Assembly: GCA_964016885.1 (NCBI GenBank) | Contig: OZ024754.1 | Coordinates: 27,218,001 to 27,282,000 of the forward strand | Length of the DNA stretch: 64,000 nucleotides | DNA from: Eledone cirrhosa | Lineage: Eukaryota | Reading direction: 5' to 3' | Shown: one piece after another, positions 1 through 64,000 of the stretch | Numbering within the stretch: position 1 is the stretch's first letter | How the letters are laid out: every line of letters begins with the position of its first letter | Made by a program: the position numbers and the translations under genes | Notes under the pieces: generated by a model | Told to the model about the DNA's origin: nothing | The model's input: the letters and a program-made list of their open reading frames with translations, nothing else | Database searches by the model: none

Positions 1-175
1 ACACACAACATGACCCCCACCCCCATATATATGCACCGAAATGTACTTATGTAAATATTAAGGCGTATAGACATATATGCGCAACATATACACTCATTTA
101 TATATATATGCATTTACATATCCATATCATTGACATGCATATATACACACTTACATATACGTATCTAAACATCTA

Positions 176-905
<730 letters not shown>

Positions 906-1591
906 ATAGATAACAATCCCGAAAATTGAAAGCTATTTTCATATGTAACGGCAGGTAGCTCGAAAAATTAATATATTGAGAAACCATACATAGTTGTATT
1001 TAAACTAGTCAGAGGTAGCTAGAAACCATAACAACAGCAACTAAAAGAACAAAATAAATAATAAAAAAAACAGAAAATCACCTTGCTCTGAAAATATCAA
1101 CTGTTGAACTTGGAGAAACCAATTTAGCAATGGTGTAAAACATGTTTAACTATGCCAATAAAATCCTAGGAGAATATAGGTAGAATCGCTAAAAGTTGGT
1201 ATGGTGGTGTAGATAACAAACCTGCTTTGAAACCATGTGATTTTGGTTTCATTCATACGAAGTAATACCATGAGCATGCGTGTTCTACTAAAGCCACAGG
1301 TTCACAAATGCTATGCATGTGATATCAGAATAAGTGTTCAAAGTACCATGATATTTATACATTCAAACTGAATAAGCAATCAATACTTATGAGTAAAGTG
1401 TAAAAATTATATTTTCAAAATAGAAAAGTGACAGTGACTTCGAAGTTTCAGCGTGGTCGCTTCAACATATATTTTCCAATTCGTGTATTTATGCTAACGA
1501 TGATCTGTTTGTCCAACTGTCATGTTACGTGACATATGGACGGATTCAGACGTAAACATCGACATACGCTTGAACCCGCAACAGACACTCA

Positions 1592-1702
<111 letters not shown>

Positions 1703-1809
1703 CACACACACACAGTCAAACTTGAAACTGGGTGGGTAACCCTGGGGGAAATGAATACTTTTAGAAAAGCAAATATAGAAAAAATACTATATATATATAT
1801 ATATATATG

Positions 1810-2020
1810 TTAATAAAAGGAATTCCAACTTTGTCTGATATAATCGTTTTATTTACAATCCTTTAAAATTATAATGATATTATAATGAAATAGTATGGTA
1901 GAATATTAAATGCTAAATGTTAATATTCTACCATACTATTTCATTATAATATCATTATAATTTTAAAGGATTGTAAATAAAATGAGTAAATTAGACAAAG
2001 CTGGAATTCCTTTTATTAAT
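1810..2020. repeat. AT-rich hairpin, MITE-like or fold-back
   Basis: Perfect 63-bp arms 1847-1909 and 1920-1982 with a 10-nt loop; imperfect outer arms ttaataaaaggaattcc/ggaattccttttattaa. Confidence 0.85.
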
Positions 2021-2062
2021 ATACACAATCATACACACCCGTGTATATTTGTATGTATATAT

Positions 2063-2194
<132 letters not shown>

Positions 2195-2519
2195 ATAGAT
2201 AGAGAAAAACTTGGTAGAAATATACAAGATATAGAGAAATTCAAGTCGATACGACGACTTTTAATCTGAAGCCGTATTAGGAAATGACGTTCCTGTTATG
2301 ACTTCGTTGTAGTATTGCCCCTAATGATAATAATAATAATAATAATAATAATAATAGAAGAAGACGCACGAGGTGACGGAGGTCATGAAATCGCTCCCGT
2401 AAGTTTTGAATTTTTAACATATTTAAATCATTTGTGAAATAACAACTCTTAGTACAAATGCTACGTAAAGCACCCGGCTTGAGCCCCAAAAAATTCGGAC
2501 CCAAAATATATTGTTATAA

Positions 2520-3165
2520 GGCTCAAATATTCAAATATTCAACTTTGTATTGTACACTGTATATCCAAAAAAAAATGGCTATAAATGGAAGAAGAAGAAC
2601 CCCCCCCCCCTCCTCTCCTCTGGCTACACTATATAGGACAGCTAAACTCACCAACACCAGAAACTAGATACACCACCCACCCCATCATCTGTGTACACTA
2701 AACACAACAGCATTTTCACCTTCACCGCCACCGCTCACTACGGCCATCATTACCACCACTATCCCATCACCGCCGCCACCACCCCTTGACTCCTTCACTG
2801 CTGCTGCCACCGCTACAGCACCATCACTACAGTAATACGGCTCAAATATTCAAATATTCAACTTTGTATTGTACACTGTATATCCAAAAAAAAATAAAAT
2901 GGCTATAAATGGAAGAAGAAGAACCCCCCCCCCCCTCCTCTCCTCTGGCTACACTATATAGGACAGCGAAACTCACCAACACCAGAAACTAGATACACCA
3001 CCCACCCCATCATCTGTGTACACTAAACACAACAGCATTTTCACCTTCACCGCCACCGCTCACTACGGCCATCATTACCACCACTATCCCATCACCGCCG
3101 CCACCACCCCCTGACTCCTTCACTGCTGCTGCCACCGCTACAGCACCATCACTACAGTAATACGG
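2520..3165 (+). repeat. Near-identical ~320-bp tandem duplication (2520-2840, 2839-3165)
   Basis: Both units run ggctcaaatattcaaatattc...actacagtaatacgg; they differ in homopolymer lengths and a few substitutions; GG microhomology at the junction. Confidence 0.95.
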
Positions 3166-3557
3166 TCGCATCACCGCCACCACTGCCTCGGTATCGACAT
3201 CACCACCACCACTGTCTCAGTATCGCCAACGCCGCCAGTCTTTGCTGGCTACCACTTCCACATTATAGAATTCCTACTACTAACAAAGAGGAAGGCATCA
3301 AAATATATAGATAGACTCAAAAGAAAAAAGAAAAAAACAAACAACAAAAGCAGCACAGCAACAACAGTAAAAAACGAGAAAAACAGAGAAAAACAAAAAC
3401 AAAAAAAGAAACCCCAAAAACGTAAAGAAAATAAGAATGAAGAGAGAAGCAGGCGGACGGACAGAGAAGAGGGGGGAAAAAGTAAAACTTAAAAAACAAA
3501 AACTAAGTCAGACATTCGAATACTACATTACAATGAAACTTATGCTTATTCATTTTT

Positions 3558-6500
3558 GGGGCCCTTTCTGCCCGTGTGTTTGTTTGTTTATGTGTGTCCG
3601 TATACAGCGTGGTGATAATGCCACACAAGGGCCAAGTGGGATGGCGGATCCACAGATGGCTATGTAAACATACATTCGCCAATCCTCGATAAGAGTGTTT
3701 AAATATCGAACATAAACAGTTCGAATAACGGTGAAATGGAGACTAGAACGTCATGTGACAGACTCTCACCCAACAGGTGCCCCCTGGCTCAGCAGCAGGA
3801 ACCTGATTGTCAACGAAATACTGCTGATGTTGGAGGAAGAAGAAGAAGGAAAGGGGCCAGAACCAACTGGACGAAAGAATTGAATAGAACTGTTATGCAA
3901 TGCTACCTGAAAAGTAACCCCAAGGAGAGGGGCTACAGGAGACGGATGCATAACATCTGGAACGAGATTGGTTTATTTAAATTAGATGAACAAAAATTGG
4001 CCGGGCAGGCTCGGGTAATAAGAACCAATGGGTGGATAAGCGAGCTGGAACTGGAGGAACTGAGCAGAGAAGTATGCCAGACAAGCGAGCCGGCGGGAAA
4101 TGAAGGTGAGGAGGTCCTGAGAGCGGAGGAACCACCCGAAGCAGACAATGATCTGAATACTGAGATAAATAATACCTGGAACAGAGATACGGCCACTGAG
4201 GAGATGAATGCTGACGGGCTAGGACAAGATTCGGTTGACATCCTAAATTTAGTGGTAGATGAGTTGAACAATGATAGTGGGAGACCTATGAACCTAAGAT
4301 TTGTAGACAGGAAAAAGTTAAAAGAAACAACAGCTAAGGTAAACAAAGTCATCCCATACCTTGAGGCGAGGAGTCTCCACCAGTGCAACAATATCCTCAA
4401 AGCAACAGCAAATACAGTGAGGAAACTACTTGGTATAAAAGCGAGAGGAAACAACAGACAAGAAAGAGCAGAGCCGTGGTGGAAGAAGCGACTGAGTGGG
4501 CAAATCGGGGAAATGAGAAATGACATAGGAAAGCTTGAGTCACTACTGAATGGGACACTAAAAAACATAGGCACTAAAAATAGACTGGATATAAAATACA
4601 AAACTAGGAGTAAAAAGCTAAATATTATCATAGAGGAATTGAAGCAACGCATTGTAGCAAAGAGTGCCAAAATCAGGCGATACGAGAACAGAGTCAGTCA
4701 GTATAAACAGAACCGCATGTTCGACAACAACCAGAAGATGCTGTTTGGACAGCTTGAGGGGAAAGAAAGAGGCACCGACTTGATCCCTGGGGCGGAACAA
4801 GCTAAAACATTCTGGAGAGGAATATGGGAGCAGGATGTTAGACACAATGCCCAGGCAGGGTGGATTGAGACAGTACAGAGGGAGATCGGTGAGCAGGCAC
4901 AGCAACAGACTGATTTGAGTATCACAGTTGAAACTCTTAAGGGGCAAGCCAAAAAACTAACCAACTGGAAATCACCAGGCCCAGATGGTGTGCAGGGGTA
5001 TTGGATTAAACATTTAACATCCCTCCACCCGAAGCTGACGGCCATGTTCAATGACTGCTTGGTGTCGGGTGAGGTGCCAGAGTGGTTGACAAAAGGTACC
5101 ACAGTTCTGATAATGAAAGACCGAATCAAGGGTAATGATGTTACCAACTATAGACCTATCACATGTCTGCCCGTAATGTGGAAACTGTTGACGAGCATTG
5201 TGTCTGAGGAAATCTACCATCACCTCCACACAAACAACTTGTTGCCGGACGAACAGAAAGGATGCCGAAAGAAGTCACGTGGTACAAAGGACCAGTTGCT
5301 TATTGATAAGATGGTAATGGGGAATTGCAGGAGGAGACACACTGATCTTGCCATGGGATGGATAGACTACAGAAAGGCATTTGACATGGTGCCTCATTCC
5401 TGGATCACCAAAAGCCTGGAGATCTTCAGGGTGGCAGATAACATCAGACAGTTGCTGGGCAGGAGTATGGGGTCCTGGGAGACAGAGTTGACATCAACTG
5501 GAGTATCCTTGGGAAGCGTGAAGATCAAGAGAGGTATCTTCCAGGGAGATAGCCTGTCCCCTCTGTTGTTTGTCCTTGCCCTGATGCCCTTGACCATTAT
5601 GCTGCGAAAAGTGAGAGCAGGATACAAGTTGGGAAGGGGAGAGCTTACCATCAATCACCTCCTCTTCATGGACGATCTTAAGCTCTTCGGGAAAAGTGAG
5701 AAGGAGTTGGATGTGCTTGTTGACACTGTCCGTATTTTCAGCAGTGATATATGTATGCAGTTTGGTATTGGTAAATGTGGAGTCATTGTGATGAGGAGGG
5801 GTAGGTTGAGCAGAAGTAACGGGATCCAGATACCAACAGGTGAGATGATAAAGGAAATTGACTCTGAGGAAGGATACAAGTATTTGGGCGTTCTGGAGGC
5901 TGATGGCATAAAGAACAAAAAAATGAAGGAATTGTTAAGAACTGAATACATTCGGAGAGTAAGGAGCGTATTGAAGTCACATCTGAACAGCAGAAATGCC
6001 ATAAGCGCAGTAAATTCCCGAGCTGTGTCTATTATTAGGTACAGTGCGGGAATTCTGAGATGGAATGTTGCTGAACAAAAAGAAATGGATAGGAAGACTA
6101 GGAAGCTATTGACTATCTACAACATGTTCCACAAGAGGAGTGATGTCGATAGACTCTACCTAAGGAGATCTGAGGGTGGAAGAGGTCTTATCAGCATAGA
6201 GGACTGTGTTCAGATGGAGAAAAACAACCTATACAAATACGTGACCTATAGTAAGGAGCCAATGCTCAGAGCTGTACTGAAGGAGGGGACAGTAGGCCAG
6301 GGGATACCCAAGGAGGAAATAACATCAAGGAGGAAGAGCAGCCTTAAGGGAAAATCCCTTCATAGTACCTTCTTTGAGAAAACTGAATTTAGAGATCCAC
6401 AGACATGGAACTGGTTGAGAAGAGGAGACCTCAAAAAGGCTACAGAAGGAATGCTAATGGCTGCGCAGGAGCAGGCCCTCAAAACGAAGTGGTTGAAGCA

Positions 6501-7190
6501 CCATATCTACAAGGAGGAGGCTAGCCCACTGTGCAGGATCTGTGGAGAGAGAGAGGAGACTGTGGCTCACATTGTGTCCGAGTGTAAACACCTAGCCCAG
6601 ACCCACTATAAGGGCTGGAGACACGATGTGATGGGCAGGGTGATCCACTGGCACCTGTGCAAAGTAAACAATCTACCACATTCTGAGAAATGGTATGAGC
6701 ATAGGCCAGAGGCGGTGATGGAGAACAGTCAGGTGAAGGTGCTGTGGGATTTTAGGATACAGACGGACAAAAAACTGGAACACAATAGACCTGACCTGGT
6801 GGTTGTGGACAAAGAAAAAAGATCGTGCCTGATTGTGGATGTGGCCTGCCCGTTCGACACGAGAGTGCAAGAGAAGGAGAGGGAGAAAATTAACCGATAC
6901 CAGGACCTAAAGTGGGAGGTGAAAAGGATTTGGAACTGCCATGAAGTCAAAGTGATCCCGATTGTCATAGGCGCACTGGGGACTATCTCCAAAGGTTTCC
7001 AGGGATGGTTAAAGAAAATCGGCCCCTTCACGCTTTTTGGAACGCTTCAAAAGGCATGCTTGCTTGGAACAGCAAGAACCCTCCGATACGTCCTGAATAT
7101 CTGAGGCTGCAGGTAGTGGCTTGATATTCAATCCAACGGACTTTCCAGTTAACCAACATCAATGACTGAGATTCAAGGAATAACAATAAC

Positions 7191-7225
<35 letters not shown>
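3558..7225 (+). mobile_element. R4/Dong-clade site-specific non-LTR retrotransposon, apparently full-length (5' end uncertain, could lie as far left as ~2356)
   Basis: Single long RT+RLE ORF, ~75-nt 3' UTR, ends in (AAT)n at ~7179-7225; Dong-type elements are known to target (TAA)n. Confidence 0.85.
3736..7104 (+). CDS. Retrotransposon polyprotein: N-terminal helical (Myb-like) region, reverse transcriptase, CCHC zinc knuckle, PD-(D/E)xK restriction-like endonuclease
   Basis: 1122 aa uninterrupted; RT motifs KSPGPDG, NYRPITCL, WIDYRKAFDMVPH, GIFQGDSLSPLLF, HLLFMDDLKLF, YKYLG; CRICGEREETVAHIVSEC; RHD; RPDLVVVDK...VDVACP...EKINRYQDL. Confidence 0.95.
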   Translation: METRTSCDRLSPNRCPLAQQQEPDCQRNTADVGGRRRRKGARTNWTKELNRTVMQCYLKSNPKERGYRRRMHNIWNEIGLFKLDEQKLAGQARVIRTNGWISELELEELSREVCQTSEPAGNEGEEVLRAEEPPEADNDLNTEINNTWNRDTATEEMNADGLGQDSVDILNLVVDELNNDSGRPMNLRFVDRKKLKETTAKVNKVIPYLEARSLHQCNNILKATANTVRKLLGIKARGNNRQERAEPWWKKRLSGQIGEMRNDIGKLESLLNGTLKNIGTKNRLDIKYKTRSKKLNIIIEELKQRIVAKSAKIRRYENRVSQYKQNRMFDNNQKMLFGQLEGKERGTDLIPGAEQAKTFWRGIWEQDVRHNAQAGWIETVQREIGEQAQQQTDLSITVETLKGQAKKLTNWKSPGPDGVQGYWIKHLTSLHPKLTAMFNDCLVSGEVPEWLTKGTTVLIMKDRIKGNDVTNYRPITCLPVMWKLLTSIVSEEIYHHLHTNNLLPDEQKGCRKKSRGTKDQLLIDKMVMGNCRRRHTDLAMGWIDYRKAFDMVPHSWITKSLEIFRVADNIRQLLGRSMGSWETELTSTGVSLGSVKIKRGIFQGDSLSPLLFVLALMPLTIMLRKVRAGYKLGRGELTINHLLFMDDLKLFGKSEKELDVLVDTVRIFSSDICMQFGIGKCGVIVMRRGRLSRSNGIQIPTGEMIKEIDSEEGYKYLGVLEADGIKNKKMKELLRTEYIRRVRSVLKSHLNSRNAISAVNSRAVSIIRYSAGILRWNVAEQKEMDRKTRKLLTIYNMFHKRSDVDRLYLRRSEGGRGLISIEDCVQMEKNNLYKYVTYSKEPMLRAVLKEGTVGQGIPKEEITSRRKSSLKGKSLHSTFFEKTEFRDPQTWNWLRRGDLKKATEGMLMAAQEQALKTKWLKHHIYKEEASPLCRICGEREETVAHIVSECKHLAQTHYKGWRHDVMGRVIHWHLCKVNNLPHSEKWYEHRPEAVMENSQVKVLWDFRIQTDKKLEHNRPDLVVVDKEKRSCLIVDVACPFDTRVQEKEREKINRYQDLKWEVKRIWNCHEVKVIPIVIGALGTISKGFQGWLKKIGPFTLFGTLQKACLLGTARTLRYVLNI

Positions 7226-7227
<2 letters not shown>

Positions 7228-8146
7228 TCCGAGGAGGAAATAACATCAAGGAGAAAGAGCAGCCTTCAGGAAAAATCCCTTCATAGTACCTTCTTTGAGA
7301 AAACTGAATTCAGAGATCCACAGACATGGAACTGGTTGAAAAGAGGAGACCTTAAAAAAGGCTACAGAAGAAATGTTAATGGCTGCGCAGGAGCAGGCCC
7401 TCAAAACGAAGTGGTTGAAACACCATATTTACAAGGAGGAGGCTAGCCCACTGTGCAGGATCTGTGGAGAGAGAGAGGAGACTGTGGCTCACATTGTATC
7501 CGAGTGTAAACACCTAGCCCAGACTCACTATAAGGGCTGGAGACATGATGTGATGGGCAGGTTGATCCACTGGCACCTATGCAAAGTAAACAATCTAACA
7601 CATTCTGAGAAGTGGTATGAGCATAAGCCAGAGTCGGTGATAGAAAACGGTCAGGTGAAGGTGCTGTGGGATTTTAGGATACAGACGGACAAGAAACTGG
7701 AACACAATAGACCTGACCTGGTGGTTGTGGCCAAAGAAAAAAGATCGTGCCTGATTGGGGATGTAGCCTGCCCATTCGACACGAGAGTGCAAGAGAAGGA
7801 GAGGGAGAAAATTAACCGATACCAGGACTTAAAGTGGGAGGTAAAAAGGATTTGGAACTGCCATGAAGTCAAAGTGGTTCCGATTGTCATAGGCGCACTA
7901 GGTACTTTCTCAAAGAGTTTCCACGGATGGTTAAAGAAAATTAGTCCAGCCCCGCTTTTTGGAAGACTTCAAAAGGCATGCTTGCTGGGAACAGCAAGAA
8001 CCCTCCGATACGTCCTGAATATCTGAGGCTGCAGGTAGCGGCTTGATATTCATTTCAACAAACTTTCCAGTTAAATAACATCAATGACTGAGACTCAAAC
8101 AATAATAATAATAATAATAATAATCATAATAATAATAATAATAATA
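7228..8146 (+). mobile_element. 5'-truncated second copy of the same R4/Dong element
   Basis: Colinear with 6311-7180 with scattered substitutions; same 3' UTR; flanked on both sides by (AAT)n. Confidence 0.95.
7231..8026 (+). pseudogene. Truncated, frameshifted C-terminal part (zinc knuckle + RLE) of the R4/Dong ORF
   Basis: ORFs 7162-7446 and 7373-8026 match the C-terminus of 3736-7104; frameshift in the A-run at ~7354-7359. Confidence 0.9.
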
Positions 8147-9548
8147 TTATATAGCGAAGAATACGCACATGGTGGATAGAGTGTTATGGATTCGCTCCCG
8201 TAAGTTTTGATTTTTTACATATTTAAAACAATTGTGATATTTTCTCTGTTTTGACTATAAAATTTCTGATACAAAATTAAATATTAAATATTGGAGCCCT
8301 ATGATATAATGTCCTGCGTTGTCACTTCTTGAGAGTAAAAAGATTGCTGTCTTATGTCCCATTTGTAATAAGAATTATTCTATCACAAATGTTTTAAATA
8401 TGTAAAAAATCAAAACGTAATAATATAATAATAATAATTGTTTCTACTTTTGGCACAAGACCAGCAATTAGCTGCTGTTTACACTGAGATGTACTTGCTT
8501 CCTCTCCATGGGGAGGTCTTCTACTTCCAGTAACTTCATGCTACGGAAATCGGGATATGTACCAGCCTGATGAACTTCCGGCTCGAGACAGATATATTTT
8601 CGAAAGCACGTGGTTTTATGTTCAGTCGCATTGGAGTTGTACACTGGCGTAATGTCTTTTATAACCTCGGGTTGAAGAATGTCGTGTGAATGACATTTGG
8701 CATAGATATCAATCATAATAGTAGGCCATGTTTGCTTCTATATTTATTTATACAATAAATGTCTAGAACACTTGACATTTACACACAATGCATTTCCTAT
8801 CTCAGTCATATTTCTAGAATAAGAAGTTCTAACACTACATTTCTTCCCGAAAAAATTATTCAGCTAAAGTTACTTAATCCTTTAATCCTCGTACATATTG
8901 ACCATCTATGTAATTATAGCCCAGAAATAAATGATCTTATCATTAATCACTTCCACGTTTCAGTAATCAACATAAAATGTATGGCTTCTCTAAGGCAAAC
9001 CATAAATTTATCAAAACGTATATTTTCCTATTTGTATGACTGATCATAAATCCGGTATCCCTGGTATATATGGTATCAATCATCAAAAAATCAATAAATC
9101 TAGGGCTATTGCCATAATTATTGATGACACAAGTCTACTAGTTACATATAGATATAAATTTCTCGTATTTGTCCAACACTCGTAGCTACAAGCAAAACAT
9201 TTTTGATGTAACCATAGCCTCCACACACCTATATATATATATTGTTTTATATTTACTACAACTATTGGGAATTGCATTTTCCTCGTGGAAACGGTCAGCT
9301 TAAGAGATGATTAGCAGAACATACTCCTAGAACCTTTTATTTCAACCTGTTTGTATAGCGATAGGATTGTGTAGCTCACGTTTGAATCAATCCTATTGGA
9401 TTTCCTTTAACACGATAAGCACTGACCTTTGTATTGCTTGTTGTGCACTCTGACGTTAAGATGTTAGCCTTGTAATCATGAGGTCCCGATTACACACACT
9501 CTTCTTATTTACAGTGAAACTGACGCCAACATATATCGACAATCGATC

Positions 9549-9717
9549 GACTTTCGTCAAATCGGACCGTGGAAACAATGTTTCCGTTGGTATTTACAAT
9601 TGCTAACACTATCTATCGGTCGCAACTTCAGGTAGAAGGAGCAACGTAAAATAAAGTGTCCGGGAATCTAACTCACAACCTCACGCTTGCGAATCTAACA
9701 ACTTAGCCACGCGCCTT
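9549..9717 (-). mobile_element. tRNA-derived SINE family B (internally deleted)
   Basis: Reverse complement matches 57612-57822 (aaggcgcgtggc...gttgctccttctacctg...tagcaattg). Confidence 0.75.
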
Positions 9718-9726
9718 CACACACAA

Positions 9727-9763
<37 letters not shown>

Positions 9764-9773
9764 AAATTGATCT

Positions 9774-10130
9774 TTTGGCAGCCCCAACAATGCAGATGGG
9801 TAAATCGCCGGGTAACAGAATCAGGTGGTAATGAGAGAGATGTAAGAGGAAATGTAGAATGAGACGTATAGTGTGTAGAGGAACGTAAGAAAGAGTGTAA
9901 AAATAATAACACGAGATAGAGTTACCTTGGAAATGATTTAATTGTCCCTATATTTCGGATTTCGCATCCATCAACTGGGGGTTTTCCGAGGGGGAAAGTT
10001 TTTAATTGGAGAGACAACACGTGACCTACACACACGATAGACAACAGAGGCCATCTGCATTGTTGAGGCTTCCAAAACGACCAATTTTATTATTCCACAA
10101 TGCTTCAAGCAAACTTCAACACTCTGTTAT
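9774..10130. mobile_element. PLE-type terminus, family Z, with inverted arrangement and degenerate hammerhead
   Basis: 9774-9798 is inverted at ~10051-10077; homologous to 16995-17158; minus-strand ccccc-agttga-t-ggat..atcc-gaaa-tata-ggga at 9945-9981; flanked by TA tracts. Confidence 0.5.
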
Positions 10131-10139
10131 ATATATACG

Positions 10140-10181
10140 TTGGTGCGTTATCGTCCATCTGGTTCCTTACCACACCTCCTT

Positions 10182-10188
<7 letters not shown>
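10140..10188 (+). mobile_element. Family X tail fragment
   Basis: tggtgcgttatcgtccatctggttccttaccacacctccttc matches the tail of the 17985, 34163 and 59724 copies; ends in (TA)n. Confidence 0.7.
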
Positions 10189-10261
<73 letters not shown>

Positions 10262-10890
10262 AATGTGTATAGTACTTGCGTAGCATCTTGGACAAATACA
10301 TTTACCGTAGCACCGGGTCGACCCAAGTGGATAGACGGATATTTAATGAAAGTCAATAAGATGGACTGTAGCAGTAATTTCAAGGGTGTAGTCTTGTAAT
10401 ATATTGTGTCACACTGGAAATTACCTGTCTGTGGAATACTCAACCACTTGTAAATTCACGCTGGTAAATTCACGCTGGTATTCTATGGTTTATGATATTC
10501 TATCAATGTTTTCAGTTGCAACATAACCGTCTACCACACCTGCCAACCGTTTGGGGGCACTTTTCTTCATGGTACTCCCCGTTTGGGTACTCCATGTCTG
10601 CGGTTCTGAGGTAACCGCCAGCTATGTTAGCATTCAGTTTCAGCTGGAAGAACTCAGCAAATTATGGAGCAACTAAAATGCCCATAAATCAATAAATGTG
10701 CTGTAAAATGATGAATTACAATAAGTCGATATAAGGAGCGTAATTAATGAGAGAACGGAACAATTACAACAATAGATCGAAGGTGAAGAATTAATTATTT
10801 GAATCCCACAACATATATTAGCAATAGAATATATGTATTTGCGAACAATGAGATTCATCATCAGTATTGATTTTTTTTCAATATATATTT

Positions 10891-11072
10891 AATTGTTTTT
10901 ACTTTTGGCACAAGGCCAGCAATTATCCCAGGGTATTACTGGTACTTTATTTTATCGACACCATAAGGATGAAAGGCAAAGTTAACCTCGGCGGGATTTG
11001 AACTCAGACCATAAAGGGTCGTAACTCTTTGCTGCAAAGCATCGTGTCCGACCCTCTACCGATACTGCCAAT
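10891..11072 (-). mobile_element. tRNA-derived SINE family A
   Basis: Minus strand has A-box tggcagtatcggt, B-box gttcaaatccc, central gcctttcatcctta..gtcgataaaataaagtaccag and 3' ggccttgtgcc. Confidence 0.9.
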
Positions 11073-11509
11073 GGAAGCTTAAATACACAATTGCATTTTA
11101 TCTTTTGATTTGTCCATTTCGGAAGTTAAATTTCCAATATTGTTGTTAAAATTTCTTACTTTTCAACCTTTCGTCCTGTACCGAATGAACACATGTATAA
11201 CCAAATGTTTTCCAGCGTTCACCATGATGTGTTTGTTTCGTGTCATAATGTTACCTACAACTATTTAAAAAAAAACCTAATGTAACATTTTAAGACTGTA
11301 TATCAAGATGTTTGTAAAATGTTGCCATTTTTTGCAGGTCTAATGACTCTATAGACCTTCATTCGCTGATAGTCCGATGTTATTCCTTACTCTTTCTTTT
11401 TACTAAACTACCTGAAGTAGTTATTTATAAGATGTAAAACTATTTATTTTAAAATGTTTATATTTATCAGAATGTTATCTAAGTTATGTTCCAAACAACA
11501 GCATAATAA

Positions 11510-12149
11510 TTCTTTCTAATGTAGGTACAATGTCAACACTAAAGAGAAATAAGGAAAAAGTCGATTATATCAACCCAAGTACATAACTGGTACTATATTT
11601 TATCGATTATGGAATGATGAAAGACAAATGTGTATTTGGCGGGATTAGAACTCAGTGCCCATTCACTACGAGTACTGCAAAGCATATTCTTTTCACTCTA
11701 AGGACGCTGTCAATCCACCACAGTAAACATTTTTTAATTATGTAATATGGGGGAGGTGAAATTCAATTAAATCGACACCATTCTTGAGTGAGGAATTATT
11801 TTATCGATTCTTGAAATGATGACAAGTAAAGTTAACCTCGGCGGTATTTGAACCCATAAAGAGCTGTAATAAATACTACAAAACATATGTCCGACGCTCT
11901 AACGATTCTGCCCATCCACCCCCACTTAATAATGATTTCTACTATAGACACAAGGCCAGCAATTTTGGGGGAAAGGAAAGTCGATTGAATCGACCCCAGT
12001 GTATTACTGGTGCTTTATTTTATCGACCCCGTAAGGATGAAAGGTAAAGCTAACTTCGGCAGGATTTGAACTCAGATCGTAAAGGGTCGTAACTCTATAC
12101 TGTAAAGCATGTTGCCCGACGCTCAACCGATACTGCCAATCTACCGCCT
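11510..12149 (-). mobile_element. Cluster of three SINE A copies (two degenerate, one well conserved at 11931-12149)
   Basis: Repeated actggtac.ttattttatcga and ggcgggatttgaac motifs. Confidence 0.8.
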
Positions 12150-12756
12150 TTCCCCCTCTTAATAATAACAAAGTTACTTGTATTACAAAATCCCTGCAAA
12201 TTCGTGATTGTTTTTTAAAAATTAATTCAAATCTATTTTTAGTTTATTTTATTGAAAATATATTACTGGTAAGGCTAAGATGGTCTCTGAAATATGATCA
12301 GATGATCTTATTTCTGTTGAAGCCGTACAATATTATCTTTCAAATGAATCCCTACTTCAATATCTAACCAATTACATTTTAAAACATACACATACTAATC
12401 AACACATTAAGTTTATTTGGTACGAAATATATACAATGCTTCCTCGGGAATATATATTTTAATTGGTAATTGAAAAATGATTTTTAAATGAAATATTCAT
12501 CAGCATCAAGGTTTTTCTTTATAATAGGATGTTAAATAAACCATTTCTTTATTCCTTCTTCCAGCTATTTGTCAGAATGAATAATTACGATATTATGAAT
12601 ATTAGTTTTTTCTTATATTTTTATGAAACAAAAATGGTTGTTATTTTGATGCAACCAACTATTTCAATTGCACAAATACAAGTCTGTATAATAGTAGTTA
12701 ACTTGAAATTACAAATCTTAATATAAACATATTTCTCGTGATGGGAACCATATAAT

Positions 12757-12937
12757 AATTGTTTCTACGTTAAGCACAAGGCCAGCAAATACCCAGTGCA
12801 TTACTGGTACTTTATTTTATCGACCCCGTAAGGATGAAAGTTAACCTTGGCGGGATTTGAACTCAGAATGGCAAGGGCCGTAACTCTATACGTCAAAGCA
12901 TGGCGTCCGACCCTCTACCAATACTGCCAATCCACCG
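12757..12937 (-). mobile_element. SINE family A
   Basis: Full alignment to 47788-47974. Confidence 0.9.
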
Positions 12938-13550
12938 GTGACGTCTCTGCGTAACAATGTGCAGCTAGATGGAAACAATGAAAGCAGATATGACTTTACT
13001 ATAGACAACGTAATATAAAATGTAATATAATTGAGTAAAACAGTTAAAATTGTTCCTCCGTGATCGATGATTGTAAGAGAGCGTAACGTTTAGGAGTTTA
13101 GGAGTCACATCAAACTCAACAAAGCGTTGTATGCTACATCTACTATCAGTAATAGTATAACAGTAGGGGCGGTATGGTAGTAGTAGGAGGGTGTAGTATG
13201 ATGAGAAGTCGGAGTAGAATATCATCTTTGTGTTCTAACAGTGAAATTGTTGCAGAGCATAGCTGAAAAGAAGGCAAATATTATCAGCTCAGAGCACATC
13301 TGCAAAGTCACCACTTTCACAATTACCTACTGAAACAATGAACGATTATAGCACAACCTGCTTGACTGGATCAATAAATAATTATTCACAAAAGTCAGAC
13401 TCTAGTATACACCATATTTCAATCAATGTCACATGTGAATGTAACATTATATGATACATTTACATATATACAATCCTGTAAATGCCAAATAAGTATAATA
13501 TACCCATGATCTTAACTATGTATGATATACATGGATATTTTATATATATA

Positions 13551-13918
13551 TGTACATATGGGTTTACCGAACATTTATTATAACGCTCGGTTTGTTTGTA
13601 AACAAACAGCCCAAATTATTAGCCGTACAGTGTTCGGCAACCATCGTTGCCATTTTGTTCAACACTGACAAAGGAATGATGAACTAATTTCTAGCTTATT
13701 AGCTGTCATCAGCACCGTATACCTTCCTGTCAGTTGATTGAACGCTTGAAAGTATATACTTTCCTTATGCATATTAACGGCTGAGTAGCCTAATTTGCAT
13801 ATCGAGTGAGTTAGACGGCCGGGCGTACCGAAAACGATAAATGGAAAAAATGAAATTTCATTTCTCACTCTTAGTACGGCTGATACTTAAATAAATGTTC
13901 GGTAAACCCATACGTACA
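13551..13918. mobile_element. MITE with ~29-bp TIRs and TA flanks (Tc1/mariner-like)
   Basis: tgtacatatgggtttaccgaacatttatt / aataaatgttcggtaaacccatacgtaca (1 mismatch); subterminal agccgtac/gtacggct. Confidence 0.75.
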
Positions 13919-14039
13919 TATATATATGTGTGCATGTATGTATGTATATACATACTACTGTACATCTGTATACATATATGTATGTACGTATACATACTTA
14001 TATTTATATATATATATATATACATAGATACTTAATATA

Positions 14040-14280
14040 GAAATGGCTTCTACCCGGACTAGAACTGTTTAATTCGGGAGGGCAATATGGTGGTATTTAT
14101 ACATTAGGAGTGCCTCTCAGTTTGTCTGTAGGTACTTAGCTTGAATTTTTTTCTGCCTTTGTTTCTCTAAATATAGTTTTTAAAGAATAGAAGCCATTTC
14201 ACTATTAAATACCTATACTCTGTTATGTATTGAGTACCTTACTTACTGTGGTTACCCCCGATTGAACCCGGGATTAACAC
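14040..14280. mobile_element. PLE-type terminus, family Y (diverged, inverted 5' part)
   Basis: gaaatggcttcta/tagaagccatttc inverted; ggactagaactgttt and gtattgagtaccttacttactgtggttacc shared with 60093-60272. Confidence 0.7.
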
Positions 14281-14293
14281 ACACACACACACG

Positions 14294-14350
<57 letters not shown>

Positions 14351-14360
14351 GGGTGGATAA

Positions 14361-14460
14361 AGAAGGGTGGAGGAAACGAGAAGGAGAAATGGAGGAAAGA
14401 GAGAGTGCTAGGCAGACAGACAGGAAGAGGAACAGAGCGAAAGCTAGAATGAGAGAGAGA

Positions 14461-14538
<78 letters not shown>

Positions 14539-14632
14539 CAACCCGAATATTTAACCGTTCATTTGCGACCTGGATTCGTTGAACGGCAAAGTTGATCTCG
14601 GCGGGATTTGAATTCTGTCCAACGTTCTAGCG

Positions 14633-14729
<97 letters not shown>

Positions 14730-14818
14730 TTCTAGCTTTCGCTCTCTTTCTCTTCCTGTCTGTCTGCCTAACACTCTCCCTCTCCTCCATTTCTCCTTCC
14801 CGTTTCCTCCACCCTTCT
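14361..14818. repeat. Purine-rich inverted repeat flanking a SINE A fragment
   Basis: 14361-14535 is the reverse complement of ~14633-14818 with a few mismatches; spacer contains ggcaaagttgatctcggcgggatttgaa. Confidence 0.85.
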
Positions 14819-15003
14819 CTCTTTCTTCCTCCCCCTCTTCTGGTTTGATCAGACCCGGAATGGGGTGGACTCCGCTAGATTCAATGTCACGACTGCGCGC
14901 TTATGACTGTATCAAGATTTAATTTACGGAATGAGCAAACAAAAACTCCCACAAGCCCACACACGTACACACGTACACGCGTACATACAGACGCAACCCC
15001 CCC

Positions 15004-15068
<65 letters not shown>

Positions 15069-15172
15069 CCGTTATAAGCATAGTAAACGTACAGCCATAT
15101 CAATATAAGCCAATCGTATATTTACATCACATACACATATTCATATAAACGCAAACACAACGGCACACATTC

Positions 15173-15207
<35 letters not shown>

Positions 15208-15524
15208 TAATAAAAATAATAAACTAAGTATTGCCCATTAACAATAATAAAACAGGAAATTATATAATTATTATTCTTTTATACTATTTCAATGATGGCT
15301 GCTCTGATAGAATATGAAGCTAACTCTTTTGATATCACAGAAAGACAGTATTCCTTATGGCTATCTAACTAGTTACTTGAACAAAAGATATAACAATGAC
15401 TGCTGTTCTATTGCCGTAATCGGTTACTCCATTGAAGCTATCACTAAAGACATTTGAGTTACTAAATTAGTTTATTTCTCGTCTCACTCTGGCAATTCTT
15501 CCTTCGTATATTTGTAGTTAATGT

Positions 15525-15715
15525 GAAGGCGCCCATCCTAGTGCTTAGAATGTTGCACCCACGTTTGTAATGACCATGGGTTTGATTCTCGGACCAGGTA
15601 GCGCGTTGTGTCATTGAGTAAAGCACATTTTTTGATGTCGCTCCAGTCTACTCAACTGGGAAATGTGATTAGCAGCAATAACTGGAGGTTAACCCTGTGA
15701 CGAACAGGCGTCCTG
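15525..15715 (+). mobile_element. Degenerate SINE family B
   Basis: gaaggcgc..., B-box-like gtttgattctc, gcgttgtgtcattgagtaaagcaca, gctccagtctactcaactgg. Confidence 0.6.
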
Positions 15716-16994
15716 CCTTGACTTCTCAGACACATATCGTCAGTAAAATTGGGTCAGGTCACGATCTGGTGAGCCCCTGGGCTTGGATCAGAAATGAACT
15801 TTCTTATATGCTTGTAGTAATAACGTTCTGATATGTTTATACACCCAAATATAGAGTTCGAAGACATTGAAGAAAGGTTGATAATTATGAAAGGGGGAGG
15901 AAATATATATTTGGACATAAATTCGGGAGCAGTTGTGTATCCAGTCATCTGGTAATCTAACAAAGCCGCTTTCGAGGTAGTTGAACCATGCAAATTATAG
16001 TTAGCTACATGGGTTGATAAACAGTCGATGTGTTAGAGAAATACAGATTAGTGGAATAACGATACAAATAACACAATGTTTACAGTGAGTTATTGGAGTG
16101 TTCTGAAGCAATCCTTCCACCAATGGGGCCTAAAACTGCTGATGGAATTGTACAGGCAACTTCGTGACACATGGCATATTTTGGGCATATCCCCAGGTCT
16201 GAACATAGCCTATTACTTCCAGAGAAGAGCCAGAGTGACAGACAAAGAGACAAACACACAGATAGTTAACCATAGAGAGGAATAATGGATTTCCTGTTCG
16301 GTAGTGATACTTTATTTATCAAACTTCGTAGTATGAATGACAAAGATAACCTTGATATGATTTGGCCTCAGAGGGCAGAGGGAAGGAACAAACACTGCAA
16401 ACATTGTTTCAGACGTTCTAACGATGTCACATAAACCATAGATCACACATACAAATAAGACCCACACGAACAAGATTATCTAAATGGGAAGAGCGTTAAT
16501 GAAACCTTGTTTCTAAATTGAAATATTTTGATGATTTTCAGTAAGAAACGTATGAATGATTTCAAACATGGTGGAATGGTGTTGATGCATTGAGAGAAGT
16601 CTAGAATTTCGAGGCACAAACATTCGTGAGAACATGTTTTATTTAGTCTCTTTAAGAATACATAGTGTTGCATTATTGAAAACGAAAAAAAAACAAACAA
16701 ACAAAAAAAAATTGGAAGTGATTAACGAAGTTGATATTTCGTAACTGTGAAACAATCATTACGATAAGGTAACACAGGTGTTTGTACAGGTTTTAATCTC
16801 AATCAATTTAATGAGAAGCAGGTCAAATTTATGTTTACGCTGCATTCAATAAAAAGTTAAAATAATTACTGATAGATTCAATTAAGTAGCTGAACATGAT
16901 TAAATCTGATACAAGTGAGCAATAGTTAAGTTGTGCCAACTTCGAATGAACAAACTACACTTTATGTATATATATATATATATATATATTTATA

Positions 16995-17152
16995 AGTCGT
17001 TTGGAAGCCTCGACAATGCAAATGGGTAAATATCTCCGGGTAACAGGGTCCGGTGGAGGAGAGAGAGATATGTAAGTGGGTGTACGTTGAGATGCGTGGT
17101 GTGTATAAGATGTGTGAGATGTGTAGAATGAAGGAAAGAGTGAAAGGGTAAA

Positions 17153-17158
<6 letters not shown>
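16995..17158 (-). mobile_element. Family Z repeat copy
   Basis: Homologous to 9774-9910 (caatgca.atgggtaaat...cgggtaacag...gagagaga); flanked by (TA)n. Confidence 0.7.
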
Positions 17159-17190
<32 letters not shown>

Positions 17191-17195
17191 GTATG

Positions 17196-17286
<91 letters not shown>

Positions 17287-17293
17287 GTATATA

Positions 17294-17390
<97 letters not shown>

Positions 17391-17392
<2 letters not shown>

Positions 17393-17521
17393 ACGAAGGA
17401 GGTGTGGTAAGAGGAACCAGATGGTCCATAACGCACCAGAGTACTCAATACTTAGGGTAGTAGGAAATAGGGTAATAGGAAAATGTTTGACCCCGACGGC
17501 AGAGCTCAAGCCATTTCGACG
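17391..17521 (-). mobile_element. Family X copy without hairpin
   Basis: taacgaagga...ccataacgcaccagagtactcaatacttagggtag...ccccgacggcagagctcaagccatttcgacg. Confidence 0.85.
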
Positions 17522-17525
17522 CAAT

Positions 17526-17752
17526 AAAAGCGCTACCTAAGGTTTCAAGGTACATTATTGATTATATCTCCAGAATGTAAGAGAGATCAAAATTGTGACT
17601 TAATTTTCAGCCGCTTATATGAGTTTTATAAGTAATTTCGTGTAAACTTATAAACACGAATAAGCGCCTGATGATTAGGTCGCTATTTCGAACCCTTGTA
17701 CATTCTGGAGATATGGTCAATATTGGGCCTTGAAACCTTAGGTAACGCTTTT
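17526..17752. mobile_element. Imperfect ~225-bp palindrome, MITE-like
   Basis: aaaagcgctacctaaggtttcaagg...atatctccagaatgta / tacattctggagatat...ccttgaaaccttaggtaacgctttt. Confidence 0.75.
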
Positions 17753-17911
17753 CTTCCGTATATTAACATAGATAAATAATATATTTCAGCTCTCTTCCCG
17801 ATTGAGCAATGTTTTCCTTTTCCATACGACTGGTATTGCTACTCAATCACACACACACACACGTATTTATCTTACCAATGAAAATAGTGAACTATAAATA
17901 CACGAATTACT

Positions 17912-17984
<73 letters not shown>

Positions 17985-17988
<4 letters not shown>

Positions 17989-18190
17989 AGTAAGTAAGAC
18001 CCCGACGGCTGAGCTCAAGCCGTTTCGACGGCTAATTCTGTACTTCTAAGAGTACAGAATTAGCCGTCGAAACGGCTTGAGCTCAGCCGTCGGGGTCTTA
18101 CTTACTCCTATTACCCACTCTACTACCCTAAGTATTGAGTACTTTGGTGCGTTATGGTCCAGTTGGTTCCTTAACACTTTTCCTTCGCTA
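17985..18190 (+). mobile_element. Family X hairpin element (perfect 60-bp arms plus ~80-bp tail) in (TA)n
   Basis: 17985-18044 is the exact reverse complement of 18051-18110; contains hammerhead 3' half GAAAcggct-tgagctc-agccgTC/ggggtc. Confidence 0.9.
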
Positions 18191-18385
18191 TATATATATA
18201 TATATATATATATATAGCGAAGGAAAAGTGTATATATGTATATATATCTATGTATATGTATATATATACGTATATATGTATGAATATATATATATATATA
18301 TATATTCATACATATATACGTATATATATACATATACATAGATATATATACATATACATACTTATACATATAAACATATATATAC

Positions 18386-18478
<93 letters not shown>

Positions 18479-18545
18479 TACATATATACATATATATATA
18501 CATATACATATATATATATACATATACATACATATACATATAAAC

Positions 18546-18619
<74 letters not shown>

Positions 18620-18754
18620 GTGAGGTTTTTTTTTTTTACAAAATGAAAAATAACTGAGGTGTCCTACACGAGTGAAAGTATAAAGAAAAAGTGATGAAAT
18701 CGAAAATGCAACTGAAGTCTTATTTTTAAAAAAAATATATATATTTATTTGGTT

Positions 18755-18792
18755 CCTTTACCGGTTTCGCAGTTCTTCTGCTTTTCAAAAGG
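18755..18792 (-). ncRNA. Minimal type I hammerhead ribozyme, U3-A8 variant
   Basis: Minus strand: cctt TTGAAAA gcag-aagaa-ctgc GAAA ccgg TA aagg; stems I and II pair; palindromic ACCGGT stem III. Confidence 0.65.
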
Positions 18793-18823
18793 TGAGTTGA
18801 GATGGAGGGTCTGTGGTTTTTCT

Positions 18824-18873
<50 letters not shown>

Positions 18874-18950
18874 TACATATATACGTATATATATACATAT
18901 ACATAGATATATATACATATACATACATATACATATAAACATATATATAC

Positions 18951-19077
<127 letters not shown>

Positions 19078-19593
19078 TACATGTATACATATACATACAT
19101 ACATATCTCTTGTGACGCTAAAGTCCGCCAGTTGCAGACTGCGCAATAACATGTGATAATTCTCTCCACAAAGTTCGATCACCAGTAGCAGAGTTGAAAG
19201 AGATACATATACATACATACATACATACATACATCTATGTATGTCATGTAGGAGAGACCATTCTCCCAGAGTATATTTAAATAGACTGAAATAATGAATA
19301 TGGAAGTAAGTATTCGAAATAAGATCAAGAGATTTAGTTATCAAGTTGAAACTTATCTGGTTTCATTTCTTCTTCTCTGAAAGATTAAAAAACACTTTGT
19401 CTCTGCAGATTGAAGAATGATTAATAACATGAACACACGAAGAATCCCCTCTTCTGCTGTTATCCAAGATTGAATGGGTTGTAGACAATAAAATATCCGC
19501 CTGAGGGAGAAGGACAAAAGGAGACAGTGTATGGAGCAGGAGAGAGAATAAAAAAGTTGAGAGCGGTATGCACTATACACACACACGCACACG

Positions 19594-19663
<70 letters not shown>

Positions 19664-19748
19664 GTGTCCCAAAACCATGTATACCCATATTTATTAGAAT
19701 GATGTTGAAGTGTGTATTCATTTTTGGACACACATACGCACACACACA

Positions 19749-19880
<132 letters not shown>

Positions 19881-20244
19881 ATATATATATATATATATAT
19901 ACATTTATATATATGTGTGTATGTGTGCGTGTATTGAGAGAGAGAGAGAGAGAGAGAAAGCTGGCTATAAAAAATACCCAGGAATATTAAATATATAGAG
20001 AGAGCATGAGGTAACAGAAATAGAGAAACAGTTGTTGTTGAGCCTCCGTCACTTCCGACGAAGATTATTCTAGTTTTTTTGATCAACGGAAAAACCTGGT
20101 AATGAAACTAGTGTGCCAGTGGCTGGGCATTCACAGACGCCTATTCCTTTGAAATAAATTCTCCGAGAGATTTAGTGTGACTGTGTGACAAGGCTGGCTA
20201 TTTGAATTACTGTCATAGTATACAATATTATACAATATTATATG

Positions 20245-20434
20245 AGGGCGGTGGATTGGCAGTATCGGTAGAGGGTCGGACGCCATGCTTTCCAGCATAG
20301 TTACGTCCCTTTACGATCTGAGTTCAAATCCCGCCGAGGTTGACTTTGCCTTTCATCCTTACGGGGTCGATAAAATAAAGTACCAGTAATGCACTGAGTA
20401 ATTGCTGGCCTTGTGCCTAAAGTAGAAACAATTA
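20245..20434 (+). mobile_element. SINE family A, full length, with 16-bp TSD
   Basis: A and B boxes present; attatacaatattata at 20227-20242 and 20431-20446. Confidence 0.92.
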
Positions 20435-21733
20435 TACAATATTATAGGACAAGTCATTGCATATTTCATGAGAAGGCCTGTCATTTGTATTACAGGTACA
20501 ACTGTTTGTCTTTTTAAAGCTGAGTGGACTAATGTGTTCGATCGTGGACTCCGTGCAATGTCGGGAAAGGAACTCATGAAACATTGAAATCGTGAGCTGA
20601 GCACCCTAATCACCAAGCCTTCGGATAAAGAAGATGAACGCGTGAGAGATATGAAAGTAAAGGTAGAGAATGAGAAAAAATAAAATTTCTTGTGATTTTT
20701 GAAAGACAAAAAAAAAAGCCATGATGATTCTAGAATATCACTATCATGATAAATGCAAATCTCCAAAGCTATTAGTTATTCTGGTAGCACATATAGAAAA
20801 GAGATGTATTCCAACCTATTAATTTAAATGAATTTTGACACAAGCATTCATTCATCATTACCAACAATGTCATCATTCACTACCACTTAAGAGAACCAAC
20901 CAATCACTGTTGTTTGCTGACACCATCAACAAGCACAACCGAGACTTGAAATGGTGTGTAGATTAGGGGTGTCGAGCTCATCGTCGTAAAGTCACGAGTT
21001 CGATTCCTCGGGTGAGCGGTGCATTGTCTCCTTGAGCAACACACTTTACTTTTTCAAATAGTTCCAATAGCTGGAAATGATGAGTTCTGTCGACTCTAGA
21101 GTCAGGTAGTATCGATCTTTCAATTGGACAACATAATATATAGTGCAGAGAATTAGCATATAGTGTATACATAATGCGTATGTAGTGTATATATAGGGTA
21201 TATATGAGTTGTGTCGACACTGATACAAAGATCTATCCATCTTTATTTTTCTTTCCCTCGGACAACATATGTGACCTGAAATGGAGGAACCTACATACAA
21301 CTGCTAATCTTGCACAAACCACATTATACAGGAATGCAGGATGGTGAGGAACTTTCCAGCTGCAAACTCATGGCCAGTCAGGAGAAATATAAATATTTAT
21401 ACAGGCGCAGACATAACTATGTGGCTAACGATTTCGATTAACGAAATCTTTTTGTGGCGGTAACACTGCATGCCATGAGTCCTGTGAGGGAAATCAGAAT
21501 AACAGAATGCAGGTGATTTCAAAGGTTGAAACTGGAAGGAGAAATTCCGAGTAGCGACTCAGCTGTGGTTGAATATTATTTCACACATTTTAGAGTATTA
21601 AGCGCAAGATTCGCCAAAGCAGTTACTGTGAAGGTATGCACTTCTTTTGTTTGCGTTTGTACGTACGTATGTATCTTTGTATGAATGTATGTATACATAT
21701 ATATATAATCTTATATATAAATATATATATATG

Positions 21734-21828
<95 letters not shown>

Positions 21829-21867
21829 TTATATATATATGTATGTATATATATATATACACACACA

Positions 21868-21898
<31 letters not shown>

Positions 21899-22033
21899 AC
21901 ATATATATTATTTTAATTAACATTCACTTTTTACAGTATCTTTATCCCCGTGATTACTCCAGATAACGTTTGGCATTTGTAAGATTTCGTAGAAAATCTC
22001 ATATCTCAATTACAAAATAGGATTAGCTGAGAA

Positions 22034-22084
<51 letters not shown>

Positions 22085-22566
22085 CTGTGTGTGTGTACAT
22101 GAATAACCCCTCTCACACACAAACACTCCTCCTGAATGTGTCTGAGAGAGATTATGGTTAATATTAGTCTTTTGTAGCTAGTAAAATGTTAGATTTAGTG
22201 CAGAAAAAAATCAATAATTTATTTTGGAATAACCTAGATTGTTTGAGAGTAAAACAGAAATTGCCATTCCTAACTGCAATTTTACTAACCCACCAAAAAC
22301 ATTCTACATACACTGATGTTATCAGTTGATATCGTTGAGACGTCATTTGTTTGTTTTAGAATCTATTATTGTGGGTATTTTGCGCACAAACTGGCGAAGG
22401 TATTGTTGTGGCGGTTAAGAATTCTTTTTGCAAACAAAACGTTTCGGGTTCCCATCTCACTGCGTGAAGCTTTGGATAAGTCTCCTCTACTATTGGCCCA
22501 GGTTGACAAACTCCTTAAGAGTTAGACACTGCGTAGAAGCACGTCCTATACATATATATATATATA

Positions 22567-22599
<33 letters not shown>

Positions 22600-22607
22600 G
22601 TGTGTGT

Positions 22608-22670
<63 letters not shown>

Positions 22671-22671
22671 G

Positions 22672-22710
<39 letters not shown>

Positions 22711-22829
22711 CACACCCACACACATATATATGTATAGCACATGCTTCTACGCAGTGTGTATATATATCAGAATAAATCAGAATGGAGGCGGTACTCACGA
22801 GATTCATCGATACATGGGATCATGAATTT

Positions 22830-22943
<114 letters not shown>

Positions 22944-23093
22944 ATATATATAAAATTCAAGTGAGAAAAATACTATTTATAGGAGTAAAAACCAGATAGA
23001 CAAGTACTCTCATAAAGAGAAAAGAGAAGTTTTTCTCAAATGCTTCTCTGAGTGATTCCACTCACTGAGTATTTGAGACTAATTAAGCTTTGA

Positions 23094-23165
<72 letters not shown>

Positions 23166-23473
23166 GTTATTATATATATTCAGTTATTAGGAGTATTCCA
23201 AAGCTTGGTAGAACAAGTTGTGAGGAAAGTTCTCAACATACGTTAAGGTGACTCGACAGGTTGGTAGGGATTCTGTAGTGGAAACACGAACAAACGAAGG
23301 TAAACAGTTACATTCCAACTTTGTATTTTGAAAATTCGGATGCCACAGTATCTTTCTTGATTGCCTATTATAACATAGTGTAGCAATAATGGACTGAAAT
23401 TCTAATGAAACAATTGTTAATACGTGGATTAAATTCTTTTGTAACTGTTTACCTTCGTCCTATTTCTCTTCTT

Positions 23474-23534
<61 letters not shown>

Positions 23535-23747
23535 CGTGTGTGTGTGTGTATATATATGTAATAGTAAAATAACGAGGAAGTTTCGTTTACATATAAAAGT
23601 TATTTATTGTGTATCGTATGTTAACGAAACTATTTCTTTCTTTTATATACACTCTGCCTGTGCATAAAGTCGTTGATTTCGTACCGACACGAGTAATTCA
23701 CTGAACCATCTACACTATATAAATATATATATATATATGTATATATA

Positions 23748-23854
<107 letters not shown>

Positions 23855-24446
23855 ACGATGTATGACCATCTGAAGAAAGATGAGTAATTTGATGTCTCAT
23901 GTATTCTAGAGATATATTTTTGCCTAGAAACTTTGAGTTACGCCTTTTTCCGTAAATAATGCAATATAGTATAATATAATATAAGTGGGGTTAGGTGAGT
24001 GTATTTGTGTACGCCTGTGAACTTATGTATATGGGAATCTTTGCATCTGCATCCCAAGTTTTGACAAAACAAGATGAACAAGACCAGTAACAGACGATCT
24101 GCTCCTTTCATTTCCTTCCTAAACAATCTTCATAATTCTATTTCTATAATGTTACCTTCTTCTAATCAGAGTTTTATTCAAATCACACATATAGTTATTC
24201 TTAGATACTAGAACGGCATATGATTGTGTGTCTATTCGGAAGACGAAGATGAAACGAACTACGAAGATTTAAATATCCAGCTAAGGCAGACGACCTTAAA
24301 CATTAATGCTAGATTTTCGTTTAATGGGATAGCTGATTTTTTAATGCAGTTTTAACGTAGATATCTTGATTCCTTTTCTTGTCTAACAAAGTATTTGGTT
24401 TCTGTAACATACCACTTTTAATACAAGATAGGATACACACATACAC

Positions 24447-24592
<146 letters not shown>

Positions 24593-24664
24593 ACGCAAAC
24601 ACACACTTTCTATGTATATGTGCGCATGTAGTTATATATGAATACATATATGCTTATATATATT

Positions 24665-24718
<54 letters not shown>

Positions 24719-25419
24719 ACATATATATGTATGTATGTGAGTGTGTATGTGTGTATGTATGAGTGTGTGATAAACATTTATGTGTGTATATATATATACA
24801 TATACAAAAATTTATACATATATATATATATACAAAATTTATACATATATATATAAACATTGGTTAGAACAACTTGGCATTAAGTTGGACATTGGAATCG
24901 GAGTTAATGGTTGTTGATATTAGATGTCCAGGAAATCTTTTGAAAGTACTTTATGGAAAAATGGTAATTCTTAGTGCATTTCCATTCACCGTGGATTAAT
25001 ACGTTATGTTTATAGGAATACACTTGAAATGGCATTGGAAACTTATCGGAACATATTAACATGGTACTCTCGAGAAGAAGAAAAAAATGACATTTAACCT
25101 CGCAGATCAATCAACTACTGCCTCAGTTTTCCTATAATGTCCAATAATGGGAGGAATAGGAATAGTTATAGAAATGTATAGACTACCGTATAGTGATAGA
25201 TACGAGATTTTAGAAGACATAACAATCAACTGTGATTAAGCAAATTCCTTCGTAACAGTAAGATGCAGTTCAGATATTCGATAATAGATATTTCAAAGGA
25301 GCATGTCTTACTACAGCGGCGAATTGACCGAGTCGTTAGAGCGTCGCAGTAATTGTGTTTCTATTTGTTTCTGGTCATTCTCACTACAAATCTCTCCGAG
25401 GTCAAGCTTTAAAAAAGGC

Positions 25420-25544
25420 TTCTTCTTCTTCTTCTTCTTCTTCTTCTTCTTCTTCTTCTTCTTCTTCTTCTTCTTCTTCTTCTTCTTCTTCTTCTTCTTC
25501 TTCTTCTTCTTCTTCTTCTTCTTCGGGGGGGGGGGGGGGGGGGG
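25420..25544 (+). repeat. (TTC)n microsatellite followed by a poly-G run
   Basis: Seen directly. Confidence 0.95.
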
Positions 25545-25782
25545 TCTTGTCAGAAGCAACCGTCTCCAACTGCTCCGGTTGAATCAACAACATCAGCAAC
25601 AATCACATATTTGTGAAATTTGCCTAAAGGCATAACTTGTCTCTATTAGTATTGTTGTGTCCCTGTTTGCACTGGAATGAAAAGTATCGACCCTAAAAAT
25701 ACCGAAACTGCAGTGAATTCCTGGCTGACTGAAGAGATGCATATATATGCATATATATGCATATATATGCATATATATGCAT

Positions 25783-25880
25783 ATATATACTTAAAAATAA
25801 CCATATATACATAAATCCATATATATATATATATATGGATATATGGATTTATGTATATATGGTTATTTTTAAGTATATAT
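25783..25880. repeat. AT-rich palindrome centred on a TA tract
   Basis: acttaaaaataaccatatatacataaatccat / atggatttatgtatatatggttatttttaagt. Confidence 0.85.
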
Positions 25881-26370
25881 TTATATGCATATATATGCAT
25901 ACATACACACACACACATATAATTATGTGTGCATGTGCGTGAGTGTGCGTGTGTGTGTAGGTGTGTGTATTTTTGTATAGTCTTTTTATCATCTCAATCC
26001 TATTTCTGTATCACATTTCAAACACGATATTTAAGTACACTTTATGGAACATACACTCTCTATTGATCGATCTGTATGTTTAGAAAAATGTTCGGAAATG
26101 AAAGCCGAATACGATCATACTACTTTCGTTCACCTATATTATGAGACCATTAATAGAACAATATATATCAAGGTATCTCTTAATGGAAGCCTATAATTTT
26201 ATTTGATTAAAATTTATTTTCACGTTTCGTTTGATTTGTGCTTTACTTCTCTACAGTTTTCGATATCGGTCTCATTTGCAGATTAATATGTTTTATTTGT
26301 AAGGTGGTGTTCAGTGTTATTTGTTATCCGTTGTGTATCTAACCATTCTATCTATCATTAGCACTAGGTG

Positions 26371-26447
<77 letters not shown>

Positions 26448-27160
26448 GGGTTATATATCCATGATGTAATAGTAGGAAAGCACTGGACGTTGTACTCGCA
26501 TTTCGGCGGGTAGAAGAAGCGAAACGCAACGCAAATTCCGAGTCATGCTGGCAAGCGCTCCATGGGCTAAAGAGACCAGCGCAATAAACATAGGTTATAA
26601 AGGCCATACAAACTGAAAAGGCGGTCAAGAAGCCGTTAATCACTTAAGCTCCCAAAAAAAACGAGTCAAGCTAAACGGGTCAGGCAAAATAAATGACATA
26701 TTCACTCGGCCCTTCGAATTGATGGTATAATCCAGTATAGGGTTTCTGCGACACCTAAATCAATAATACTGTCTGTTTAAAACAATAAGCTTCTGGTATA
26801 ATGATCGAACGAGGAATATCACGTTATCAACAGGTATTTTGTTCTGCGCCAGTGTTGTGGATGACACAGTATATATTTGTTTGCTTTTGAATTGTGGTGT
26901 GTAAGTGCTTTAGTTTGTTTGTCACAGTTCTCTTTGTGGTGGGAAATTAAAAACAGAGCAAAGCACAAGTGATGGCTTTCGATCAGGAATTTTTGGAAAA
27001 CATGTGTATATAGTATATACGTTTAGGTGTGTGTGTTTTGGAGATTACTTCGCGCCATATATTTATATATACAGAGAGAGACGATTTTAAATGTATATCC
27101 TCTCTCTCTCTCACTCGCTCTCTCGCGCGCGCGCTCTCTCTCTCCCTGTATATAAATATA

Positions 27161-27224
<64 letters not shown>

Positions 27225-28130
27225 TGTGTGGATGTGTGTGTACGTATTTGTATATGTATTGCTTTGCGGACGTATATAATGAGCTCTATAAAATTTGCAT
27301 ACGTTTTTTTTTCATTTCATACTTCAATTAGCTACATGAAAACCATAAGAGCTGATATCCTTTTACACATATATATATACTCGTATGCAAAACATACATA
27401 TTAACACACTCACACACAGAGACATTACACGGAAGCGCAAACACACTACATAATAGACACTACACAAACAACATAGGGATCCACACACAGTACGCAGAGA
27501 CAAGACACACATTCACACCCGTAGAGCGCACATGAGATAAACAAGCGTTTTCCTTTAATCTTCCTTGATATATATTCCTTTCCTATCATTGTTCAATGTT
27601 TCTTCCCCATCTTTTAGTGCACCTCAATTATAGGAATGATAATATGTTCACAGGAACACATTTAGTTCTCTCTCTCTACCTCTCTCTATTCCCTCTCTCT
27701 CTATACCCCTCTCTCTCTCTCTTTACTTCTCCCCCTCTCTCTCTACCTCTTTCCTTCTCTCTCCTTCTCTCTCCCTCTGCCCCCCTCCCTCTGTCACCTG
27801 TCCCGCTATGCTGCACAGTTAGGCACTCTGGAAATACACAGTTATATGTCACAGAAACACACACACACGCATACATATATATGTGTATGTGTGTGTGTGC
27901 GCGTGTATATACATGTATGCAGGCATATCTCCGTGTGTAATACTTATTTCCACTCAACTTCTCTTACTTGATTCCATCCTATCTGTTCTTATTTACTGGA
28001 ATAATTGCAGGAAATGATACAATAACACCACACAAACCTTCTATCAGTTATATCATATATATAACTGAAGAATTTACCAATTTTCCTATTAAAATTCACT
28101 ATTCCTTTTTCTTTCTATTATTCCAGTTAG

Positions 28131-28352
28131 AGGGGGTGGTGGATTGGCAGTATCGGTAGAGGGCCGGACGACATGCTTTGCAGCATACAGTTACGGCTCT
28201 TTATGATCTGAGCTCAAATCCCGCCGAGGTTAACTTTGCCTTTCATCCTTATGGGGTCGATAAAATAAAGTACCAGTCACGCACTGGGGTTGATTTAATC
28301 GACTTTCCCCTGCCCTAAAATTACTGGCCTTGTGCCTATATAAGGAACCATT
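28131..28352 (+). mobile_element. SINE family A (long variant) with 17-bp TSD
   Basis: attattccagttagagg at 28117-28133 and 28350-28366. Confidence 0.9.
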
Positions 28353-28448
28353 ATTCCAGTTAGAGGAACCGAATGTGAAATATCTTCCAAGGAAGATTTC
28401 AAAGAATATAAAATGACTCAATGGTCAACAACGATATCTTGTAAATAC

Positions 28449-28799
28449 TACGACGGTCGCCTGAAAAGTTCATAGGCTGACAAAATATACTGACATGGAA
28501 TGACCAAATGACTTATTTGTCAACAGTCTCTAGAAAGAGACAATGCAGTTGTTAATAATTGTTTCTACTTTTGGCACAAGGCCAGCAATTATCCCAGTGT
28601 ATTACTGGTACTTTATTTTATCGACCCCGTAAGGATGAAAGGCAAAGTTAACCTTGACAGGATTTGAACTCAGACCATAAAGGGGCGTAACTCTTTGCTG
28701 CTAAGCATGGCGTCCGACCCTCTACCGATACTGCATGTGCGATTTTAGATCTCTAGCATCACTCCTTCATAGTCAGCCTGTGATTTTTTAGCCCTTGTA
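28449..28799. mobile_element. Mariner-like MITE relic interrupted by a SINE A copy (28557-28733, minus)
   Basis: tacgacggtcgcctgaaaagttcataggctgac / gtcagcctgtgattttttagcccttgta degenerate TIRs with TA ends. Confidence 0.55.
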
Positions 28800-28933
28800 T
28801 ATCGGTTTCTGTTGTGAAGGAGCTTGGCTTAGGGTTTAGTGTCTTCCACTCTCTAACGTAAGGTTATGAATTCAATTCTCTGCGGCACAGTTTAATTTCA
28901 TATTGCTGCAGTCCACACAGGAGGAAAACATTA

Positions 28934-29123
28934 TCGTATATACTCGAATATAAGTCGACACCATTATTTCATGCCTGAGAAATGGGCAAAATGCAAACTT
29001 GATTTATATAGAATTTGAAGTTGGTAGAAATCGTCAAAATATTAACACCGAATGTAACCCGAAACCTTTCTACTATCGATTTTGGGGTCACATATTCCTC
29101 GGCTCATATTCGAGTATATACAG
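28934..29123. mobile_element. Tc1/pogo-type MITE
   Basis: TA-tcgtatatactcgaatataagtcga ... tcggctcatattcgagtatatacag-TA. Confidence 0.8.
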
Positions 29124-29463
29124 TAGTTGGTCCTGTATTTCAAATAACCACCCCTTTTCACACACCGTTAAGAAGAAACTCGCTGACGACTGTCTGTCTG
29201 TAGAATTTTCAGTTTAATGGCATTTACATATATCTCAAAGGCTAAATCTCCCTGAGAACTATATATTTTTGAAATACAAACCTGTATATATAGATATATG
29301 TTTGGGCTTGTGCTTATGTCCTGTAACCTAACAACTGGAAAACATCGATAAACTAAATTGGAATTAATTACACGGGTTGGTAAATGTTTTAATAAATCAA
29401 GGTTGAAAACCTACATGGCAGCAGTCTCATGACGGAGACCAGGATAAAAAAAAGAATATGTAG

Positions 29464-29497
<34 letters not shown>

Positions 29498-29841
29498 GTA
29501 TATATATAAACAAGGTTATATACAAAATTTAAAATAGTATACTTATATAACAGAGTGTCACTTTAGAATGGTTTCTGTATCTGTAAGACGTTATTTTATC
29601 TTCGACCTAGACTTGGCTGGTTTTGTAGCTTATTGCTTCCTGTATAGATCTCAGATTTCATTTCTAGGTCTCATCACTTTCACAATACGAGTATCTTATG
29701 TACTTTTGTTGAAATACGTTAAGGTCATCGATTATATATACATTAAGTAACATGTTTTGTTTGTTTCATGATTCTTTATCCAAACCATTTCATGATATAT
29801 ATCCAAACCATATATATTCGCTCACCGCCTTCAAACATTCT

Positions 29842-29914
<73 letters not shown>

Positions 29915-29930
29915 ACAGACACACACACAG

Positions 29931-29993
<63 letters not shown>

Positions 29994-30085
29994 TCTTTGA
30001 AGGTGGCGAGTGAAGTTTAGAATTGAAATAGAAATAGAAGCTACGCCGTAACATTGACTAAATAATATAATGTATATATAATCAT

Positions 30086-30147
30086 TAGCGTAATGGTAGC
30101 ATACTAGTCCGGCAAACGAGTCGGGTGGGCTCGACTCCCATCTTTTT
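30086..30147 (+). other. tRNA-like relic (A and B boxes), probably a SINE head
   Basis: tagcgtaatggtagc and ggctcgactccc followed by a T-run; no proper acceptor stem. Confidence 0.35.
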
Positions 30148-30648
30148 CCGTTCAGAGCGTTTATACGCCCAATTATTAGACTATATTATTTAGTTACGGA
30201 TTCTATTACTACTATATATATTACAACTATATATATATATATACGGCTGTTATTTCTAGCACTGTGAGTATGAGATAGCTAGTGAGATGTGTACCTCGTA
30301 CGTTTGTACTTGTGAACCACTCCTACAACATTTTTTGGAGGTGAAATGTCCTAATTTTTCTGGATTCCTGTTTATAAGCACAGAAGATTTGAATATTTCA
30401 CTTTTTATACCATCGTTGCGAAACATATTTAGGTTTTGAAGTTCAAATTCATCTACGGACCAGGTTTGGATTTTGAAATTTAAATTTGTCCAGGAATCAC
30501 GGCTTTTGCCAATATGGGTTTGTTTTTATTGATTTATATTGAGACAGACAAACTATATTTATTTTAATTAGTTTATTTCATTCTAGCTAACTTCGTCTTT
30601 TGCAATACAAACACTTATGTGTTTATCATATATTAATTTATATTAACT

Positions 30649-30772
<124 letters not shown>

Positions 30773-31013
30773 GGATAACAATTTATCGTTACAGGTAATC
30801 CAGTTAGAGTATTCCGCGTCGTGGATAGTTTTAACGTATGGCTTTGTTTGACTCAACAAGATGTTTTCATAGTTATGCAGCGAGTTTGCGGTAATTACTA
30901 TGCAGGTATATATTGGAGATCGATTGACTCAGCCTCAAGCGATTAGCGAACTCTAGATACATCTGATCAACGAAACAATTGTCAGTACTTTAAATAAAAC
31001 CCTTATTGTACAG

Positions 31014-31079
<66 letters not shown>

Positions 31080-31424
31080 TATACGTATATGTCGGGTCAC
31101 TCTTGAGGGCTATATGTAACATGTAACCCAGTACAACCTGTCGCATGGCCGGGTCATCGGCGACCACCCACCAAATTTACTTGGTTAGGAGGGTGATTTT
31201 GGACACCCTGCAGGACAAAAAACAAAACCTGACAAAGGGCGGAAGAACTTATAAGGGTCAACGGCCATCCAAAAGTGTGTAAATATGTATATACACATGT
31301 AAATGTGTTTTGTATATGTATATGTGTATATACATGGGTGCATGTGTATGTATATGCGCCGGGACATAGAAATAGTCGGCTGGGCACCCGATCGCGCGGT
31401 TAAACCACTGGGAGTGAAAATGCT

Positions 31425-32337
31425 CCATACAATCTACAGATTAAAGACCATATCCCTAAAATATTATTTGCTTTCCTAGAGAAAAACCTCCCACCAAACC
31501 ATAAATACCATCAAATTTTTAATAGATCTACTGTCAAATTTTCCTACTCCACTACCAAGAATATACAACAGAATAAAAGTGCTTACAACACATATAAGTG
31601 TAAAAAACCCCATAAATATACCACCAACACATCAAACCAACCATAATAATACTAAAATAAACTGAAACAAACCACCTTCTTCTTCACCTATAATAGGTCC
31701 CGTAAACTCCACACCAATTTTGACTAATAATCTCCAAAACAAACAGAACTCTACCAGCTCCACATCCCCTAAACTATCACCCACCAACAACCTGTCTAAC
31801 CATAATAGTCTAATAACAACCCATTCTAAACCATACATTAATGAAATTAGTAACACTAATACCACTATAGATAACACATTTAACTCTCCTGACACAATAT
31901 TTACGAATGGTTGTAACTGTAGAATCAAAAGAAATTGCCCATTAAGGGGAAATTGTCTTATTAATAACATAGTCTATAAATGTGTAATTAGAACTAAGGA
32001 CTCCACTCAATCCTATATAGGAGCTACGTCTAACCAATTTAAAGTAAGATTTAATACCCACAAACATAGTTTTAAAAATGCCGCATTAGCTAATACAACC
32101 TCCTTGGCTGAAGCAATTAATAATTATAGAAAGAGGGATATTCATTAAAACATGACCGGCAGCGTGCTCAAAAGGGCCACCCCTTATCAAAATAGCAGAT
32201 ATGAGTGTAGGTTATGCTCCCAAGAACTATCTGAAATCATGAAATATAATGATATCCTATTAAATAAGCGAGAGGAATTAATTATATCATGCAATCATAG
32301 AATTACAAAAACCTTCAAATATTATAAACTTAATTAG
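31425..32337 (+). pseudogene. PLE C-terminal region with GIY-YIG endonuclease (frameshift ~31640, stop at 32146-32148)
   Basis: HKYHQIFNRSTVKFSYS; CNCRIKRNCPLRGNC; IVYKC...YIGATSNQFKVRFNTHKHSF; CRLCSQE...LNKREE...CNH. Confidence 0.85.
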
Positions 32338-32372
32338 TATATACCTCACTCTTATATTTTACATATCATTAT

Positions 32373-32555
32373 GATTGGCAGTATCGGTAGAGGGTAGGAC
32401 GCCATGCTTTGACGCATAGAGTTACGGCCCTTGCCATTCTGAGTTCAAATCTCGCTGAGCTTAACTATGCCTTTCATCTTTACGGGGTCGATAAAATAAA
32501 GTACCAGTAATACACTAGGTAATTGCTGGCCTTGTGCCAAAAGTAGAAACAATTA
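32373..32555 (+). mobile_element. SINE family A inserted in the PLE 3' region
   Basis: Aligns to family A. Confidence 0.9.
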
Positions 32556-33275
32556 GGATAAATTAAAACAATTTTTTAAAATTTAGTTAACCTATAATTA
32601 GAAATTTACTACAGAGAATTTCATAATTTTATTTCACTCTTACACCTCACTTTACCTAAAGTTATCTTTAACCTCACTACTTCTTTTAGCCGCATTCCCT
32701 ATTTATCACATTTAATACCTAAGATTATTAAATATAATTAATATCTTTAATATTATGGATGTTTAGATAGATACACTGCTTTCTATAAAATGTTATCTAT
32801 TTCAGTTTTCCTATATATTTTTTTTTATTTTTTAATTTTTAAATTTTTTTTATTTTTTTACTTCTTTATTTATCACATTCATAAGAATTACTATAATTTT
32901 AACTCTGTAAGTATACTTATCAATTAATTTAATTTCCTTTTCTGTATCTAGGTTCCTTGAAATTTAAATAAGATTAGTATTTCTCACTAATTGTTTTCCC
33001 CTTCGCTTTTAACAGCATTTTTTAATAACATCAAATTTTTTGGGACTCCTTCACTATTTCCTTGATTTGACCTCATTTTAACCCCTATCTTTCTCTTCCC
33101 CATTGTATTCTTTTCATTCAAAGCATAAATTTACATTCCTCCACTCCTAGCATCAAATTCTACTACTGTTATTCTATCAACTTGACCTCTAACTCTTTTC
33201 TATTGGTCAATTCAAAACCTGTTCCCAAAGGGACCTTTTATATTAATACTTTATTTCTTTCATTAAACATACTTC

Positions 33276-33416
33276 ATCATTTCTGAAGATGGCATATATA
33301 GGTGAAGGTATATATTATCTCCTCTGATAATTTGTAATATTTTATTTACAGAGATCTTTAACATCATATACATACCAACACACACATATATATCCCAGAA
33401 ACGATCGTAAAATGAT
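33276..33416 (+). ncRNA. Type I hammerhead ribozyme with extended stem II
   Basis: atcattt CTGAAGA tggcatatata...tatatatccca GAAA cgatcg TA aaatgat; 7-bp stem I, palindromic stem III. Confidence 0.75.
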
Positions 33417-33494
33417 CAATTTTTCAATATAAGGAATCTGTTCTTTGTTTTTATTTCATTGTTTTTATTAATTTATATATATATATACATATAC

Positions 33495-33680
<186 letters not shown>

Positions 33681-34162
33681 TACGGGTGAAAGATCATCTT
33701 TCTTATACTGTTCCAAATATATGTTAGACTATTTTACTCAGACTTTGCCTATTTTGGGTAAATATCAATTTTTACATAATGATTTATATATATTCTATAC
33801 AATCATATTGTTACTATTATTTGACATATACTGAGGTGAATAGAATTCTGTAACGCAAAATGTTAAAGAATACTCATGTGATATCTTATGAGATAGACAA
33901 CGCCAATTTCCAAAAATATTTATTAGGTTGTGTGAAAGGAAGGAAAACACGATTTCTTTAGATATAAGCGTGTTACACTGTACATGGTTGTAACTGAAGA
34001 CAATTTAAATGACTTTCTGTCTGTAGAAATAAATATATTTATATATATATATAAATATATTTATTTCTACAGGTGAAAGCAATAAGGGTGAAAGCAGCGA
34101 TTCTTTGCTTAAACTTTAATCTGTTATTTTAATAAATAAATAAATATATATATATATATATA

Positions 34163-34358
34163 TAGGAACGAGTAGGACCCGACAGCTGAGCTCAAGCCGT
34201 TTCCACGGCTAATTCTGTACTTAGAATTAGCCATCGAAACGGCTTGAGCTCAGCCGTCGGGGTCCTACTCGTTCCTATTACCCACTCTACTACCCTAAGT
34301 ATTGAGTACTTTGGTGCGTTATGGTCCACCTGGTTCCTTACCACATTTCCTTCGTTAT
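34163..34358 (+). mobile_element. Family X hairpin element
   Basis: Hairpin 34163-34277 with few mismatches, plus tail ending ttcgttata; (TA)n on both sides. Confidence 0.9.
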
Positions 34359-34530
34359 ATATATATATATATTGATACGTTTGTTTGATTTCCCTATGAA
34401 TAATAAACCATGTGATTCGGCTTATAGCAACACTGTGTCGTACCTTGCACAAGTCTTTACTGTGGATTCCGCTGGACCTATGTCGTCTGAGCGGATTTTT
34501 TTTCATATACAGAACCTGGAGAAGTTTGTC

Positions 34531-34598
<68 letters not shown>

Positions 34599-34702
34599 AA
34601 ATGAAATTTCATGACGTACAGTAGTATGTATATACATACATGTATGAATGTATATACATACTACTGTACGTCTGTATACATATATGTATGTACGTATACA
34701 TA

Positions 34703-34788
<86 letters not shown>

Positions 34789-36110
34789 ATTTTATTCTTT
34801 TACTGGTTTCAGTAATTTGACTGTGGCCATACTTAGGTACCGCCTTATATATATGTATATACTTTTAAAGCAATTTAAATGACCGTATAGACCTAGTAGG
34901 GCATGACAGACTAGGTGACGTATCTAGCACTTCTTACATTGAGAGACAAAAAAAAAAAACGATATACAGAGATAAGTGAATATAAATTTTTGTTGTTGAA
35001 TCTTTTCGAAACCTCCATATACTCAAAGATTTTGGTTTTAGGTGGGAAAACGTTTATCATATATTGTTTCTCGAATCTTGGCACTTTTTTAATGATCGGC
35101 GTTAAGATGTCATTTCTCTCAGTCCGATAGTTTTTACATTGGAACCAATTGTGTCAAAGAGTCTCTGGAAAGTCACCACAAGAACATAGTGCTGGTTATC
35201 CACGATTAGTTCTGATAAACTGTAATTCAGTGATATATGTTCAGTTTGAAGCCAGCATAATGTTTCTTTTATTACTAACATTACTTGGTGTCTGATATGT
35301 TTTAGATGTCGTCAGATCTGATTGATAAAATGGAGGATTGAAATTTGTGAGATTCCTTCCCCAACCTTTACTCACCTTTCACTAATTATATTTTTGGCAA
35401 GTTAAAATGGGGGAAAAACTGAGAAAAGCTGGGATTATAAGTGAACAGTACTTGCGTCTTTGAAAAGCCTTGACCTAGAGAAAAACCAGAAAACAATTTG
35501 GAATTAATAAATTTTATTCCATTTATTTTATCACTTCTTCTTAACAGTAATATAATCTAAATTTCATAATAATAGAATATGTTCCACTAATAAGGTGATA
35601 TTTCTGCCTTGGCACTACTGACATAAATTCGGTAAACTGAAATTCTAATAAATTATAGAATATGCTGAGATAGTCTTCAAAAAGTAAAATATATTTAGAT
35701 ATAACATATTACTAACACTTCTGGGGCTTATTAAAGAAGTATTACAATATATATTTTTTCATGTTTCTATATTAGATTTCAAAATTTAAGAAATTTTCAG
35801 GCAACGTTTTGATTTCGTTTTGAATGGATTACGATATTATACACCAATTATTTTTCTTTCCTATTTTATTTCCCATTTTCAGCATCTTCAAGAAATTTAG
35901 TAAAATAAAACAATAATATACAAGAAGAAAAAAACGTAATCTAATTAGTCAGTTGAAAAATTATAGAATTATTAACTGAATCTTGTCAATGTCTTCAAAA
36001 CATAGTTTGAGATTCTATTCAAAGTAAGACTGTCTTTGTTAAGCGAACATAATGCCGAGAAAAGAAAAAAACAACGTCAGTATATAGGTTATATATATAT
36101 ATATGTATAT

Positions 36111-36910
36111 AAATTTTAGTCCAGCATTAACGAAGCTTTAGTTCGCGGCCAAGCTAACGAATGCAAATTCGGTCTGTAGCATTAGCACTCGGATGGGAAA
36201 AAGTACCCCAGAGTAATAACAATACGTTTAGACAGCTTAGCAAATCAAATATAGCGATCGGCAGTCCAGCCGCATCACCAGAACAACGAAAATACAGGAC
36301 CCAGGAAAAGATTTTTGACTGACCTGAACAAAACGGTGAAACTGAATGCAAAATATATAATGCATATCGTATAGCACACGATATACATCACATACAGCAC
36401 ACAACATCAGCGCTAGGTTTCTGCAAATCCAAGATCGACAAATTCAGGAGTCTGCAAGTTAATGGTTTTTGACGACAGAACAAAGGATTTCCTTCTTCAG
36501 TAAGTCTTGTGTTCTTTAGCCTCTGCGGGTGTGCTCTAGCGTTAAATTTCGCTATAGACACGTGGTTTTCTCCAAGGGAGGTAACCCCCGCTTTGGTGGT
36601 GAATTCCAATTTGAGACAAAGGAATGAATTCCTTTAGACAAACCGAATTAAGCACTCAACCAGAAGTTATCAAACAAACATAAACAATTAATCAATCAAT
36701 AGAATCGTCTAATTAAATTAATCAGTTAATTGTTAATTCTAGGAGTAAAATACAAATTTTAGTACAGCATTAACGAAGCTTTAGTTCGCGGCCAAGCTAA
36801 CGAATGCAAATTCGGTCTGTAGCTTTAGCACTCGGATGGGGAAAAGTACCCCAGAGTAATAATAATACGTTTAGACAGCTTAGCAAATCAAATATAGCGA
36901 TCGGCAGTCC
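36111..36910. mobile_element. ~800-bp non-coding element bounded by 157-bp direct repeats, in TA tracts
   Basis: 36111-36267 and 36754-36910 differ at about 4 positions. Confidence 0.6.
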
Positions 36911-36975
36911 TATATATAAGTAATGCACATACATCGATAAAATGATACACAAATGCATAAATATATATATATATA

Positions 36976-37220
36976 TAGGAAAATGCATAACCCCGACGGC
37001 AGAGTTCCAGCCGTTTCAACGGACTAAATTTGAATTTTTTAGCGTAGTAATAAATATTTATTACTACGCTAAAAAAAAAAAAAATTCTAATTTAGTCCTG
37101 AAATACCGGTCGAAACGGCTGGAGCTCTGCCGTTCGCGTTATACATTTTCCTATTACCCACTCTACGACACTAAGTATTGAGTACTATGGTATGTTATGG
37201 TCCATCTGTTTCCTTACCAC
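36976..37220 (+). mobile_element. Family X hairpin element (diverged, expanded centre)
   Basis: taggaaaatg...ccgtttc / gaaacgg...cattttccta; central agcgtagtaataaatatttattactacgct palindrome. Confidence 0.85.
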
Positions 37221-37241
37221 AATTATATATATATATATTAT

Positions 37242-37276
37242 AACAACAACAACAACAATAACAACAACAACATCAA

Positions 37277-37340
<64 letters not shown>

Positions 37341-37360
37341 AATAATAATAATAATAATAA
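37242..37360 (+). repeat. (AAC)n/(AAT)n microsatellite
   Basis: Seen directly. Confidence 0.95.
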
Positions 37361-37954
37361 GTTGACGGAACCAGCATGGGTTTCACTGCTAGTACCGGTT
37401 GCATCTCAGCGTACTCAATAGGTAATGTTAAGTAAACTCCCAGAGTAGACACATAGTTATTCACTTTAACACAACACACGTAATTGGGTACCTTCAATCT
37501 ATAGCCGAACTTGAGTTTCTGGCACATTTAATGCAGCAATAGGTGGGTGAATGTGGCAAAGATGGCCCGAGTGGTTGGGCCTTCTCTATATATAAGCCTG
37601 TAGGTTGAGGAAAAAGAGGAAGAGAGGAAGGGAGTACTCACTCTTGGTGCTCCTGGAGATAAGGGTTGTACTTTTTTTCGGGGTGTGTACAACCCCCGCT
37701 ATTGGGGATTTCAATTGTGATTTGTTATTTTATTAATAGTTCCTTTTTCATATGTAAACTCCCCATTTGTATTTGTCCCCTTCTTTTGTGCCTTTGTGGC
37801 TAATAAAGAAATTTATCTATCTATCATCTATTTTCCTCCATCTACTTATCCATTTATATATGCAAATAGTGAAAACAATGAAATTAAACAAAAAACGGTT
37901 AATTCATAGTAAAACTCATTATTTTACGATCGTTTCTGGGGGGTAGTTCCCCGT

Positions 37955-38124
37955 ATGTTCATTCTACCAATTGCTAATACTATCTATCGGTCGCAACTCC
38001 AGGTAGATGGAGCAACGTGAAATAAAGTGTCTTGCTCAAGGACATAACGGATCGCCCTGTCCGAGAATCGAACTCACAACCTCACGGTTTCTAATCCAAT
38101 TCTCTAACCACTCAGCCACACGCC

Positions 38125-38127
<3 letters not shown>
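37955..38127 (-). mobile_element. SINE family B
   Basis: Minus strand aaggcgtgtggctgagtggttag...gagttcgattctc...gtccttgagcaagacactt (CORE-like motif). Confidence 0.85.
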
Positions 38128-38170
<43 letters not shown>

Positions 38171-38971
38171 ATCTATATATATTATATACATACATATATA
38201 CATACATACACACACACACACGTTTGTGTTTGTATGTATGTATGCAAGTATAAGTATATGTATATGCATGTATGTATGTATGGAAATATGTATGGAAGCA
38301 TGAAAGTATATATGTATGTACAATATTCAAGAAGAAACAATAAAGAAAGCAATGCAATGAATTAATCATATATTAGATTTTCGCCAGATAATGTTGTCAA
38401 AGGAAATTTTATGATAGAAAAACTTCCTCATTTGTAAAATACACCAATATTTTATTGCTTTGTCAATTTTATCACTTTACTCACTTAGACCATTTCTATC
38501 TGAGCATCACAACAAAACCCCAATATCATTCTCATTCCATCTTCACTTCCCTAATCATAAAAAATGACAAAAAATGTTATTCTTTTAATTTTTTCCTTTT
38601 TCTTTTCCATTTTTATTACACCCTTTCATCGGTACATACACTCTTACACCCCCCTGAATCCATACTCCCAGCCCCTATCTTCTATTTATATATACATGCA
38701 TGTATACATCTTCAACACAACACAAGAGACCAGTTTGAAAATCGCACCGAATACGATAAATTTCCTCAGAGAGTTAACAAGGACTAAAGTTCTCCATAGA
38801 GGTTAACAAGGACTTACCAGAACTAACATCAATAACGAGTTATTTTTAAGATTTGAATTATTAAATAAAATCAACCACCAGTAAAGTCATTCTTCCCTAT
38901 TTTTTCAAATGTATCTTACTGTATCAAGTAATTCTCTTCATTTTCTGAAACACACATGCACCCCCCCCCCC

Positions 38972-39024
<53 letters not shown>

Positions 39025-39881
39025 TACTTATGCAAACTAAATATAGAGTTTATAATGAATAGGAAATAAAAACAATTATGTTTGTTTGCGCGTCTGCGCG
39101 TGTGTGTGTATGCGTGCATGTGTTGTACTACTAAATCGGAAAAATGGACAAAACAAATATAGAAATAATGCAGCAATGGAACAACAACTACAAAACAACT
39201 TAAAAGAAGCGACGTGAAATGTATAAAGTGAGAAGTGTTATTGAAGCAGGTGAAAACTGTTGATGTCAGCGCGAACCTCTTAATCCACTCGTTGTTTGTA
39301 ACTTTGGTCATGTCCAAATGAGATGTATTTGATGGGCAGCTTTCTATTACACGATACAGGGAATGAGAGAGTTCAGGCGAAACGACATATACATACACAA
39401 ATACACAGTGAAAAAAGAGAAAGAGTGAGAGACAGAGAGAGGAGAGAGAAGTGTCTGTAATATTATACACCCCGCCCCCTACACATATATATATATGAGA
39501 TAGAGAAGTTATGCTAGTAATTCTTGGATCAAGATTTTTCACCTTATGAACTGTTTATATATATTTTGATTCACAGTGTAAATAGACCCTTTGGTTAAAC
39601 TAGTCTAAATCACTTTCGTTTCTATTTAGCAACTGCTCAAGAATGTCTGTTCAGGTTGTAATAGTGAAATAGTTAATGTAACTTACATTAATTTCTCAAA
39701 CAATGCTATCGGAAGCATTGTCACTTCTGCTTCATTTCCATACAAGTATGTTGTTCTCTTGCAGAGTGCTAATTGCTTAAAGATTTCAGTTAACGCATTG
39801 TCAGTGAACGTACTTATATGCAAAGCAGTGAAATGTGAGAAACTTACTCATAGAAATTTAAACTTGTAACTTTAACTATCT

Positions 39882-40222
39882 TTGACATTCTGTACAGCGG
39901 AACGGAACGGGCATCCCCGTGTTCCCAACACAGTTGATAGTAAGGGTCTGACATTTGTGAACCCCTTTGCTTACCTTGGCAGTAAGGTGAACTTCTCTTC
40001 ATCCCCGGATGAGGAGATTCTCAATCGCATCTCCATAATAACTGAAGCCTTTGGCAAACTTCAGCGTCTATGGGGTATCAGAGTTATATCTTTAAAAAAA
40101 AAAATTGATTTTATCGTGTTGTGGTATTGACAACACCTTTATAAGGACATTTTATCGCACCCACATTTATAAGCTTGATGTCTTCCATAGATTGAGTGCT
40201 CTACCAATTTTGGATATTTATT
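39882..40222 (+). pseudogene. RTE-clade LINE RT C-terminal relic
   Basis: FAYLGS...DEEILNRI...AFGKLQRLW...; next frame YRTHIYKLDVFHRL...ILDI. Confidence 0.75.
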
Positions 40223-40265
40223 ACGAATATATATATATATATAATATATATATATATAATATATA

Positions 40266-40393
<128 letters not shown>

Positions 40394-40854
40394 CATGTAT
40401 ATACAGATACATATATACATATACACACCTATCTATGTCTGCATGTATGTGTAGATGAATATATAGATAGCCTACAGTGAAGCAGTGTCAGCTTGGTCAT
40501 AGGAACCGAACTTCAAATAAAATACTAGATAAAAAAAAACAAATATGAGAGAGTGATGGGGAACATCCTCGAATTTGCCAAAGAAAAATACAGGATATTT
40601 GAAATTCCAATCTTACTGTTCGCTTAATATTACCAGCGGAAGTGAAGATATATAATTTTTTCATTTCCTTTTCCCGTCAATTATTATGTTTCTTGCTATA
40701 TATTCTGGGACAATTTATGTTCTAGACATATTTATATTGCATTCCCTTTATGTAGCTATTTAGTTCGTTTCAAACCATTTTTTCTCAAACATTTTTCTGT
40801 AACTTTATATTCGTATCAATATATTTAATATCCATCTATCTATCTATTTATTTT

Positions 40855-40947
<93 letters not shown>

Positions 40948-41547
40948 ATATCTATCTATCTTGTGACAATCACTTTTACCATATATGGAATTACCCCCTG
41001 AGAAGCTCGGCTATTCATATACCAGGATAAAAATTTTATATCTATCTATCTATATATATCTATTTATCTAGCTAGCTACTTTTCTGACTATCTACCTATC
41101 CATTTACCTCTCTATTTATCAAAACATATCGACTTTACAAGGGTGTCTGATATCTGAAGGTTACCCCCTGTCGGGTTTTTATTCTGTACCCTCTAAAATG
41201 CCGACTACAACGAACCTATGTTGTACTGACAACTTTTACCAGATAGTCAACATTCTGCACGTTAAACGTGAGTCTGCTTTTCGATTCATAGTTCACAAAT
41301 TTAGTTTATATAACAAAGAAAAACATTTATAACAACATATTTATATCTTATTCTCCTTCTCCCTCCACTCTTTCTTTGATTCACTGGGGATTGTGTGCGT
41401 GCGGGATTACTCTTTATGAGTGATTATCAATGTATATACCTATGTATGTATGTATGTATGCATGTATGTATGTATATTTGTATGTATCTTTGTATGTTTA
41501 GTTTGTCTGTGTGTGTGTATGTATGTCTATATATATTTATATATATA

Positions 41548-41601
<54 letters not shown>

Positions 41602-42299
41602 CTAATCAAAATATATTATAAAACTACACAAACGATACTGACAACGACGAATACGATGGAAAGTGAAAGTAATTTAAATTAAATACAGATGTCTGTTCAG
41701 AGAAATGGAAAAAAAACAATTACATTAAACAGAATTATTTTGTTATAAGATATCTTATTAACAAAATTCAAAAGAAATATTTTAATCGTATTGGGTGAAC
41801 GCCAGTGCCCCAGATAGTTACCACAGACGACAAATACGTTATACATTACACATTATAAACAGAAGTACGTGACATATACAGACAACTTCAATACTGATCA
41901 CTGGATTTATATTCTATAACATTCATGAAAGAAATTGACAAACTATGATACCAATACAAAATGGCGATGATAATAAATCTATAGAATTAGAATGATAACC
42001 CGAATGTGGATGATAACAGGAATAACCTGTATTATAATAGTTGTCCTGGGAATGATTAACAATGACACAGATATATATGACCAAATCTCCAGGACTTACA
42101 AATATATACAAAATGCACAAAAAAAACCCCCGAAAAAAAAAAAACGAAGTCTAGACACTACATTCAAGTTACGATGATTACTCTCAATAGAAACCAGTAG
42201 CAACACTGCATCTAGCCGTGACACTCTGAGCTGTGCCCTGTAATGTAGTGATAACACGCAATGAGAATAAAACTAATAATAATGTTCATGATAATCTAT

Positions 42300-42582
42300 C
42301 TAAGGCGGGTAAAATTCCCGAGATCCATGGACGAGTTCTCTCCAGCGGTCTCTGTCCCTCATTGTCGCTGCCATATCCTGCATCTCCAACAGACCAGTGT
42401 CTGTCCTTAGGGCATCAACATATGTTAACCTTGGTCTTCCTCTTCTAGTGTGTCCATGTAGGGGCTCTCAAAGGAGCACTGAGTGCAATGTCAACTCTGG
42501 ATGTCGGTGAGCATGTCCAGCCAACCTCAGTCTCCTCTGTGTCACTTTTGAGCTGACTTTTGGGATGCTCCCATACAGCTCT
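42300..42582 (-). pseudogene. RTE-type LINE 3'-end relic
   Basis: Manual translation ELYGSIPKVSSKVTQRRLRLAGHAHRHPE...LL*EPLHGHTRRGRPRLTYVDALRTDTGL...MRDRDRWRE. Confidence 0.8.
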
Positions 42583-42605
42583 GATAATGATGACTATAAT
42601 AATAA

Positions 42606-43100
42606 TAGTTTCTAATTTAAGCACAAGGCCAGCATTTCTAGGGGAGCGGAAAGTCGATCAAATCGATCCCAGTGCGTTACTGTTACTTTATTTCATCGAC
42701 CACGTAAGTGTGAAAGGTAAAGCTAACCTCAGAACGTAATAATAGTTTCACATGTATGAACAAGGCCAGCAATTTAACAATAGGGATAAATCAATTAGAT
42801 TGATTCGAGTGCTTATTAACGGGTGCATTAATTATCTATCCTAGAATTATGAAATGCAAAGTTGAGATAAGTAGGATTTGAAGGAAGAACTTAAAGATTC
42901 GGAAAATACCGCAGAATATTGAGACAGACGCTCTAACGTTTCTGCCAATATAACCCTGTCTATGATAATTCTACAAGTTCAGAAGGATGAAAGGCAACGT
43001 TGCCCTCGGCAGGTTATGAATTCCGCAAGTAAAGAGCTGATACAAATATCGCAAACAATTTGTCAGACTCTTTAACAATACTGACAATCAATCACGCTCA
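42606..43100 (-). mobile_element. Cluster of degenerate SINE A copies
   Basis: gcacaaggccagca, aaggatgaaaggcaa and ggatttgaa motifs repeated three times. Confidence 0.7.
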
Positions 43101-43754
43101 AATAACAAGCACAGAACGCAAAATTTGGAAGCAGGGGTTAGTAACTTAAATCCACCCTAATCTTTTCCTTTCATCCTTCTTCATCGAAGTCTGGTTATTT
43201 AGCGCCCCAGACTATCTCTAAAATATGTGCTAGTTACTCCCAGTTAAGTACCCTATTCTCGCAAATGGAATAATTTTATCTTACTCCTTTATAAGCTGGC
43301 ATACCTAGCTTTGAAACTTCGTGCTCTGTCTACACTAAGAAAATTATTAAGCCTACATTCCCCACTACAAAATCGACACTCACTCGCATCAGACCATGTA
43401 ACAGGTCATGTAACCATGCGACACTCTCCATCATTTTGAATATTATACAGTGTTTCCACATGACAACGATGTTTACTAATATAGTTTTTGATCACTAGTT
43501 GGAATTGCATCGGCGGGATTTGATCCCAGAAGGTAAATGACCGTAATTACAAAGCATTCGGCCCTCACACGATAGTGATGATAAATTGTGGGAATAATAA
43601 TGAAACTAAGTAGCGTGATTAAATCAATGAACCTGTGAATATAGCGTTATGTATTGTTTCACATCGAAGTGTTTGGTGTTTCGTTATTTTAACATTATTT
43701 CAACATAGCTATTTAAGTGTGGGTAATACTATTATCATGGGTTGTGTGAGTGAG

Positions 43755-43822
<68 letters not shown>

Positions 43823-44363
43823 CGGGATTGTGATAAAGAAAGGGAGGGTGTGTGACAGTATGTGTTTGTGTAAGATTACATATATGCAAAAGTTGTAAAC
43901 ACGTAGCTATTAGATATTCTAAAGCTTTCAGTTCTTACTCATTAGATGTTCTGTTCTTTACTAAATTCTCAAAAGATGAACACCGTGACAACGTTTAAAT
44001 TTTACAACCTTATATAATATGACAGAGAGCACAAATTAAATCCTGCAGATAAGGTAAGCCAATGGAGGAAAATATATCATAAGACGGTATCATTTGTTTC
44101 AAGTAGGTAAGGCATTAAATAGATTAAACGTGAAAGCAGTGCAGTCAATAGTAGTTAGCTAGGGAATACAATGTTGTAAACATAAAGTTGGCAGTATGAC
44201 AATCGTCTCCATCTATTCATGCTAAATAGTATTGGATACTTGCAACATTACAACTGAACGACTTTATCATATTTGAAAATATTTATGGTAATGTTTTCCT
44301 GCATTGCTCATCCTCTACAATTTCATTCTTTCTTTCTCTCCCAAACTCCTAATCTATACATAC

Positions 44364-44428
<65 letters not shown>

Positions 44429-44477
44429 ATTGCGGCGGCCCACCATGGCCCCAGCCTATCGACTGGGACACGTAATA

Positions 44478-44582
<105 letters not shown>

Positions 44583-44699
44583 CAAACAGATGTACAAAAG
44601 TCTTATTTGTTTCATATATATGTGTGTGTGGGTGCGTATATATACGATCAATTTCTGCATTTTCCCTCTGCCAAATACCACTCAAAAGGAGTTGTCCCC

Positions 44700-44861
<162 letters not shown>

Positions 44862-45366
44862 GGGGACAACTCCTTATATATATATATATATATAGTGAAA
44901 ATGGAACGGGAACAAAACTGAGAAGCAGTACAAACAAAGGTTTATTAGTTTCACGCTCTTGAGAGTGGAGGTATATATCTATATATATCTGTGGTCCTCT
45001 GCAGAGGAAACGAGTCCCAAGGGTATTAACCACATAATAAATGTATTGTATATTTATAATTTCTAAAATTCTGTTACATGTGACGGTTTAGTATTGACAT
45101 TCAACTTGAAAATATATAAAATATGAATTGCAATAAGATGTGTTGTAAGCTTTAAATGCGATAAAACGCAGCTGAAGCCATTTTTTTATCGGTGACGACA
45201 TCACGCTCCTGTGTGGTGTGATCTCGCACATACGTTTTTAATAAATAACTTTCTGTTATTGAGTTGATATATATATATATGATATATATTAAATGTTCGA
45301 TAAATAAATGTCCTAGTATTGACTTGATAACATATGAGAGAAGAGAACATTTATTATTCTCATAAC

Positions 45367-46132
45367 AGAAGACTAAATAACTTATGTACGTTAAGAGAGA
45401 GAACAAATGGTTATAACGTGCCAGGCGGATCGAATAGAACGGAAGGTTACTAGAAAAAATAGCAGCCAGAACCATTCAATATATTAAAAGCTCTACAAAA
45501 GCAAAGGAACCTGTTTATCAAAAGTATATATTGAGTTAAAAACTCACTATAGTCCCCTATAATTAAGGTTCTGGCTGCTATTTTTCCTAGTAACCCTACG
45601 TTTTATTCGATCCGCCCGACACGCTATAACCATGTGCTCTCTCTCTCTCTTAACGCACACATGTTATTTAGTCTTCTATGAAACATAGTAGTGAAGTAAA
45701 TATGTGGGTATCCGTTGAAAAGCACCACACCAATAATTCTCTTCACTGAATTTTACGAAAAAGTTCTACCCGTAAACTGTCCGGATACATAATAGTTGTC
45801 ATGGTAGGTTCGTATATCTCAATCTATATTTTTGATTGAGTTCTGTGAACCATACTATTGCAGTCAATATTTTCTTCACCTTGGGGGTTTCTGTCCCTTC
45901 TGATTTCACACATATAGTTATATATCCGTGTTCGTCTCACCTTACTGTATTATAAGGCACGGAAATATATTTTCCTTGAGCTATTTTGATTATAGGGGAG
46001 TGCTGTGAGTTTTTGACTCTAAATATACTTTTGATAAACAGGCTCCTTTGCTTTTGTAGGGCTTTTAATATATCGAATGGTTCTGGCTGCTATTTTTTCT
46101 AGTAACCTTACGTTCTATTCGATCCTCCCGGC
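45367..46132. repeat. Nested inverted repeats (fold-back structure)
   Basis: 45367-45473 inverted at 45567-45677; 45421-45562 inverted at 45989-46132. Confidence 0.85.
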
Positions 46133-46538
46133 CTCTATTTCTAGCAATACAAGGGACTACATAATGGTTCCATCAGTTTTAAATGTGTCAATGACCGATA
46201 TATTGGAGAGCGAATAGTTAGTTACTTGATATGATTACAAGCTATTTCTCTTTACGTGGTAGCTCTGGAGAAAAGGGTGTTCTCTCGAGGCTGGAAAGAT
46301 CGATGCGATGAGGGTTTTCCTGTGACTTACAAATTGTAAGCTCACTACTTTGGGAAATATAAGCTGTTGAAACCTCCAGATGACTGACGCTTTGGGAAGA
46401 GGGGGGGGGGGCATATGATTGATGGGAGGAAGGGAGTCAAGTGACTGGAAGTGGGTGAATGAAGGTGGTAAGTGTTCACCAATTTACAAGATGTGAAGGG
46501 GAGAGTGTTAGAGAGCTATACAGTCAGAGAGAGTGATA

Positions 46539-46612
<74 letters not shown>

Positions 46613-47711
46613 GCAGCATTGAATATTGTGTAAATATATTTTATCTTTCATCGTTTAGTTTTTCATCTAGTGGCCTTGAACGGTACGATTCAACTAGACC
46701 ATGTTCTCTTTCATATCTTTGTTGACCATATTCTGTTTTCTACTCAATACTTGTCTAGAGTCCAACATTATTTGCTTCCAGGCAACCAGAGTATTCATTG
46801 CAGAATATCCCTTGAGAGATTCCGCTTTTGCCAGATAATTTCTATTTTCAAATTTCGTTTCTTAATATATATATTTTTTTACTTCATACACGTACCTTGT
46901 GTATAATATCTATTATCTAAGACTTTCTGTCTCTCACACTATCTGTCAATCTCTCCTTTCGTTTACAGACACTCAGTCTTCTTTTTCTTGTATTATTATA
47001 AGGAACGCTCACTTATTTTTACAACCAATATTATAAAGACATTTGTTATTTCTCTATCGCATGTATGTATATATGTATGTATGTGTGTGCGTATCTGTGC
47101 ATGTTTGTGTGTATATATGTGTGAATGTGTGTATGTATGTATTCCAGGAAACTGGGATAACTCCGATATAAAACCTGCGGCTCAGTAGTTCCCGATGATG
47201 TTGATCTTTTCTTCTTTTCAGGTTAAAGCTACTGTCGCTCAGAGAGTGGGATTGGCTCAGTGCACAGTCTTTCCTCACTTTAAAAATTATCTACACGCAC
47301 AGGCTAGAATTAATTAATAATGATTAATAATGGTATATCGTGCAATGGCTATACTCGATAACGAGGGGGCAGCCATCATGTATGTATGTATGAATGTATG
47401 TGTGTATGTATGTGTATATGTATGTATATATATCTATGTATTTATATATGAATATATTTATGTGGATGTTTGGGAAGCCACTTGAACAGATTAGCTAGCT
47501 TATGAAATCGTTACACAATGAATGCAGTAATTATGGAAATAACAATTACTCTACGTATAATTTCAGACGTGTAGACTATTGTTTTGTTTATCTAATTAGC
47601 ATCTATTTACTAATTAGATAAGATTTACTCTAAATCCTAGTTAATTACATGTAACTCTGTATCTATGTCTGGCTGCATGCTTATATATATATATGCATAT
47701 GTGTGTGTATA

Positions 47712-47745
<34 letters not shown>

Positions 47746-47787
47746 CACACATATATATGCATATATATATATATATACATGTAAATA

Positions 47788-47974
47788 ATTGTTTCTACTT
47801 TAGGCACAAGGCCAGCAATTACCCAGTGCATTACTGGTACTTTATTTTATCGTCCCCGTAAGGATGAAAGGCAAAGTCAACCTCGGCGGGATTTGAACTC
47901 AGATCGTAAAGGGACGTAACTAAGCTGGAAAGCATGGCGTCCGACCCTCTACCGATACTGCCAATCCACCGCCC
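47788..47974 (-). mobile_element. SINE family A, full length, with 20-bp TSD
   Basis: tatatatacatgtaaataat at 47770-47789 and 47975-47994. Confidence 0.92.
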
Positions 47975-48051
47975 TATATATACATGTAAATAATGAAGTA
48001 TTACATTATGATAAAATATCTTAAGTATATATATGTATATATATATATATA

Positions 48052-48238
<187 letters not shown>

Positions 48239-48447
48239 CATGAATCAAAGTTCTGTTTAAATCATTTATTTGCTTACAGTTGTTTCTTCCAAACTGCTCT
48301 GTAAAACAACTGATGTTGTTACATTGAGCTATTTATCTTACTGGTAATAAGATAGTAATAAATTACTGTCTTTCACTATTTAGGGTATAAAATATATATA
48401 ACTGTAAAAGGTTTTAGTATATACATAACCATAAATAGTATCCTTAA

Positions 48448-48492
<45 letters not shown>

Positions 48493-48776
48493 TGCGTGTG
48501 TGTTTGTATTTATACACATATATATATATAATTGGTGTTGGATGCTTAAAGCGTCCGTATGCGGTAGGCCGTTTGAGCACTCGATGCTCTCACAGAGCAG
48601 AGTATGATATCACAGAAAAAAGAGAATCAGTGTTGCGACCAATGGAATTTATTGAACAGATTTGGAAAATCTGCTTCGTGGAATCAAGACGTATCTGAGG
48701 ACCTTGCTATCTCAGAGCGAGGTTCGATCATCACATAAATATATACATGTGTAATATATATATGCATATATATATA

Positions 48777-48988
48777 TATTTGTAAAGCCAAAACAATGCA
48801 GGTATGGATATAGAATATAAATGCAAATGCTAAGGATATTTAAGTAAATTTAAGGTAAAAGACTAATTGTCAACAATATCTTTTGCATTTGCATTTATAT
48901 TCTATATACATACCTGCATTGTTTTGGCTTTACAAATACAAACGTTTATACCTCATTACACAATGCTTCAAGTGAACTATAACTTCCT

Positions 48989-48992
<4 letters not shown>
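48777..48992 (+). mobile_element. Inverted-arm element with tail (related to family Z)
   Basis: ~62-bp arms 48777-48840 and 48875-48938; tail cacaatgcttcaag..aact shared with 10096-10115; TA flanks. Confidence 0.65.
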
Positions 48993-49035
<43 letters not shown>

Positions 49036-49042
<7 letters not shown>

Positions 49043-49221
49043 AAAAGTTAAGTGGAAATATCCAAGGGTAAGAGCACACAGTCCATAGGAAGAGTTTAGT
49101 ATAAATAATTACAACAGCGACAACGGCCGTCTTTGTTTTTCATTTTTCTCATGACAGGCTGAATGAATCGGGGCTCAGAACCTAACGAAGCTTGAGTACC
49201 TGTTTATGTCACTGTTGTAAT

Positions 49222-49224
<3 letters not shown>
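49036..49224. mobile_element. PLE-type terminus with 18-bp inverted arms and a degenerate hammerhead
   Basis: ataattacaacagcgaca/tgtcactgttgtaattat; acagg CTGAATGA...GAAG cttgag TA cctgt at 49154-49203. Confidence 0.45.
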
Positions 49225-49283
<59 letters not shown>

Positions 49284-49992
49284 CGTGTGTGTGTGTGTGA
49301 TTATATATATATGTATATATATATATACATATTCATTGTCCGGAGATAGATACATAGGTAAGCAGCTATAGATAAAGGGATTGTCCCTAACTGTCTCATT
49401 TTGTGTCACTGTGTTTCAGTTTAGAAATTACGGTACTGTTACACGTGCCTATGATATTGCACCACGCACACGGTAATTCAGGAGTCAGGCGCTCACTTTC
49501 GAAACAGATTGAAGATCGATTGTTGTATACGTGAAAAGGTTCTTTTAAACATGAATGTTAAGTATCATAAAATGAAATACACTAATGACATGTAATTGAG
49601 AGATATATATGCTATAGTCGTTGCAATAGTTATATAGGTTAAATACAAATGACAAGCTAAAGGTAAATAGTAGCCGTTAAATATATTTAGATATTATTGA
49701 ATGGATTTTACATAGAAATTTGTTTTCATATGAAAATTGTAGGCAGAAATAAACTCTTGTGAAATAGATTTTGTTAAATGTTTTAGTGTGGAATGAAAAA
49801 AAGCAAACAAACTACGAGCTATCTGCGGAAGACACAATGGTGACAAATTGGTGACTGAATGGGGGCGTGGGTGGGGAATAACCTTAGTGTTGGTGATATA
49901 AGGTTAGTGTAATAGCATCAACGATAACAACACCAATGATATCAACAAGAACAATAACAATAACGAAGATGACGATACCAGTTATAATCACG

Positions 49993-50173
49993 GTTTCTGA
50001 ATTTTCGGAGAGGGGAAAGTTGATCAAATCGACCTCACTGCGTAACTGGTACTTTATTTTAGCGACCCTGTAAGGATGAAAGGCAAAGTTTACCTCGGCG
50101 GGATTTGAGCACAGAATATAAAGGGTCTCAACTCTATGCCATGAAGCATGTTGTTTGACGTTCTACCGATACT
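49993..50173 (-). mobile_element. SINE family A
   Basis: Aligns to family A. Confidence 0.8.
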
Positions 50174-51681
50174 GAACAACCAACAATAATGATATCGACG
50201 ATAAATACTTAAAGAGAGTAATTCTATGGAATGAGAGATTAAATTCCAGCCTGTTGCTATTTCATTTTACTTATAGCAGTAATATACGCATGACACAAGG
50301 TTTTGTAATCATAAGATCTCGGGTTTTATCTCACCTCAAAACATTTTAGGTAATTGTGATCGAGCCAAATCTTGTGAATAAATGTTTGTTAAGTCCGTTG
50401 ATTCAATTTTACTTGTAATTGAAAGGTTGGGTTTGTTTTCTCAGACGGAATATCCATGAGGTTCGCTGAAGTTATTTATGTTTGTGGAATGATCAAGCCA
50501 AATCTAGTGAGTGAGGTTGTGTAGCGGATAACTGTTTAGAAATCCGTTGGCTGATTTTACCTGTAATTGAAAAGGTTAGTTTTGTCATACGAAATATTCC
50601 TGGAAGTTCGTTAAAATTATTCATGTTTGTTGTATGGTCAGCCTTTTATGGTACAGTCCATTTTATATTATGATGTAATTCAAAAGACCAGCCTTGTCAG
50701 AGGAAGTATCAGGCTGAAACCTCTTTATGAAACATGTTAAACTTAGATGATATTGTCTATGGTATGCTCAGTCACCTACAGATTCACAGGTACAATAAAT
50801 CTTGCATTATAGTGTAATACAAAGGAGCAGCCTTGCCACACACTGCATCACGTTGAATATCCTTAAGAATTATGCTAAGGGTGGACAAACAAGTGTATGT
50901 GTGCATGTGTGTGTGTGTGTGTACGCGTGCGCGTGTGTGTGTGTGTGTGCGCGCGCGCGTGTGTGTGTGTTTGCGCGTGCGTGTGTGTGTGTACATGTGT
51001 GTGTATGGAATACAAAGCCAATCGCATGTTAATTCAACAAGTAAGCTATTGCGTTTATCGAACAACTGGAAAACTGAGGTCATCTTCAAAACTGGCGGAA
51101 CTCCATTTCATTCCATACCACATTTCCAACGTATTTGACAGTGTACAAGTGTAAGAAATCAATACTAGACACATTGAAATAAGCTACGGTATTGAAGCAT
51201 AAATTAACTTAGATTCAAGCTTGAACAGATCACAGAAACATCCGTTTGTAATACATGTACATTCAGAGTCACTCGTATATAATATCCTATTCTACCAACC
51301 AACCAACCAACAAGCTAACCAACCGACCGACCGAACACTTTTAGATATTGGAACCATCTCAAACTCTATAAAACCATCCGCTGCAACAACATTAGACTAA
51401 AGTAAACTACATACTTTCAGAATACTATGTCTCCTTAGGACACTTGATTATAGAAACATCAGTTTGTAATGGATGTTTATTCAGAAACACTCATATACAG
51501 TGTGTCCATAACTTGCTATATGAAATAATACAAGTACCTTAAATTGTACAGCGACTTGATGGCGACCTTGTATAATCTCTAATAACCCACACTTCAAAAC
51601 TAGAACGTTGATCTCTGTGAAATTTAAATTCAGTGTGCCGTATGTAGCAGTTCTATTGACTCAGCCAGTTCGCTGTCCTCG

Positions 51682-51743
<62 letters not shown>

Positions 51744-51806
51744 TAATACTATCTATCTCTCATTACTAATTATACTATGTGACAATTCTAAAGACTGCAT
51801 CAATAA

Positions 51807-51850
<44 letters not shown>

Positions 51851-51852
51851 GC

Positions 51853-51896
<44 letters not shown>

Positions 51897-53318
51897 GCGC
51901 GCGTGTGTGTGTTTACGTTTGTGTCCGTATTCTTGTTTATGTCTCGTGTTGTAGCCGATAGACACAGACTTCAAAATAATGTTACACGTGTATATATACA
52001 CACACGCACACACGCACACACGCACACACACACACGCACACGCAAACACACACATACACACATACACACATATATATATATACAGTATATGTGTGTATGT
52101 ATGTAATGAAATATTGAAATACAGTCTTCTATTACTTCTCTATATATGTTTCAATATGTCGGAATCCAGGTTGTTATCTTAAATGTGATTAATTAAAAGG
52201 TCATGACGGTTGTCTGTCCTCTTTCCGGGGGAAAATACTTGAGGAAAACTTGAAGCATGGCTGTTAGTAAATAAATGTTTGTGAGGCATGGATACATTGT
52301 ATCATTGATACATTGTAAATATCACTACCTTTGTTTTTAACATACAGATATCTGCAACTACGCGCTTCTTTTAAACGTTTTTCCTTAATTTGTTACTGTA
52401 TCCGCTTAATTCCTATTTGAGAATTGTATGTAAATATTTCAACCACCGAGGGTTTAATTCAAGACGTTGGCAACGAAATAACATTTACGATGTATTCTCT
52501 TTTAAACGTTTCTTCTTCTTCTTCTGAACCTGAATCTTCACTGTATCCACTTAGTTCCCGCTTCAGGATTGTATGTAAGTTGTGTGTGAGGAATAGCTTT
52601 GGTGGCTAACATTTAGAGTTATCATGTGAGAGAAAAAACCCTCCAATCAAACATTACAATAAAAAGAATTAATGTGTAACGGATGGGGGCTTTAGCTAAA
52701 TAACTGAAGTAAATTGGCTTCACAATAGAATGGACACATGTTCACATATTAAGCTCACATTGTATTGGAAAAAGCTTTATAATATTTAGGATGACTTTCA
52801 GGTAAGCTGCATGATTCAAAGAGTGCTTGTGATCTTTACGTCTTCCTCAACTTAGTTCTGTGTACTATGTTCTGATCCACGTATCATGTCCATTGTTACA
52901 TACATTCTTGTTGGAAAAGCAGAAGTTAACTGAAGATTATATTGCAGAGATAGCTATGTGTGTGGCTCTGTGTGTGGTTATGTGTATCTGTATGTGTGCG
53001 TACATGCTCGTGTGTGTAAATGTGTGTGTGTGTCTGTGCGTATGTGTACGCACATGCTCACGTGTATAAGTGTGTGTGTGTGTCGACCTAAATAAATAGC
53101 AAATTGGGTGTTTATATTCGGTAATTAAAGCTGAATGAACGCCGATATCATGGGAAAGTGGTCAATTGACCCGCTAAAAATAATAGTTAAATTTACATCA
53201 AATTGCACCTTAGCTGATTATAAAGGGAATACAATTACGATTCTACAACCCTTCGCAACCTCAATTTACATAATGCTAAAAGTGTTGCTCAAGTTCAAAC
53301 GATGTATGTGTGTGTGTT

Positions 53319-53351
<33 letters not shown>

Positions 53352-53359
53352 GTGTGTGT

Positions 53360-53399
<40 letters not shown>

Positions 53400-53687
53400 T
53401 TATAAGTTTAACCACTCGTAAACTTCAGAGACTGGGACAATGTAATACCTGTTGACGCAGATATAACATTTCAATATATTAGAGGCGAATATCGTGTTCA
53501 AAATTCAGTAAACATAATGGACTAACGGAAGTCATACTACGAATACAGATAGATTTAATAGAATAATTTTACGACGTCATTTGAGGAGGTGAAAAAAAGC
53601 TACTGCATACATTTAAATAAGCTAACGGCGTTTATATATTACTAAGTAATCCGAATACTCAAATAACGGAGCATAGTAAGTAATATT

Positions 53688-54432
53688 GGTTTCTGATTTA
53701 GACACAATGCCAACAATTTTTGGAGAAGCGAAAGTCGATTAAATCGGCCTCAGTGAATTACTGGTACTTTATTTTATCGATCCCGTAAGGATGAAAGCCA
53801 AAGCTAACCTCGGCAGTATTTGAACACAGATCGTAAAGGGACGTAACACTATGCAATAAAGCATGTTGTCCCACGTTCTACCGAAGCTGCCAATTCTTTG
53901 CCGTAGCTTATTAAATACTATTAATAATTATTTCTACTTTTGGCACAAGGCCAGCAATTATCCCAGTGCATTACTGGTACTTTATTTTATCGAGCCCCTA
54001 AGGATGAAAGGCAAAATTAACCTCGATGGGATTTGGACTCAGGCCATAAATGGCCGTAACTCTTTGCTGCAAAGCATGGCGTCAGACGCTCTACCGATGC
54101 TGTCAATCCACCGCTATAAATACTATTAATAATTGTTTCTATTTTAGGCACAAGACCAGCAATAACCCAGTACATTACTGGTACTTTATTTTATCGACCC
54201 CGTAAGGATGAAAGGCAAAATTAACCTATAAATACTTATAGTTTCTAATTTGGACACAAAGCCAACAATTTAGGTGTAGGAAGACGATTATATCAACCTA
54301 GTACTTTACTGGTATTTTACTTGATTGACCTCAGAAGAATGAAAGTCAAAGTTGACCTCGACGGGATTTGAAACCGGAAAATACCGTAATGTATTGTGTC
54401 TGACACTCTACTGATTCTGTCAATCCACCACC
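53688..54432 (-). mobile_element. Head-to-tail array of four SINE A copies
   Basis: Units start at ~53688, 53925, 54128 and 54240; linker taaatactattaataatt is repeated. Confidence 0.85.
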
Positions 54433-54672
54433 GTTTTAACTTGCAGCAATTAATCAAATGTAAGAAGAAAATATAAGTGATTGTATTATGATACTTTTCA
54501 GTCAATTTCAATGTTTGAACCTGAGCCAATATATCTTATGAAGGAGTTACTGACACAATGATGTTTATGTTGGTCTTGTAAACCACGCAAACCTGTTGAT
54601 GGTACATGATGTAACCTATTGAAATAATCTTCGCTTTTGTATCTTTTACATCTAACTAGATAATAGGTAGTG

Positions 54673-54945
54673 AAGGTACGTGGCCAAGTGGTTAGGATAT
54701 TCGGCTCATGATTGTACGGTCATGAGTTCGATTCACAGCGGTGCGTGGCATCCTTGAGCAAGACACTTTATTTCACATTGCTCCAGTGTCCAGACAGCTG
54801 AATCTCCATGAGAACTACGCTAAGGATACACGCTAAGGATACACGTGTCTGTGGAATGCTTAGCTATTTGCACATTAATTTCACGGGAAGACTGTTCCGT
54901 TGATCCTATTACCTGGAGCCCTCGTCGTCGTAACTGACGTAGAGC
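54673..54945 (+). mobile_element. SINE family B (alternative tail)
   Basis: gaaggtacgtggccaagtggttagg...gagttcgattc...tccttgagcaagacacttta. Confidence 0.8.
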
Positions 54946-55502
54946 CATAAAATAAAGTCAACAGATAAGATTATTAAATATTGATTTCTAATTAGAACAC
55001 TTTCTCCTGCGTTATAGATAGATACACTAACATGAGTTTAATACCACGGGCAGTGTTATTACCAAGTCAAACATATTACCCATTAGGCTTTGCAGTTTTT
55101 GTTCGCTCTTTTAAGGTCAAAGTTCAAATCCCACAGGAGATTTAAATCAGTTACAACATTTTACTGCTTTCAGTCATTAGAGTGTGGCCATGCTCCAGCA
55201 CCGCCAACACATGTTTTCAGTCAAAGATGAATTAAGTAAAGTCCTCGTCAGGTATCGTTGGCGGCAAAATGAATTGTTCTAAACAACTGCCAGTAACAGA
55301 AATTATATAATCTACATGATTGTGTATGATGTTAGTTATTGCAACTATGATGTCATTTGTCATTTTTATAATTAACTAGTTAACAGACTTGATTACAAAA
55401 TTTTGATTTCTACTAACAGCATTCTTTGCTATGTTTTAGAAAAGAAATACAAACAAATAGTACAACTATTAAAACGGTGTTGTTGTCGTTGTTGTTAGGC
55501 CT

Positions 55503-55541
<39 letters not shown>

Positions 55542-55544
55542 CAA

Positions 55545-55737
55545 TAAGGGTGTGGTAAAATACCAGGTGGGCCATAACTCACCAGAGTGCTCGATACTTG
55601 GAGTAGTAGAGTGGGTAATATGAAAAGATTCAGGACCCCGACGGCTGAGCTCGGGCCGTTTGGACAGCTAGATCCGAACTCTAGTTCGGACCTAGCTGTC
55701 GATACGGCCCGAGCTCAGCCGTCGGAGTCCAGAATCT

Positions 55738-55744
<7 letters not shown>
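55545..55744 (-). mobile_element. Family X hairpin element (diverged)
   Basis: Hairpin 55619-55744 with private variants gaaaagattc and ctcgggccg present in both arms. Confidence 0.88.
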
Positions 55745-55786
<42 letters not shown>

Positions 55787-55789
<3 letters not shown>

Positions 55790-55926
55790 CGAAGGAGTTG
55801 TGGTAAGGAACCAGATGGACCATAACCCACCAGAGTACTCAATACTTAGGGTAGTAGAGTGGGTAATAGGAAAATGTATGTCCCCGACGGCAGAGCTCAA
55901 GCCGTTTCGACGGCTATTTCTGGACT
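55787..55926 (-). mobile_element. Family X copy without second arm
   Basis: Ends at ggctatttctggac-(TA)n, i.e. at the hairpin centre position. Confidence 0.88.
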
Positions 55927-56529
55927 ATATATATATATATATATAAAGAGAGAGAGAGAGAGAAATAGAGAGTGATGGAGAGACAGAGAGAGTGAAATAG
56001 ATACATAGATTCAAATATTCATATTAAAAAAAAAAATTATTTTTATTTAGCAATACAAAATAATAACACATTTTCTATATATAAGTGATTCTATGTATGT
56101 GTGTGTCAGTGTGTATGTCTGTGTGTCTGCATCTGTGTGTGCCTTTCTTTCTATGTGAATATGTATACATGATATCTGAATCAATAATAACGTGTAATCT
56201 CTATTGTTCCAGCATTTCTAACTTCCAAACCAGAACGGTGAGAGACAATAACAGAAAGCAACTATAAATGTAATTTAACAGATTTGCTCACTTATATAAA
56301 TTTTTCTTTATCACTTTATTTCTCTCTCATCTCTCTGTCTCTCCCTCTCTCATCTCTCTGACTCTCTCTCTCTCTCTCTCTCTCTCCCAATCTTTTTCTC
56401 CTGATCTCCCAATAAAATTGAGTTTAGTGTCGTAGAAAGATAAGCTGACTTCATGTACACACAGACACCGATCACACACATATATATATACCAATATATA
56501 TACCAATATATATAATTATATATATATAT

Positions 56530-56579
<50 letters not shown>

Positions 56580-56739
56580 GTGTGTGTGTGTATATAATTG
56601 TAAAAAAGACAAAACACAGTAGAAAATGCTGAGATATTCTCATAGAATAATAGCCAAACATTTATTTATGAAAAAGGAATTTATCGTACCGGTTTCAGAC
56701 ACGTGGGGTGCCTCATGCTACGGAAGTGTATAATAAAAT

Positions 56740-57085
56740 TTATAATGGAGTTGCAGTTTCGTCTGTGGTGGATGCATTTGAATGGGGTTCGTATTTAGTG
56801 ATAAATTGTGTTTTTTTTTTAATGCGCTGATTGTAGGAAGCCTTGTCTTTAAATTTGTAGAGAAGGAAATTTCTGAAATTGGGTTGTTCATTAGAGGCGT
56901 AGGTGGAAATGTGTTCACTCAGTGCTATTTTTTCTGTATTCCCGTATTTTAATTTGGTCATACGTTGATAAAGAGTGTTTTTAGTCTGTCCTATGAGCAA
57001 GTTAACACATGTATCAGGTTTTCTGATGCGTATGTGAAATTGTATTTGAAGTGGTCTTCCGCATTTTTTTAGTGTTGGTTTCGTT
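56740..57085 (-). pseudogene. Second PLE GIY-YIG endonuclease relic
   Basis: CVNLLIGQTKNTLYQRM...ALSEHI...QFITKYEPHSN; degenerate hammerhead just downstream (56681-56722). Confidence 0.65.
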
Positions 57086-57111
57086 GTATATACATATATA
57101 TACATATATAC

Positions 57112-57150
<39 letters not shown>

Positions 57151-57168
57151 CGTATATTTATATATATA

Positions 57169-57210
<42 letters not shown>

Positions 57211-57236
57211 TATAGATATATAATTATATATATATA

Positions 57237-57605
<369 letters not shown>

Positions 57606-57611
57606 AAACAT

Positions 57612-57822
57612 AAGGCGCGTGGCCTGAGTGGTTAGTAGATAGTTAGATTCACAATCGTGAGGAAGTGAGTTCAATTCCCGAATCGGGCGATGTGTTATGT
57701 CCTTTGGCAAGACACTTTGTTTCACGTTGCTCCTTCTACCTGGAGTTGCGACCGATAGAGAGTATTAGCAATTGGAAAGACCAATGGAAACATTGTCTCC
57801 TCGGTCGGATTTGACAAAAGTC
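57612..57822 (+). mobile_element. SINE family B
   Basis: A box tggcctgagtggt, B box gagttcaattccc, CORE-like gtcctttggcaagacactt. Confidence 0.85.
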
Positions 57823-58091
57823 AAATAAATTGAAAACCATACAATGCATTAGAAAGAAAATCAAGATTACTAAGATAACAACATAATTTTACCTTATCAA
57901 GGGAGTAACCCTATGAGAGACATAAAAGATCGCTCGGTGTTGACTTATTTCTTTGGAAAGCAGATTTAAGTTAAAACATATAAACTATCCAATTTGCTAA
58001 GGTAAGATTATTTTATCTTAACAATCTTGATTTTCTTTTTAGTGCATTGTATAGTTTTCAAAATTATTTGAATTTGTGTTTCCTATTCAAT

Positions 58092-58098
<7 letters not shown>
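57822..58098. repeat. Imperfect inverted repeat (~75-bp arms) ending in (TA)n
   Basis: ttgaaaaccatacaatgcattagaaagaaaatcaagatt / aatcttgattttctttttagtgcattgtatagttttcaa. Confidence 0.75.
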
Positions 58099-58149
<51 letters not shown>

Positions 58150-58374
58150 AGAATGTTTGACTAGTTTTGGCAACAACATTATGCTTTTTCTCTTAAATTC
58201 TCTCAATCTGTCTCCTCATCTCTTTCTCAATTATACAGGCGGACATATACATTCTTTTACTCTCTGTATATATCCATATCTATCTCTACATATATACACA
58301 CAGTGAGAGAGACCAAAAGAAAGAGTGTGTATGTGTGTGCTGGGGCACACACGCAAGCTCAGTCTCTCTCGCTT

Positions 58375-58495
<121 letters not shown>

Positions 58496-58880
58496 CGAGA
58501 GAGAGAGAGAGAGAGATAGAGAGAGTGAAATAGGGAGGGAGTGAAAGAATGGGATACCAAAAGAGAGAGAAACTGCGACAGCTAGAAATACGTGTGTGAG
58601 CCTTTGTTGGCATTGAATCAAACAATTTTTCCCAGATGTCTTACATTTTCTGCAAGCGATCAATTTCTGCATTTCCGTGTCCAAGAAACATTAGAGAGTA
58701 CCACTGTTGTCTCTTGAATACAGACAAAGAAATCTATTAAAAAAAATAAAAATACTTCGCCAATTTCATTTGCTAATGCCCTCGGCATTTAATATCACAC
58801 CTATAATATTAATCAGAATGACATTGAAGAGTCTTAAGTGAATTAACTAACACCAACAAACTCATCACAGTGGTGTTTCC

Positions 58881-59200
<320 letters not shown>

Positions 59201-59258
59201 GTATATATATATGTATATATATATGTATATATGTGTACATATGTATATATGTATATAT

Positions 59259-59348
<90 letters not shown>

Positions 59349-59723
59349 TAAGTTGAGACAGTAAACAAGAAAACAAAAAAAACAACGTGGCAGCGAAGAG
59401 GCAGTAGACATGTTAATATTAGTTTCATATATACATATATATCTAAATTACGTCTCCCGTGTATGTGGTTTTATAAGCAGATTGAGGCAGATACAAATCT
59501 GTTTACTAAGAGAGGTTCTAAGATGTGATACCAAAGTTACAAGCTCTGATTTCTGTTCGTTTTCAACTCATACATATATATGAGAATGCACCGCAGCCAT
59601 ATATGGGTTGAACATCCTTCCGGCGAAACACGTGTCCTCGAATATGGTTTGCTAATTTGTGGAACTAATGCTCTGTCTCTGTCTGTCTGTCTCTCTCTAT
59701 CCCTGTGTATATATATATATATA

Positions 59724-59915
59724 TAACGAAGGAAATGTGGTAAGGAACCAGGTGGACCATAACGCACCAAAGTACTCAATACTTGAGGTAGTAGAGTGGG
59801 TAATAGGAACCAGTAAGACCCCGACAGCTAAGCTCAAGCCGTTTCGACGGCTAATTCTGGACTCAGAATTAGCCGTCGAAACGGCTTGAGCTTAGCTGTC
59901 GGGGTCTTACTGGTT

Positions 59916-59919
<4 letters not shown>
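59724..59919 (-). mobile_element. Family X hairpin element (perfect 56-bp arms)
   Basis: 59804-59859 is the exact reverse complement of 59864-59919; (TA)n on both sides. Confidence 0.9.
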
Positions 59920-59994
<75 letters not shown>

Positions 59995-59997
59995 CTG

Positions 59998-60092
<95 letters not shown>

Positions 60093-60095
<3 letters not shown>

Positions 60096-60268
60096 TTATT
60101 CCGGGTTGAGTCGGAGGTAACCACAGTAAGTAAGGTACTCAATACATAGCAGAGTATAACTGTTTTAATATAGATGAGATTCTACAGGACTAGAACTGTT
60201 TCATTCTTTAGAAAGAGATTCCTGATGATTTCTAAAGAATGAAACAGTTCTAGTCCTGTAGAATCTCA

Positions 60269-60272
<4 letters not shown>
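60093..60272. mobile_element. Family Y PLE-type terminus: head-to-head inverted copies plus tail
   Basis: Perfect arms 60170-60214 and 60229-60273; tail homologous to 14200-14280; (TA)n on both sides. Confidence 0.85.
60215..60267 (+). ncRNA. Type I hammerhead ribozyme
   Basis: gagattc CTGATGA tttc-taaa-gaat GAAA cag-ttctagtc-ctg TA gaatctc; 7-bp stem I; U-U at the base of stem II. Confidence 0.75.
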
Positions 60273-60363
<91 letters not shown>

Positions 60364-60508
60364 ATGTGTGTGTGTATATATATATATGTATGTAAATATA
60401 TATATATATATACACACATATATATATACATATATATATGTGTGTATATATGTGTGTATATATATATATATATATGAATATATATATACATATATATATA
60501 CATATATA

Positions 60509-60580
<72 letters not shown>

Positions 60581-60600
60581 CATATATATACATATATATA

Positions 60601-60719
<119 letters not shown>

Positions 60720-60814
60720 CTGTATTTATAGACATATCTCTAGTTCTAGATATAGATTGTCAATGACTTAACTTCTGATACTTATAGCTGACTAGATAAA
60801 TGAGTTGTACTATT

Positions 60815-60913
60815 GAGGTTAACTTTGCCTTTCATCCTTACGGGGTCGATAAAATAAAGTACCAGTAATGTACTGGGTAATTGCTGCCCTTGTGCCAAAT
60901 GTAGAAACAATTA
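60815..60913 (+). mobile_element. 5'-truncated SINE A with TSD tattgaggtta
   Basis: TSD at 60811-60821 and 60912-60922. Confidence 0.85.
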
Positions 60914-61044
60914 TTGAGGTTATTAAATGAAACAAAAAACACATTATTCATCAGTATATGTTATGATTGTATTTTAAGAATTCAGCTGGAGTCAACGTTA
61001 TACTTAATGTTTATGTTCAAGTTTAACTGTTTCGAGCCTGGACA

Positions 61045-61298
61045 CTTATTAAGCCAGTAGTTGTCTCGGTTTCCGTGGTGTGAAGCGATTATGAGTGCAA
61101 GTCTCCTCCCTGGACAGAACACCAGTCCATCACAGTGATAAATCCCTAGCTATTGCTGGTACTTATTTTCAGCTGAGTATACTAGAGTAGGGTGAAATGA
61201 AGTGTGTTACTCACGAACACACCACACAACCCAGTCCAGGAATCGAACCCTAGACCTTATGATCGAAGGTCCAACACCCTTACCACTACGCTATGCGC
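61045..61298 (-). mobile_element. SINE family B-related copy
   Basis: Minus strand gcgcatagcgtagtggtaagggtgttgg...ggttcgattcctgg. Confidence 0.7.
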
Positions 61299-61690
61299 AA
61301 CGGTTATTCACCACCTCCCGCCCTCCGAACACTTAACAACAAGATAACAAAACACCCCCAGAAAATAGTAGAACAAGCCTCAATATATTCTTTGTTCCTT
61401 TTAAGAAATCTGTGTAAAGCTCTTACACGAGTATAACGATGTTCGTTGATTATTTACTATAGATGAAACTCCTGCTATAGAATCTGTTATAGTCGTTGGT
61501 TGGTTCAAGTTAGATGGAAGTAATTATAACAATTAGTAATAATCTTTTCGTGTAGAAGCTTGAATATCTACGAAGATTACTACATCTAAACAATAAGCAA
61601 CATATTTATCTATCTGTGTTCTGAAAAGAGACCGAGACAGGAATACATCGCTATTGTTCTTACAATCATCGCAAAATACACACACACACG

Positions 61691-61762
<72 letters not shown>

Positions 61763-62134
61763 TTCTTTCTCTTTTTTCTTCCATTTTTTTTCTTTTCTTT
61801 CTTTTTTCTTGCTCTCTCTCTCTCTCTTAAAATGTATCCGTGAATTCTATTCAATGTATATATATATATATATACAATATGTATATGTATGTATGTCTAT
61901 ATATATACAACATATATATTGTGGTAGATTTTAATTAAATTAATCATATTTGTTCCTTTTAATTTGTTGGGAAATATATATTTCCCCAATTTAATATCAA
62001 TGTATCTAGACTTTCACAGACTCATCATCAGGTTAGCAAGTCTTGTTACCTTCTACACAGCCTCTTTTATTATAAACATATGTCAAAACACATACATATT
62101 CTTCAACACATAATCTATTAAGTATATCCTGCCC

Positions 62135-62280
62135 TGGTTAGCTTTGCCTTTTATCCATATGGGGTGTTGATAAAATAAAGTACCAGTATTGCGCTGGGTC
62201 GATTTAATCGACCCCCCCCCCCCCCCCTCCCACCTCTCCAAATATTGTTGGTCTTGTGCCTATAGTAGAAATCATTATTA
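62135..62280 (+). mobile_element. SINE A 3' fragment
   Basis: gataaaataaagtaccagt...gtcgatttaatcgac...gtcttgtgcctatagtagaaa. Confidence 0.75.
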
Positions 62281-62775
62281 AGTAAACAACCTATCAAGTA
62301 ATCCTGATACTTCTTGGTATCATTTTCGGTAATAAATCTTCCATATATTTATTCAATTAACAGAAATATCTCCTTATTTACCAAATAGTAACGGTCAGAG
62401 TATTGTGTACAGATTTATAAACCTGGAGTAATCTTTGGGCAGAATCTACACGACAATGTATAACAAGTTTTGAAGTCTATTTCTGCAATATATGCAACTG
62501 ACAGTTTTTTTTAGACTAAAGTCACATTCAGCATTTTTGTCGCCTAATGTCCTAATATTATTTTCCTAATTAGTAATTGTCACTATAAATTCTTATTACT
62601 AATTAGTTCTCTATAGTACCCGAAGCATCACTTGGGAGTGAATAGATAGAAATTTCACCAGTGCCATATATGACTAACTCAATAATGCTTAAATCATCAA
62701 TATTCCACGTAGAAAGCAATTAACTGCTAAGTGAATACGTTGCAAAAACTGCCAGCTATCACAAATGCTTGCATA

Positions 62776-63035
62776 AGGGTGGTGGATTGGTAGAGCGTCG
62801 GACGACATGCTTTATGATATAAAGTTATGCTCGTTAGCGTTTGTTTGGACGTTAAGTTCTAAAAAGACAGACACAACGAGCAGAGAAGAAGAGAATTCAA
62901 ATCCCGCCAAGCTTATCTTTGCCTTTCATCCTTACAAGGTCGATAAAATAAATACCAGTAAAATACTGGGGTCGATTTAATCGACTTTCCCCTCCCCCAA
63001 CATTGCTGTCCTTGTATCTATAGTAGAAATCATTA
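62776..63035 (+). mobile_element. SINE A copy with internal insertion
   Basis: agggtggtggattgg head; ttcaaatcccgcc...gcctttcatccttac. Confidence 0.75.
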
Positions 63036-63180
63036 TAAATGCTTGCCTGCAATAATAAGTGCTATCTCGCAAGTTTCATATTTTCTTCCCTTAAAATAGT
63101 AATAATTGAACCGTTGTTAAACATGTGTTATGTAGGGTCTGAACATTTATACAGAGGTGACACTACTAAATCAGGAGAAT

Positions 63181-63458
63181 AAGCACCCAGTCCACACTGT
63201 AAAGTGGTAGTGTAGGAGTCACGACAAAAAGCACCCAGCCAACACTGTAAAGTGGTAGTGTAGTTGTCACTACAAAACGCACCAGTCCACACTGCAAAGT
63301 AGTCATGCAGGTGTCACGACAAAAAGCACCCAACACACACTCTAAATGTGGTTGGCGTTAAGGACATACAGCTGTAGAAATCTAGCCTGGGACAACACGT
63401 CTAACCTATGATGGCGTGGAAGCAGGATATTAAACGGTGATGATTATGATGATGATGA
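63181..63458 (+). repeat. SINE/LINE-tail-like sequence with ~48-bp unit repeated ~4 times and a (GAT)n end
   Basis: aagcacccagtccacactgtaaagtggt...gtcacgacaaaa units; ends gtggttggcgtta...ttaaacggtgatgattatgatgatgatg. Confidence 0.7.
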
Positions 63459-64000
63459 GTATGAATTTCCAACATTAGCAAAGCTAGTAGGCTAGCCATT
63501 ATGCAGGGCTGTTAGGTGTAAGGAAAGGTTTTAATATAGTGTTCTGATAGATTTATGGGACTTATGACGAGATGGAGATACACGTGTTGGATGACGGTTA
63601 AACATGGGGAAACCCTATTTGAAGTATTCGTAGGGGCGCCTTTGTAGTATTCGGGGTCTTTGGGGCATTAACACCTGGTAGAAGTGATACCTCTCCAGGT
63701 TGGAAAGCAGCCGATTTTTTCAAGAGAAAATATAGTGAGAGAGTGAGCAGTAGTGTGAGAGAGATATACACGAGAGGAATCGACACGAGTTTTGAACAGG
63801 CACTTCGTTTATCGACCTCCTCGAACTGAAGAGAAGCAGGGCAGAACTCTACTGGATTTGACATTAAAGTGTAGAGTGGCAAACGAAACATGGCAAAACA
63901 TTCTATGTGAAGCTCGTATGAATTTGATAGGACAATAATATATTTAAAAAAATTCAGATCTCTTGTTAAAATTGTATTAATGACTGGTGCAATTCTATTC

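What the first reader, a model, noticed from the sequence alone, without database searches (positions are those of the whole stretch)
17985..18190. Family X: a (TA)n-targeted ~200-bp element whose hammerhead region forms a self-matched hairpin
Seen: eight copies (10140, 17391, 17985, 34163, 36976, 55545, 55787, 59724), all next to (TA)n. Five carry a hairpin with the same outer boundary (TAGGA/TATGA...TCCTA/TCATA) and a centre at the same place. Each copy's private variants occur in both arms: gtaagtaag in 17985, aacgagtagg in 34163, aaaatg in 36976, gaaaagattc and ctcgggccg in 55619, acagctaag in 59804. The sense arm reads GAAA-cggct-tgagctc-agccg-TC/ggggtc, a hammerhead stem III with a GUC site and stem I 3' strand. 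The fold-back centre lies in what would be stem II, and no CTGANGA half is present. Known: PLE pseudo-LTRs carry hammerheads and often have an inverted upstream copy lacking a 3' tail. Inference: fold-back priming at stem II during integration, or arm homogenisation, creates a reproducible non-autonomous hairpin retroelement.
Basis: partly seen in the sequence, partly recalled or inferred. Interest (0 to 1): 0.8.

Follow-up and report, generated by a model that had tools for sequence, protein, structure and literature searches.

The report
Penelope-style hairpin mini-retroelement in TA repeats
A very common 140-200-base repeat sits in TA microsatellites, often with its first 60 bases duplicated as a self-matched hairpin; it is likely a protein-less passenger of Penelope-like retrotransposons, and its many copies would allow a test of how those elements build their inverted ends.

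Summary
There are eight copies, 15 of 16 ends touch (TA)n, and five are hairpins whose arms match each other better than other copies (permutation 20/20000). Short reads independent of the assembly show thousands of arms ending at the same outer point into (TA)n, and a fixed inner end. [quoted passage not shown] I read X as a short non-autonomous PLE passenger that lacks half its ribozyme. The hairpin is likely built anew at insertion, by reverse transcription primed from both cut target strands at two fixed start sites. No autonomous partner or CTGANGA half was found, so PLE membership is not shown. Verdict: new variant of a known kind, interest 0.45.

The parts
17915..17984 (.). (TA)n target, left flank
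17985..18044 (-). inverted arm without tail; outer end at the fixed TCCTA point
   Evidence: 60/60 identical to the sense arm; 1677+2095 and 1579+1767 reads run from an arm into (TA)n here
18045..18050 (.). 6-nt hairpin loop (head-to-head junction)
18051..18110 (+). sense arm; family 5' boundary near 18051
   Evidence: solo copy 55787 starts at the same point; upstream loose ends are heterogeneous (agreement 0.45-0.47 in X1)
18069..18097 (+). 3' half of a type I hammerhead-like motif: GAAAC, stem III with palindromic GAGCTC loop, GTC, putative stem I 3' strand; no CTGANGA
   Evidence: no Rfam hit at gathering score
18111..18190 (+). 80-nt one-sided tail with GTATTGAGTAC motif (18132-18142), ending in (TA)n
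   Evidence: 6010 and 7144 reads run from the tail end into (TA)n
18191..18231 (.). (TA)n right flank followed by a short inverted copy of the tail end (a TA-centred palindrome)
34163..34357 (+). X hairpin copy; loop in antisense orientation
36976..37226 (+). old X hairpin copy; both arms extend about 39 nt into non-family DNA, zero-loop centre
55545..55745 (-). X hairpin copy of a divergent subfamily
55787..55926 (-). X copy without inverted arm (140-nt unit)
59724..59919 (-). X hairpin copy, arms 56/56 identical
17391..17521 (-). 5'-truncated X copy joined to the inverted arm of hairpin Z
10140..10182 (+). X tail fragment between TA runs
60090..60275 (-). sister family Y: same hairpin-plus-tail layout; complete type I hammerhead in its inverted arm (core at 60222 on +)
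   Evidence: only full descriptor hit in the window, 0 in 30 shuffles; shares an 11-mer with X, reached in 10 of 1000 null sequences

Best explanation
Family X is a roughly 140-base repeat in TA microsatellites, likely a non-autonomous passenger of a Penelope-like retrotransposon (PLE), whose hairpin is likely built anew at each insertion by reverse transcription primed from both cut strands of the target. Shown: TA flanks, a fixed outer end, a near-fixed inner end, self-matched arms, a one-sided 80-nt tail and half a hammerhead motif. Inferred steps: (1) a PLE GIY-YIG/RT protein cuts both strands of (TA)n; (2) one strand primes at the tail end (18190), the other at the internal start site (18110), the two-start-site rule described for the anole PLE; (3) both cDNAs copy same-sequence RNA towards its 5' end near 18051; (4) they are joined head to head with small, variable loops. 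If the first cDNA stops early, a whole inverted arm is joined to a truncated sense part; if the second is lost, a solo copy results. Arms then decay independently. The ribozyme would be inactive, since CTGANGA is absent.
For: Layout equals the published PLE signature: inverted 5'-truncated copy with a tail at one end (PMC8557442 section 6; PMC3846280). Purified anole PLE protein cleaves and extends both strands of AT-rich DNA and starts at two internal RNA sites that delimit the tail; ribozyme activity was not needed in vitro (PMC11167929). Fixed outer end in three sequence variants and thousands of reads. 11 of 13 opposite-strand joint types link the inner end (18049-18064) to 18088-18139; in 3 of the 11 the short side equals exactly the arm length to 18111, and 3 of the 11 also occur in contigs of X1. 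Loops of 34163 and Y are antisense, so the inverted cDNA went further 5' than the sense one. Y at 14035-14280 has an inverted arm, filler and a truncated sense part. Y has a complete hammerhead with similar spacing: cleavage site to shared motif 37 nt against 40, motif to end 56 against 59. A PLE-like GIY-YIG remnant lies at 31666-32148 (weak Pfam hit, E 0.0085).
Against: No autonomous partner, ORF or CTGANGA half was found for X. Stem III shows no covariation in 7 copies, and a half motif arises by chance dozens of times in the window. The X-Y link is modest (10/1000; alignments reached by 6, 156 and 258 of 2000 shuffles). The tail is 80 nt, not 30-40. The model needs two template molecules or re-use of one. 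The zero-loop centre of 36976 fits fold-back as well. Asymmetric deletion of a full hairpin, or library chimeras, could also give the truncated joints. In the anole protein the start site had no homology to the target, whereas both X ends show TA microhomology. Only 16 reads and one contig span a hairpin centre, probably because an AATT library cut at 18058 and hairpin bias remove them.
Confidence: 0.55

Rival explanations
1. Same PLE origin, but one cDNA folds back near the 5' end of the unit, primes on itself, copies the arm, and the endonuclease resolves the hairpin at the internal TA-rich site.
For: Centres cluster within a few bases in 4 of 5 copies; the zero-loop palindrome of 36976 includes non-family DNA; the loop of 17985 resembles the tip of a 34163-type hairpin read backwards, as if templates came from hairpin parents; the tail has been ascribed to endonuclease resolution (PMC8557442).
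Against: Antisense loops in 34163 and Y, and 11 joint types with truncated sense parts, need extra deletions or loop inversions. No stem II can be assigned.
Confidence: 0.25
2. X copies are dispersed, truncated offspring of a tandem or circular retrozyme master that still has the whole hammerhead; reverse transcription stops at the catalytic core.
For: Retrozyme monomers are dispersed in genomes and related to PLE pLTRs (10.64898/2026.07.22.740005). Three of four short centres have GA directly before the sense start, like the end of CTGANGA. This is compatible with the best explanation and differs only in the source RNA.
Against: No tandem X units in the window; no displayed loose end shows a shared upstream core (20 of 444 rows shown).
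Confidence: 0.1
3. A DNA-level element (MITE, or Helentron-type rolling-circle element) that targets (TA)n and carries an internal palindrome; the hammerhead likeness is chance.
For: No ORF, small size, fixed ends, TA flanks; the half motif has no covariation. Palindromic 200-bp DNA repeats exist in frog (PMC5625713).
Against: No terminal inverted repeat between the two ends; a short internal/3' look-alike does not co-vary across subfamilies; solo, tail-only and truncated-sense forms are typical of reverse transcription; Y has a full hammerhead in the same layout.
Confidence: 0.06
4. Hairpins arise or are homogenised after insertion by host DNA processes (template switching, gene conversion), or are assembly artefacts.
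For: TA-centred palindromes are common in this window, including one at 18174-18231.
Against: X centres are not TA runs; the outer end is fixed across subfamilies; short reads and contigs show the same ends and a centre joint; older copies keep arm differences.
Confidence: 0.04

Closest known systems
Penelope/Poseidon and Neptune PLE insertions with inverted pLTR and tail (D. virilis Penelope, A. vaga Pen2a, anole PAc)
   Same: Inverted copy lacking the tail at the 5' side, tail at one end, hammerhead motif upstream of the two end points, AT-rich target (PMC3846280, PMC8557442, PMC11167929).
   Different: No ORF; whole insert about 200 bp; tail 80 nt; only the 3' half of the motif; 5' end near-fixed rather than randomly truncated; arms abut as a near-perfect hairpin.
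Naiad PLEs
   Same: (TA)n preference, tandem/inverted structures, reported from Octopus spp. (PMC8557442).
   Different: Naiads lack canonical hammerheads and are 3.4-4.4 kb with an ORF.
Non-LTR retrozymes
   Same: Non-coding, pLTR-related, type I hammerhead, dispersed monomers.
   Different: Defined by tandem units with complete ribozymes; X is dispersed, inverted and has half a motif.
Non-autonomous PLEs (MRC1 of Chlamydomonas; short non-autonomous Penelope of Heliconius telesiphe)
   Same: Short, non-coding, high copy, PLE-dependent (passages).
   Different: MRC1 is described with direct pLTRs and head-to-tail arrays; the Heliconius passage gives no structure. No self-matched hairpin form is described in the passages seen.
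Dual minimal hammerheads on opposite strands 100-700 bp apart in Schistosoma mansoni
   Same: Short inverted pairs of PLE hammerheads scattered without ORF (PMC4209133).
   Different: Those have complete cores; in X the arms abut and the core is missing.

Membership tests
Penelope-like element | RT plus GIY-YIG ORF in, or linked to, the family | tested here: not met
   No ORF in any of 8 copies; profile of the one open frame gave 3 repeat-driven chance hits; no linked locus in viral or metagenome contigs. Host genome not held, so a partner elsewhere is untested.
Penelope-like element | complete type I hammerhead in the pLTR | tested here: not met
   3' half only; the descriptor finds a full motif only in sister family Y; Rfam nothing at gathering score.
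Penelope-like element | inverted 5' copy that lacks the tail | tested here: met
   5 of 8 window copies; fixed arm end in reads.
Penelope-like element | 30-40 bp tail at one end | tested here: inconclusive
   One-sided tail present but 80 nt long.
Penelope-like element | AT-rich or microsatellite target | tested here: met
   15 of 16 ends against 9% background.
Penelope-like element | target-site duplication | not testable with these tools
   Flanks are (TA)n; no empty alleles available.
Non-LTR retrozyme | tandem units each with a complete hammerhead | tested here: not met
   No tandem array of X and no complete core.
MITE | terminal inverted repeats joining the two ends | tested here: not met
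   The inverted repeat is 5' end against the middle; the 3' end has no partner.
Helentron non-autonomous element (features recalled) | co-varying subterminal inverted repeats and a 3' stem-loop | tested here: not met
   The short internal and 3' look-alikes vary independently across copies (by eye).
tRNA-derived SINE | tRNA-like head with Pol III boxes | tested here: inconclusive
   ARAGORN finds 0 genes in the window; it would miss a decayed head.

The most novel reading that the evidence does not exclude
X is a self-renewing hairpin retroelement: hairpin copies are themselves the templates, the hairpin tip sets the 5' end of the next generation, and a PLE protein rebuilds a perfect 55-60 bp palindrome at every insertion. 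A ribozyme-dead mini-element would then have seeded this genome with many thousands of perfect double-stranded-RNA hairpins, a large source of ADAR and small-RNA substrates.
Probability: 0.25. Interest if true: 0.7.

Novelty: new variant of a known kind. Interest (0 to 1): 0.45.

Why it matters
How PLEs build tandem and inverted ends is called undefined in PMC8557442, and the in vitro work (PMC11167929) stops before second-strand synthesis and joining. A short family with thousands of copies, each readable end to end in one read, gives a natural record of integration products: loop orientation and truncation of each arm separate two-sided priming from fold-back. Such elements have no ORF and no full ribozyme, so they are probably mislabelled as MITE, SINE or unknown in repeat libraries (inference). 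If transcribed, the hairpins would be strong editing substrates, as shown for a palindromic frog repeat; octopus has an exceptional load of predicted dsRNA (PMC5625713). That the host is an octopod rests on recalled repeat motifs, not on a call.

Tried and rejected
No host genome is held. Tail pattern: 0 hits in viral and metagenome contigs. Stem III pattern: 0 viral hits, 1 metagenome hit that is a chance match in GC-rich DNA. Rfam: 0 at gathering score; at E up to 10 on 59700-60300, mostly generic hairpin (microRNA) models and a weak Hammerhead_3 match on Y, 21.9 bits against 48.5. An open frame across the sense unit: profile search gave 3 repetitive unrelated proteins, rejected. GIY-YIG remnant at 31900-32145: no homolog at E 0.001 among longer proteins; remnant at 56743-57171: no Pfam hit. 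LINE protein search did not name the host. Covariation for stem III and for the alternative 5' hairpin: none in 7 rows, low power. First arm comparison used a cut-short 36976 arm and was replaced. Earlier scan notes: nothing in 3 look-ups. No RNA holder listed. Copy number cannot be read: the library cuts inside the element and contig depths are summed. Literature searches showed no description of this family or of a self-matched hairpin mini-PLE; Dfam and Repbase could not be searched. Supplementary figures of PMC11167929 are pictures and its GenBank file is unreadable here; they and bioRxiv supplements may bear on the comparison.

Full report
Observation. The copy at 17985-18190 is a 60-bp perfect inverted repeat with a 6-nt loop, followed by an 80-nt tail, between (TA)n runs. 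blastn finds eight copies in the window: five hairpins, two with a sense arm only and one tail fragment. 15 of 16 ends lie within about 20 nt of (TA)3, against 9% of random starts. Arms within a copy are 60/60, 51/54, 40/51, 56/61 and 56/56 identical; between copies the mean is 0.76 (40 pairs, maximum 0.93); 20 of 20000 random re-pairings reach the observed mean. So the self-match is real. It is clearest in 4 of 5 copies; the old copy 36976 shares only two window-private letters between its arms. The variants are better called subfamily variants: some recur in other copies or in many reads.

Independent reads. I laid four runs on the sense arm plus tail, 18045-18188. Two raw RAD runs gave 22737 of 12.47 million and 23410 of 12.79 million reads, contigs of X1 gave 13214 of 16.3 million, and X5 gave 2. 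The family is very abundant, but no copy number follows, since the library cuts at AATT (18058) inside it. Arms running straight into (TA)n at the outer point number 1677+2095 and 1579+1767 reads, against 6010 and 7144 for tail ends, so tail-less arms are about half as common as tails in the cut subfamily. These reads do not show orientation; in the window all five tail-less arms are inverted arms. Depth falls away left of about 18051, partly because the reference loop is copy-specific, but the solo copy 55787 starts at the same point and upstream loose ends are heterogeneous (agreement 0.45-0.71). Only 20 of 444 loose-end rows were shown, so rare longer forms are not excluded. Of 13 opposite-strand joint types, one is a hairpin centre (8+8 reads, one contig), one is tail against outer arm, and 11 join the inner end (18049-18064) to 18088-18139. 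In three of these the short side is exactly the arm length to 18111, which means a whole inverted arm joined to a truncated sense part.

The ribozyme half. The sense arm has GAAAC, a 4-5 bp stem with a palindromic GAGCTC loop, GTC and a G-rich strand, but no CTGANGA anywhere. Such halves occur by chance dozens of times in the window and there is no covariation. The bases before GAAA can pair with the stem's 5' strand instead, so a stem II cannot be assigned. The support comes from context. At 60090-60275 a second family (Y) has the same layout and the only complete type I hammerhead that my descriptor finds (0 in 30 shuffles). It shares the 11-mer GTATTGAGTAC with X (10 of 1000 null sequences reach 11) at similar distance from the cleavage site and the end; whole alignments of X and Y are weak. 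A third hairpin (Z, 17519-17850) has a near-complete hammerhead in both arms, read by eye. Two more hairpins with one-sided tails in (TA)n show no motif (1810-2056, 48780-48992). A GIY-YIG remnant of PLE type lies at 31666-32148 (the PLE assignment is from recalled motifs).

What is known. PLE insertions often carry an inverted 5'-truncated copy and a 30-40 bp tail at one end, and Naiad PLEs prefer (TA)n (PMC8557442; passages and section 6 seen). A. vaga Pen2a has an inverted pLTR abutting the direct one with a tail on one side (PMC3846280; parts 1-3 of 5). Metazoan PLE hammerheads have palindromic loop 3 and occur as opposite-strand pairs 100-700 bp apart (PMC4209133; parts 1-2 of 4). The purified anole PLE protein cuts and extends both strands of AT-rich DNA, starts at two internal RNA sites whose interval is the tail, and does not need ribozyme activity (PMC11167929; parts 1-2 of 4; supplements mostly unreadable). 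Retrozymes are tandem pLTR derivatives (10.64898/2026.07.22.740005; part 1 of 5 and passages). Also seen: PMC13282606 (part 1 of 3 and passages; no mention of hammerhead, palindrome or hairpin in its main text), PMC6765202, PMC2377424, 10.1101/596502 and PMC5625713 (passages).

Mechanism. The best reading (0.55) is two-sided target-primed reverse transcription. One cut strand primes at the tail end, the other at the internal site, both copy same-sequence RNA towards its 5' end, and the products are joined head to head. This gives the fixed outer end, matched arms, variable loops, antisense loops (34163, Y) and truncated-sense forms, including Y at 14035-14280. Fold-back of one cDNA with endonuclease resolution (0.25) explains clustered centres and the zero-loop centre of 36976, but needs extra events for the antisense loops and truncated forms. 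A retrozyme master as RNA source (0.10) is compatible with either. A DNA element (0.06) and later homogenisation or artefact (0.04) fit poorly; older copies keep 3, 5 and 11 arm substitutions. All enzymatic steps are inferred. Unexplained: what fixes the 5' end, why the tail is 80 nt, and why GAG-containing look-alike motifs stand at the 5' end, in loop III and in the tail.

Membership and novelty. X works like a PLE terminal structure, but two defining features were tested and not met (ORF, complete hammerhead) and no partner could be sought in the host genome. I therefore do not file it as a PLE member. The architecture is known; a very abundant 140-200 bp form with a near-fixed 5' end, half a ribozyme and abutting arms was not seen in eight literature searches, though repeat databases were out of reach. 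Verdict: new variant of a known kind, interest 0.45, chiefly because it makes the origin of PLE inverted ends testable by counting.

Noticed in passing
window 60090-60275 and 14035-14280: Family Y: hairpin plus 78-nt tail in (TA)n; the inverted arm holds a complete type I hammerhead. The second copy has an inverted arm, about 115 nt of other DNA and a truncated sense part.
   Followed up: partly
window 17519-17850: Hairpin Z with about 115-bp arms, each with a near-complete hammerhead and a long stem II region, tail ending in (CA)n; its outer end is joined to X copy 17391 at a 3-nt match.
   Followed up: partly
window 1810-2056 and 48780-48992: Two AT-rich hairpins with one-sided tails (about 35 and 57 nt) in (TA)n and no hammerhead motif seen; possibly Naiad-type PLE ends.
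   Followed up: no
window 45367-46132: Nested inverted and repeated segments (arms 45420-45566 and 45986-46132, plus a hairpin 45367-45677), resembling a complex PLE insertion.
   Followed up: no
window 31450-32330: Broken ORF end with cysteine motifs and a GIY-YIG-like domain (Pfam E 0.0085), resembling a Neptune-type PLE endonuclease (clade recalled).
   Followed up: partly
window 56590-57070 (minus strand): Short decayed frame resembling a PLE endonuclease end (no Pfam hit), followed by a degenerate minimal hammerhead and a tail into (CA)n/(TA)n.
   Followed up: partly
window 3703-7104 and 7340-8026: Open 1133-aa non-LTR retrotransposon frame (RVT_1, zf-RVT) followed by (AAT)n, and a second 3' copy; resembles Dong/R4 (recalled).
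   Followed up: partly
window 18174-18231, 18233-18356, 25783-25880, 34021-34072, 58363-58466: Many palindromes centred on (TA)n runs, including flanking unique sequence; either frequent fold-back at TA runs or assembly artefacts.
   Followed up: no
window 32400-32560, 53757-54227, 57230-57345: Copies of another abundant repeat that I recall as an octopus SINE-like family; the basis, with Dong/R4 and TA content, for guessing an octopod host.
   Followed up: no

What the first reader, a model, noticed from the sequence alone, without database searches (positions are those of the whole stretch)
60093..60272. Near-intact hammerhead embedded in a perfect DNA hairpin (family Y)
Seen: the 14-nt loop of a perfect ~45-bp inverted repeat is gagattcCTGATGA. 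Together with the right arm it forms a full type I hammerhead (60215-60267, GUA site). The left arm is an antisense copy truncated at stem II and continuing into a ~77-nt tail. Inference: this is the family X architecture with the catalytic 5' half retained. A read-through transcript would sequester the ribozyme in the long hairpin, whereas a transcript starting near 60215 could cleave.
Basis: partly seen in the sequence, partly recalled or inferred. Interest (0 to 1): 0.72.

Follow-up and report, generated by a model that had tools for sequence, protein, structure and literature searches.

The report
Hydra-type Penelope stub with hammerhead hairpin
A perfect DNA hairpin that holds a hammerhead ribozyme motif sits inside a TA repeat, and it is most likely an ordinary stub of a known jumping gene (a Hydra-type Penelope retroelement), probably written as two head-to-head copies of the tip of one RNA, rather than a ribozyme switch.

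Summary
In detail: a perfect 47-bp inverted repeat with a 14-nt loop, and the only type I hammerhead motif in the window (1 hit; 0 in 60 shuffles). Rfam's hammerhead models miss it. Its U·U pair at the base of stem II, its ACAG/CUGU stem III, its tail hairpin and its (TA)n target match published Hydra-clade Penelope-like elements (PLEs). Public reads show thousands of related contigs, two fixed attachment points to (TA)n about 67 nt apart, and head-to-head joins at many different places. So the hairpin is most likely an insertion scar: the known "inverted 5'-truncated copy plus one-sided tail" of PLEs in minimal form. The arms of one copy share private variants, which points to one template. 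A read-through RNA is predicted to block the ribozyme, but nothing suggests regulation; even alone the monomer is predicted to misfold. No parent ORF was found and cleavage is untested. The scan has reported this architecture before, in this genome and others. One extra lead: about 1-2% of laid reads show a 77-78-nt hammerhead-only tandem unit.

The parts
60093..60167 (-). One-sided tail (RNA sense on the - strand); lies between the distal and the proximal (TA)n attachment points
   Evidence: loose ends join (TA)n at 60095/60096 and at 60162 in raw reads; 92% identical over 61 nt to the copy at 14214-14274
60136..60156 (-). Small tail hairpin (5 bp, 11-nt loop) shared with family X and, by eye, with Hydra-2_Amil and Hydra-2_Ajap 3' ends; candidate RT binding or start signal (inferred)
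60168..60214 (-). Left arm: 3' part of the hammerhead (stem II to beyond stem I), continuous with the tail; read as cDNA A, stopped at the base of stem II
   Evidence: reads continue through 60214 into the antisense core in relatives
60215..60215 (.). Head-to-head junction; probably one non-inherited base
   Evidence: relatives read CCC before AGATTC; depth falls to about 8,500 at 60213-60216 against over 1,000,000 on both sides in X1
60216..60266 (+). Complete type I hammerhead of Hydra-PLE type: stem I 60216-60221/60261-60266, core 60222-60228, stem II 60229-60240, GAAA 60241-60244, stem III 60244-60259, predicted cut after 60260
   Evidence: comparison with File S2 of PMC8557442
60229..60275 (+). 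Right arm, tail-less, ends in (TA)n near the proximal attachment point; read, with the loop, as the complement of cDNA B
60040..60092 (.). (TA)n target, left side
60269..60326 (.). (TA)n target, right side
14023..14280 (+). Second family-Y insertion in the opposite orientation: tail on the right, tail-less inverted arm on the left, about 100 nt of unrelated filler between, other stem I variant (GAAGCC)
59726..59920 (-). Neighbouring family-X insertion with the same architecture (57-bp arms, 4-nt loop, 77-nt tail), lacking the 5' half of the core

Best explanation
The element is a 180-bp hairpin insertion in (TA)n that is most likely the minimal insertion product of a Hydra-type Penelope-like retroelement RNA, probably made when both ends of a cut TA repeat primed reverse transcription on the same RNA at two fixed start points and the two short copies were joined head to head. 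Shown: the anatomy, the match of the hammerhead and tail to Hydra-clade PLEs, two fixed (TA)n attachment points, variable head-to-head joins, and arms that share private variants within a copy. Inferred steps: (1) a PLE GIY-YIG endonuclease cuts (TA)n; (2) one end primes at the distal point and gives cDNA A (tail, then hammerhead 3' part, stopping at the base of stem II); (3) the other end primes at the proximal point, helped by the UAUA there, and gives cDNA B (through the whole hammerhead, stopping at the base of stem I); (4) the two 3' ends are joined with one extra base and filled in. Both copies run through the GUA site, so the template was uncut or re-ligated there. The hammerhead is inherited from the parent's 3' end, where it likely works as a dimer or with protein help; at this locus it is a passenger. 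My odds: about 0.9 that it is a PLE-type insertion scar, about 0.6 for the two-copies-from-one-RNA route.
For: Hydra match: 14 of 26 Hydra-clade rows in File S2 of PMC8557442 have the same U...U at the base of stem II, and 4 of 26 have ACAG/CUGU stem III (Hydra-1_aMil, Penelope-1_NV, -1_SK, -2_SK) (counted by eye); tail hairpin like Hydra-2_Amil and Hydra-2_Ajap (by eye); almost all Hydra families insert in (TA)n and Penelope-13_HM carries an inverted 5'-truncated copy. Known PLE layout: inverted 5'-truncated copy, one-sided tail. In vitro a PLE protein cuts and extends both strands, starts at two internal sites that bound the tail, and does not need ribozyme cleavage (PMC11167929). Reads: (TA)n loose ends at 60095/60096 (442+482 of 5,250 laid reads in X19; 520+484 of 5,315 in X20) and at 60162 (355; 463); 12 of the 15 joints shown (16 found) change strand, at many places. 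Arms: within-copy differences average 2.2 per 43-45 nt against 8.8 between copies (5 two-armed X copies, 30 between-copy pairs); own arm strictly nearest in 4 of 5, tied in 1; family Y 0 of 38 within, 7 of 41 between. The loop reads in ribozyme sense on the tail-less side, which a single fold-back from the tailed end would not give (sequence). A GIY-YIG fragment with the Hydra CxCx5C linker lies elsewhere in the window.
Against: No ORF is attached and the parent was not found (no genome held; 0 true hits in three public collections), so clade and autonomy rest on short motifs compared by eye. The tail is 67-75 nt, longer than the 30-40 nt described. Identical arms are also expected from fold-back copying or from later homogenisation of a hairpin. 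Some strand-change joints may sit where subfamilies diverge from the reference and the alignment breaks, so their exact places are soft; RAD reads pile on few loci. The (TA)n ends at 60162 may all come from tail-less arms of two-armed copies. Core changes exist in some relatives: G12 changed in 223 of 2,861 X19 reads and 191 of 2,973 X20 reads, 0.2% of depth in X3 (38 rows not shown). Run X16 laid 0 of 12.8 million reads although X6 of the same organism label laid 16 contigs.
Confidence: 0.6

Rival explanations
1. Same PLE origin, but the inverted arm comes from self-priming: one cDNA (or an antisense transcript) folds back and copies itself, and the loop was later flipped or the arms homogenised.
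For: Proposed for head-to-head Penelope junctions with palindromes in Adineta (PMC3846280, passages). Explains identical arms directly. Several X copies have tiny loops of 0-6 nt.
Against: Here the loop is in ribozyme sense on the tail-less side: fold-back from the tailed end gives the opposite, and fold-back from the tail-less end cannot make the tail, so an extra step is needed. Joins with little or no arm overlap (60159 to 60216 with one base between, 60172 to 60216) and the 14023 copy with about 100 nt of filler are not fold-backs.
Confidence: 0.22
2. The template was not an autonomous PLE transcript but a small non-coding retrozyme RNA, possibly a circle made by hammerhead cutting and re-ligation, copied by a Hydra-type RT. 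Compatible with the two-ended route.
For: Both arms read through the cut site. Relatives show a head-to-tail 77-78-nt unit: 93 of 5,250 reads in X19, 36 of 5,315 in X20, 9 letter variants in the 12 rows shown. Retrozymes are described as non-autonomous PLE derivatives (bioRxiv 10.64898/2026.07.22.740005, parts 1-2).
Against: This locus has one complete hammerhead and no tandem. The tandem joint lies at an A-run shared between the sequence upstream of stem I and the proximal start, as expected from re-priming or self-insertion (ordinary partial tandem). The 77-nt unit lacks the tail that this copy carries, and relatives extend further upstream (84-nt loose end in X6).
Confidence: 0.1
3. A DNA-level foldback or MITE-like element, or a fold-back repair product at (TA)n, that happens to hold hammerhead sequence.
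For: Other inverted duplications centred on (TA)n occur in the window (374-800, 18174-18231, 44751-44846).
Against: The repeat is asymmetric (tail on one side), its centre is not (TA)n, joins vary between copies while the outer ends are fixed, and solo tailed copies exist (55791, 17395).
Confidence: 0.04
4. One reading: a conditional ribozyme, off in read-through RNA and on in an RNA that starts near 60215.
For: Folding predicts the block by the left arm; the core is intact.
Against: The junction is rare among relatives, no start site is shown, the monomer is predicted to misfold, and metazoan PLE hammerheads are reported as weak and dimer-dependent (PMC4209133).
Confidence: 0.03

Closest known systems
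Hydra-clade Penelope-like elements (Craig et al. 2021, PMC8557442; passages, section 11, supplement parts 2, 52, 53 read)
   Same: Type I hammerhead near the 3' end with U·U at the base of stem II (14 of 26 rows), ACAG/CUGU stem III (4 of 26), tail hairpin after the hammerhead, (TA)n target, inverted 5'-truncated copy (Penelope-13_HM).
   Different: No ORF here; loop III is 8 nt with a CUAG palindrome against 1-3 nt; not the same family as Hydra-1_Obim, whose hammerhead differs in every stem; tail 67-75 nt.
Inverted 5'-truncated pLTR with optional tail of endonuclease-bearing PLEs (PMC8557442 Fig. 2 legend; Adineta Pen2a, PMC3846280 passages)
   Same: Head-to-head arrangement, tail on one arm only, short overlap or palindrome at the junction.
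   Different: Both copies are truncated to about 60-120 nt, so the whole insertion is a 180-bp hairpin; no discernible target duplication because of (TA)n.
PAc Poseidon element in vitro (Frangieh et al. 2024, PMC11167929; parts 1-2 of 4 read)
   Same: Two internal RT start points that bound the tail, AT-rich target, both strands extended, uncut RNA as template.
   Different: Other clade; start points there are closer and lie inside the ORF; head-to-head joining was not reconstituted in the parts I read.
Metazoan non-LTR retrozymes (PMC7229834 passages; bioRxiv 10.64898/2026.07.22.740005 parts 1-2 of 5)
   Same: Non-coding, type I hammerhead, high copy, linked to PLEs.
   Different: This locus is not a tandem array; only a minority of relatives show a 77-78-nt tandem; no circular RNA shown.

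Membership tests
Type I hammerhead (motif level) | CUGAnGA, GAAA and UH in type I order with three stems | tested here: met
   1 hit in the window, 0 in 60 shuffles
Type I hammerhead (motif level) | Compensatory change in a stem among relatives | tested here: inconclusive
   stem I AGATTC/GAATCT here, GGCTTC/GAAGCC in the main subfamily, read from separate loose-end consensus lines, not from single molecules
Type I hammerhead (motif level) | Self-cleavage after GUA | not testable with these tools
   no RNA holder listed; needs a bench assay
Rfam Hammerhead_1 / canonical metazoan hammerhead | Scores at the family's gathering threshold | tested here: not met
Rfam Hammerhead_1 / canonical metazoan hammerhead | G10.1-C11.1 pair closing stem II | tested here: not met
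   U·U here and in relatives
Hydra-clade PLE | Single RT + C-terminal GIY-YIG ORF with RWK, DKT and CxCx5C motifs | not testable with these tools
   no ORF attached, no genome held; an unlinked fragment at 31666-32145 has CxCx5C and a weak GIY-YIG match, E 0.0085
Hydra-clade PLE | Hammerhead near the 3' end, of the form listed for the clade | tested here: met
   compared by eye
Hydra-clade PLE | Insertion into (TA)n | tested here: met
Endonuclease-bearing PLE insertion | Variable 5' truncation with fixed 3' ends | tested here: met
   fixed ends at 60095/60096 and 60162, variable joins
Endonuclease-bearing PLE insertion | Inverted 5'-truncated copy and a tail on one side | tested here: met
   tail longer than the 30-40 nt described
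Non-LTR retrozyme | Tandem units with two or more complete hammerheads | tested here: not met
   one complete motif at this locus; tandem joints only in 1-2% of laid reads from relatives
Non-LTR retrozyme | Circular RNA intermediate | not testable with these tools
   no RNA holder listed
MITE / foldback DNA transposon | Terminal inverted repeats at both ends and a fixed internal structure | tested here: not met
   one-sided tail, variable joins, solo copies

The most novel reading that the evidence does not exclude
The family records PLE integration in miniature: one RNA is copied twice from two fixed start points into both ends of a cut (TA)n, and re-priming at the proximal point has spawned a 77-78-nt hammerhead-only tandem unit that could excise and circularise itself, a near-minimal retrozyme born from a Hydra-type PLE tip.
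Probability: 0.2. Interest if true: 0.55.

Novelty: new member of a known kind. Interest (0 to 1): 0.22.

Why it matters
As a locus it matters little: it is one of very many PLE scars and probably does nothing. As a family it is a useful natural record of an unsettled step, how PLEs make inverted, one-side-tailed insertions: two fixed start points, arms from one template and variable joins can be counted in an assembly and tested in vitro. It also shows that standard Rfam hammerhead models miss an abundant Hydra-type variant, and that such scars would give long perfect hairpins in any read-through RNA.

Tried and rejected
Whole genome: none held. Rfam: no hammerhead at gathering or at E<=10 in context; the miRNA-precursor matches (best E 3.4e-09, all below gathering) only reflect the long hairpin. 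Pattern scans: 0 in metagenome contigs (two patterns), 0 in viral contigs, 1 in prokaryote genomes that lacks stems I and III and is read as chance. RNA: no RNA holder listed, which is no evidence either way. Search of 145 of 226 high-complexity open frames plus 4 longer ORFs against Pfam found no PLE RT near the element. A protein comparison for the rest of the GIY-YIG fragment failed on stop codons and was dropped. The RT at 3736-7104 was considered as the mobiliser and set aside: it has RVT_1 and a weak zf-RVT match, no GIY-YIG, and no family-Y sequence next to it. Assembly artefact rejected: strand-change joints appear in raw reads. Paper searches showed no description of this particular family; subscription papers, Repbase/Dfam and bioRxiv supplements were not visible, and the dimer-cleavage paper of Lunse et al. 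was seen only as cited in a review.

Full report
Observation. The window is AT-rich animal-like DNA full of (TA)n; a cephalopod host is my guess from a recalled SINE motif and was not tested. Between two (TA)n runs lies a 180-bp insert. A descriptor that demands the core and three paired stems finds exactly one type I hammerhead in the window, at 60222, and none in 60 shuffled windows. Rfam does not see it: nothing at gathering, no hammerhead among 46 weak matches in context, a partial Hammerhead_3 match at E 1.8 on the bare motif. The reason is probably its form: stem II is three pairs over a U·U instead of G10.1-C11.1.

The family. One more copy lies at 14023-14280 in the opposite orientation, and at least seven family-X copies share the layout and a tail motif. 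In public runs the stretch is abundant: 9,239 of 16.5 million contigs in X1, 151 of 6.9 million in X4, 16 of 13.7 million in X6, but 0 of 12.8 million raw reads in X16; 5,250 of 12.5 million and 5,315 of 12.8 million raw reads in X19 and X20, 6,579 of 16.3 million contigs in X3, 3 of 23.6 million in X9. These give no copy number. In one search none of the 17 changes at 3% or more in X1 falls in 60219-60232 or 60235-60272; variation sits in loop II, at the junction, in stem I and in the linker. Stem I of the main subfamily reads GGCTTC/GAAGCC against AGATTC/GAATCT here, two compensatory changes, but these come from separate consensus lines. Against strict conservation: G12 is changed in 223 of 2,861 and 191 of 2,973 RAD reads (few start places; 0.2% in X3), one X3 contig has a changed core, and a young family is conserved everywhere. 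Relatives have CCC in front of AGATTC, so G60215 is probably a junction base.

Which kind of element. Of 26 Hydra-clade hammerhead rows, 14 have the same U...U at the base of stem II and 4 the same ACAG/CUGU stem III (by eye). Hydra-2_Amil and Hydra-2_Ajap carry a similar small hairpin after the hammerhead (by eye). Almost all Hydra families insert in (TA)n, and one is listed with an inverted 5'-truncated copy. The same paper and Arkhipova et al. 2013 (PMC3846280, passages) describe the inverted truncated copy and the one-sided tail as typical of endonuclease-bearing PLEs. A separate fragment at 31666-32145 has the Hydra CxCx5C linker and a weak GIY-YIG match, so such elements exist in this genome, but it is not linked to family Y. 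The parent ORF was not found; membership is therefore 'works like and probably derives from', not proven.

How it was made. Raw reads join (TA)n at two fixed places, 60095/60096 and 60162, about 67 nt apart, while 12 of the 15 joints shown change strand at many different places (similar variety). Frangieh et al. 2024 (PMC11167929, parts 1-2 read) showed in vitro that a PLE protein cuts AT-rich DNA, extends both strands, starts at two internal sites that bound the tail, and uses uncut RNA. The simplest reading is that the left target end primed cDNA A at the distal site (tail, then hammerhead 3' part, stop at the base of stem II), the right end primed cDNA B at the proximal site (whole hammerhead, stop at the base of stem I), and the two were joined. 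The loop's orientation fits this without an extra step and does not fit a single fold-back. Arms of the same copy share private variants: 2.2 differences on average within the 5 two-armed X copies against 8.8 in 30 between-copy pairs, own arm strictly nearest in 4 of 5; 0 of 38 within the Y copy against 7 of 41 between Y copies. This points to one template, but fold-back copying or later homogenisation would give the same, so self-priming stays the main rival. Caveats: some joint positions may mark where subfamilies stop aligning, and RAD reads are not copy fractions.

What the ribozyme does here. But alone the monomer prefers another fold (-10.5 against -7.1 kcal/mol); a swapped dimer through the CUAG palindrome in loop III scores -24.2, better than two misfolded monomers (-21.0) though not the best dimer fold (-27.0). 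Metazoan PLE hammerheads are reported as weak and dimer-dependent (PMC4209133, parts 1-2 read; review passages). No start site near 60215 was shown and the junction is rare among relatives. The block is a by-product of the insertion, not evidence of a switch. Cleavage is untested.

An extra lead. Three of the 15 joints go back 47-51 bases with 27-31 letters between, a head-to-tail unit of 77-78 nt that holds the hammerhead but not the tail: 93 of 5,250 reads in X19, 36 of 5,315 in X20, 9 letter variants in the 12 rows shown. The join lies at an A-run shared by the sequence upstream of stem I and the proximal start point. Ordinary re-priming or self-insertion (partial tandem) explains it; a small self-excising circle is not excluded. 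Retrozyme units of 51-972 bp are already reported (bioRxiv 10.64898/2026.07.22.740005, parts 1-2 read; its supplements were not visible).

Verdict. Real, well-formed, and ordinary in kind: a new family-level example of a known PLE insertion product. The scan's own index holds several earlier reports of the same architecture in this and other genomes, none at this place or with this sequence. Eight paper searches showed no account of this family, within the limits of the library. Interest 0.22.

Noticed in passing
relatives of window 60093-60214 in runs X19, X20, X3: Head-to-tail tandem of a 77-78-nt hammerhead-only unit with the same join in several sequence variants; number of units per array unknown.
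   Followed up: partly
window 14023-14280: Second family-Y copy: by eye the tailed arm skips 19 nt covering GAAA and stem III, stops at the base of stem II like the 60093 copy, and is separated from the other arm by about 100 nt of unrelated filler.
   Followed up: partly
window 17395, 17984, 34162, 36990, 55551, 55791, 59728 (and a tail-only piece at 10136): Family X: same layout and tail motif, stem III with a palindromic loop, most copies stop within a few bases of the same point about 15 nt upstream of GAAA; none keeps the 5' half of the core.
   Followed up: partly
window 31430-33300: 3' fragment of a Hydra-like PLE (GIY-YIG with CxCx5C, stops in frame, SINE inserted after it) and a degenerate CUGAAGAU motif at 33283.
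   Followed up: partly
window 3736-7104 and 7340-8023: Open 1,122-aa reverse transcriptase frame (RVT_1 E 5.6e-23, weak zf-RVT) followed by a second piece with a zf-RVT match; looks like a young R4/Dong-type non-LTR element by recalled motifs, not tested.
   Followed up: no
window 374-800, 1847-1982, 18174-18231, 44751-44846, 48780-48990: Other long inverted duplications, several centred on (TA)n and made of non-PLE-looking flanking DNA; could come from the same two-ended activity or from fold-back repair.
   Followed up: no
window 47777-48035, 57237-57358, 60817-60900, 62136-62200, 32380-32560: Copies of one SINE-like repeat with a B-box-like motif; the one next to the finding points away from it.
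   Followed up: no
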